From Vibrio alginolyticus NBRC 15630 = ATCC 17749 (GTDB taxonomy: Bacteria; Pseudomonadota; Gammaproteobacteria; Enterobacterales; Vibrionaceae): a stretch of DNA of 32,000 bases. Shown here piece after piece: positions 1-32,000 of this stretch (its first letter is position 1; the number at the start of each line of letters is the position of its first letter). The stretch lies in the NCBI RefSeq assembly GCF_000354175.2, contig NC_022349.1:1560001-1592000 (forward strand), written 5' to 3'. The notes under the pieces were generated by a model. That model did not search any database. It was not told the DNA's origin and saw nothing but the letters and a program-made list of their open reading frames with translations. Both the position numbers and the translations under genes were made by a program.

Positions 1-383
1 GCGTCTTCCCCTAGGTCAATCTGAGCACTAAAAACCTTGCCTCCGTAACTTCTCCATGACCCTACGAGGTCAGAGAAACGCGCTAGAGTTTTAGGAAGAG
101 CGAAACTTTTTCCTGCGACATTAACAGCAGCAGAGTCGCGGATCACGATATTATCAGTCGCTGGCTCCGCATTGATGATGTCATTAAACATGTCGTCAAA
201 TTCAGAAACATACTCAGAAGGTATGTCACTTACGATGTTCGCTTGACTTGCTTCGACTTGGTTCACATAAGCTCGGCACTTGGTGCATGTTTCTAAATGG
301 GTTGCGACCACAAGACCAGAAACCGCATCAATGCTTCCCGAAGCGTATGCTTCTAACAAGCTGTTATCTGGGTGTTTGTTCAT
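1..383 (-). CDS. chrR: Anti-sigma factor, ChrR family (N-terminal part; the gene runs off the left edge of the window)
   Basis: My translation of the minus strand from ATG 383-381 reads MNKHPDNSLLEAYASGSIDAVSGLVVATHLETCTKCRAYVNQVEASQANIV... It contains the H-x3-C-x2-C zinc anti-sigma motif (HLETCTKC). Its start overlaps the stop of the ECF sigma gene in an ATGA junction (380-383). It is absent from the supplied ORF track, presumably because the window edge truncates it. Confidence 0.8.
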   Translation of the reverse strand, partial: MNKHPDNSLLEAYASGSIDAVSGLVVATHLETCTKCRAYVNQVEASQANIVSDIPSEYVSEFDDMFNDIINAEPATDNIVIRDSAAVNVAGKSFALPKTLARFSDLVGSWRSYGGKVFSAQIDLGED

Positions 384-964
384 AGTTGCTCCGTATGCAT
401 TGAATGCCTTAGCTTTTCTACTGCAAGCCTCAGCCTGGATTTTACAGTACCGAGGGGTATATCAAATAATTCCGCGACCTGTTGATGAGGTAGCTCTTCA
501 AGATATACCGCTTGTAAAACATCTCTCTGGTTTTTCGGTAATATATCTAAAAACTTAACCACCTGTTCTTTCAACATATCTTGTTCTGGTGAATAGTGAT
601 CAACAAGATCAGGTGGATAATACTCTGACGGCCAAATGTCATCAGAATGAATGTGTAATTCCTTACCTTTCTGTTTTCTCAGCAAATCAAAACAAAGGTT
701 TCGGATTATGGTATATATCCAAGTCGATAACGCGCTCTTTTCACCATCATAGAGGTGCGCTTTCTGCCAAACTGTCGCCATGGTCTCTTGCACCATCTCC
801 ATAGCAACTTGCTCATTACCAACATGTTTGTAAGCGAATTGCTTCAGCTTGGGTGCGTAAAAACGGAATACAAAAGCGAACGCATCTTTGTCTCGAGCCT
901 TCACTTTATCCATGTAATCGTTCCAATCACTGCGCCCCAGTTTTTTCGGGCTATCACTCATCAT
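380..964 (-). CDS. ECF (sigma-24/RpoE-like) RNA polymerase sigma factor, partner of ChrR
   Basis: The translation shows sigma-70 region 2 and region 4 hallmarks (TWIYTIIRNLCFDLLRKQ; LPHQQVAELFDIPLGTVKSRLRLA). The ORF is open to 1003. ATG 964 (MMSDSPKK...) has an AAGG Shine-Dalgarno 6 nt upstream and gives a typical 194 aa, whereas 965-1003 lies inside a GC hairpin. Translationally coupled to chrR. Confidence 0.88.
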   Translation of the reverse strand: MMSDSPKKLGRSDWNDYMDKVKARDKDAFAFVFRFYAPKLKQFAYKHVGNEQVAMEMVQETMATVWQKAHLYDGEKSALSTWIYTIIRNLCFDLLRKQKGKELHIHSDDIWPSEYYPPDLVDHYSPEQDMLKEQVVKFLDILPKNQRDVLQAVYLEELPHQQVAELFDIPLGTVKSRLRLAVEKLRHSMHTEQL

Positions 965-981
965 AATCGGCCTTAATTTGT

Positions 982-1001
982 GGGAGGAGTCTCCTCCTCC
1001 C
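982..1001 (-). other. GC-rich intercistronic stem-loop between the DUF4397 gene and the sigma factor gene
   Basis: GGGAGGAG (982-989) pairs perfectly with CTCCTCCC (994-1001) around a 4-nt loop. No U-tract follows on the minus strand, so it is not a canonical terminator. It may be an attenuator or an mRNA-stability or processing element. Confidence 0.45.
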
Positions 1002-1008
1002 ATTCGTC

Positions 1009-2367
1009 CTAATCGGTCACGTCATCGACCAACAAGTTGAAACCACCGTTGTTCCCATCATCAATGGCAACGACTTGGTACACAACACCGTTCATTACAT
1101 TGACTGGTGCTGAGTCAACCGCAACAATACTTGGGTTACCAGCCACTGTTACCGTTACATAATATGTACCTTCAGCGACATATAATCCTTGTACGCTATT
1201 TTTATACGCAAAATTAGCAATAGTTGGATCACTTCCATCTATTCCTGCACTCGTAGTGAGGTAAATATCCACCATTTCCGCTATAGGATTAGCCGCAGCG
1301 TGTGTCACATTCAATGTCGCGCTAGTCGCCACAGCGCGTCTCATATCTTCAACAACCAGAGCTTCGATATCAATCGCTGGGCTAACAACACCGACTGCAT
1401 AAACACTGTAATCCATTCCACCTGCAACCATTAACCCGTCAACATCTATGATCGGATTGGTTGTTGTGCCATCCACGTAAAAGTCAATATCGTAAGCGCC
1501 AGCAGCAAGATCCAAATAACCACGAATCTCTTTGAACGCTAAGTCGGCAAGAGGAGCGAAGGCCGCCCCGTTAACGTTAACATCGACGACTGGCGCTCCA
1601 TCGACAAGGTGTCCGACTCTTACTTCAGCTTGGCTGCCCATATCTTCAATTATAGAAGAGCCCGAACCGTCCAACACCAAGAGTTTGACAGGTGACGTGC
1701 TATTCGAATCTCCTGTGCCGATAGCGGCAATCGTCAAGTTGGAATTAGCCGCAAGAGGTACTGTGCCGGAGTCAAAAGCAACGCTGTCTCCTACGGCAAG
1801 TCGAACTTGATACTCACCAGCTGGGATGTTCAATACGTCGGTAGAAGCTTTGTAAGCAAGGTTAGTTATTGGAGTCGCGCTAGCAAGAGCAACACCTGGC
1901 TCAGTGACATAAAGATCAACAGCAGGAACGCCTGAAGCTGCATGAACAACTTGAACATCTAGACTATTGGCATCAGCCATTGAATCGGCGCTGCGAGTCA
2001 CAACTAAAGGCTCAACTGGGTTTGGCGAACCATCGGCATCGCCAACAACGAACACGTTATAATTGAGGTCGGAATCAAGATCTAGTTCTGTTTTGGGTAT
2101 TACGGTCGCGGTTTCATTACCTGGGAGCTGAACATCGACCTGAATCGAATTCATCCCCTCTCGCAATTTAACGTAGCCAGATCCCACACCATAATCAACA
2201 TTCGTTAATGATGGTTTATCGTTGATCCACACATTTGCAAGCGGCGCATCAGAAGACGCGTGCACTGCTTGTAAATTGGAATACTCGATAGTGTCACTGT
2301 CGGAGCCACACGCCGCCAGTCCTAATGCCGCCACCATAGTTAGCGCAGCTCTGCCAAATCCTTTCAT
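1009..2367 (-). CDS. Lipoprotein with repeated DUF4397-like modules
   Basis: Signal peptide with lipobox (MVAALGLAAC-GSDSD). At least four repeats of the pattern V-x-H-A-x-x-x-x-P-x-V-D-[VL]-Y/N-V: LQAVHASSDAPLANVWIND, VQVVHAASGVPAVDLYV, VRVGHLVDGAPVVDVNV, LNVTHAAANPIAEMVDIYL. The DUF4397 family name is from memory. 4-nt overlap with the upstream gene. Confidence 0.75.
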   Translation of the reverse strand: MKGFGRAALTMVAALGLAACGSDSDTIEYSNLQAVHASSDAPLANVWINDKPSLTNVDYGVGSGYVKLREGMNSIQVDVQLPGNETATVIPKTELDLDSDLNYNVFVVGDADGSPNPVEPLVVTRSADSMADANSLDVQVVHAASGVPAVDLYVTEPGVALASATPITNLAYKASTDVLNIPAGEYQVRLAVGDSVAFDSGTVPLAANSNLTIAAIGTGDSNSTSPVKLLVLDGSGSSIIEDMGSQAEVRVGHLVDGAPVVDVNVNGAAFAPLADLAFKEIRGYLDLAAGAYDIDFYVDGTTTNPIIDVDGLMVAGGMDYSVYAVGVVSPAIDIEALVVEDMRRAVATSATLNVTHAAANPIAEMVDIYLTTSAGIDGSDPTIANFAYKNSVQGLYVAEGTYYVTVTVAGNPSIVAVDSAPVNVMNGVVYQVVAIDDGNNGGFNLLVDDVTD

Positions 2368-2960
2368 ATCCTTGCCTCTTTGTTAGTCGGGGCTTCTATG
2401 GCTTCTGTCAGAAATTGCAACGCAGGAATGCAGTTCTCTGCGCCAACGAGCTGTTCGAACAGATTGCAGTCTAAAGGAAGTAATTCAAGCCAGCGCTGGG
2501 TCACCCAAGCTGAGTCATCGTAAAAACGATGCTGGTAGAGGTTTCCAAGTTGAGGAAACTCTTCATAAACATGGGATAACTGCTGGCTTAAATAGAAGAA
2601 ATCTGGTGAGTTGTCTGGATGTTGCCAATTGTCTAACCATTCGACCTCTGCATGGCGTAAGCCGTCCGCATCTGCACGAACTCGTTTGACAACAAAGCGT
2701 TTCTCACCAGCGACTGTAATACCAAGAAGACCATCACTGAGTGTTTCAAAATCAACAATCCTGACCAAAGTTCCGATAGATGAAACGTTACCCACGTCTT
2801 TAGGGTCACCTTCACTTCCTACTAGGCAAACTCCAAAACCCACATTTTGTAGGCTGCATTCCTTTACCATTCGCTTATATCGTGGCTCAAAAATGCGCAG
2901 ATTCATTTTACCTTCAGGGAGTACAACTGAAGTGAGTGGGAATAACATGACTTCTTTCAT
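2364..2960 (-). CDS. LON peptidase N-terminal (substrate-binding) domain protein
   Basis: N-terminus MKEVMLFPLTSVVLPEGKMNLRIFEPRYKRMV is the characteristic Lon N-domain opening. 198 aa with no ATPase or protease domain. AAGAGGA Shine-Dalgarno upstream. Its stop overlaps the start of the DUF4397 gene (2364-2367). Confidence 0.8.
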   Translation of the reverse strand: MKEVMLFPLTSVVLPEGKMNLRIFEPRYKRMVKECSLQNVGFGVCLVGSEGDPKDVGNVSSIGTLVRIVDFETLSDGLLGITVAGEKRFVVKRVRADADGLRHAEVEWLDNWQHPDNSPDFFYLSQQLSHVYEEFPQLGNLYQHRFYDDSAWVTQRWLELLPLDCNLFEQLVGAENCIPALQFLTEAIEAPTNKEARI

Positions 2961-2987
2961 TCAAACGTCCTCTTTGATTCACGGATA

Positions 2988-3014
2988 CATACGAATCCCT
3001 TATCACTCCGATCA
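2988..3014 (-). promoter_or_regulatory. Candidate ECF (ChrR-partnered group) promoter for the Lon-N/DUF4397/sigma/chrR operon
   Basis: The minus strand reads TGATCG-N15-CGTATG, ending about 28 nt upstream of the Lon-N ATG (2960). My recollection of the ChrR-type sigma-E promoter is TGATCC -35 and CGTA -10. That consensus is from memory and was not verified. Confidence 0.35.
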
Positions 3015-3138
3015 CTAACGATTTATGTTGGTTAATCGACTGGCTTAAAAAGTCATAAAATCGCTCACGCAAACGATCCAAATCACACATTTATTGCAAT
3101 AAAATGCAACAAACAAAAAGTTCCGTAAATAAAGATAA

Positions 3139-3160
3139 TTTCGTGATGCAACTCACCAAA
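3139..3160. promoter_or_regulatory. Candidate cAMP-CRP binding site upstream of ompK
   Basis: tttCGTGAtgcaacTCACCaaa matches 8 of 10 core positions of TGTGA-N6-TCACA and has AT-rich flanks. Its centre lies about 135 nt upstream of the ompK ATG. E. coli tsx is CRP/CytR regulated. Confidence 0.35.
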
Positions 3161-3283
3161 AACGTTTCATTTTGCACCCTTTATCACTTTCATTTGGGAT
3201 TTTTATCGCTATTATTCCCGCCAATTGGAAAGCGCAGCACAGATTGCGTGTTCTGAATCATTACAAACATAGAGAGTCCCCTT

Positions 3284-4081
3284 ATGCGTAAATCACTTTT
3301 AGCTCTTAGCCTTCTAGCGGCTACTTCAGCTCCAGTTATGGCGGCAGATTACTCTGACGGCGATATTCACAAAAACGATTACAAGTGGATGCAATTTAAC
3401 CTAATGGGTGCATTTGACGAACTTCCAGGTGAGTCTTCACACGACTACCTAGAAATGGAATTCGGCGGCCGCTCTGGTATCTTCGACCTTTACGGCTACG
3501 TTGATGTATTCAACCTAACTTCTGATCCAGGTAGCGACAAAGCTGGCGCAGAGAAGATCTTTATGAAATTCGCTCCACGTATGTCTCTAGATGCGGTAAC
3601 TGGTAAAGACCTATCTTTCGGTCCAGTTCAAGAGCTATACGTTGCAACTCTAATCGAGTGGGGTGGTAACTCTGGTGTTAACTCTCAAAAAATCGGTCTA
3701 GGTTCTGACGTAATGGTTCCTTGGTTTGGTAAAGTTGGTGTTAACCTATACGGCACTTACGACGGCAACAAAAAGGATTGGAACGGTTTCCAAATCTCGA
3801 CTAACTGGTTCAAACCATTCTACTTCTTCGAGAACGGTTCATTCATTTCTTACCAAGGCTACATCGATTACCAATTCGGTATGGATGATGATGCTGGTAA
3901 CAAGTTTGGTTCAACCGCGTCAAACGGTGGTGCAATGTTCAACGGTATCTACTGGCACTCAGACCGCTTCGCAGTGGGTTACGGTCTAAAAGGTTACAAA
4001 GACGTGTACGGTATCAAAGATACTGATGGGTTCAAGTCAACTGGCTTTGGCCACTACCTTGCTGTAACTTACAAGTTCTAA
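3284..4081 (+). CDS. ompK: Tsx-family outer-membrane nucleoside channel, Vibrio OmpK
   Basis: Signal peptide MRKSLLALSLLAATSAPVMA-ADY. The mature sequence (DYSDGDIHKNDYKWMQFNLMG..., terminal YKF) matches my memory of Vibrio OmpK, the KVP40 phage receptor of the Tsx family. Strong terminator downstream. Confidence 0.9.
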   Translation: MRKSLLALSLLAATSAPVMAADYSDGDIHKNDYKWMQFNLMGAFDELPGESSHDYLEMEFGGRSGIFDLYGYVDVFNLTSDPGSDKAGAEKIFMKFAPRMSLDAVTGKDLSFGPVQELYVATLIEWGGNSGVNSQKIGLGSDVMVPWFGKVGVNLYGTYDGNKKDWNGFQISTNWFKPFYFFENGSFISYQGYIDYQFGMDDDAGNKFGSTASNGGAMFNGIYWHSDRFAVGYGLKGYKDVYGIKDTDGFKSTGFGHYLAVTYKF

Positions 4082-4101
4082 TTGAACCACTAAGTTTGCT
4101 C

Positions 4102-4134
4102 AAAAATGGCGCCTTTCGGCGCCATTTTTATTTG
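4102..4134 (+). terminator. Rho-independent terminator of ompK
   Basis: AAAAATGGCGCC-TTTC-GGCGCCATTTTTATTT: a perfect GC-rich stem, a tetraloop and a T-run. Confidence 0.9.
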
Positions 4135-4186
4135 CTTTCCTTTTTTCCCTCATTATCCTTGCAGCAAACCTTTTTAATGAGAGCGT

Positions 4187-5080
4187 TTGGTGAATATCCT
4201 TATCCTCGGTCCAGGTGCGGTGGGCTCACTCTGGGCAACAAAATTTAAGCTTGCCGGGCACAATGTTTCATTGTGGGGAAGAAGTTCTGAAAGCCAACAA
4301 TCACTTCAGTTGGATGACACACCCGCAATCGTATTCAGTAATCAAGATATTTCCTCCGTAAATAAAGCAGATCTCATTTTGATCACGGTAAAAGCTTGGC
4401 AAGTGGAAGACGCCATTCAGCCTTTGCTCCCTCATATCAATACAGACACGATTATCATGCTGATGCACAATGGTATGGGTACTGCCTCTGCCTTGGAGAA
4501 GGTTGTGCCAAACAATCCGATAGTGCTCGCAACAACGACGCACGGCGCATACAAACCAGATAACCAACACGTATTGCATACCGGTCACGGAACAACGCAA
4601 GCGGGTGGTTATAATGACAAAGGAATGCAGTGCGCTTTTCTGCAAGATGTTATGCATCATGCTCTTCCAGAGGTCATTTGGAATCCACACATCCAATCTG
4701 CGTTATGGACTAAGTTAGCAATTAACTGCGCGATTAACCCACTGACTGCGATTCACCAGTGTAAGAATGGTGAGCTTGCGCAGCCCGAGTTTAAGATACA
4801 ACTCGAAAGCATCACTCAAGAACTGGTTGAAGTAATGAGTAAAGAAGGTATTGCTATCGAGTTTCGCTCTCTTTTCGATACGGTAATGCAAGTGGTGAAC
4901 GCCACAGCTGAGAACTATTCTTCAATGAGGCAAGACGTATTCCATCAACGTCGAACGGAAATTGATTTTATAACCGGATACTTGTTAAAGGCTGCCGAGA
5001 AACATCGTATCAATACGCCTGAGAATTTAAAACTTTACCAACGCATCAAACAAATAGAACAAAGCTGGACAGAACAATGA
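4187..5080 (+). CDS. panE: 2-dehydropantoate 2-reductase
   Basis: N-terminal Rossmann motif ILILGPGAVGSLWA. ITVKAWQVEDA aligns with E. coli PanE VTLKAWQVSDA. Non-ATG start (TTG 4187 or GTG 4190). Adjacent to yajL, as in E. coli. Confidence 0.88.
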   Translation: MVNILILGPGAVGSLWATKFKLAGHNVSLWGRSSESQQSLQLDDTPAIVFSNQDISSVNKADLILITVKAWQVEDAIQPLLPHINTDTIIMLMHNGMGTASALEKVVPNNPIVLATTTHGAYKPDNQHVLHTGHGTTQAGGYNDKGMQCAFLQDVMHHALPEVIWNPHIQSALWTKLAINCAINPLTAIHQCKNGELAQPEFKIQLESITQELVEVMSKEGIAIEFRSLFDTVMQVVNATAENYSSMRQDVFHQRRTEIDFITGYLLKAAEKHRINTPENLKLYQRIKQIEQSWTEQ

Positions 5081-5676
5081 GTAAGAAAATCTTAGTGCCA
5101 ATAGCTCCAGGCACCGAAGAAATGGAAGCCGTCACCGTTATCGACATGATGGTTCGCGCGGGTTATGACGTTACAGTAGCGAGTGCTGCTTTTGATGGCT
5201 CATTGACGATGAAAGCTTCTCGCGGAGTCACACTAACTGCCGATTGTAAGCTAGTCGATATCGCTGATGATGAGTTTGACGCCATAGCGCTTTCTGGTGG
5301 TGTTGGTGGTGCAGAAATTTTTCGTGATAGCACGGTGATGATAGAAATCCTTAAGCAGCACATCTACGAGGGAAAATTGGTCGCTGCTATCTGCGCAGCA
5401 CCGGCGTTGGTATTGCAACACCATGATCTTTTCCCACAATCACTGATGACCTGTCACCCGAGCTTTCAGTCACATATCCCGGAAGAGAAGTGGCGCAGCA
5501 AACGCGTGACCTTTGATATCAACCACAACCTGATCACCAGTCAAGGTCCGGGTACAGCTTTAGAGTTCGCGATGGAAGTAATCATTCAACTCTCAGGTAA
5601 AAAACACGCATGGTCAGTTGCTGAACCAATGATCCCTCTGCCTACTCTGCACTACCACAAGCTTGGTGAAGAATAA
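5077..5676 (+). CDS. yajL: DJ-1/PfpI family protein deglycase YajL (ThiJ)
   Basis: Close full-length similarity to E. coli YajL as I recall it (APGTEEMEAVTVID, AAICAAPALVL with the nucleophile Cys, TSQGPGTALEF). ATGA overlap with the panE stop. Confidence 0.88.
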   Translation: MSKKILVPIAPGTEEMEAVTVIDMMVRAGYDVTVASAAFDGSLTMKASRGVTLTADCKLVDIADDEFDAIALSGGVGGAEIFRDSTVMIEILKQHIYEGKLVAAICAAPALVLQHHDLFPQSLMTCHPSFQSHIPEEKWRSKRVTFDINHNLITSQGPGTALEFAMEVIIQLSGKKHAWSVAEPMIPLPTLHYHKLGEE

Positions 5677-6887
5677 TGTTTGACGTAAATGCTGTACGCG
5701 AGCAATTTCCTGCTCTAAACCAATCCGTCAACGATACGCCCTTAGTGTATCTAGATAGCGCAGCGACAACGCAAAAACCGCAATGTGTGATTAATGTCAT
5801 CAGTCATTACTACAGTGCGCAAAATGCCAATGTTCACCGTGGCAGCCATAGTTTAACGGCTAATGCCACCAGCCAATTTGAAGCGGCACGAGAACGAGTG
5901 GCAAGCTTTATTGGTGCAAACAGCTCTAAAGAGATCATTTGGACACGGGGCGCAACCGAAGCACTGAACTTAATTGCTCAAACCTACGCCCGTAGCACGT
6001 TACAACCAGGTGATGAGATCTTGATTAGCGAGATGGAGCACCACGCCAACATCGTGCCCTGGCAAATCGTGGCAGAGCAAACGGGTGCTAAAGTCATTAA
6101 AGTTCCGATGACATCAGATTGCCAGTTCGACATCAGTGCATTTGAGGCGCTTCTGTCTGACCGCTGTAAAATTGTTGCTTGCGCGCAAATAACCAACGTA
6201 ACAGGCACACGCCAACCTATCGAAAAAATCACTGAACTGGCGCACAACGTTGGCGCGGTTATTGTAGTTGATGGCGCGCAAGGCATCGTACATGAGCAAC
6301 TTGATTTATCGGCATCAGATATCGATTTCTACGTTTTCTCAGGTCACAAACTTTATGCACCAGCAGGCATTGGGGTTTTATACGGCAAGCTTAAACTTTT
6401 GGAAGCCATGCCACCATGGCACGGCGGCGGTAAAATGGTTGAACGTGTTTCTTTCGAGAAAACGACGTTTTCTGCACTTCCTGGTAAATTTGAAGCGGGC
6501 ACACCAAACGTTGCGGGCGCGATTGCTCTAGCGAAAGCCATTGAGTGGTACCAAGGTTTTAACCATCACGAAGTAGAGGATCATCTCCATGTGCTTCAGG
6601 ATAAGGCCTACCAAGCACTAAGCGCTTTGGATGACATCCATATTCTAGGCTATCAACCGAATGCCTCTGTACTGACGTTCGTCATGGACGGCGTTCATCA
6701 CCAAGACATGGCGACGCTGCTCGATCAACAAGGCATTGCGGTACGAGCAGGACACCACTGCGCTCACCCATTGATGGATGCGCTAAACGTTAAAGGCACG
6801 GTACGCGTTTCTTTTGGTATTTATAACACGGCTGAAGATGTGGATAGACTCATCGCCGCCGTAGAAAAAGCCGTCGACATGCTATAA
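5676..6887 (+). CDS. csdA: Cysteine desulfurase, class II (CsdA/SufS family)
   Basis: FPAL...VYLDSAATTQKP, the PLP-lysine context FSGHKLYAPAGIGVLYG, and the active-site loop RAGHHCAHPLM. 403 aa. The TAATG junction overlaps the yajL stop by 1 nt. The choice of CsdA over SufS is inferred from the nearby csdE and tcdA. Confidence 0.85.
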   Translation: MFDVNAVREQFPALNQSVNDTPLVYLDSAATTQKPQCVINVISHYYSAQNANVHRGSHSLTANATSQFEAARERVASFIGANSSKEIIWTRGATEALNLIAQTYARSTLQPGDEILISEMEHHANIVPWQIVAEQTGAKVIKVPMTSDCQFDISAFEALLSDRCKIVACAQITNVTGTRQPIEKITELAHNVGAVIVVDGAQGIVHEQLDLSASDIDFYVFSGHKLYAPAGIGVLYGKLKLLEAMPPWHGGGKMVERVSFEKTTFSALPGKFEAGTPNVAGAIALAKAIEWYQGFNHHEVEDHLHVLQDKAYQALSALDDIHILGYQPNASVLTFVMDGVHHQDMATLLDQQGIAVRAGHHCAHPLMDALNVKGTVRVSFGIYNTAEDVDRLIAAVEKAVDML

Positions 6888-6904
6888 CGCCAACGGTTTG
6901 ATTT

Positions 6905-6927
6905 GGAGTAACCAACAAGGTTACTCC
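6905..6927. terminator. Hairpin between the convergent csdA and diguanylate cyclase genes (non-canonical)
   Basis: GGAGTAACC-AACAA-GGTTACTCC, a 9-bp perfect stem that overlaps the stop codon of the minus-strand gene. Neither strand has a clear U-tract. Confidence 0.35.
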
Positions 6928-7841
6928 ATCTGCCTATCCAGAGTCGCCACGCAATTTCTGCCATTTCTTTTCGCAGCATAAAGCGCTTTATCTGCATGCG
7001 CATACAAACGTTTGGTGGTTTCATTTCTGCCTATTTCCACCACGCCTACACTCACCGTGACCGGAATTTCAATCTTTTCAAATTCGAACTGACAATTTTG
7101 AATGTGGGAACGTACTTCCTCTCCTACCTCTTTCGCCGCCGACAGAGAAGTTTCTGGCAAAATAATCGCAAACTCCTCCCCTCCGACTCTTGCAAAAATT
7201 TCGTCTTTGACGAGTAAGTGAGAAACCAAATCAGCTAAGCTCTCTAAGACATAATCCCCCGCATCATGACCACGTTTATCATTGATGACTTTAAAAAAGT
7301 CCAAATCAAACAATAACAACGCGGAGTGATAATCTGGAGCTTGGGATTTAATAACTTCTTCTGTGAGCTTTTCGAAAAAAACACGTCGGTTGTAGATATT
7401 GGTGAGAGCATCTATTTGGCTTTGATGGCGAAGAAGGGTTTCAACTCGGTGGCGATTGGAGATGTTGCGTGTAAGAATAAGGACAACGCGACGACCTCGG
7501 TATTTTATAGCGAGTGGGCAGATCTTGCCTTCGTAGTATAGGTCGCCTCTTGGTCCACTGTTGGCATCTATTCCCTGAATGCTGTCGGCGCACATCTTGT
7601 ACTCGATCGTCACAATACTGTCTTGTTTCAGTGATCGACTGATCTGCTCGATAAACCAGTCGGCTTTATCTTTTTCAAGTACGCTGTGAAGTGTCTTACC
7701 TATCAAATTGCTTCCATCGTGATAGGCTTTTTTATCTGTTCCTCCAAAAACATCAATATAGATACCATCTTCACTCAGAATAAAAGTGGGGTCTGGCATT
7801 CCGGATAATACGTCTTGCGCATGTTCCAAGGTGAATTGCAT
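6921..7841 (-). CDS. PAS-domain sensor diguanylate cyclase (GGDEF)
   Basis: The C-terminal half has the GGDEF-domain signature (DALTNIYNRR, FDLDFFKVINDKRGHDAGD, RVGGEEFAIILPE). The N-terminal ~130 aa is PAS-like. No RxxD I-site at the usual position upstream of GGEEF (the sequence there is VKDE). Confidence 0.88.
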   Translation of the reverse strand: MQFTLEHAQDVLSGMPDPTFILSEDGIYIDVFGGTDKKAYHDGSNLIGKTLHSVLEKDKADWFIEQISRSLKQDSIVTIEYKMCADSIQGIDANSGPRGDLYYEGKICPLAIKYRGRRVVLILTRNISNRHRVETLLRHQSQIDALTNIYNRRVFFEKLTEEVIKSQAPDYHSALLLFDLDFFKVINDKRGHDAGDYVLESLADLVSHLLVKDEIFARVGGEEFAIILPETSLSAAKEVGEEVRSHIQNCQFEFEKIEIPVTVSVGVVEIGRNETTKRLYAHADKALYAAKRNGRNCVATLDRQME

Positions 7842-8092
7842 ATAGGGAGGTTCCTAGCGTTTGTACCTAAATATCCCAATCGCCTCCAAATGCGTGTCAG
7901 CATTGGGGAACAGGAGCGAATGAGGCATATGTCTACTATCTAATATAGACAAATTTTAAATACAATTGAGTTTATAAAAACCAAGTGGGCAATATAATGA
8001 ACCAGGATCAATAGAAAGGTTAATTAACACTAAAATAGTCGACTATTTGCATACTTTTTATCCATATGCAAAAAATGTCTCAACTCAGATAC

Positions 8093-8129
8093 AAAAAAGC
8101 GCCAAACAGCTAGGTTATTCGGCGTTTTT
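8093..8129 (-). terminator. Terminator downstream of csdE
   Basis: The minus strand reads AAAAACGCCG...(loop)...GGCGCTTTTTTGT, with a 6-bp GC stem including one G-U pair and a T6 run. The loop is rather long (~17 nt). Confidence 0.55.
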
Positions 8130-8150
8130 AAGAATTGGGAAAATGACTCG

Positions 8151-8579
8151 TTACACGGCGGTTTGCTTAATCTGCTCTACAATAGCTTTCAAGCCATTAC
8201 CACGTGACGGGCTTAAATGGGAGACAAGCCCCAGTTGATCAAAATAAGCATCAATATCAAATACTTGAATTTGATCGGCCGTTTTTCCGTCATAAGCCGC
8301 CATCACCAAGGCAATCAATCCACGGACGATACGCGCATCGGAGTCCGCACAAAAATGCCAAACGCCATCTTGCTCTTGGCTCACTAACCACACCAAGCTT
8401 TCACAACCCGAAACGGTAACTTGTTCTGATTTCAGCTCTTCTGGCATTTGTGGCAGCTTTTTACCCCACTGAATAACCTGACGGTAACGATCTTCCCAGC
8501 CTTGAAGTTGCTGCATAGTCGCTACAATGTCTTCGCTGGTGATATCTGTACCAAATGGAGAAACGGGAAAATCTGTCAT
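8151..8579 (-). CDS. csdE: Cysteine desulfurase sulfur acceptor, SufE/CsdE family
   Basis: 142 aa. Conserved persulfide-acceptor Cys in VSGCESLVWL. W-x-x-R-Y-R-Q-[VL]-I motif near the N-terminus. 19 nt downstream of tcdA, with a purine-rich Shine-Dalgarno. Confidence 0.85.
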   Translation of the reverse strand: MTDFPVSPFGTDITSEDIVATMQQLQGWEDRYRQVIQWGKKLPQMPEELKSEQVTVSGCESLVWLVSQEQDGVWHFCADSDARIVRGLIALVMAAYDGKTADQIQVFDIDAYFDQLGLVSHLSPSRGNGLKAIVEQIKQTAV

Positions 8580-8598
8580 GATGCGCTCTTCTTCTAGT

Positions 8599-9408
8599 TT
8601 ACTTCTTATATTTTGAAATCAACTTCTCAACGATTCGCGATACCGCGACAAAGCCAAACGTTGCAGTTACAACAGTCGCCGCACCAAAACCGCTAGCACA
8701 ATCCATACGTTTTGGGCCTTCCGCTGTCGACTTCACACCACACACTGAACCGTCTGCTTGAGGATACTTCAGCTGCTCGGTTGAAAACACGCAATCAATA
8801 CCAAACTTACGAGCCGGATTCTTAGGGAAGTTATGATGACGACGCAAGGTGTCTTTGATTTTCTTCGCTAGAGGATCTTGGATCGTTTTCGTTAAATCAG
8901 CGACCATGATCTGCGTTGGGTCAACCTGACCACCAGCGCCCCCCGTAGTGATCACTTTGATCTTGTTGCTGCGGCAATACGCCAACAAAGACGCCTTCGC
9001 TTTTACGCTGTCAATCGCATCTAGCACGTAATCAAACTCTTTGCTTAAGTACTCATGTTGATTGTCTGGCGTGATGAAATCATCAATCAGGTTGACTTTA
9101 CACTCTGGGTTGATCAATTTGACACGCTCGGCCATCACTTCAATTTTGCTTTGGCCAACGGTGCCCGTCATCGCATGAATTTGGCGGTTAATATTCGTGA
9201 CACAAACATCGTCCATATCAATCAGAGTCAGCTCACCGATCCCGGTACGGGCCAGCGCTTCGACCGCCCATGAACCCACGCCACCAATACCAATAACACA
9301 AACGTGTGCAGCGCGAAGAATGTCCACTTCACTGTTGCCATAAAGACGACGAGTGCCGCCAAAGCGTTGATTGTAGCTGTCAGATGCTGGGGTATCGAGT
9401 TCACGCAT
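8599..9408 (-). CDS. tcdA: tRNA threonylcarbamoyladenosine dehydratase (ThiF/MoeB-like E1, CsdL)
   Basis: RFGGTRRLYG and the Rossmann loop VCVIGIGGVGSW. 269 aa from ATG 9408, similar to E. coli TcdA as I recall it. The ORF-track start at 9459 would place the N-terminus inside the mltA terminator. Confidence 0.85.
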   Translation of the reverse strand: MRELDTPASDSYNQRFGGTRRLYGNSEVDILRAAHVCVIGIGGVGSWAVEALARTGIGELTLIDMDDVCVTNINRQIHAMTGTVGQSKIEVMAERVKLINPECKVNLIDDFITPDNQHEYLSKEFDYVLDAIDSVKAKASLLAYCRSNKIKVITTGGAGGQVDPTQIMVADLTKTIQDPLAKKIKDTLRRHHNFPKNPARKFGIDCVFSTEQLKYPQADGSVCGVKSTAEGPKRMDCASGFGAATVVTATFGFVAVSRIVEKLISKYKK

Positions 9409-9430
9409 ATTGAAGTCCAGATGATCGATA

Positions 9431-9464
9431 GAAAAACAAAGAGTGCGATTTATACGCACTCTTT
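9431..9464 (-). terminator. Rho-independent terminator of mltA
   Basis: A 10-bp perfect stem, AAAGAGTGCG (9438-9447) with CGCACTCTTT (9455-9464), and a 7-nt loop. On the minus strand the hairpin is followed by GTTTTTC. Confidence 0.8.
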
Positions 9465-9507
9465 GATGAAATGTCTAGATAAGAGGCGGTTCCTCTTTCT
9501 TGGGTCG

Positions 9508-10611
9508 CTATTGTAGCTTTTCTGGCGGTAAAGCCCAAGGCGCTTGAGTTGGTGAGTTTTCCAGCCCAAGTTTCCACACTCGACCAAAATGCTTGTAGTG
9601 CCCTGCTTCCGTTCCCGCTCTCGCACCAATACCATGATACAGATCCAAATGGTTCTGTTTTACCGCACCACCAGTGTCTAAAACGATCAGCATTCGCAGT
9701 TGATGAGCACCGCTCCACGTACCATCCGCATTCAGCAATGGTACTTCCGCCAAGATTGGCGTACCCATTGGTAAGATAGAACGGTCACCCGCGACCGCGG
9801 CCATTGGCAACAAAGGAATACCAGCCGACCCCGTTACTGGCGCTTCCGCTTTTGGCGCAAAGAAGACGTAAGAAGGGTTTTGCTCCAACAACTCGCGTAC
9901 TGTTGCGTCGTCGTTGTCCATTACCCACTCTTTAATCGCTTTGAGAGACATTTTTTCACGCGGCACTTCACCACGTTCAATCAAAATGCGGCCAATACTA
10001 ACGTAAGCTTTATTATTTTTCCCTGCGTACGCGAAGTACTCCAACGTATCATCATCTTCAAAATGCACATAGCCACTGCCCTGCACTTCCATCATAAACG
10101 GGTCAATACGGTTAGGCGCATAACCTAGCACTAAACCTTGGCCATCTAATGCCCCGTTGTAGATCTCCGCACGAGTCGGACAATCTGATGAGCAGTTTGG
10201 CTTGCCATAAACTGGGTACTTAAAAATGTCGTTTGGTGTATGACGCAGCTCCATCACGGGAGAAAAGTATCCGGTAAACAGCACATTACCTTTTTTATCA
10301 CCACCACCCAATTGCGCGGCTTGAATGCCAAACGCACTCAACGCACTGGTATCTCCGCTCTGTTGCGCCCACTCACTTAATCGTTGATATAGCGGTTGGT
10401 ATATCTTCGCCATGGATGGTGACTTTATCACCACTTGCTCAGCTTGCTTGTTAAATTCAGTAAAATCGCGTGGTTTGTTAGACTCAACCACATCCACTTG
10501 ATTGAGGATCTGAGGAAACTCACCATCAAGATATTGCTGAGCACGATCATTTTGTTGAGCACAGCCAAAGAGTAGGCTCAAAGAGATAATAGGAAGGAGT
10601 TTTTTTAACAC
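9508..10611 (-). CDS. mltA: Membrane-bound lytic murein transglycosylase A
   Basis: Lipoprotein signal LLPIISLSLLFGC-AQQ. MltA-type motifs (FTGYFSP, GSGYV, DTGGAVK). The likely start is GTG 10611, giving 367 aa. The ORF-track start at 10686 adds a Cys-rich, non-signal-like extension. mltA-tcdA-csdE adjacency mirrors E. coli. Confidence 0.88.
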   Translation of the reverse strand: MLKKLLPIISLSLLFGCAQQNDRAQQYLDGEFPQILNQVDVVESNKPRDFTEFNKQAEQVVIKSPSMAKIYQPLYQRLSEWAQQSGDTSALSAFGIQAAQLGGGDKKGNVLFTGYFSPVMELRHTPNDIFKYPVYGKPNCSSDCPTRAEIYNGALDGQGLVLGYAPNRIDPFMMEVQGSGYVHFEDDDTLEYFAYAGKNNKAYVSIGRILIERGEVPREKMSLKAIKEWVMDNDDATVRELLEQNPSYVFFAPKAEAPVTGSAGIPLLPMAAVAGDRSILPMGTPILAEVPLLNADGTWSGAHQLRMLIVLDTGGAVKQNHLDLYHGIGARAGTEAGHYKHFGRVWKLGLENSPTQAPWALPPEKLQ

Positions 10612-10884
10612 GTGTCTTTTCCGTAAAAGAGAATAGCAAAAGGATGGCAAACAAACGCATACGGTGCAATTGAAAAGCAACGACAAAATGTTTCAACGCT
10701 AAGCCAATCCGTTTACTCGTTGTGAATTCATTCAGTTAATACAACATGATAGCAGCGGAAGAATTACGGAATTGTCCGGATTATGTTTGAAAGTAAGATT
10801 TACTGATTGAGAGATGAAATTGTGATCATCCATGTGACTCACAGACGCAAGAGATCTCTGCTTAACAGACAAAGATAAAAACGA

Positions 10885-11349
10885 CTATCTTACCGCAATC
10901 CTTGCACGCCCCTCTAAACGGAATACAGGTAGATAATGTGCATTGGCATCCAGCTTCATTTCTGCATGCTGCTTACCCACAAAATTGAAGTGCCGCTCAT
11001 TTGAACCCACTCGATACGAAAACGAATCCCCATCGAATTCAAAACTGGTCGCCACTGTAGAACCATTTACGGTAACACCGCGCTCACTCAACACAAATTC
11101 TTCACGAGCATAAGGCGCAACATCTTGCTCAACCCAGCGACCATAAATTGTCGATTTGGGAATGGGCGGATTAATGGTTCGAGTAATCAAATCACTATAC
11201 AGCATGCACACGACAACGGTTCCAACTATCGCTATAAGCATGAGAGAACGCTCTAGCCACTTACGAAGCATTGATTTAGATGACGTTTTTGACAGATTTG
11301 AAGCAGTGATCGCAGCATTCTTATTAACAGCAGAAGACATGAGGTTCAC
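10885..11349 (-). CDS. Hypothetical single-pass membrane protein, possibly the Vibrionaceae-restricted DUF2850 family (family name from memory, unverified)
   Basis: 154-aa ORF with one predicted TM helix (LMLIAIVGTVVVCMLY) after a Ser/Lys-rich N-terminus. Start is ambiguous (GTG 11349 or ATG 11340) and neither has a good Shine-Dalgarno. Codon usage looks native. Confidence 0.6.
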   Translation of the reverse strand: MNLMSSAVNKNAAITASNLSKTSSKSMLRKWLERSLMLIAIVGTVVVCMLYSDLITRTINPPIPKSTIYGRWVEQDVAPYAREEFVLSERGVTVNGSTVATSFEFDGDSFSYRVGSNERHFNFVGKQHAEMKLDANAHYLPVFRLEGRARIAVR

Positions 11350-11451
11350 GTATTGAGGAAAGACGCCACCATTGTAACCTTCCCTCTTAACGGGACCAAG
11401 AACCTACCTCAATATGTTTGTGCTTTATTCCAAAATTTCACCTTGCCACCA

Positions 11452-11469
11452 AGTGAATAAAAAGGCATT
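11452..11469. promoter_or_regulatory. Candidate ArgR operator (single ARG box) overlapping the argA promoter
   Basis: AGTGAATAAAAAGGCATT compared with the E. coli ARG-box consensus wNTGAATwwwwATTCANw has two mismatches, both in the right arm. A CATAAT -10-like hexamer sits at 11477-11482. I could not see a convincing second box. Confidence 0.3.
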
Positions 11470-11493
11470 ATTTTAACATAATTAAACAAAGGA

Positions 11494-12840
11494 ATGGCTG
11501 TAGTGAAAATTCGTAGTACTGCTCTCGTAAAAGGATTCCGTCAATCAACACCTTATGTCAATGCTCACCGCGGAAAAACCATGGTGATCATGCTGGGCGG
11601 AGAAGCCGTCGCACACAAAAATTTTGGCAATATTATTAATGATATCGCCCTCATGCACAGCCTCGGAATCAAAGTCGTGGTGGTGTATGGTGCACGTCCT
11701 CAAATTAATCAGCAGCTAGAAAAACAAGACCTCACTACGCCTTACCACAAAAATATCCGCATTACGGATGAATCGGCTTTATCTGTTGTTATGCAAGCTG
11801 CCGGACAACTTCAACTTGCGATTACTGCGCGCCTATCAATGAGCCTCAACAACACTCCGATGGCAGGCACCCAGCTCAATGTCGTTAGCGGAAACTACAT
11901 CATTGCTCAGCCACTCGGCGTTGATGATGGTGTGGACTATTGCCATAGTGGACGCATTCGCCGCATTGACACCGATGCTATCAACCGCACTCTTGATCAA
12001 GGTTCAATTGTTCTGCTAGGTCCCATTGCTAGCTCTGTGACTGGCGAGTGCTTTAACTTACTTTCTGAAGAAGTCGCCACCCAACTAGCGATAAAGCTGG
12101 GTGCGGATAAGCTGATTGGTTTTTGCTCCGAACAAGGTGTCATTGATGACAACGGCAATGCTGTCGCCGAGTTACTGCCAATTGAGGCGGAGCATGTCAT
12201 CAAAACGCTCTCTGAAAATACGTCTCCTGATCTAGATTACAACACAGGAACACTGCGCTTTCTTAAAGGATCTATTGCAGCTTGCCGTGCCGGAGTACCT
12301 CGTAGCCACTTGATCAGTTATAAAGTAGATGGCGCCTTAATTCAGGAGTTGTTCTCTTTCGACGGTATCGGAACCCAAGTCGTTATGGCGAGCGCTGAAC
12401 AAGTGAGGCAAGCTAATATTGACGATATTGGCGGTATCTTAGACCTCATTCGTCCTTTAGAAGAACAAGGTGTACTCGTTAGGCGCTCTCGAGAGCAGCT
12501 AGAGCAAGAGATTGGAAAATTTACCATCATCGAAAAAGACGGTTTGATTATTGGCTGTGCTGCCCTTTATCCATACCCAGAAGAGCGTAAAGCTGAGATG
12601 GCTTGCGTAGCGATTCACCCTGACTATCGTGATGGAAACCGAGGTTTGTTGCTGCTCAACTACATGAAACATCGTTCTAAATCCGAAACCATTGATCAAA
12701 TTTTTGTCCTCACGACACACAGTTTGCATTGGTTTAGAGAGCAAGGATTCTACGAAGTTGGAGTCGATTACTTGCCAGGAGCCAAACAAGGGCTGTACAA
12801 CTTTCAGCGTAAGTCCAAAATCTTAGCGTTAGACTTATAA
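11494..12840 (+). CDS. argA: Amino-acid N-acetyltransferase (N-acetylglutamate synthase)
   Basis: [29 protein letters not shown] aligns with E. coli Arg[30 protein letters not shown]. It has an amino-acid kinase fold plus a C-terminal GNAT domain. GTG 11503 has better Shine-Dalgarno spacing (AAGGA 9 nt upstream) than ATG 11494 and may be the true start. Confidence 0.92.
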
Positions 12841-13188
12841 ACAAACTCAACATCATTAACAGATGCGTTCTGAATCCTCAATCCGAGGTTTGGAACGCCA
12901 TGCTCCGACTCTCTCAATAATAAATCCATGAATCATAAGCAGTAATACCATTAATTTAGATATGCAAAGCATTACATTGATTTTAGTTCCATTTTTACCT
13001 TTTCAATATACACACTGTTGGCTATACTCTGCGCGCTAGTGATTGGTTTTTAACCAATGCAAATGGATCTAGGTGATGATACGTAGCCTTCACCCTAAAA
13101 TGCTGGGCAGTCGATAACTAGTTAGCCCGCATTGCACACCAAGGACAGTTGTTAATCTGACTTTCAATAAGCCGAGACGAGCACTGTT

Positions 13189-13377
13189 ATGAGAACAATC
13201 ATTTGTAATTCGCTTCAAAGTTTCTGGGATATGGCTGACAATCAGTTTTTAGAAGGCCTAGATGTTCACTGTGTTTTTCCGGTGAATGACGCCATTCGAG
13301 ACTTTATCCTTACTTACCAACAGCAATACAAAATACGCAGCGTGTCGTTTACCGATGCCTTTGCACAACGTACATAA
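13189..13377 (+). CDS. Orphan small ORF (62 aa), coding status uncertain
   Basis: It is the only ORF of 60 aa or more in the 570-bp argA-recD spacer. Its stop is followed immediately by a strong hairpin, but recD already explains that hairpin. Weak Shine-Dalgarno and no similarity I recognise. Confidence 0.25.
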   Translation: MRTIICNSLQSFWDMADNQFLEGLDVHCVFPVNDAIRDFILTYQQQYKIRSVSFTDAFAQRT

Positions 13378-13408
13378 AAGAAGACCGAGCCATAAGCTCG
13401 GTCTTCTT
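13378..13408. terminator. Terminator downstream of recD (bidirectional-looking)
   Basis: AAGAAGACCGAGC-CATAA-GCTCGGTCTTCTT, a 13-bp perfect stem. On the plus strand GTTTT follows it, and on the minus strand CTTTTAT follows it. Confidence 0.8.
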
Positions 13409-13411
13409 GTT

Positions 13412-15559
13412 TTAGTTAGTAAGCCGCTGTACTAGCCCACTCGCACGAGTCGTTTTCACCTTAATGCCTCGCTTCAGAACATTGAGCTCGGCATAAAGAG
13501 CTAAGCGCTTTTTCGCGCGGGTAATGCCTGTGTAAATCAACTCACGGGTTAATATCGGGCTAAAGTCTGGTGGCAAAATCATAAGGGTGTAATCAAATTC
13601 ACTGCCTTGCGATTTATGGATGGTCATGGCGTAAGCCGTTTCATGTTCAGGTACTCGACTTGGCAAGACCGATTTCACACTGCCGTCAGGTAACTCGAAA
13701 AAGACTTTCAAACGAGGTTCTTCTTCAGTGTCATCTCGCATACAAATACCGATATCACCGTTATACAAACCTAAACCGTGATCATTACGCGTAACCATGA
13801 CGGGTCTGCCGTGATACCAAATTTCATCCTGAACTTGAATGAACTTGCGCGCCGCGAGCGCTTTCTCGATGCGTTGGTTTAGCCCAGCCACACCAAAGTC
13901 ACCTTCACGGATCGCGCACAGTAGCCGGCATTGGTTGAAAGTCTCTAACACTGCTTTGGCTTTGTGCGTTAGCGACTCTGGCTCTCCGGTTTTAGGATCA
14001 GTTTCCTGTTGTCCAATGCGTTTGAGGTAACGACCGTATTCCTGCACCAACGTCTGCATCATTTGGTTGTAATGTTGACTACTTAGGGCGAAATGTTCGA
14101 TATCGGAAAAGTCACGCGCCCAGACGTTATCTACGCTCGCAGCAGAACCTGAGTTAACCGCTTTTGCCAACTGACCAATGCCTGAGCGAGCGTCAAATCG
14201 GTAGCTCTTTTGCAGCATACATAAACTATCAGCAATGCTAGATGCACTGTTACCTGTATGGGCTAAAGTATCGAAACCCGTCAGTTTTGCGATGGCTGAC
14301 GCCTGCTCTTTGCCATAACCCAATGCATGGAACGAACAGATATCACCCAACACTGCCCCTGCTTCAACTGAGGCAAGTTGGTCTTTATCACCTAGCAAAA
14401 TCAGCCGCGCATGTTTCGGTAAGGCATCGACCACTTTGTACATCATTGGCAAATCGACCATCGACGCTTCGTCGATAACCAAAATATCCAAATGCAGTGG
14501 ATTTTGTTTGTTGTGACGAAATTCTGCGCTATTAGGAATCGCGCCCAGCAATCGATGCAAGGTGCTCGATTCAGTCGGAATTTTGGCTTTTAGCTCCGGA
14601 GAAACTGGCAGTTCTTGCACTGCTTTACCAATGGACTCGGTTAATCGCGCCGCCGCTTTCCCCGTCGGGGCCACCAGCTTGATGGTTAGATTTTTCTCGT
14701 GCGTCGCCTGTTCAATCAAAGCAGCAAGCAATTTGGTTACTGTCGTCGTTTTACCCGTACCAGGGCCACCAGAAATCACAGCAAATCGACGAGTTAACGC
14801 AACCGCCGCCGCGACTTTTTGCCAGTTCACACAAGCTGAAAGTGGCACCAGCTCATCCAGTTGCTGCAAATCCTGAACCTTGCGCGCATTGCTAAGCACG
14901 GAATCAATGGCGTGCCAATCCAACGATTCGCTTGCGACCACATCAAGGTGATCACACAACAATTGTTGACGCAACACTTGGTTGCTGCTTCCCGCTTCTA
15001 CTGCTTTGCCCAACGCGTTAAACAGAAAATGGTATTGGCGTGCGAACAGATGGTTGAGCAACTCCGATAATCGCGCAAACTCTTGTGGTTGCAAGTTAAC
15101 TGCGGCGCCCAACTGATTGAGCTTTTCCGCCAGTGTCACTTCATAATGCCAATAGCGGTGCAGATACAGACGCTCGCCATCGAACATCAGCGGCAAGGCT
15201 TCTCCTTGCGCGCCGACCACGGTGGAATTTTTTAATACTTGAATCCAGTCTATGCCTTGCAACTGTGTGTTGAGCGCCAATGCCGACTCACCAAACAGCC
15301 CTAGCTTACTGGCTAAATCCGTAGATTGCCCTTGTGCATCGAACAGAGACAGACAGATATGTCCTTTGCCAAGCTCACTACTGACAACACCCGCGATAAA
15401 CGCCAATGCTTGACTGTCCGACTGTTCATCATGCGTTTGAGAATCAATAAAACAGGCGAATTGGTAGTCGAGCTGACGAATAGCACCTTTGTGCGCCAAG
15501 CGTTCCAGCACTACCAATAAACTATCTTGGCCAGAATGAAGATTGTGATTTGTCGTCAT
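13412..15559 (-). CDS. recD: Exodeoxyribonuclease V alpha subunit
   Basis: SF1 helicase motifs: Walker A ISGGPGTGKTT, ILVIDEASMVD, LILLGDKDQLASVEAG and AMTIHKSQGSEF. Its start overlaps the recB stop by 1 nt (TAATG). Confidence 0.95.
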   Translation of the reverse strand: MTTNHNLHSGQDSLLVVLERLAHKGAIRQLDYQFACFIDSQTHDEQSDSQALAFIAGVVSSELGKGHICLSLFDAQGQSTDLASKLGLFGESALALNTQLQGIDWIQVLKNSTVVGAQGEALPLMFDGERLYLHRYWHYEVTLAEKLNQLGAAVNLQPQEFARLSELLNHLFARQYHFLFNALGKAVEAGSSNQVLRQQLLCDHLDVVASESLDWHAIDSVLSNARKVQDLQQLDELVPLSACVNWQKVAAAVALTRRFAVISGGPGTGKTTTVTKLLAALIEQATHEKNLTIKLVAPTGKAAARLTESIGKAVQELPVSPELKAKIPTESSTLHRLLGAIPNSAEFRHNKQNPLHLDILVIDEASMVDLPMMYKVVDALPKHARLILLGDKDQLASVEAGAVLGDICSFHALGYGKEQASAIAKLTGFDTLAHTGNSASSIADSLCMLQKSYRFDARSGIGQLAKAVNSGSAASVDNVWARDFSDIEHFALSSQHYNQMMQTLVQEYGRYLKRIGQQETDPKTGEPESLTHKAKAVLETFNQCRLLCAIREGDFGVAGLNQRIEKALAARKFIQVQDEIWYHGRPVMVTRNDHGLGLYNGDIGICMRDDTEEEPRLKVFFELPDGSVKSVLPSRVPEHETAYAMTIHKSQGSEFDYTLMILPPDFSPILTRELIYTGITRAKKRLALYAELNVLKRGIKVKTTRASGLVQRLTN

Positions 15560-18500
15560 TAAAGTAGCTCCATCTGCCCGGCTTGAGTTGAGCGCGTTTC
15601 AAGTACTTGACCATCAATCAAACGATCCATCTCTTGTAAGAAGTCTAAGGTTGGTTTCGCAGCAAAAATGCCGTGGTCACTCTGCCCATCCATGCCGCGT
15701 AAGAACAAGTAATACACACCACCGAAGTGCTGCTCGTATTGATAATTCGCCAATCGGCTGCGTAGGAAACGATGCAGTGCTAACGCATAAATCTGGTACT
15801 GCAAATCGTAGCGGTGATCCGCCATGGCCGATTTCAGAGCCTCACCATGGTAGCTCGTTACATCGTCGCCAAGATGATTCGATTTCCAGTCAAGCACGTA
15901 GTATTTACCTTGATGTTCAAACACCAAGTCGATAAAACCTTTGAGCATGCCTTGCACGGTTTGGAAACCTAAATCCCCCGCTTTCGCCGACAACGGATCG
16001 TGACGTTGAATGACTCGGTTTAACGCCGGTGCAGACAAAACTTCAATCGGCAACAAAAATTCCATCTCCACCAAACGTTGCGACGGTGCTTTTTGATTCA
16101 GCAGCAAAGACTTACCATCCAACGGCGTTGCGAGTACGGTATCAATCAATTGCTGTAAAATGGGCAACCACTCTTCATCGAGCTGTTCGCTTTCCATCAA
16201 GCCAAGGATGATTTGTGTATTCTCTTCCGTCGTGGCTGGCTGAGTAAATTCAATTTCCTCAAACAGGCTGTGCAGGAACGTACCCGGACGCGCACCACGA
16301 GGGAAGGTAAAAATAGAGCGCTCTGGCTCCACCAAATCCGCTTCGTCTTGCTCTTCAGATGAGTCGATATCAAAACCCGTAATCTCAATCGTGGCATCAT
16401 GCTCGGCGTGATGAGAGCCTTGCTTGACCAAGCCAGAATAACTGGTGATGCGCCAGTTTCTGTCGATAGGGTTTTGCAGCTCTTTCGCGCTAAGATCGTG
16501 TATTTCTTCTTGTGGTGCTACGTACTTCTCTTCGAGTTGCGGCGGCGGATCGGCCACAACGACACAATCAAGCTCGTCTTGTTGCTTTGTTAAACTTTGG
16601 TACAAATCGTTGATGCCACCTTCTTGACCATTTTGAATCAAATAGCCAATCGCACTGCGGTGTACGCCGGTTGGCTCTTTGGTCGAACGGCCATTGCGTA
16701 AAGGCGAGGCTCCAATAAAACACGCATACACAGCACGCGTTAGTGCCACGTATATCAAGCGTAAGTCTTCCGCCAAACGCTCTTTATCCGCTTGCTTCAT
16801 GGACGCATCGTTGCCAGTGATATCCAGTACCGTGCGGTCATTGGCTGCATCGTAATATTTGGCTTCGCTGGCTTCTCGATAGCTGAACACAAACGGCAGA
16901 AATACGAGGTCATACTCCAAGCCTTTTGATTTGTGAATAGTTACGATCTGCACTAAGTTACGTTCCGATTCTAAACGTTGGATTTGGTCATCACTGCCAC
17001 CCAAACCGTTTTCCGCATCACTGATGGACTGAGCGAGCCAACGCAGCAGACCGTGGTCGCTGTCCAGTTCATTACTGGCTTGTTGAAGCAGTTCACCGAT
17101 GTGCATTAAATCGGTAAGTACTCGCTCACCATTTTCACCCTGTGAACTCGCACCTTCTTCTAGTAATCGCTCGGCAATATGGCGTTTGCTGATCACCGCG
17201 CGCAACATCGGCAGCACACCACGTTGAACCCAAAGTTTGCGATATTCTTTGAATTCGTTTACGGCGTTTTCCCACACAATTTCATCGTTATTAAGTGCAT
17301 CCAAACTTGCTGCGTCGAGGGCAAACAGCTCAGAAGCAAGACTTGCACGCAGCGCACGGTCATTTTCTGGAGTCAGCACCGCTTGCAGCAAACGCTGTAA
17401 ATCCTGCGCCACCGAACTGGTAAACACACTGTCTCGGTTAGACAGGTACACGCTGGCAATGCCTTTATCAGCCAACGCTTGTTTGATCATTCGACCTTCG
17501 CTACCTGTTCGAACCAATACCGCGATATCGCCCGCTTGAACCGCTTTCTGTTTTTCGCCATTCACCAGACACGCTTGCCCCTGTTGAGCCTGCGTCAAAA
17601 TAGTTTGGATTTGGCTTGCGGTCGCCTCTGCCATTCGAGTCAAATACTCGCCTTTTGGTAGCGGTTTATCGTCCGCTTCTTGCAACCAATAAGTCAGCGC
17701 CGGTTGCTTTTGGCCACCCATAGTCCAAATGCGTTTTTCGGCATTGGGACTGTACTTAACGGGTAAGAACGGGATGTCCGAATCGTAGATAAATGGACTG
17801 TCTGGCAAAGCAAATACTTGGTTTACCGCCTGCACCATATCTGCGCTAGAACGCCAGTTGGTTCCCAACGTGTAGTGGGCACTTACTTGGTTACGCGCTT
17901 TGATATAGGTGAAAATGTCTGCGCCACGAAAGCCATAAATCGCCTGCTTGGGGTCACCGATCATAAACAAACCACATTCCGGGTTGTTCAGATAAATACG
18001 GCTGAAAATACTGTATTGAAGCGGGTCGGTATCTTGAAACTCGTCAATCATTGCGACAGGATACAAAGTACGAATACGCGCCGCTAAAAGCTCGCTTTCG
18101 TCCGTATCGATAGAAGCAGAAAGTTGCGTCAGCAAATCATCGAAAGAGAGCCACTGTTTTTGATTTTTCGCGTTGGCCAGCATCACACGACAATGCTCAA
18201 TCGCATGAGCAAGCAGTGGCGCTTTTAAGCTGATTGGATTGGCAAGAAATGTTTCAATGGCTTCAAATACCGCATGCTGCGGCGCACTGCCTTTCGATGT
18301 TTTTTCCAACAAGACGTTTTGCGCGAATTTCTCCAGCTTGTCTGGATAATCGTAACCTGTGGTTTCCGTTGCTGCCCAAGCGTTTACCGCCTCCAACCAC
18401 GTCGGCAGAGACTTTTTGGTGTAGCTGCGTTTGTTAATATCTGAATCTGAAATCAGCGTGAAGAAGTCATCTTGGCTTTCTCGCCACTGTGCTTTTAATT

Positions 18501-19242
18501 CATCAATTTTTTTCAGATTTTCAGTATGAAGATCTGCCAAACTGCCTTTCATTGCAGGAACAGAAAGGCTTAACGGCGCACCGGTTAAGTAATTGCTGAT
18601 GTCAGACAACAACGCAGATGGAGAGCTCCATAGCTGGCGAATTTCCCCAGCCAAGGTAAATGGTAACGGGTAGAAATTGCGACGCCAGTAATCGGCTACA
18701 ACTTGCGCTTTTAGGTGACTTTCATCGGTCACAAACTCGTTGTTAAATCGGCTGCCAGATTCAAACGCATTTTGCGTTAGCATACGTTGGCAAAAACCGT
18801 GAATGGTGTAGACCGCCGCCTCGTCCATCTGACGCTCTGCCTGCAATAAAATTTCTGCGGCTTGCTTGTGATCGTCAAACTCATTAAGCAAAGGTTGGAT
18901 CACCGGATCGGAACTCTGTCCACGCGCAAACGCGATTCGCGCGTCATGGATCCTTGCCCTGATACGATCGCGTAATTCCGCAGTTGCCGCTTCGGTAAAG
19001 GTTACGACCAGAATTTGGTCGACTGTAAGCGGTACGCGATGTCGAGTTTCCTCGCAGCCGTGACCAAGCAAAAGGCGCAGATATAAACCTGCAATAGTGA
19101 AGGTTTTACCTGTACCTGCTGATGCCTCGATTAACCTCGCGCCATGCAGAGGAAACGTCATCGGTTCTAGTGGCGTTGGTTGAGGTTGCTCTGTGCGGTC
19201 TAACGTATGTAGAGGACACTCTGCACCTGACATTTGATCCAT
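15559..19242 (-). CDS. recB: Exodeoxyribonuclease V beta subunit
   Basis: LIEASAGTGKTFTIAGLYLRLLLG, VAMIDEFQDTDPLQY, VTIHKSKGLEY, and the C-terminal nuclease motif GFIDLVFEHQGKYYVLDWKSN. 1227 aa. Confidence 0.95.
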   Translation of the reverse strand: MDQMSGAECPLHTLDRTEQPQPTPLEPMTFPLHGARLIEASAGTGKTFTIAGLYLRLLLGHGCEETRHRVPLTVDQILVVTFTEAATAELRDRIRARIHDARIAFARGQSSDPVIQPLLNEFDDHKQAAEILLQAERQMDEAAVYTIHGFCQRMLTQNAFESGSRFNNEFVTDESHLKAQVVADYWRRNFYPLPFTLAGEIRQLWSSPSALLSDISNYLTGAPLSLSVPAMKGSLADLHTENLKKIDELKAQWRESQDDFFTLISDSDINKRSYTKKSLPTWLEAVNAWAATETTGYDYPDKLEKFAQNVLLEKTSKGSAPQHAVFEAIETFLANPISLKAPLLAHAIEHCRVMLANAKNQKQWLSFDDLLTQLSASIDTDESELLAARIRTLYPVAMIDEFQDTDPLQYSIFSRIYLNNPECGLFMIGDPKQAIYGFRGADIFTYIKARNQVSAHYTLGTNWRSSADMVQAVNQVFALPDSPFIYDSDIPFLPVKYSPNAEKRIWTMGGQKQPALTYWLQEADDKPLPKGEYLTRMAEATASQIQTILTQAQQGQACLVNGEKQKAVQAGDIAVLVRTGSEGRMIKQALADKGIASVYLSNRDSVFTSSVAQDLQRLLQAVLTPENDRALRASLASELFALDAASLDALNNDEIVWENAVNEFKEYRKLWVQRGVLPMLRAVISKRHIAERLLEEGASSQGENGERVLTDLMHIGELLQQASNELDSDHGLLRWLAQSISDAENGLGGSDDQIQRLESERNLVQIVTIHKSKGLEYDLVFLPFVFSYREASEAKYYDAANDRTVLDITGNDASMKQADKERLAEDLRLIYVALTRAVYACFIGASPLRNGRSTKEPTGVHRSAIGYLIQNGQEGGINDLYQSLTKQQDELDCVVVADPPPQLEEKYVAPQEEIHDLSAKELQNPIDRNWRITSYSGLVKQGSHHAEHDATIEITGFDIDSSEEQDEADLVEPERSIFTFPRGARPGTFLHSLFEEIEFTQPATTEENTQIILGLMESEQLDEEWLPILQQLIDTVLATPLDGKSLLLNQKAPSQRLVEMEFLLPIEVLSAPALNRVIQRHDPLSAKAGDLGFQTVQGMLKGFIDLVFEHQGKYYVLDWKSNHLGDDVTSYHGEALKSAMADHRYDLQYQIYALALHRFLRSRLANYQYEQHFGGVYYLFLRGMDGQSDHGIFAAKPTLDFLQEMDRLIDGQVLETRSTQAGQMELL

Positions 19243-19560
19243 AACGCTGAATCTCTCCGGATTATTTACTAGGACGTATCACCTAATAAATGTGATCTAT
19301 AGTTAAAAATTCTATTAATATGTTTAACAAGTTGGATCATTTAGAGCTTTGTGAGATCTTTCTCACGGTTATCCATAAGACGTACCGTTAGTATGCGCCC
19401 CACGAGATAAGCCAAACCTTTTTGGCGGCACAACTCAAATGAATTAAACAAAAGTATCATGGTCCCTCTGACCTTGTGGCCGTACAGCGAACGCCCTACA
19501 AAAAATAATGATTTTCTGGCGGCCACCCTACTCTTCCTTCTCTTTATCCAACTTTCTTTA

Positions 19561-22500
19561 TCACGCTTTTACATCATCAGCGTCTTGAACCGCTAAGCGC
19601 GCACCTTGCAAAACTAATGCTGTCAGCAAACGAACTTCTGAGGCCAACTCATCATTCCAAGCAGGCCAAATTCGAGAGATGTACGCATTATTGCCTTCGC
19701 CCGGGCTCATGAAGCCATTATTGAATGCGTCAGCCATTTTCTTCAAAGATTTCTCTTCGTCATCGACCCACTGACCGCGGCTAAAGCCCGCTTCAACACA
19801 AGCCAACGCCGTTTTCGGGAAATAAGGCAAAGGCTTAGTCATGCCTTCGAAGAACAAGCGAACTAATTCAGTCAGTAGCTGTTTGGCATACTGCGCATCG
19901 GCAATTTCTGGGTAGATCAAATGCAGCGCGCCTTCTTTACGATCGTAACCAATGATGTGGGTTTTCTTAGCATGACCCGACGCCGACATGGCAAGGTGAT
20001 CGATCCACGCAGCAAGGTAATCCTGAGCTCGAATCTTACCGCTTCGGTAGCGAATCAACCCAGATTGGTAACACTGGGTTAGCCAACCTGTCAGACGAAC
20101 GTTTTTCTCTTCGCCTTCATTTCGCTCAAACAAGGAATCAAACGTCAGGTCGATTTCCAAATCGTCTTGAGGCGCACCAGATAAAAACGCCAGTTTATCC
20201 ACCAGCTCTTCCGCCTGAACTCGGTTGGTTTCAAATTCGATATCACCAAACGCCCCCACCGGCAGTTTGCCTTGCGCGCGCTGTTGACTCATAAAGTGTT
20301 TAAGCACCTCTGCTTTTTTCTCTGGCTGCGTCAATGTCGTTTCAAGCAAGGTTTCTAACAGCTCATCACGCATTTGATAGCTTTCCAAACCACCTAAAAC
20401 AAAGGGTTCGTCGTCTTCCATCACCGGCAGTGGCGGTTCAAAGATTACTTTTAAGCGACGATTGAAAAAATACTGCACCGGTAAGCGCCAGAAACGTTGC
20501 AACTCGACTAAGTCGAGCTCAAGTGGGAACGTCGCTCCTAACAGATAGTCGTCTAATGCCCGATTAAAATCACGACGAACATAGCCTTGCGATTGACTAC
20601 TTTGAGTCAATGCCGCTGGAATCCACTCTTTCGCGTAGCTGGCGTGCATGCCTTGGAACGCACTTGGGCTAAACGGCACCATGGCGTGGGCATTCACCAA
20701 CGCATTTAATAAGTTGTCGCCAGACTCATCAACGGGCAACGCTTCATCACCACTTAAACAATAGTTTTGGTGGCAGTATTCCATCAGCTCAGAAACCAGA
20801 ACCGAAGGTACTCGCTCGGTGTTGTCTTGGATTGAACGGCCAACATAACTGATGTAGAGCGTTTGCTGTGCAGACAACATCGCTTCGAGGAATAGGTAAC
20901 GGTCATCATCTCGGCGCGAACGGTCGCCCGGCTTGGTTCTTCCCGTCATCAAGTCAAAGCCTTCTGGCGGCATGGAGCGTGGGTACACGCCGTCATTCAT
21001 CCCCAGTAGACAAACGGTTCTAAACGGAATAGAGCGCATCGGCATCAGGGTACAAAAGTTCACTTGACCAGCCAGGAAGCGCTGGCTGACTCGTGTGCCA
21101 GATAATTTGTTTTGAAGGTATTGGCTGATGATCGACGGCGACAACGCATCATCAAATGCGGCATCAGCTAATTGCTCTTTGAGTTGACTGAGCGTATCGC
21201 GAATGGATTTGAGCGCCATTTCGCCTTCTAACTCAACTGAGAAAAAGTCATCCAGCAGTGAAACCAAAGTCTCTCGCCAACCATCAATAGTCTGAACATG
21301 AGAAAGTTTGCTTCGATAAGTGCTAATTTGTTGGATAAAGTGTGCCAACTTGCCCGCAAGCTCTGCACCCATGCCTTGCACTTCGTTGTACGGAGATAAA
21401 CTACCTTGCTCGGTTTCAAACAAGCCTGCGGATTCTGGCATCGCATAGCCGAGCAACATGCGTTGAATACCAAATTGCCACGTGTTTTGACGTGTTTCCG
21501 GCAGTTCAAATTCGCGTCCGGTATTGGCATCCAATCCCCAGCGAATCCCCGATTCCTCAACCCATTGTTTGGCTTGTAAGAAATCATCTTCGCTGAGTTC
21601 AAAACGCTTTAATATCGCCGGAGTTTCCAGAAGTTCGAGTAGTTCTGATGCCAAACAGCGCGTATTGGGTAAGTTCACCAACTGCATAAATGCGGCGAGA
21701 ATTGGGCTCTCTTGATCGGCGGTTCGGTCAGAAATCGAATAGGGAATAAAACGCTCACCCGGTGCGTTACCAAAGACCGCCTGAATCGCAGGGCTGTAAG
21801 CGTTGATGTCCGCGACCATCACGATAATATCGCGCGGTTTTAACGTTGGGTCAGCATCGAACATCGCCAATAGTTGATCATGCAGCACTTCCACTTCACG
21901 CATCGGGCTGTGACAAGCGTGTAGGCTCAGTGATTTATCACCCAAGCTAACCACTTGTTTGTGACGACTGTTTTCAATCTGTTGGTCATCTTGATGTTCT
22001 TCAAGATTGAGAATATCCGCTTGCAATTGATGGAGCAGACTGTCGCGCTCAACATCAACAAACGCTTCAATTTCATGAGACTCCAGCTGAGACAACAGAT
22101 ACATATTGTCACGCCCGAGTTTACCCATGGACGCCAACAGGCTGTTGCCGACCACATCGGTGTGCAGCTCATCGATCACATTATCTTCCAATGAGCCTTT
22201 CAGTTGCTCAGTTTCACCTTGCACTTCCGAGTGATCGTCCTGCCACACAACGTGCTGACGATGTTTCGCCGCCAAACGAGCCAGATACTTGCGATCTCGA
22301 ACTTCACCCCAGTAATAACGACACGGGTTGGTGAACATCAGATGCACATCGATATGCTCACCAATTGCTTTTAGCGCATCCATATAGCGAGGCGGTAACG
22401 AAGAAATGCCAAAAACAAACAAACGCTTGGGTAAATGGTCAAAATTGCCGTTAAAACTCGCTAACGTGTCGATAAAGTGCTCATAAAGGTTGGCACGGTG

Positions 22501-23052
22501 ATAAGGAGACTGCCCTAATGACACTGTGTGATCGTACAACGCTTGCCATAAGATCGGCTGCCACGGATGCTCATCTTCCAGCTCTGGCACACTCTGCCCA
22601 GCTTCCCAACTTGCGATCCATTCCGGACGATACACCAAGTAACCATCGAAAATATCGGCAATTTTCTCAGCCAGTTGATACAGCTTAGAGTGGTCACTGT
22701 CATCTTTGAGGTACTGCGCTAACGGCGAAAACACCTCTTGGTTGAGAAGCCCCGGCAGCAGATGCATCAACTTCCACGTCATCGCTTCTTTGTTAAACGC
22801 ACTGCGTTTTGGCACGTCTGGCAACACCTGCGTAAACATTTCCCAAATGAAGGTAGCAGGGAGCGGAAAATCAATGTTCGCGGCAACACCAAACTCTTTG
22901 GCCAATTCCATTTTTAGCCACTGGGACATGCCCGGACTTTGAACCAGAATTTGTTCTTTTTCGAACGGGTTTTCCAGCGGACTGATTCGAATCAGTTCGA
23001 CAAGGAGTGATTTAAGAACGTCAACTTGGTTGGAGTGATAAACAGTAAACAA
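19561..23052 (-). CDS. recC: Exodeoxyribonuclease V gamma subunit
   Basis: The typical RecC opening MFTVYHSNQVDVLKSLL, 1163 aa, and position upstream of recB-recD. Confidence 0.95.
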   Translation of the reverse strand: MFTVYHSNQVDVLKSLLVELIRISPLENPFEKEQILVQSPGMSQWLKMELAKEFGVAANIDFPLPATFIWEMFTQVLPDVPKRSAFNKEAMTWKLMHLLPGLLNQEVFSPLAQYLKDDSDHSKLYQLAEKIADIFDGYLVYRPEWIASWEAGQSVPELEDEHPWQPILWQALYDHTVSLGQSPYHRANLYEHFIDTLASFNGNFDHLPKRLFVFGISSLPPRYMDALKAIGEHIDVHLMFTNPCRYYWGEVRDRKYLARLAAKHRQHVVWQDDHSEVQGETEQLKGSLEDNVIDELHTDVVGNSLLASMGKLGRDNMYLLSQLESHEIEAFVDVERDSLLHQLQADILNLEEHQDDQQIENSRHKQVVSLGDKSLSLHACHSPMREVEVLHDQLLAMFDADPTLKPRDIIVMVADINAYSPAIQAVFGNAPGERFIPYSISDRTADQESPILAAFMQLVNLPNTRCLASELLELLETPAILKRFELSEDDFLQAKQWVEESGIRWGLDANTGREFELPETRQNTWQFGIQRMLLGYAMPESAGLFETEQGSLSPYNEVQGMGAELAGKLAHFIQQISTYRSKLSHVQTIDGWRETLVSLLDDFFSVELEGEMALKSIRDTLSQLKEQLADAAFDDALSPSIISQYLQNKLSGTRVSQRFLAGQVNFCTLMPMRSIPFRTVCLLGMNDGVYPRSMPPEGFDLMTGRTKPGDRSRRDDDRYLFLEAMLSAQQTLYISYVGRSIQDNTERVPSVLVSELMEYCHQNYCLSGDEALPVDESGDNLLNALVNAHAMVPFSPSAFQGMHASYAKEWIPAALTQSSQSQGYVRRDFNRALDDYLLGATFPLELDLVELQRFWRLPVQYFFNRRLKVIFEPPLPVMEDDEPFVLGGLESYQMRDELLETLLETTLTQPEKKAEVLKHFMSQQRAQGKLPVGAFGDIEFETNRVQAEELVDKLAFLSGAPQDDLEIDLTFDSLFERNEGEEKNVRLTGWLTQCYQSGLIRYRSGKIRAQDYLAAWIDHLAMSASGHAKKTHIIGYDRKEGALHLIYPEIADAQYAKQLLTELVRLFFEGMTKPLPYFPKTALACVEAGFSRGQWVDDEEKSLKKMADAFNNGFMSPGEGNNAYISRIWPAWNDELASEVRLLTALVLQGARLAVQDADDVKA

Positions 23053-23303
23053 ATTGGGAATACCGAGCGCCGATTGAAACTGTTAGCTAGCTTAGCACAG
23101 CCCTATTTAAACCCGCAGTGATCTCGTGTTCTGAAAAAAGTAAAAGGTTACATATCGCTCAAAATGGACAGAAAACATCACCTTTTCAAGGCGTAAGCAA
23201 AATCTTACACAGCCATACAAAATGTGACACTACTCGCAACTATTCCATAATAAAAACACTGTTTTATACTCCTCTACCCATAATTTATAAACAAACAAAA
23301 AGT

Positions 23304-25127
23304 ATGTTTCGCAAACTGTCTTCCAACAGCGCTTGGCTGATTGCTTTTTTTGCTTGCTTTGCAGTGTACCTGTCGATCGCTTGTTATCCTTTTGTGTTGT
23401 CTAACAATCAAAATGAACCGCTAACCTTGTTGCAAGGTTACTATTTGGTTTCGACTCAATATGGCTGGCTGGGCTTGATCGCTCTTCCATTTATGTTGTT
23501 GAGTTTATTGCTCTCTTTTCTACCGACTCGAGCATTCAAAGGTATCGTGATCGCTATCGCGATCTGTCTATTGATCATGTTTAAAGTCGATATCCTCGTT
23601 TTTCAGCAATACAAACTTCACATCAACGCCCTATTAATCCGTATGTTTTTCGAAGGTGGCGGTGATGTCTTCGATATTTCGTGGATGAGTTGGCTAATCT
23701 TCATCAGTGAAATTGCCATTCTGGTGATCGGGCTCGCTTGTACCGTTTGGGTAAGTAATCAACTGTCAGAAAGCCGAGCTAAGTTCGTTTTGATCAGCGT
23801 TTGGTTTGCTGTATTGCTTAGCACGCAGATGATTCATGCGTACAAAAACGCCCTTTACGACGATGAAGTCAGTCAGTTTTCGAATAACTGGCCACTTTAC
23901 TACCCGCTGACGGCTCGTAAATTTATTTACAAACACGACCTAGTGGATGAGAACATTGCATCTAAGAACCGCGTAGAGTTAACCAACATTGAACGTAGCT
24001 CACTCAACTACCCGCTTGCGCCGATTCAAGTGCAAAGCAAAGAGAAACAGCCCAATGTCTTGTTTATCTTGGTTGATGCGTGGCGCTACAGTGATGCGAC
24101 GCCGGAAGTCATGCCAAATGTCATTAAGTTCGCTGAAAAGACAGTGAATTTCACACAACATATGAGCGGCGGCAACTCAACTCAAGCGGGTATTTTCAGC
24201 CTGTTTTACAGCTTGCCCGCAACCTACTGGGAAAGCTTTTACGCAAGCCAACGCTCTCCTGTGTTTATGGATACGCTGCAAGCAGAAGGCTACCGCATGG
24301 GCATTTTTGGCTCGGCACCGCTCACCAGCCCGCCACTTTCTCGCACGGTATTCAAAAAAGTGTCGGACTTGACCCTGAAACAAACTGGGGAAACAGCAGT
24401 CGAGCGCGATCAGCAGATAACAGACAAGTTCATCGAGTTCCAAAAGCAGGACAGCGACAAACCGTACTTTGGTTTTCTGTTCTACGATGCCGCCCACGGT
24501 ACGGTGTTTCCCGAGCCTGAATTTGCGAAATTCAAACCATACTGGGAACGCGTTGACCACATTTTGCTCAACAACGATTTTGACGCTTCGCTTTACCACA
24601 ATCGATACAAGAACTCGTTGTACTACATCGATAGCTTGATTGGTGATGTGCTGAAAAACGTCGACTTAGACAACACCATTGTGGTGATTTCATCTGATCA
24701 TGGTGAAGAGTTTAACGACCATAAGATGAACTATTGGGGCCACACGGGTAACTACAGTGACGTTCAAGTACATGTGCCTCTTTACGTGTACATGCCAAAT
24801 CGTCAGCCAGAGCAAGTTGATTACCGCACGACCCATTTTGACGTCGTGCCAACCATGATGAATACGCTGTTTGACGTTCAAGGCACAACGAGTTCATACA
24901 GCGTTGGTCATAACTTGTTTGATAGCTCTGCCTCTCGCGATTGGTATATTGCAGGCAGCTACTACAACTATGCATTGGTCGGCAAAGAACTGATGCTTGT
25001 GGTCAATCCTGGCGGGCACTCTCAGCAACTGAATCGCCAGTTAAAAGTCGAGAAAGAACAGAAAGTTCCTGTCGATATCATTCGTCATTCTCTGGATGAG
25101 ATGTCGCGATTTTACAAAAAAGGCTAG
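23304..25127 (+). CDS. Inner-membrane protein with DUF3413 N-terminal TM domain and sulfatase/alkaline-phosphatase-family periplasmic domain (YejM/PbgA/LapC-like)
   Basis: WPLYYPLTARKFIYKHDLVD and FTQHMSGGNSTQAGIFSLFYS align with E. coli YejM LPLSYPMTARRFLEKHGLLD and FTRHMSSGNTTDNGIFGLFYG. About 5 N-terminal TM helices. SSDHGEEF metal-site-like motif. The start is taken at ATG 23304 (MFRKLSS...). The ORF-track start at 23118 adds 62 non-membrane residues across the divergent promoter region. Confidence 0.82.
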   Translation: MFRKLSSNSAWLIAFFACFAVYLSIACYPFVLSNNQNEPLTLLQGYYLVSTQYGWLGLIALPFMLLSLLLSFLPTRAFKGIVIAIAICLLIMFKVDILVFQQYKLHINALLIRMFFEGGGDVFDISWMSWLIFISEIAILVIGLACTVWVSNQLSESRAKFVLISVWFAVLLSTQMIHAYKNALYDDEVSQFSNNWPLYYPLTARKFIYKHDLVDENIASKNRVELTNIERSSLNYPLAPIQVQSKEKQPNVLFILVDAWRYSDATPEVMPNVIKFAEKTVNFTQHMSGGNSTQAGIFSLFYSLPATYWESFYASQRSPVFMDTLQAEGYRMGIFGSAPLTSPPLSRTVFKKVSDLTLKQTGETAVERDQQITDKFIEFQKQDSDKPYFGFLFYDAAHGTVFPEPEFAKFKPYWERVDHILLNNDFDASLYHNRYKNSLYYIDSLIGDVLKNVDLDNTIVVISSDHGEEFNDHKMNYWGHTGNYSDVQVHVPLYVYMPNRQPEQVDYRTTHFDVVPTMMNTLFDVQGTTSSYSVGHNLFDSSASRDWYIAGSYYNYALVGKELMLVVNPGGHSQQLNRQLKVEKEQKVPVDIIRHSLDEMSRFYKKG

Positions 25128-25154
25128 TGTCCAACATCGACGCCGATTGAAATA

Positions 25155-25190
25155 AAAAAGCCTCTTGGTTGTAAGACCAAGAGGCTTTTT
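25155..25190. terminator. Bidirectional Rho-independent terminator between the convergent YejM-like and TDT transporter genes
   Basis: AAAAAGCCTCTTGGT-TGTAAG-ACCAAGAGGCTTTTT: a perfect stem flanked by an A-run and a T-run. Confidence 0.9.
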
Positions 25191-25202
25191 CCTATCTGCT
25201 AT

Positions 25203-26177
25203 TTAAGCGTGATGAGCGTGCATCAAGCGTGGTTGAATCAACAAGTTGTTGATGTATTGTAAGGCCACATAAGAGACAACAAATGTTGCCACAATCAACT
25301 CAAGACCAGCTAAGCCGCGCACTTGTTGAACATAGTGCGCAGCCAATCCTTGCAACTCCATCCAATTCGCCATTTTAAACAGAGCCGTCGCACCGATCAC
25401 CATCGGGAAGGTAAACGCTGCATAGCCAGGGCTGAATGGCAGTCTAAGCAATTTAAAGAACGCGAGATATATGATGGCTGTCATCAATACCGCGATACCA
25501 AATAGCATAGCGATGATCACTGGTGATGGTGTCGCAGTGACCGTTAAGTACCCTGCCAATGATAGACTTGCTGGCGCTGCCATGATTGCCATTGTTGGTT
25601 TCGCTGCATCCGGAATTTCATGGGTGAACATGAAACGGTAAATCATCATCGGCAACATGATCGCGTACGCCACCATACCAAACATCAATGCACCTTGTGC
25701 CACTGGTGCTAGCATCGGGTTGCCAGAGAAAGACACATCCGCAACGATGATACCCACAGGCGGTACAAACCAACTAGGAACCATGTGGTGCAATTCAAAA
25801 TCTTTGGCGCGATGGTAAACAAAGCTCACCAAGAATACGATGTGCAAAACCACCGCAATCAGCCAAAGCGCATCGCCAGCTAATGGGTAAAAATGGCCGA
25901 GAGAGTTCGATACCACCATAGTGCCCATCGCAAATGTCGGAACCACGCTGCCCACAACCGGATGAGCAAGATCTTGTCTCAATAGATGATTATGTAGCAA
26001 AAACTTGGTTGCCAATATAGCCAACAATATGCTCGCGATACCCGCACTAATCCACTGTCCGTAGCCATGTAATTCGGCGAAGTTTTCCCAACTCCAGCCC
26101 AAGCTTGCAATACCAAGAGCCAAACCCGCCATTGGAGTTGGTGCTCCCATTACTTTTGCTTTTGTTCTTTGAATCAT
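25203..26177 (-). CDS. TDT (tellurite-resistance/dicarboxylate transporter, TehA/SLAC1-like) family membrane transporter
   Basis: A roughly 10-TM hydrophobic protein. The N-terminal MGAPTPMAGLALGIASLGWSWE is typical of TehA-like proteins. The start is taken at ATG 26177 (GAGG Shine-Dalgarno 6 nt upstream). The ORF track uses GTG 26198. Confidence 0.8.
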   Translation of the reverse strand: MIQRTKAKVMGAPTPMAGLALGIASLGWSWENFAELHGYGQWISAGIASILLAILATKFLLHNHLLRQDLAHPVVGSVVPTFAMGTMVVSNSLGHFYPLAGDALWLIAVVLHIVFLVSFVYHRAKDFELHHMVPSWFVPPVGIIVADVSFSGNPMLAPVAQGALMFGMVAYAIMLPMMIYRFMFTHEIPDAAKPTMAIMAAPASLSLAGYLTVTATPSPVIIAMLFGIAVLMTAIIYLAFFKLLRLPFSPGYAAFTFPMVIGATALFKMANWMELQGLAAHYVQQVRGLAGLELIVATFVVSYVALQYINNLLIQPRLMHAHHA

Positions 26178-26207
26178 GATGACCTCAACCAGACTCACTC
26201 TTTATGG

Positions 26208-26222
26208 AGCGTATAATACGCT
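26208..26222. promoter_or_regulatory. Perfect 15-bp palindrome in the LysR/TDT divergent intergenic region (candidate LysR-type operator)
   Basis: AGCGTAT-A-ATACGCT. It embeds a consensus TATAAT hexamer (26212-26217), lying 31 nt from the transporter start and 65 nt from the lysR-family start. Confidence 0.4.
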
Positions 26223-26286
26223 TGCACTTCGTTCCGATATATCTAATTATTTAAAACAAACGTTCAAAATTACTTAACGGTGGGGT

Positions 26287-27213
26287 ATGGCAAGTCACAT
26301 TTCTCTTAAACAACTGAAAGTGTTTACGACGATCACGCAGCACAAAACGCTCACAGCAGCTTCTGATAGTCTCTTTTTATCAAAAGCCGCTGTGAGCATG
26401 GCACTCTCAGAATTAGAAAAGCAGATCGGCCATCACTTGTTTGATCGTGTTAATAACCGACTGATTTTGAACCAAGAAGGTCAAAAGCTACTGCCACTGG
26501 CGGATGAATTACTCAACCGAGCCAAGGACATCGAGAGCATTTTCGATGGTGACCAAGCGCTATCGGGCCAACTTCGCATTGGTGCCAGCGACACCATTGG
26601 CAACCAAGTCGCGCCCTATTTGCTTAGCGAATTTCGTCAGCAAACGAACCATCGTTCTCAAAGCCTGTTCATTTCTAACTCCGCACAAATCTGCGACATG
26701 CTGACCGATTACGAGTTAGACATAGCCCTCATTGAAGGCAAAACACTTCACCCTGAATTGCAGTCTACCCAGTTTAGCGAAGATGAAATGTGCGTGATTT
26801 GCGCGACCAATTCCCCAGCCGCGCACGAAGGGCCAGTAAACTTAACCGAGCTAGAAAACAGTGAATGGATATTGCGAGAGGCAGGCTCTGGTTCACGCGA
26901 ATTTTTTATGCGCGTTGTCGCGCCGCGCTTGGAACATTGGCATGAAGCTTTTCAGCTCAATACCACCGAAGCGCTGATCAACTCAGTATCGGCAGGGTTA
27001 GGCTTAGGTTGCTTGTCACGTTTGTCTGCAGAACCTGCTATTCGTGACGGCCGCGTAAAACTGCTCGACATGCCTTTAGATATGAAACGTCGCTTCTGGT
27101 TACTGGTTCATAAAGAGAAATATCAAAGCCCATTGCTCAAAACGTTTATCGAATTTTGCCAAGATTGGGAGCGACCAACAAACCTTCCTTTGGCGGACAA
27201 ATCCGCAAAGTGA
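26287..27213 (+). CDS. LysR-family transcriptional regulator
   Basis: N-terminal wHTH (LKQLKVFTTITQHKTLTAASDSLFLSKAAVSMALSELEKQIGHHLFDR) plus a LysR substrate-binding domain. Divergent from the TDT transporter, the usual LTTR-target layout. Confidence 0.9.
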   Translation: MASHISLKQLKVFTTITQHKTLTAASDSLFLSKAAVSMALSELEKQIGHHLFDRVNNRLILNQEGQKLLPLADELLNRAKDIESIFDGDQALSGQLRIGASDTIGNQVAPYLLSEFRQQTNHRSQSLFISNSAQICDMLTDYELDIALIEGKTLHPELQSTQFSEDEMCVICATNSPAAHEGPVNLTELENSEWILREAGSGSREFFMRVVAPRLEHWHEAFQLNTTEALINSVSAGLGLGCLSRLSAEPAIRDGRVKLLDMPLDMKRRFWLLVHKEKYQSPLLKTFIEFCQDWERPTNLPLADKSAK

Positions 27214-27276
27214 AACCAAGATAGTTTAAATGCTAGTCAGTTAGTTGTACGTGTCTCTCATTCTGAGGCTTGTCGC

Positions 27277-27312
27277 TAGACTTGATTGGTCAAAAACTGT
27301 ATAAAAAGCCAG
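27277..27312 (+). promoter_or_regulatory. yebG promoter with overlapping LexA (SOS) box
   Basis: -35 TAGACT (27277-82), a 17-bp spacer, and -10 TATAAA (27300-05). The LexA box CTGTATAAAAAGCCAG (27297-27312) fits CTGT-N8-ACAG with one mismatch and resembles the E. coli yebG box as I recall it. Confidence 0.7.
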
Positions 27313-27341
27313 TATCAATACACCAAATTAGGGGACCAACC

Positions 27342-27641
27342 ATGGCTGTAATCGTCAAGTACGTGGTAGAACGCAATGGAGAAGAGAAAATGACTTTTAC
27401 CTCTAAAGCGGAAGCTGACGCATACGACAAAATGCTGGATATGGCAGACGAGTTATTCTCACTGCTGGGTAAAAGTGAACTTCTAGAAGACGAAGGTAAG
27501 CAAGAAGATCTTGCAATGTTCCTTGCGCAAAACAAAGAAGAAGTGCTTTACGCTCTTGGTGCAAAACGTAAACCTGCACCAAAAAAAGCAAAGAAGCTTG
27601 AAGCTGTTGAAGAAGATAGCGAGCAAGAAGACGCTGCATAA
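27342..27641 (+). CDS. yebG: DNA damage-inducible protein YebG
   Basis: MAVIVKYVVERNGEEKMTFTSKAEADAYDKMLDMADEL aligns with E. coli YebG MAVEVKYVVIREGEEKMSFTSKKEADAYDKMLD. 99 aa from ATG 27342 (GGGG Shine-Dalgarno). The ORF-track start at 27270 would read through the SOS box and promoter. Confidence 0.9.
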   Translation: MAVIVKYVVERNGEEKMTFTSKAEADAYDKMLDMADELFSLLGKSELLEDEGKQEDLAMFLAQNKEEVLYALGAKRKPAPKKAKKLEAVEEDSEQEDAA

Positions 27642-27658
27642 GCCTCTTATTTGTTTAG

Positions 27659-27688
27659 AAAAAACGTCGCATTATGCGGCGTTTTTTT
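27659..27688 (+). terminator. Rho-independent terminator of yebG
   Basis: AAAAAACGTCGC-ATTAT-GCGGCGTTTTTTT: a 7-bp stem with one G-U pair and a T7 run. Confidence 0.85.
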
Positions 27689-27766
27689 ATTCCTTCCGTT
27701 TATCTCCATATATCTCTGAGAATATAAAGAACCGATTTAATATCCCAAATTGCTCTAAATTTCATG

Positions 27767-27796
27767 TTGCGGATTAGTGTGACTTAGATCTAGTCT
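27767..27796 (+). promoter_or_regulatory. Candidate sigma-70 promoter for the riboswitch-led operon
   Basis: TTGCGG (27767-72), an 18-bp spacer, and TAGTCT (27791-96). This predicts a start near 27803, exactly where the aptamer P1 helix begins. Both hexamers are weak. Confidence 0.3.
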
Positions 27797-27802
27797 AAAT
27801 GG

Positions 27803-27867
27803 GTCCGGTGATGGGGTGCCACCGGAATCGAAAGATTCGAACCGCTGTTAAAGCTAATGACTCCTAC
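27803..27867 (+). promoter_or_regulatory. Fluoride riboswitch aptamer (crcB motif RNA)
   Basis: P1 is UCCGGUG (27804-10) paired with CACCGGA (27820-26). The loop context GAUGGGGUGC (27810-19) compares with the remembered consensus GAUGGnGUUC. The linker has AACCGC (27840-45). P3 is GCU (27844-46) paired with AGC (27852-54). The 3' conserved block is CUAAUGACUCCUAC (27854-67). The pseudoknot pairs GGGGU (27813-17) with ACUCC (27860-64), including one G-U. The only atypical feature is a 14-nt mini-hairpin (GAAUC-GAAA-GAUUC) in the P1-P3 linker. The comparison is from memory of published crcB-motif sequences and no covariance-model search was run. Confidence 0.8.
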
Positions 27868-27939
27868 AGAAACGAAAACAGGTCAGCCCTGTTGGAAGTG
27901 CTTTCGCTTATGTTGTGAAAGCGAGAGTTCTGTAGTGAG
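27861..27939 (+). promoter_or_regulatory. Anti-aptamer three-way-junction helix of the riboswitch expression platform
   Basis: CUCCUACAGAA (27861-71) pairs with UUCUGUAG-u-GAG (27928-39), giving 11 bp with one bulge. This sequesters the pseudoknot 3' strand. The helix encloses hairpins AACAGG/CCUGUU (27877-82/27888-93) and GCUUUC/GAAAGC (27900-05/27917-22). No U-tract follows. Confidence 0.55.
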
Positions 27940-28132
27940 CAATTCAACTCTTCTCCAACCCCGCTCCTGTTTTCTCAAAAATTAAAAAGATATCCAAAAT
28001 AGTTGTTAACTCAACAAGGCGACAAACGCATGAACCTCCTGAACATAGTTTTCTATTTGATGGAGCGAATAAGAGCAGTCAACGCCGTTGAGACTGACAA
28101 ATAGGCTGGATATCGTACACTGGGAAAACATT

Positions 28133-28825
28133 ATGCAATATTCACACGAAATCCAATCAATGTGCCCGATTCAACGCGGCGAGCTTCATGCATCTGCACC
28201 GATCCCTGTTGAAGGCGCAATGATCAATCCAAAAGACGTTATCGCGATTTCTGGTCTTAGCCACGGAGTTGGCGCTTGTGCTCCTCAACAAGGCGCAGCA
28301 AAACTGACCCTTAACGTCAAAAACGGCATCATCGAAGAAGCTTTGATCGAAACGATCGGCTGTTCAGGCATGACTCAATCAGCAGCGATGGCCGCAGAAA
28401 TCCTAACAGGCAAAACCATTCTTGAAGCACTGAATACCGACTTGGTATGTGATGCTATTAACGTCGCGATGCGCGAAATCTTCCTTCAATTTGTTTACGG
28501 TCGTACGCAATCTGCTTTCTCTGAAGGCGGCTTAGAAATTGGTGCGGCATTGGAAGATCTTGGTCAAACTCAACGCAGCCAAGTGGGTACTAGCTACTCA
28601 ACCAAAGCAAAAGGCGTGCGTTACATGGAGTTGGCTGAAGGCTATGTAACAAAACTCGCGCTAGACGAAAACAAAGAAGTGATTGGTTACCAATATCTCA
28701 ACCTCGGCAAGATGATGAAAGCCATCAACGAAGGCGTATCTGCTGCAGAAGCCGCAGACAAAGCGACGGGGACTTACGGTCGTTTTGACGAAGCCGTAAC
28801 TACCATCAACCCACGCCAACAATAA
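28133..28825 (+). CDS. IscU/NifU N-terminal-domain-like putative Fe-S/metal scaffold protein
   Basis: Three Cys in IscU-like spacing and context: GVGACAPQQG, ETIGCSGMTQSAAMAAE, and DLVCDAIN after GKTILEALN. 230 aa from ATG 28133 (GGGA 8 nt upstream). The ORF-track TTG 28088 start is less likely. Confidence 0.7.
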   Translation: MQYSHEIQSMCPIQRGELHASAPIPVEGAMINPKDVIAISGLSHGVGACAPQQGAAKLTLNVKNGIIEEALIETIGCSGMTQSAAMAAEILTGKTILEALNTDLVCDAINVAMREIFLQFVYGRTQSAFSEGGLEIGAALEDLGQTQRSQVGTSYSTKAKGVRYMELAEGYVTKLALDENKEVIGYQYLNLGKMMKAINEGVSAAEAADKATGTYGRFDEAVTTINPRQQ

Positions 28826-28848
28826 TTGCCACCAAGAGGAAAGAGATT

Positions 28849-29832
28849 ATGAACACTCCAATTACTGAATCTGTACGTCGCACATTAGACGAAATGCAAC
28901 TTTCTTCTCTGGAAGAGGCTTACCAATACTGTATGGATCGTGGTATCGACCCTAAAGCACTAGTGATGGACACTCAACCTATCGCGTTTGAAAGCGCTGC
29001 CGATGCCTACACGCTAGGCACTGCTTTGGCGATTTTCCGCGTAGCAAAAACAGCTGAAGAAGCTGCAAACATCATCGGTGAAGGCCTTCAAGCCTGCACA
29101 AAACCAGGCAGCGTCGCAGAACAACGCCGAGTGGGTATCGGTCACGGTGCATTGGCGGCTCGTCTATTGAATGAAGAAAGTGGCTGTTTCGCTTTCCTTG
29201 CGGGCCATGAGTCATTCGCAGCGGCAGAAGGCGCTATCAAAATCGCATTGAACGTGAACAAGTCACGAAAAAATCCGTTGAAAGTTATCCTAAATGGCTT
29301 GGGTAAAGACGCCGCTTACCTAATCTCACGCATCAATGGTTTCACTTACGTACGCACTCAGTACAACTACCAAACTGGTGAGTTAGTGGAAGTAGAACGT
29401 CGCCGTTTCTCCCAAGGTCCACGTGGTGAGATCCTTTGCTACGGTGCAGACGATGTACGTGAAGGCGTGGCTATTATGCATAAAGAACAAGTGGACGTGA
29501 GTATCACTGGTAACTCGACTAACCCGACTCGCTTCCAGCACCCAGTTGCCGGTATCTACAAAGCAGAGCGTAACCGTGAAGGCATGCCTTACTTCTCTGT
29601 GGCATCAGGCGGTGGTACTGGTCGTACTCTACACCCAGATAACGTGGCGGCAGGCCCTGCCTCTTACGGCATGACAGACACTATGGGTCGCATGCACGCC
29701 GATGCGCAATTCGCGGGTAGCTCTTCAGTACCAGCACACGTAGCGATGATGGGCTTTATCGGTATGGGCAACAATCCAATGGTAGGTGCAACTGTTGCAC
29801 TTGCTGTGGAGGTCGGTGAGCTAAGCCTCTAA
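28849..29832 (+). CDS. GGGtGRT-motif protein, function unknown
   Basis: Contains the family-defining VASGGGTGRTLHPDNV. 327 aa. Strong AAGAGGAAAGAG Shine-Dalgarno, 23 nt after the upstream stop, and native-looking codon usage. The family name is from memory. Confidence 0.8.
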   Translation: MNTPITESVRRTLDEMQLSSLEEAYQYCMDRGIDPKALVMDTQPIAFESAADAYTLGTALAIFRVAKTAEEAANIIGEGLQACTKPGSVAEQRRVGIGHGALAARLLNEESGCFAFLAGHESFAAAEGAIKIALNVNKSRKNPLKVILNGLGKDAAYLISRINGFTYVRTQYNYQTGELVEVERRRFSQGPRGEILCYGADDVREGVAIMHKEQVDVSITGNSTNPTRFQHPVAGIYKAERNREGMPYFSVASGGGTGRTLHPDNVAAGPASYGMTDTMGRMHADAQFAGSSSVPAHVAMMGFIGMGNNPMVGATVALAVEVGELSL

Positions 29833-29885
29833 GTCGATTTATCGCTTTACTATCCAAAGCCAGTAAATCCAACAAACCCAGTGTA

Positions 29886-29918
29886 GGGGGAGTGACTTCG
29901 GTCCTCCCCTTATTTTTT
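29886..29918 (+). terminator. Rho-independent terminator of the IscU-like/GGGtGRT operon
   Basis: GGGGGAGUGAC-UUCG-GUCCUCCCC (one bulged U, UUCG tetraloop) followed by UUAUUUUUU. Confidence 0.88.
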
Positions 29919-30156
29919 GCTATGCCCCCTTCTCCAACTTCACTTTGTCTTTACCCCAAACCGGTCTGAGAAGGCTTTTGCGACACATTTCTCATCAGAC
30001 AAACATATCTCTAAAAAGACAAAAGGTATCCATCTACGGACTTTCTCCATTTCCCCTCTTTAAACTCCCGAACACTCTCTTTATGATGACTGACAACTTA
30101 ATTATTTCTTGTCAGTGAACAGACGAGACACAAGACTCAACACATGGAGATCAACT

Positions 30157-31188
30157 ATGGCTTTCTTCTCTCTAGCCTTTGGTACGGCAACTAAAAACCG
30201 CGACGGCAAAATCATCGAAGCGTTTTTCCCAAACCCAGTTCTTAACCCAAGCGAAGCGCTTGTTAACGCACTAGCAGCAGTAGCAGGTTACGAGCAAGGC
30301 AACCAAGCTATCGAGATCTCTGCGGCACAAAGTGCAGAACTTGCGGCAGCATTCGAAGCAAACGGCGATGCAGCAAACGCATCTTTCGCAGCAAAAGCAG
30401 CAGAATCAGCACAACCACTTGTACTGGTTATCCTTGCAACTGACGAACAGCCACAAAGCGTTGCTGAAGGCTTCCTAAAGCTTCAACTTATCTCTAACCG
30501 ACTAGTTCAACCACACGGCACGGTACTAGACGGTATCTTCGGTCTACTACACAACATCGCATGGACTAACGAAGGTCCAATCGACCTACCTGAACTAGCA
30601 GAGCGTCAAATCGAAGCTCGCCTAGCGGGTCGTGCACTAAGCGTTGATTGCGTAGACAAGTTCCCTAAAATGGTGGACTACGTGGTACCAACTGGCGTTC
30701 GTATCGCTGACACTTCTCGCGTACGTCTTGGCGCACACGTTGGCGAAGGCACAACGGTAATGCACGAAGGCTTCATCAACTTCAACGCGGGTACAACAGG
30801 CGTGAGCATGGTTGAAGGTCGTATCTCTGCTGGCGTAGTGGTTGGTAATGGCTCTGACATCGGCGGCGGCGCATCTATCATGGGCACACTATCTGGCGGC
30901 GGTAAAGTTGTGGTTTCTATCGGTGAAAACTCTCTACTAGGCGCGAACGCAGGTCTTGGCTTCCCAATGGGTGACCGTTGTACTATCGAATCAGGTCTGT
31001 ACGTAACTGCTGGTTCTAAAGTACGCATGCTAGATTCTGACGGTCAAGAAGTCGAAGTGGTGAAAGCACGCGATCTTGCTGGTGTTTCTGACCTACTGTT
31101 CCGTCGTAACTCTATAACAGGTCAAATCGAGTGTCTTGCAAACAAGAGCGCGGTTGAACTGAACAGCGAACTGCATAAAAACAACTAA
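30157..31188 (+). CDS. dapD: 2,3,4,5-tetrahydropyridine-2,6-dicarboxylate N-succinyltransferase (long, ~343-aa form)
   Basis: Hexapeptide-repeat LbH core (GAHVGEGTTVMHEGFINFNAGT...GRISAGVVVGNGSDIGGGASIMGTLSGGG). The long N-terminal domain is typical of the Vibrio/Pseudomonas type. ATG 30157 has a GGAGA Shine-Dalgarno 6 nt upstream. The ORF-track start at 30109 is an extension. Confidence 0.88.
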   Translation: MAFFSLAFGTATKNRDGKIIEAFFPNPVLNPSEALVNALAAVAGYEQGNQAIEISAAQSAELAAAFEANGDAANASFAAKAAESAQPLVLVILATDEQPQSVAEGFLKLQLISNRLVQPHGTVLDGIFGLLHNIAWTNEGPIDLPELAERQIEARLAGRALSVDCVDKFPKMVDYVVPTGVRIADTSRVRLGAHVGEGTTVMHEGFINFNAGTTGVSMVEGRISAGVVVGNGSDIGGGASIMGTLSGGGKVVVSIGENSLLGANAGLGFPMGDRCTIESGLYVTAGSKVRMLDSDGQEVEVVKARDLAGVSDLLFRRNSITGQIECLANKSAVELNSELHKNN

Positions 31189-31204
31189 TAAATAGTTAAG
31201 AAAA

Positions 31205-31236
31205 ATCCCCCAGCAGGAAACTGTTGGGGGACTTTT
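31205..31236. terminator. Bidirectional terminator between the convergent dapD and glpQ
   Basis: AAAAA-UCCCCCAGCAG-GAAA-CUGUUGGGGGA-CUUUUU: an 11-bp stem with one G-U pair and a GAAA loop, flanked by A and T runs. Confidence 0.88.
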
Positions 31237-31265
31237 TAGCTTAAAGCAAAATGCGTGAGTGCTGA

Positions 31266-32000
31266 TTACTGATTTAAAAAGCTGACCGCTTTATCTGGGA
31301 AATCAGTAAACAAACCATCCACTTTTACTTGGTTGTAGTACACATCCATCATGCCTTCAAAGCTGTCAGTGTACGCTGGAATGCGTCCTGGATCGGCGCG
31401 GAACGTGTATGGATGCACTTGCAAGCCAGCGTCTTTTGCAGCCTTCATCAACGGCTTGATGATGATATTGTCTTTGGTTGACTTATCATCTACCAGCATC
31501 GGCTTCCAAGGTCCAATTCCTTCCGCGTAACTCGCTACTTTCTTCATTCCGTCGGCTTCGAACATCCAGTCATAACTGTATGGTGTTGCCTTGTCGCCTT
31601 TGTACACCATAGTTTCGTTCCAGTCCGTGTAAGCCATAAGCTGAACGAGCTTTAAGTCCATGTCCATTGTAGGCATGAGTTCACTGTTGATGCGTTGAAG
31701 TTCATTCGCATCAAAACACTGAAGGTAGACTTTGTCGTCTTGAGAGCCGTAACCGTACTGCTTCAAGACTTTAAGTACTGCTTTAGAAATGTCCTTACCT
31801 TCATGACGATGGAACCAAGGCGCTTTAATTTCTGGGTAAATACCGATGTCATAACCCAGCGTTTTGTTTAAGCCTTGGATCAGCTCAATCTCTTCAGCAA
31901 ACGTCGGCACGGTGAAATCAGATTTCCACATAGGGAATCGGGTTGGATAGCCCGCTACTTTGTTGCCTTTCTCATCGATGTTGAACCCTTCGGTAACTCG
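31266..32000 (-). CDS. glpQ: Glycerophosphodiester phosphodiesterase (C-terminal ~245 aa; the gene continues past the right edge)
   Basis: FTVPTFAEEIELIQGL, IYPEIKAPWFH, and LQCFD match the GDPD-domain GlpQ pattern. The reading frame stays open upstream of the track's ATG 31931 (...RVTEGFNIDEKGNKVAGYPTRFP-MWKSDF) to the window end. Confidence 0.85.
   Translation of the reverse strand, partial: RVTEGFNIDEKGNKVAGYPTRFPMWKSDFTVPTFAEEIELIQGLNKTLGYDIGIYPEIKAPWFHRHEGKDISKAVLKVLKQYGYGSQDDKVYLQCFDANELQRINSELMPTMDMDLKLVQLMAYTDWNETMVYKGDKATPYSYDWMFEADGMKKVASYAEGIGPWKPMLVDDKSTKDNIIIKPLMKAAKDAGLQVHPYTFRADPGRIPAYTDSFEGMMDVYYNQVKVDGLFTDFPDKAVSFLNQ

What the first reader, a model, noticed from the sequence alone, without database searches (positions are those of the whole stretch)
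27803..27867. crcB-motif fluoride riboswitch aptamer with no exporter gene nearby
The sequence folds into the compact fluoride-aptamer architecture and carries its conserved nucleotides:
- P1 is 27804-10 paired with 27820-26, closing the loop AUGGGGUGC.
- The linker contains AACCGC.
- P3 is a 3-bp helix (27844-46 with 27852-54).
- The 3' block is CUAAUGACUCCUAC.
- The ACUCC of that block (27860-64) can pair with the loop GGGGU (27813-17) as the pseudoknot.

It sits just after a candidate promoter and about 265 nt upstream of the first start codon of an operon with no transporter. Neither crcB nor eriC-F is in the window. One deviation from the textbook motif is a GNRA-capped mini-hairpin (27825-27838) inserted in the P1-P3 linker.
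Basis: partly seen in the sequence, partly recalled or inferred. Interest (0 to 1): 0.8.

Follow-up and report, generated by a model that had tools for sequence, protein, structure and literature searches.

The report
Known fluoride riboswitch, orphan Fe-S operon
This is a genuine fluoride-sensing RNA switch in a Vibrio genome, already present in the 2010 alignment that defined the class, and its only unusual feature is that it controls two conserved genes of unknown function instead of a fluoride exporter.

Summary
Window 27798-27873 (+) matches the Rfam fluoride riboswitch model RF01734 over its full length (51.9 bits, gathering score 34, E 8e-12).

The same aptamer sits upstream of the same two genes in all 71 assessable gammaproteobacterial loci (Vibrio, Aliivibrio, Photobacterium, Moritella, Psychromonas, Shewanella). 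The genes encode an IscU-like protein with four invariant cysteines and a GGGtGRT protein (PF14057). Compensatory changes support P1, P3 and the mini-hairpin.

It is not new. The near-identical orthologue from Vibrio ATCC BAA-1116 (NC_009783.1/3337036-3337110), mini-hairpin included, is in the crcB-motif alignment of Weinberg et al. 2010. That paper also lists 'iscU' among the associated genes. A fluoride riboswitch without an exporter nearby is common.

What I add:
- A likely translational ON mechanism, built from three mutually exclusive helices that end in sequestration of the Shine-Dalgarno sequence.
- The 265-nt leader is long only because a 127-nt palindrome was inserted in a hairpin loop.
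- The riboswitch-gene link is lineage-specific. It is absent from 14 other loci carrying the pair: Clostridia, Bacteroidota, and a divergent Psychromonas and an invertebrate-metagenome copy.

The function of the gene pair remains unknown.

The parts
27658..27688 (+). Intrinsic terminator of the upstream gene yebG. It marks the 5' boundary of the riboswitch transcription unit.
   Evidence: RNAfold gives a 14-bp hairpin that takes the flanking A and U runs into the stem, -16.9 kcal/mol. YebG was identified by Pfam and NCBIfam.
27767..27796 (+). Putative sigma-70 promoter: -35 TTGCGG (27767-72), an 18-nt spacer, -10 TAGTCT (27791-96). It contains a conserved TGTGA-N6-TCTA motif (27778-93). The predicted transcription start is about 27802-04, at the 5' edge of the aptamer.
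   Evidence: TTG and TAnnnT are conserved across the Harveyi, Splendidus and many other clades. The site is below the threshold of the consensus scan. Inferred, not shown.
27798..27873 (+). Fluoride riboswitch aptamer (crcB motif, RF01734).
   Evidence: Rfam 51.9 bits against a gathering score of 34, E 8.4e-12, full model. My own covariance model gives 77.4 bits.
27804..27826 (+). P1 helix with the loop AUGGGGUGC. The conserved core is 27806-10 with 27820-24. The loop residues GGGGU (27813-17) form the 5' strand of the pseudoknot.
   Evidence: Sequence. Four pairs are invariant and the fifth pair covaries AU/CG.
27825..27838 (+). Optional hairpin inserted between P1 and the AACCGC linker (GAAUC-GAAA-GAUUC).
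   Evidence: All five of its pairs show changes on both sides across clades, with 95% of cells paired. It is 14-16 nt in about 35 loci, 63 nt in L039, and replaced by a 5-nt linker in 33 loci. It is drawn as an insertion in the 2010 alignment.
27844..27854 (+). P3 helix, GCU/AGC with loop GUUAA.
   Evidence: Rfam alignment. The third pair covaries CG/UA/AU.
27859..27873 (+). Element P: the aptamer 3' tail GACUCCUACAGAAAC. It holds the 3' strand of the pseudoknot (ACUCC, 27860-64) and is the target of the anti-aptamer strand C.
   Evidence: Coordinates. It pairs with C in the unconstrained MFE.
27874..27883 (+). Element A: anti-sequestor GAAAACAGGU. Its sequence mimics the ribosome-binding region. 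It can pair locally with A' (27888-95) or at long range with D.
   Evidence: A:D is 94% paired over 13 pairs, two of them with changes on both sides. A:D forms in the window when the pseudoknot strands are blocked.
27925..27940 (+). Element C: anti-aptamer strand GAGUUCUGUAGUGAGC, complementary to P.
   Evidence: P:C is 91.5% paired, with three pairs changed on both sides (AU to UA). It is present in the MFE of the window and, in most of the 66 leaders, 10-14 tail-region nucleotides pair downstream (mean 10.7).
27964..27976 (+). Element D: sequestor (anti-Shine-Dalgarno) CUCCUGUUUUCUC. It is complementary both to A and to E.
27989..28115 (+). 127-nt palindromic insertion in the loop of the D:E hairpin. 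It folds on itself.
   Evidence: Present in the window and L002-L004, partly in L007, and absent in L001, L005 and L006. Self-fold -35.1 kcal/mol. Five metagenome matches are all the same orthologous leader.
28122..28135 (+). Element E: the Shine-Dalgarno region GGGAAAAC (28122-29) and the start codon ATG (28133-35).
   Evidence: D:E is 93.8% paired and one pair covaries. The Shine-Dalgarno region is paired in the free MFE of 63 of 66 leaders.
28133..28825 (+). Gene 1: IscU/NifU-N-like protein, 230 aa, annotated by NCBI as an 'iron-sulfur cluster assembly scaffold protein'. It has four invariant Cys (11, 49, 77, 106) and two invariant His.
   Evidence: PF01592 25 bits, just above its cut-off. 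IscU chains in the PDB match at E 3e-5. Invariant residues. Annotation names.
28849..29832 (+). Gene 2: GGGtGRT protein (PF14057), function unknown.
   Evidence: 553.7 bits. No PDB relative by sequence or by profile. No significant fold match for the AF2 model, which has pTM 0.81.
29883..29922 (+). Intrinsic terminator ending the two-gene operon (GGGGGAG...CUCCCC followed by UUAUUUUUU).
   Evidence: RNAfold. The simple pattern scan missed it.

Best explanation
A bona fide fluoride (crcB-motif) riboswitch heads a bicistronic operon, in this order: promoter, aptamer, expression platform, IscU-like gene, GGGtGRT gene, terminator.

The most likely mechanism is a translational ON switch built from three mutually exclusive helices.
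- Without fluoride: strand C (27925-40) invades the aptamer's 3' tail P (27859-73), which includes the 3' strand of the pseudoknot. The anti-sequestor A (27874-83) is then trapped inside the P:C loop. The sequestor D (27964-76) pairs with the Shine-Dalgarno region E (28122-29) and blocks initiation.
- With fluoride and Mg2+: the pseudoknot holds P, so C stays unpaired. A pairs with D, which is transcribed before E. The Shine-Dalgarno sequence stays open and both genes are translated.

What is shown: the identity of the aptamer, its conservation, the complementarities and their covariation, and the thermodynamic predictions. What is inferred: fluoride binding, the ON logic, the steric exclusion of A:D by P:C, and the promoter.

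Confidence is about 0.97 that this is a fluoride-class aptamer and about 0.6 for the specific relay.
For: Aptamer:
- Rfam RF01734, 51.9 bits, E 8e-12.
- Exactly one copy at the same place in the window and in 71 gammaproteobacterial loci.
- Covariation in P1, P3 and the insert hairpin; pseudoknot changes are only G-U to A-U or U-A to U-G.
- The orthologue is in the founding crcB alignment.

Platform:
- The elements P, A, C, D and E are conserved in the same order in 66 distinct leaders despite large length differences.
- P:C, D:E and A:D are 91-94% paired in register, against 53% or less for whole structures slid by 1-3 columns. Pairs at the variable ends of these helices change on both sides.
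- The window's MFE (-94.0 kcal/mol) contains P:C and D:E. Blocking the two pseudoknot strands gives P1 plus A:D and a mostly free Shine-Dalgarno sequence (-89.6).
- The Shine-Dalgarno region is paired in the free MFE of 63 of 66 leaders.
- In most genera E is a canonical AGGA or GAGG located 7-8 nt before the ATG.
- No intrinsic terminator lies between the aptamer and the ATG on the + strand.

Operon: a 23-nt gap with a Shine-Dalgarno sequence separates the two genes, and there is a terminator after gene 2.
Against: - No experiment was done: fluoride binding and induction are untested for this RNA.
- In the pseudoknot-blocked MFE, D moves onto A in only about half of the leaders (31 of 66). 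The switch therefore depends on kinetics or on tertiary energy that the model lacks.
- The cores of A:D and D:E (GAAAAC/GUUUUC) are invariant, so they say nothing about pairing. The sequences are related, so the shuffle controls overstate significance.
- The exclusion of A:D by P:C rests on a steric argument, not on a computation.
- Rho-dependent termination coupled to translation cannot be separated from the proposed mechanism.
Confidence: 0.8

Rival explanations
1. Same aptamer, but control acts mainly on transcription: premature termination in the long leader, Rho-dependent or by an unusual intrinsic terminator that uses the U-tract of D. Shine-Dalgarno sequestration would then be secondary.
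For: D ends in a conserved U-tract (CCUGUUUUCYC) that is preceded by sequence able to form a long-range stem with A. Many fluoride riboswitches are transcriptional (Weinberg 2010). An untranslated 265-nt leader would be a natural target for Rho (inference).
Against: The U-tract itself lies inside both the A:D and the D:E helices. A:D forms in the predicted ligand-bound state, so a terminator there would give OFF logic, the opposite of the ON logic reported for this class. The scan finds no terminator-like site on the + strand between 27874 and 28132. E coincides with the Shine-Dalgarno sequence in every genus.
Confidence: 0.15
2. A variant of the fluoride aptamer fold with altered ligand specificity, which would explain the lack of any fluoride-related gene downstream.
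For: The downstream genes have no known link to fluoride. Variant riboswitches with changed specificity exist in other classes, for example the FMN variants listed.
Against: Every consensus block of RF01734 is present without substitution and is invariant in 59 distinct orthologues. The only deviations are peripheral insertions. The sequence was part of the alignment from which the class was defined.
Confidence: 0.03
3. A chance match or a decaying relic with no function.
For: None beyond the absence of an exporter.
Against: E 8e-12. The aptamer is retained at the same position in 71 of 71 assessable loci across six genera, with compensatory changes.
Confidence: 0.01

Closest known systems
crcB-motif / fluoride riboswitch class (Rfam RF01734; Weinberg et al. 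2010 Genome Biol 11:R31; Baker et al. 2012 Science 335:233)
   Same: Full-length match to the model. It has the same P1, linker AACCGC, P3, GAUGACUCCUAC tail and pseudoknot, and it lies in a 5' UTR on the coding strand. The orthologue NC_009783.1/3337036-3337110 is a row of the 2010 alignment.
   Different: Nothing in the aptamer core differs. The peripheral differences are an optional 14-nt hairpin after P1 and a 3-bp P3.
Bacillus cereus crcB fluoride riboswitch (transcriptional ON; the archetype of folding studies, e.g. PMC8752731, PMC11077080)
   Same: A downstream strand competes for the 3' side of the pseudoknot, and fluoride locks the pseudoknot against that invasion.
   Different: In B. 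cereus the invading strand completes an intrinsic terminator that directly overlaps the aptamer. Here the invading strand C lies about 55 nt downstream and is not followed by a U-tract. The signal is passed on through a second pair of competing helices (A:D against D:E) to the ribosome-binding site.
Pseudomonas syringae eriC-F fluoride riboswitch (translational; Baker et al. 2012, from my own knowledge, paper not held in the library)
   Same: Control is predicted at the ribosome-binding site of a Gammaproteobacterium.
   Different: That riboswitch regulates a CLC-F exporter with a short platform. This one regulates a non-transport operon through a platform of 138-267 nt with a three-helix relay.
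Non-exporter members of the fluoride riboswitch regulon (enolase, pyrophosphatase, Na+/H+ antiporters, formate hydrogen lyase, HAD phosphatases; review PMC11139923)
   Same: The riboswitch controls something other than an exporter. 'iscU' was already listed in 2010 among genes associated with crcB RNAs.
   Different: For those genes a rationale exists, such as a fluoride-inhibited enzyme or pH or phosphate homeostasis. For the IscU-like/GGGtGRT pair no function is known, and the 2024 review does not mention it.

Membership tests
Fluoride riboswitch (RF01734, crcB motif) | Covariance-model score at or above the curated gathering score | tested here: met
   51.9 bits against 34, E 8.4e-12, model positions 1-64 of 64.
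Fluoride riboswitch (RF01734, crcB motif) | P1 helix closing a loop that contains GAUGGnGU | tested here: met
   27804-10 with 27820-26, loop AUGGGGUGC. Four pairs are invariant and the fifth covaries in 27 orthologues.
   GCU/AGC at 27844-46 with 27852-54. It has three pairs where the model has four. The third pair covaries CG/UA/AU.
Fluoride riboswitch (RF01734, crcB motif) | Pseudoknot between the P1 loop and the 3' tail (GGnGU with ACUCC) | tested here: met
   27813-17 with 27860-64, 100% paired in 27 orthologues. The only changes are G-U to A-U and U-A to U-G, with no double changes, so the pseudoknot is compatible with the data but not proven by covariation.
Fluoride riboswitch (RF01734, crcB motif) | Conserved 3' block GAUGACUCCUAC | tested here: met
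   AAUGACUCCUAC at 27856-67. G or A at the first position varies among orthologues.
Fluoride riboswitch (RF01734, crcB motif) | Location in the 5' UTR of the regulated gene, with an expression platform that overlaps the aptamer's 3' end | tested here: met
   It lies upstream of ATG 28133 on the same strand. Strand C pairs with the aptamer tail.
Fluoride riboswitch (RF01734, crcB motif) | Selective binding of fluoride with Mg2+ | not testable with these tools
   Needs in-line probing or ITC.
Fluoride riboswitch (RF01734, crcB motif) | Fluoride-dependent increase in expression of the downstream gene | not testable with these tools
   Needs reporter assays or RNA-seq with NaF. Only thermodynamic predictions are available.
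IscU/NifU-N Fe-S scaffold (PF01592), for gene 1 | Pfam score above the cut-off and three cluster-ligand cysteines | tested here: inconclusive
   25 bits against a cut-off of 22, covering only residues 32-102. The NCBIfam IscU, NifU and SufU models are far below their cut-offs. Cys49, Cys77 and Cys106 plus an extra Cys11 are invariant. There is a 120-residue C-terminal extension with no family. The AF2 model is poor, with pLDDT 64.
GGGtGRT protein family (PF14057), for gene 2 | Full-length Pfam match and the GGGTGRT motif | tested here: met
   553.7 bits, positions 9-326 of 327. The GGGTGRT motif at residues 254-260 is invariant.

The most novel reading that the evidence does not exclude
The IscU-like/GGGtGRT pair may be a dedicated fluoride-stress module, and in Harveyi-clade vibrios the only riboswitch-controlled one. 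It could be, for example, a two-subunit Fe-S enzyme that replaces or repairs a fluoride-sensitive metal-dependent step.

If so, the riboswitch would give the first functional handle on PF14057. This orphan family is reported in rumen, chicken-caecum and human-gut metaproteome or expression studies (titles only). In Bacteroides thetaiotaomicron the pair is 11- to 13-fold lower in iron deficiency, and transposon insertions in it weaken glucose-dependent silencing.

A smaller novel point is the three-helix relay platform, which I did not find described for this class.
Probability: 0.3. Interest if true: 0.6.

Novelty: already known. Interest (0 to 1): 0.28.

Why it matters
As a riboswitch it adds nothing. 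The class, this orthologue and the 'iscU' association have been on record since 2010.

Its value is as a pointer. A ligand-defined switch ties an uncharacterised two-gene module to fluoride stress in marine Gammaproteobacteria. The module is an IscU-like protein with four invariant cysteines plus a GGGtGRT protein. The IscU-like protein is 72-73% identical, and the GGGtGRT protein about 66% identical, between Vibrio and Clostridia.

In the 2010 alignment this is the only crcB RNA from the two chromosomes of Vibrio ATCC BAA-1116, so the pair may be the main regulated fluoride response there. Testing NaF sensitivity of deletion mutants would be cheap and could assign a first phenotype to PF14057.

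The leader also offers a clean natural example of an aptamer signal relayed through two successive strand competitions to a ribosome-binding site. It tolerates a 127-nt insertion in a hairpin loop.

Tried and rejected
- **IscU-like protein.** The AF2 model was too poor for a fold search (pLDDT 64).
- **Is the 127-nt insertion a dispersed MITE?** There are no other copies in the window or in the first 80 loci. All five metagenome matches are the same leader. The idea is rejected as far as these data reach. The metagenome pattern was exact-match only.
- **Riboswitch upstream of the gene pair in other phyla.** None was found in eight Clostridia MAGs, Flammeovirga, gut Clostridia, Niameybacter, a divergent Psychromonas copy or an invertebrate-metagenome contig.
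- **Second riboswitch in L040.** A 17.6-bit hit from my own covariance model was not confirmed by Rfam.
- **Link to the neighbouring SLAC1/TehA-like anion channel (25203-26198).** Synteny holds only in the Harveyi and Splendidus clades, so I rejected a functional link.
- **Leader peptide.** The 42-aa ORF at 27857-27985 starts at the aptamer's conserved AUG. The leaders differ by indels, so it is not conserved.
- **Literature.** No held paper links 'fluoride riboswitch' with NifU, and none of the GGGtGRT papers listed concerns fluoride. Baker et al. 2012 is not held.
- **My first regex** missed every locus because of an off-by-one in the tail. It was corrected.

Full report
**Observation.**
- P1: UCCGGUG (27804-10) pairs with CACCGGA (27820-26) around the loop AUGGGGUGC.
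- Linker: AACCGC (27840-45).
- P3: GCU (27844-46) pairs with AGC (27852-54).
- Tail: CUAAUGACUCCUAC (27854-67).
- Pseudoknot: ACUCC (27860-64) is complementary to the loop GGGGU (27813-17).
- GNRA hairpin: GAAUC-GAAA-GAUUC (27825-38).

A scan of the whole window against all 4227 Rfam families returns a single hit: RF01734 (Fluoride) at 27798-27873 on the + strand. It scores 51.9 bits against a gathering score of 34, with E 8.4e-12, covers the full model, and treats the hairpin as a 13-nt insertion.

Two refinements apply. The 7-bp P1 and the hairpin compete for nucleotides 27825-26. Only a 5-bp P1 is conserved in relatives.

**Surroundings.** The window comes from a Harveyi-clade Vibrio. Its GGGtGRT protein is 99% identical to those of V. 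owensii and V. rotiferianus.

Upstream lie a SLAC1/TehA-like channel gene (-), a LysR-type regulator and yebG. yebG ends in a strong intrinsic terminator at 27658-88.

A weak but conserved promoter-like pair follows: TTGCGG at 27767-72 and TAGTCT at 27791-96. It falls below the consensus scan threshold. It would start transcription at the 5' edge of the aptamer.

Downstream lie two genes:
- a 230-aa IscU/NifU-N-like gene (28133-28825; PF01592 at 25 bits, just above its cut-off);
- 23 nt later, with its own Shine-Dalgarno sequence, a GGGtGRT gene (28849-29832; PF14057, 553.7 bits).

A GC-rich terminator at 29883-29922 closes the operon, and dapD follows.

No CrcB or CLC domain occurs among the scanned window ORFs of at least 110 aa. 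Four ORFs nested in larger genes were not scanned. A tblastn with E. coli CrcB found nothing in the window or in any related locus.

**Comparative evidence for the aptamer.** A scan of one genome per species returned 80 loci that encode close relatives of the GGGtGRT protein. In all of them the IscU-like gene lies immediately upstream.
- A motif search, Rfam on a subset and a covariance model built here agree. The window and 71 of 72 gammaproteobacterial loci each carry exactly one aptamer at the same position (55-80 bits). The genera are Vibrio, Aliivibrio, Photobacterium, Moritella, Psychromonas and Shewanella.
- The one exception, L054, is a contig that ends before the leader.
- On 27 distinct aptamers the fifth P1 pair covaries AU/CG and the third P3 pair covaries CG/UA/AU.
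- All five pairs of the inserted hairpin change on both sides.
- The pseudoknot is 100% paired, with only G-U to A-U and U-A to U-G changes.
- Overall, 94.9% of cells are paired in register, against 55% or less when the 3' partners are slid.

The hairpin is optional. It is 14-16 nt in the Harveyi, Splendidus and a few other clades, 63 nt in Photobacterium kagoshimensis, and replaced by a 5-nt linker in 33 loci.

**Expression platform.** The 66 distinct leaders range from 105 to 267 nt, yet all keep the same ordered elements:

| Element | Window coordinates | Sequence | Role |
|---|---|---|---|
| P | 27859-73 | GACUCCUACAGAAAC | aptamer 3' tail |
| A | 27874-83 | GAAAACAGGU | anti-sequestor |
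| A' and a variable hairpin | 27888-95 and after | | local partner of A |
| C | 27925-40 | GAGUUCUGUAGUGAGC | complement of P |
| D | 27964-76 | CUCCUGUUUUCUC | complement of both A and E |
| E | 28122-29 | GGGAAAAC (AGGAAAAC or GAGGAAAAC in most genera) | Shine-Dalgarno region, just before the ATG |

On an alignment of 21 short leaders, the three helices behave as follows:
- P:C is 91.5% paired, with three pairs changed on both sides.
- D:E is 93.8% paired, with one such pair.
- A:D is 94.1% paired, with two such pairs.
- The two whole structures are 94.7-97.0% paired in register, against 41-58% when slid.

The window's unconstrained MFE (-94.0 kcal/mol) contains P:C and D:E, with the Shine-Dalgarno sequence buried. 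When the two pseudoknot strands are made unavailable, mimicking the ligand-bound aptamer, the MFE (-89.6) has P1, A:D and a largely open Shine-Dalgarno region.

Across the 66 leaders the free MFE pairs the Shine-Dalgarno region in 63. It also pairs, on average, 10.7 tail nucleotides with a downstream strand. The blocked MFE moves D onto A in about half of them.

I therefore propose a translational ON switch. Without fluoride, C opens the aptamer, A is confined inside the P:C loop, and D sequesters the Shine-Dalgarno sequence. With fluoride the pseudoknot protects P, and A captures D before E is transcribed.

The complementarities and covariation are shown. The ON logic, the steric exclusion and the kinetic order are inferred. 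Rho-dependent termination in the untranslated leader cannot be excluded.

**Why the leader is 265 nt.** Alignment with the closest relatives shows a 127-nt insertion (27989-28115) between D and E. It is present in the window, V. rotiferianus, V. harveyi and one other strain. A shorter version is found in V. rhodolitus. It is absent in V. owensii and two others, whose leaders are 138-139 nt.

The insertion is an imperfect palindrome (-35.1 kcal/mol). It folds on itself in both predicted states, so D and E stay close in space. I found no other copies, and five metagenome matches are all the same leader. Other clades carry unrelated insertions at the same place.

**What it controls.** The gene pair is strikingly conserved. 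The IscU-like protein is 72-73% identical between Vibrio and Clostridia and has four invariant cysteines and two invariant histidines.

The GGGtGRT protein has no relative of known structure, by sequence, by profile or by fold.

The literature held here gives only indirect hints. In B. thetaiotaomicron the pair BT0173-4 is listed at -11 to -12.8 fold in the iron-deficiency stimulon. Transposon insertions in it double the Roc protein on glucose, in the same screen that recovered phosphofructokinase. In C. pasteurianum the protein appears in a table of proteins that change with iron availability.

The riboswitch link is lineage-specific. No aptamer precedes the pair in:
- eight Clostridia MAGs;
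- Flammeovirga;
- three gut Clostridia loci;
- Niameybacter;
- a divergent Psychromonas copy;
- an invertebrate-metagenome contig

.

Neighbouring genes are conserved only within the Harveyi and Splendidus clades. The riboswitch and the two genes therefore travel as one unit.

**Comparison with what is known.** This is a member of RF01734 by every feature that can be tested in silico. It is also already catalogued. The supplementary crcB-motif alignments of Weinberg et al. 2010 contain NC_009783.1/3337036-3337110. That row is near-identical to the window's aptamer, with GAAUC-GAAA-GAUUC drawn as an insertion. They also contain the Aliivibrio fischeri orthologue NC_006841.2/1258800-1258735.

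The same paper's supplement names 'iscU' among genes associated with crcB RNAs. In that alignment file NC_009783 appears once and NC_009784 not at all. This suggests that it is the only crcB RNA in that genome.

A 2024 review notes that only about 15% of Fluc and about 30% of CLC-F exporters are riboswitch-controlled, and that many non-exporter genes are. It does not mention this pair. So 'no exporter nearby' is ordinary.

**Verdict.** Novelty: already known.

The residual interest is twofold. A ligand-defined switch points to a fluoride-related role for an orphan, very conserved Fe-S-type gene pair. The leader also shows a tidy two-stage strand-competition relay. Interest 0.28.

Noticed in passing
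window 27989-28115: A 127-nt imperfect palindrome (self-fold -35.1 kcal/mol) is inserted in the loop of the Shine-Dalgarno-sequestering hairpin. It is present in only part of the Harveyi clade, and no other copies were found. Other clades (L018, L026, L028, L066) carry unrelated insertions at the same site, so this loop looks like a hotspot for insertions.
   Followed up: yes
window 27778-27793; same position in most loci: A conserved TGTGA-N6-TCTA(A/G) motif, including the palindrome AGATCT, lies between the putative -35 and -10 elements. It is conserved across many Vibrio clades and genera. It could be the site of a protein regulator (the TGTGA half-site resembles CRP/FNR-type sites) acting on top of the riboswitch. 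It is too close to the predicted transcription start for class II activation.
   Followed up: partly
window 28133-28825 and 28849-29832; L073-L088: The IscU-like/GGGtGRT pair is adjacent and in the same order in Gammaproteobacteria, Clostridia and Bacteroidota. The IscU-like protein is 72-75% identical across these phyla and the GGGtGRT protein about 66-73%. This is unusually high for such distant groups and suggests either strong constraint or horizontal transfer. The IscU-like protein has a fourth invariant cysteine (Cys11) and a 120-residue C-terminal extension with no family.
   Followed up: partly
L039 3007-3128; L047 3015-3111: Two orthologous aptamers carry large insertions and still pass the Rfam gathering score. 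L039 has a 63-nt hairpin at the same P1-linker site as the window's mini-hairpin. L047 has an enlarged P3 loop or stem of about 35 nt.
   Followed up: partly
window 25203-26198 (-) and 26287-27213 (+): A SLAC1/TehA-family anion-channel gene is divergently paired with a LysR/YeiE-like regulator, 1.6 kb upstream of the riboswitch. Synteny with the riboswitch operon holds only in the Harveyi and Splendidus clades, so a functional link is unlikely.
   Followed up: yes
window 5676-6887 (+), 8151-8579 (-), 8599-9459 (-): There is a class-V aminotransferase (cysteine desulfurase-like), a SufE-domain protein and a ThiF-family protein (names of the CsdA/CsdE/TcdA kind are my inference from the Pfam domains). 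This is a sulfur-transfer set 20 kb from the IscU-like gene. No link was examined.
   Followed up: no
window 27857-27985 (+): A 42-codon ORF starts at the conserved AUG inside the aptamer tail (AAUGACUCC). The leaders differ by many indels, so it is not conserved and is unlikely to be a leader peptide.
   Followed up: partly
L032 1465-2367 (-); L033 107-188 (-): In Moritella the riboswitch operon lies next to a tandem array of five identical-scoring tRNA genes spaced about 200 nt apart.
   Followed up: no
L040 2118-2558 (+): A below-threshold match to the cspA thermoregulator (54.3 bits against a gathering score of 78, E 5e-12) lies just downstream of the GGGtGRT gene in a Psychromonas MAG.
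   Followed up: no
window 27877-27893 (-): The terminator scan calls a minus-strand terminator here. It is simply the A:A' hairpin of the platform, preceded on the + strand by an A-run. No minus-strand gene ends nearby.
   Followed up: yes

What the first reader, a model, noticed from the sequence alone, without database searches (positions are those of the whole stretch)
28133..29832. IscU-like + GGGtGRT two-gene cassette under apparent fluoride control: candidate uncharacterised fluoride-response system
Only two genes lie between the fluoride aptamer and the strong terminator at 29886-29918.
- The first is a 230-aa protein with three Cys arranged as in IscU/NifU scaffolds (GACAPQ, IGCSGMTQSAAMA, LVCDA).
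- The second is a 327-aa protein with the SGGGTGRT signature and no assigned function.
- They are tightly linked (23-nt gap, strong Shine-Dalgarno).

Known fluoride-riboswitch regulons are dominated by exporters (CrcB/Fluc, EriC-F) and by fluoride-sensitive or compensating enzymes. A metal/Fe-S-scaffold-like pair therefore suggests protection, repair or bypass of a fluoride-sensitive metal-dependent step. I cannot tell from memory whether this gene association has been catalogued. The biochemical role of the pair is, as far as I know, undefined.
Basis: inference. Interest (0 to 1): 0.75.

Follow-up and report, generated by a model that had tools for sequence, protein, structure and literature searches.

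The report
Fluoride-switched NifU-like/GGGtGRT gene pair
A genuine fluoride-sensing RNA switch in this Vibrio controls two tightly linked genes for an extremely conserved, abundant protein pair of unknown function, so fluoride gives the first experimental handle on what that pair does.

Summary
A fluoride riboswitch (Rfam RF01734, 51.9 bits, window 27798-27873) precedes exactly two genes and a strong terminator. The genes encode a 230-aa distant IscU/NifU-fold protein and a 327-aa GGGtGRT (PF14057) protein.

New findings:
- **Obligate pair:** the two genes are adjacent in 162 of 163 informative loci from five phyla. About 40% of positions are at least 98% conserved. GGGtGRT has no detectable relatives and no matching solved structure.
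- **Clade-restricted riboswitch:** the aptamer sits upstream in 17 loci, all in one marine clade (Vibrio, Aliivibrio, Photobacterium, Parasalinivibrio, Moritella, Shewanella, Motilimonas). Compensatory pseudoknot changes support selection on it. It is absent from 65 other loci scanned with Rfam, mostly anaerobes.
- **Likely mechanism:** the leader looks like a translational ON switch, with a covarying Shine-Dalgarno sequestor and an anti-sequestor next to the aptamer.
- **Literature:** in Bacteroides and Clostridium the pair is highly expressed and iron-responsive. It also came up in a glucose-signalling screen alongside pfkA.
- **Prior notice:** Weinberg 2010 already listed "iscU" among crcB-motif genes, and its alignment contains Aliivibrio aptamers of this type.

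Best reading: a fluoride-induced, soluble, metal-dependent two-subunit enzyme that compensates for a fluoride-poisoned metabolic step. Its biochemical function is unproven.

The parts
27767..27796 (+). Promoter-like site (TTGCGG, 18 nt, TAGTCT) immediately upstream of the aptamer
   Evidence: Read from the sequence. Similar TTGCNN...TA(A/G)TCT/TAATAT elements sit at the same place in L002 and L003. It was not found by the consensus scan. Inferred only.
27798..27873 (+). Fluoride riboswitch aptamer (RF01734)
   Evidence: cmscan 51.9 bits, gathering score 34, E 8e-12, model positions 1-64 of 64. The pseudoknot GGGGT/ACTCC covaries with GATGT/ACGTC in Photobacterium-type loci.
27874..27882 (+). 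Anti-sequestor GAAAACAGG, complementary to CCTGTTTTC at 27966-27974
   Evidence: Present directly after the aptamer in 10 of 11 Vibrio/Aliivibrio/Shewanella-type leaders. It pairs with the sequestor 5' arm when the aptamer is blocked in constrained folding.
27927..27939 (+). Anti-aptamer strand GTTCTGTAGTGAG, which pairs with the aptamer 3' tail CTCCTACAGAAAC in the ligand-free fold
   Evidence: Seen in the unconstrained MFE of the window, L001, L003, L004 and L005. Inferred role.
27968..27977 (+). 5' arm of the Shine-Dalgarno sequestor helix (TGTTTTCTCA)
   Evidence: RNAalifold consensus helix across 6 leaders, with compensatory changes at two pairs. Reported as inverted repeat I2.
27989..28114 (+). 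About 125-nt imperfect palindromic insertion inside the sequestor loop; specific to this species
   Evidence: Inverted arms 27989-28006 and 28097-28114. Absent from L001-L005 and present in L090 and L091. It explains the unusually long 259-nt leader.
28121..28130 (+). 3' arm of the sequestor, covering the Shine-Dalgarno region of ORF1 (TGGGAAAACA)
   Evidence: The SD is 9/11 paired in the free fold and 3/11 paired when the aptamer is blocked.
28133..28825 (+). ORF1, a 230-aa soluble IscU/NifU-fold-related protein with conserved C49, C77, C106 and H44 (C11 and H19 are also invariant in the 15-sequence set)
   Evidence: PF01592 at 25 bits. NCBIfam IscU/NifU/SufU scores of 16-31 bits against cut-offs of 92-273. 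PDB IscU hits at E 3e-5 over residues 30-102 only. Conservation. 99% identical to a Vibrio rotiferianus protein.
28835..28840 (+). Shine-Dalgarno AGAGGA for ORF2 within the 23-nt intergenic gap
   Evidence: Read from the sequence.
28849..29832 (+). ORF2, a 327-aa soluble GGGtGRT protein (PF14057). Universally conserved residues: H99, C113, H120, E121, E127, D154, D202, E205, H231, H262, D264, D277, H283, D285, H297.
   Evidence: PF14057 at 553.7 bits. Conservation across 100 unique sequences. No PDB match by sequence or profile. AF2 pLDDT 76, with the motif region 254-302 unmodelled.
29883..29919 (+). Intrinsic terminator ending the bicistronic unit
   Evidence: Hairpin of -20.2 kcal/mol, z -4.07, followed by UUAUUUUUU.

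Best explanation
**Shown**
- A bona fide fluoride aptamer, a 259-nt leader, two co-oriented genes and a terminator form one unit.
- The same unit occurs throughout one marine clade of Gammaproteobacteria.

**Inferred from folding and covariation**
- The leader is a translational ON switch.
- Without fluoride, the aptamer's 3' tail pairs with a downstream strand, and a conserved helix (TGTTTTCYYA:TRRGAAAACA) buries the ribosome-binding site of ORF1.
- With fluoride bound, the tail is held in the pseudoknot. The adjacent GAAAACAGG then pairs with CCTGTTTTC and frees the ribosome-binding site.

**Inferred from comparative data and literature**
- The two products act together as one soluble, metal-dependent protein, probably carrying an Fe-S cluster. 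The small subunit is a Cys3/His IscU-fold protein. The large subunit carries an invariant His/Asp/Glu-rich site.
- In anaerobic fermenters this protein is constitutive, abundant, iron-responsive and connected to sugar catabolism.
- In marine Gammaproteobacteria the module is switched on only when cytoplasmic fluoride rises. Most likely it performs or rescues a step of central carbon or phosphoryl metabolism whose normal Mg2+-dependent enzyme is poisoned by fluoride. That would make it a 'compensating enzyme', like the riboswitch-controlled extra enolases and pyrophosphatases of other bacteria, and not an exporter or a general Fe-S assembly scaffold.
- The actual reaction is unknown.
For: **Regulation**
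- RF01734 hits at 35-60 bits lie upstream on the same strand in the window and 11 genome loci. A descriptor search adds 5 more loci.
- The pseudoknot shows a double compensatory change between the Vibrio and Photobacterium types.
- The SD-sequestor helix is conserved with covariation. The A/B/C elements occur in 10 of 11 Vibrio-type leaders.
- Blocking the aptamer releases the SD in the window, L001, L004 and L005.

**One functional unit**
- The genes are adjacent in 162 of 163 informative loci, with a median gap of about 39 nt.
- No other neighbour is conserved.

**Enzyme-like constraint**
- 89 of 230 and 139 of 327 positions are at least 98% conserved across Proteobacteria, Actinobacteria, Bacteroidota, Firmicutes and Spirochaetes.
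- At 50% identity clustering the family collapses to essentially one full-length cluster.

**Not an exporter**
- There are no hydrophobic segments.

**Iron and sugar link**
- BT0173-74 is down 11- to 13-fold in iron limitation (PMC10434189).
- The C. pasteurianum GGGtGRT protein rises with iron (PMC5395762).
- BT0173-4 transposon mutants were recovered with pfkA mutants in a glucose-silencing screen (bioRxiv 10.64898/2026.04.10.717545).

**Regulon logic**
- That fluoride regulons hold exporters plus fluoride-sensitive or compensating enzymes is established knowledge (Baker et al. 2012). I cite it from memory because the paper is not held.
Against: - There is no biochemical or genetic fluoride data for any member.
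- B. thetaiotaomicron mutants grow normally on glucose, and their signalling effect is only 2-fold.
- 65 loci outside or at the edge of the marine clade lack the aptamer, and so do three loci within it (Flammeovirga, a Psychromonas MAG and an invertebrate-metagenome contig). The protein's core role is therefore not fluoride-specific.
- The structural models were uninformative. The GGGtGRT motif region has pLDDT below 50, the NifU-like model averages 55, and the best Foldseek E-value is 0.026.
- Metal or cluster binding is inferred from conserved residues and iron regulation only.
- The riboswitch mechanism rests on thermodynamic folding, which cannot model the pseudoknot. L002 and the Photobacterium-type leaders do not show clean SD release in the MFE.
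Confidence: 0.45

Rival explanations
1. **Fe-S biogenesis or repair.** The IscU-fold protein is a specialised U-type scaffold or carrier, and GGGtGRT is its partner. Fluoride (through Fe3+ complexation, metal-fluoride species or the accompanying acid stress) compromises Fe-S cluster supply, so the cell induces a back-up assembly or repair module.
For: - NifU_N and IscU homology over residues 30-102.
- Conserved Cys3/His.
- Strong iron-dependent expression in Bacteroides and Clostridium.
- Weinberg 2010 linked the 'iscU' of crcB-motif operons to oxidative-stress responses.
Against: - Scores fall far below every IscU/NifU/SufU equivalog cut-off.
- The canonical CGD, LPPVK and HC signatures are not in place.
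- No cysteine desulfurase or chaperone gene is conserved nearby.
- Obligate pairing with a larger, even more conserved His/Asp-rich protein, together with very high cellular abundance, is unusual for scaffolds.
- Repression under iron limitation suits an iron-consuming enzyme better than an assembly factor.
Confidence: 0.2
2. **Fluoride as a proxy signal.** Fluoride accumulates in the cytoplasm only when the medium is acidic (HF entry), which for Vibrio-like bacteria coincides with anaerobic fermentation. The riboswitch may simply time expression of an oxygen-sensitive fermentative enzyme borrowed from anaerobes. In that case the pair has nothing to do with fluoride toxicity as such.
For: - The module's home range is strictly fermentative anaerobes, where it is constitutive.
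- It is riboswitch-controlled only in facultatively anaerobic marine genera.
- Seawater contains tens of micromolar fluoride (general knowledge).
Against: - No other riboswitch class is known to be used as a proxy in this way.
- FNR/ArcA-type control would be the obvious solution for an anaerobic enzyme.
- In one locus a CLC-F-type fluoride exporter gene lies next to the pair, hinting at a true fluoride context.
Confidence: 0.2
3. **Direct handling of fluoride or metal-fluoride species.** The complex binds, sequesters or chemically transforms fluoride.
For: Only the riboswitch link and the metal-ligand-rich invariant residues.
Against: - The family is overwhelmingly found without any fluoride control.
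- Abundant constitutive expression in gut anaerobes argues for a housekeeping role.
Confidence: 0.05
4. **The aptamer is a relic** and does not regulate the cassette in this strain. The 125-nt palindromic insertion may have uncoupled it.
For: The window's leader is 259 nt, against 73-210 nt elsewhere, because of an insertion in the sequestor loop.
Against: - The aptamer scores 51.9 bits with an intact pseudoknot.
- The sequestor arms and anti-sequestor are intact, and the constrained fold still releases the SD.
- The insertion folds on itself as a separate hairpin.
Confidence: 0.05

Closest known systems
Fluoride-riboswitch regulons (crcB/Fluc, eriC-F/CLC-F, extra enolase, pyrophosphatase and others; Baker et al. 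2012, from memory; crcB motif of Weinberg et al. 2010, PMC2864571)
   Same: - Same aptamer family, at full model length.
- Located in the 5' leader of same-strand genes, with ON-switch logic.
- Aliivibrio instances of this very aptamer type are already in the 2010 alignment, and 'iscU' is named there as an associated gene.
   Different: - The cargo is neither an exporter nor a copy of a known fluoride-sensitive enzyme. It is an orphan two-protein module of unknown activity.
- The expression platform looks translational (SD sequestor and anti-sequestor) and is not a terminator overlapping the aptamer. No U-run follows the alternative helix.
U-type Fe-S scaffolds and sulfur carriers (IscU, NifU N-domain, SufU)
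   Same: - Detectable sequence similarity over about 70 residues (E 3e-5 to A. aeolicus IscU, 2z7e).
- A GC(S/G) motif aligned with the second ligand Cys.
- Three universally conserved Cys plus a His.
   Different: - 230 aa, with a conserved 125-residue C-terminal half that has no known domain.
- The first and third Cys are displaced, and there are no CGD, LPPVK or HC motifs.
- It is never next to a cysteine desulfurase and always next to GGGtGRT.
- It fails the NCBIfam equivalog cut-offs.
Bacteroides thetaiotaomicron BT0173-BT0174 (GGGtGRT protein plus 'NifU')
   Same: Orthologous pair, about 65-70% identical with the same gene adjacency (Bacteroides and Segatella loci).
   Different: - No riboswitch.
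- Regulated by iron availability and implicated in glucose-dependent silencing of Cur.
- Its function is likewise unknown (PMC12078515).

Membership tests
Fluoride riboswitch (Rfam RF01734) | Covariance-model score at or above the curated gathering score over the full model | tested here: met
   51.9 bits against 34, model positions 1-64 of 64, E 8e-12.
Fluoride riboswitch (Rfam RF01734) | Pseudoknot between the GAUGG(N)GU loop and the 3' ACUCC, maintained by covariation | tested here: met
   GGGGT/ACTCC in the window, Vibrio and Shewanella; GATGT/ACGTC in Photobacterium, Parasalinivibrio and V. cincinnatiensis. Two pairs change compensatorily.
Fluoride riboswitch (Rfam RF01734) | Position in the 5' leader of a same-strand gene, with an expression platform that overlaps the aptamer's 3' strand | tested here: met
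   The aptamer tail pairs with 27927-27939 in the free fold. The SD sequestor and anti-sequestor are conserved.
Fluoride riboswitch (Rfam RF01734) | Fluoride binding and fluoride-dependent gene induction | not testable with these tools
   Needs in-line probing or a reporter assay with NaF.
GGGtGRT protein family (Pfam PF14057) | Full-length HMM match above the gathering score and presence of the GGGtGRT motif | tested here: met
   553.7 bits against 27, profile positions 9-326 of 327. SGGGTGRT at residues 253-260.
IscU/NifU/SufU U-type scaffold | Score above the family-specific (equivalog) cut-off | tested here: not met
   TIGR01999 24 against 192.4; TIGR03419 30.7 against 187.9; TIGR01994 19.6 against 92.5; TIGR02000 16.4 against 273.3. 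Only the broad Pfam NifU_N domain passes, barely (25 against 22).
IscU/NifU/SufU U-type scaffold | Three ligand Cys in canonical positions (C-G-D, G-C, H-C) and the LPPVK chaperone-binding motif | tested here: not met
   Only C77 (GCSG) aligns with a ligand Cys. The CGD position reads PQQG. C106 aligns to a helix residue of 4eb5. No LPPVK or HC is present.
IscU/NifU/SufU U-type scaffold | Genomic association with a cysteine desulfurase (IscS/NifS/SufS) | tested here: not met
   In 46 non-redundant loci with 4-kb flanks, no neighbour other than GGGtGRT is conserved.
IscU/NifU/SufU U-type scaffold | Transient Fe-S cluster assembly and transfer | not testable with these tools
   Needs reconstitution and transfer assays.
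Fluoride exporters (CrcB/Fluc, CLC-F) | Polytopic membrane protein | tested here: not met
   The maximum 19-residue hydropathy is 1.2 for both proteins, so no transmembrane segment is predicted.

The most novel reading that the evidence does not exclude
The NifU-like/GGGtGRT pair is a previously unrecognised metallo-enzyme (Fe-S plus a His/Asp metal site) of central carbon or phosphoryl metabolism that is intrinsically insensitive to fluoride. Anaerobes would use it constitutively. Marine Gammaproteobacteria would deploy it through a fluoride riboswitch as a bypass for a fluoride-poisoned Mg2+-dependent enzyme, such as an enolase-type or pyrophosphatase-type step. This would assign a function to one of the most abundant orphan proteins of gut and rumen microbiomes.
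Probability: 0.25. Interest if true: 0.85.

Novelty: new variant of a known kind. Interest (0 to 1): 0.6.

Why it matters
GGGtGRT proteins are among the most highly expressed proteins of Bacteroides, Prevotella/Segatella, Clostridia and other gut and rumen anaerobes. They are almost frozen in sequence across five phyla, yet recent papers still call their function unclear.

A riboswitch is a direct statement by the cell about when a gene product is needed. Here it says that one clade needs this pair when fluoride rises. That gives a simple, testable phenotype (NaF sensitivity in genetically tractable Vibrio or Aliivibrio fischeri) for a protein family that has resisted annotation. It could also reveal a new target or bypass of fluoride toxicity beyond enolase, pyrophosphatase and the exporters.

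Tried and rejected
- **Motif similarity to FtsZ/tubulin or PFK.** I tested whether the GGGTG motif reflects FtsZ/tubulin (GGGTGTG) or PFK/NAD-kinase (GGDG) ancestry. hhalign probabilities were 0.6% and 0.2%, so I rejected the idea.
- **PDB searches.** Sequence and profile searches gave zero hits for GGGtGRT even at E 10.
- **Exhaustive HMMER against 1.84 billion representatives.** No remote relatives were found. Apart from a few full-length clusters, the hits are fragments and, in the cases checked, chimeras.
- **Apparent domain fusions.** ABC_tran, Tex, SusD, GGDEF, phosphorylase and creatinase fusions all join partial domains to partial GGGtGRT. They are assembly chimeras and carry no functional information.
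- **NifU-like structure.** pLDDT 55, unusable.
- **Conserved gene neighbourhood.** None exists beyond the pair itself.
- **Second fluoride riboswitch in L087.** None was found in front of the neighbouring CLC-F-like gene. No CLC homologue occurs next to the pair in any other locus.
- **Literature.** Baker et al. 2012 is not held. Full-text searches combining fluoride riboswitch with NifU, iscU, iron-sulfur, Vibrio or regulon found nothing on this pair.
- **Recent horizontal transfer.** GC content of the cassette (46-51%) matches its surroundings.
Full report
**1. The observation**

Rfam's covariance model for the fluoride riboswitch (RF01734) matches window 27798-27873 on the + strand. The score is 51.9 bits against a gathering score of 34, at E 8e-12 over the whole model. 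It is the only Rfam hit in the 32-kb window.

Two ORFs follow on the same strand.
- ORF1 is 28133-28825, 230 aa.
- ORF2 is 28849-29832, 327 aa.
- They are separated by 23 nt containing AGAGGA.
- A hairpin plus U-run at 29883-29919 ends the unit (-20.2 kcal/mol, z = -4.1).

ORF2 is an unambiguous member of Pfam PF14057 'GGGtGRT' (553.7 bits). ORF1 gives only a marginal NifU_N hit (25 bits against a cut-off of 22, residues 32-102). It scores far below every NCBIfam IscU, NifU and SufU cut-off.

The flanking genes are ordinary housekeeping genes: a YebG gene upstream and dapD downstream, with a LysR regulator, a SLAC1/TehA-type channel and a DUF3413-sulfatase further upstream. The organism is a Vibrio of the Harveyi group, since ORF1 is 99% identical to a V. 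rotiferianus protein.

**2. The two genes are one module**

I fetched 80 GGGtGRT loci from species-representative genomes, 9 loci by exact protein look-up and 80 loci from metagenomes using ORF1 as the query.

- The two genes are adjacent, in the same order, in 162 of 163 loci where the contig is long enough. The median gap is about 39 nt.
- The hosts span Gammaproteobacteria, Collinsella (Actinobacteria), Bacteroidales, Clostridia and Erysipelotrichales, and Treponema.
- No other neighbour is conserved.

Conservation is extreme. Across 114 and 100 unique sequences, 89 of 230 and 139 of 327 positions are at least 98% conserved.

An exhaustive HMMER scan of 1.84 billion representative proteins finds essentially one full-length cluster, plus fragments and assembly chimeras, and no remote relatives. 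There is no sequence or profile match to any solved structure for GGGtGRT.

Universally conserved potential ligands:
- Small protein: H44, C49, C77 and C106.
- Large protein: H99, C113, H120, E121, E127, D154, D202, E205, H231, H262, D264, D277, H283, D285 and H297.

Both proteins are soluble.

**3. The riboswitch link is real but clade-restricted**

At Rfam gathering thresholds the aptamer lies upstream, on the same strand, in the following loci (35-60 bits).

| Locus | Organism |
|---|---|
| L001 | V. fluminensis |
| L002 | V. satsumensis |
| L003 | Aliivibrio sifiae |
| L004, L005 | two Shewanella |
| L006, L044 | two Photobacterium |
| L042 | Parasalinivibrio |
| L063 | Motilimonas |
| L082 | Moritella |
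| L087 | V. cincinnatiensis |

A structure-aware descriptor gave no false positives in 956 kb on both strands. It adds a second Moritella locus and four marine metagenome contigs.

The aptamer is absent at gathering threshold from 65 loci:
- 40 anaerobe genome loci;
- Flammeovirga, Niameybacter, a Psychromonas MAG, an invertebrate-metagenome contig and a Clostridia locus;
- 20 further metagenome loci.

The descriptor finds it in none of the remaining loci.

In a neighbour-joining tree of the small protein, all riboswitch-bearing loci fall in one 'marine' clade. That clade also contains the three marine loci without it.

Within the clade the pseudoknot shows a double compensatory change. It reads GGGGT/ACTCC in the Vibrio, Shewanella, Aliivibrio, Moritella and Motilimonas type, and GATGT/ACGTC in the Photobacterium, Parasalinivibrio and V. 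cincinnatiensis type. The leaders have otherwise diverged beyond alignment. Together these argue strongly that the aptamer is under selection at this position.

One caveat applies.

**4. How the switch probably works**

No terminator-like hairpin with a U-run follows the aptamer. Six Vibrio, Aliivibrio and Shewanella leaders instead share a helix between TGTTTTCYYA and TRRGAAAACA. The latter covers the Shine-Dalgarno region 3-12 nt before the ATG. Two base pairs in this helix change compensatorily.

Directly after the aptamer lies GARAACAGG, complementary to CYTGTTTTC, the 5' arm of that helix. These elements occur in 10 of 11 leaders of this type.

| Folding condition | Aptamer tail (CUCCUACAGAA) | SD state |
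|---|---|---|
| Unconstrained MFE | Pairs with a downstream GUUCUGUAG(U)GAG | Buried, 9-10 of 11 nt paired |
| Aptamer nucleotides forbidden from pairing outward (mimics the fluoride-bound pseudoknot) | Unavailable | GAAAACAGG pairs with CCUGUUUUC; SD paired nt drop to 3, 4, 0 and 3 of 11 in the window, L001, L004 and L005 |

L003 shows only partial release, and L002 and the Photobacterium type show no clean release in the MFE.

I therefore propose a translational ON switch. This is inference from thermodynamic models and covariation.

The unusually long leader of this window (259 nt, against 73-210 nt elsewhere) is caused by an imperfect palindrome of about 125 nt (27989-28114). It is inserted into the loop of the sequestor helix and folds on itself. 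The same insertion is present in the near-identical metagenome contigs L090 and L091.

**5. What the proteins may do**

Direct structure-based inference failed.
- The AF2 model of GGGtGRT (pLDDT 76) shows an N-terminal helical domain and a Rossmann-like alpha/beta domain. It leaves the most conserved segment (254-302, including GGGTGRT, HPDN and MHADAQ) unmodelled.
- Foldseek against the PDB gave no significant match.
- The small protein modelled poorly (pLDDT 55).
- Resemblance of the motif to FtsZ/tubulin or PFK-type glycine loops was tested and rejected.

The literature supplies the following.
- The pair BT0173-BT0174 is repressed 11- to 13-fold under iron limitation in B. thetaiotaomicron (PMC10434189).
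- The C. pasteurianum GGGtGRT protein increases with iron (PMC5395762).
- GGGtGRT and its NifU partner are highly expressed in vivo in many gut anaerobes (PMC11204068).
- Transposon insertions in BT0173-4 were recovered, together with pfkA, in a screen for loss of glucose-dependent silencing of the regulator Cur. The effect was 2-fold, with no growth defect (bioRxiv 10.64898/2026.04.10.717545).
- A 2025 paper still states that the function is unclear (PMC12078515).

Several features fit a two-subunit metallo-enzyme tied to sugar catabolism better than a generic Fe-S scaffold: abundance, iron dependence, extreme constraint, a His/Asp/Glu-rich invariant set in the large protein and a Cys3/His set in the small one.

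The known logic of fluoride regulons is exporters plus fluoride-sensitive or compensating enzymes (Baker et al. 2012, cited from memory). Combining the two, the most likely role in Vibrio is a fluoride-induced compensating enzyme. I put this at about 0.45.

The rivals are Fe-S assembly or repair (0.2), fluoride as a proxy for acidic fermentative conditions (0.2), direct fluoride handling (0.05) and a decayed link in this strain (0.05).

One V. cincinnatiensis-type contig adds a small piece of circumstantial support for a real fluoride context. A CLC gene with GNNL and GREGT motifs lies 360 nt downstream of the pair. By my recollection of Brammer et al. 2014, these motifs mark the 'NT' class of CLC-F fluoride/proton antiporters. 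The gene sits behind a terminator and has no riboswitch of its own. No other locus shows this arrangement.

**6. Comparison with what is known, and novelty**

The riboswitch is a standard member of RF01734. Aliivibrio fischeri and A. salmonicida aptamers of exactly this type are already in the 2010 crcB-motif alignment. The supplementary text of that paper names 'iscU' as a gene associated with crcB RNAs. The association has therefore been seen, though only in passing and before the ligand was known.

I found no paper that connects GGGtGRT proteins with fluoride or that follows up the 'iscU'. Baker et al. 2012 could not be read.

ORF1 should not be filed as IscU, NifU or SufU, because three defining features were tested and not met.

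I rate the finding a new variant of a known kind. The sensor and its ON logic are known, but the effector is an orphan module that is neither an exporter nor a copy of a recognised fluoride target.

**7. Verdict**

I score interest at 0.6. A specialist would not be surprised by another fluoride-riboswitch operon. The link does, however, make the function of a very abundant, ultra-conserved orphan protein family directly testable with simple genetics.

Noticed in passing
window 27989-28114: An imperfect palindrome of about 125 nt (arms 27989-28006 and 28097-28114, 78% complementary) is inserted in the loop of the SD-sequestor helix of the riboswitch leader. It is absent from other Vibrio, Aliivibrio and Shewanella leaders and present in the near-identical contigs L090 and L091. 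It contains a 24-codon ORF (28031-28105, MNLLNIVFYLMERIRAVNAVETDK) that may be fortuitous. No second copy occurs in the window.
   Followed up: partly
L087 3239-4234 and 4596-5693: In a V. cincinnatiensis-type contig the GGGtGRT gene is split into two ORFs (144 and 165 aa), either a frameshift pseudogene or an assembly error. A CLC gene with GNNL and GREGT motifs (CLC-F-like, 'NT' type by my recollection) lies 360 nt downstream, after a terminator hairpin. It has no fluoride riboswitch of its own.
   Followed up: partly
P0244, P0270, P0284, P0301, P0246, P0263: Many 'long' GGGtGRT proteins in the metagenome protein library are partial GGGtGRT sequences joined to partial unrelated domains (ABC_tran, Tex, SusD-like, GGDEF, creatinase, phosphorylase). 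They look like chimeric assemblies, possibly promoted by the gene's near-identity across species, and are not real fusions.
   Followed up: yes
L007 3221-4990 (-) and 8 other loci: A long antisense ORF (up to 589 aa) runs across the NifU-like/GGGtGRT pair in 9 loci (Collinsella, Treponema, Oscillospiraceae, Negativibacillus and others). It is most likely a by-product of codon composition and not a gene.
   Followed up: no
window 25203-26198 (-) and 26287-27213 (+): A SLAC1/TehA-type anion channel gene lies divergent from a LysR regulator, two genes upstream of the riboswitch. There is no evidence that it is connected to the fluoride unit.
   Followed up: no
L082 418-1569 (-); L063 773-1259 (+): Tandem arrays of near-identical tRNA genes (six copies in Moritella, five in Motilimonas) lie about 1-2 kb upstream of the riboswitch-cassette unit.
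   Followed up: no
L084 1-2405: In Niameybacter (Clostridia) the pair lies directly downstream of a ZnuA/ABC-3-type metal ABC transporter operon and upstream of a phage-type integrase gene. This is a single observation of a metal-uptake neighbourhood.
   Followed up: no
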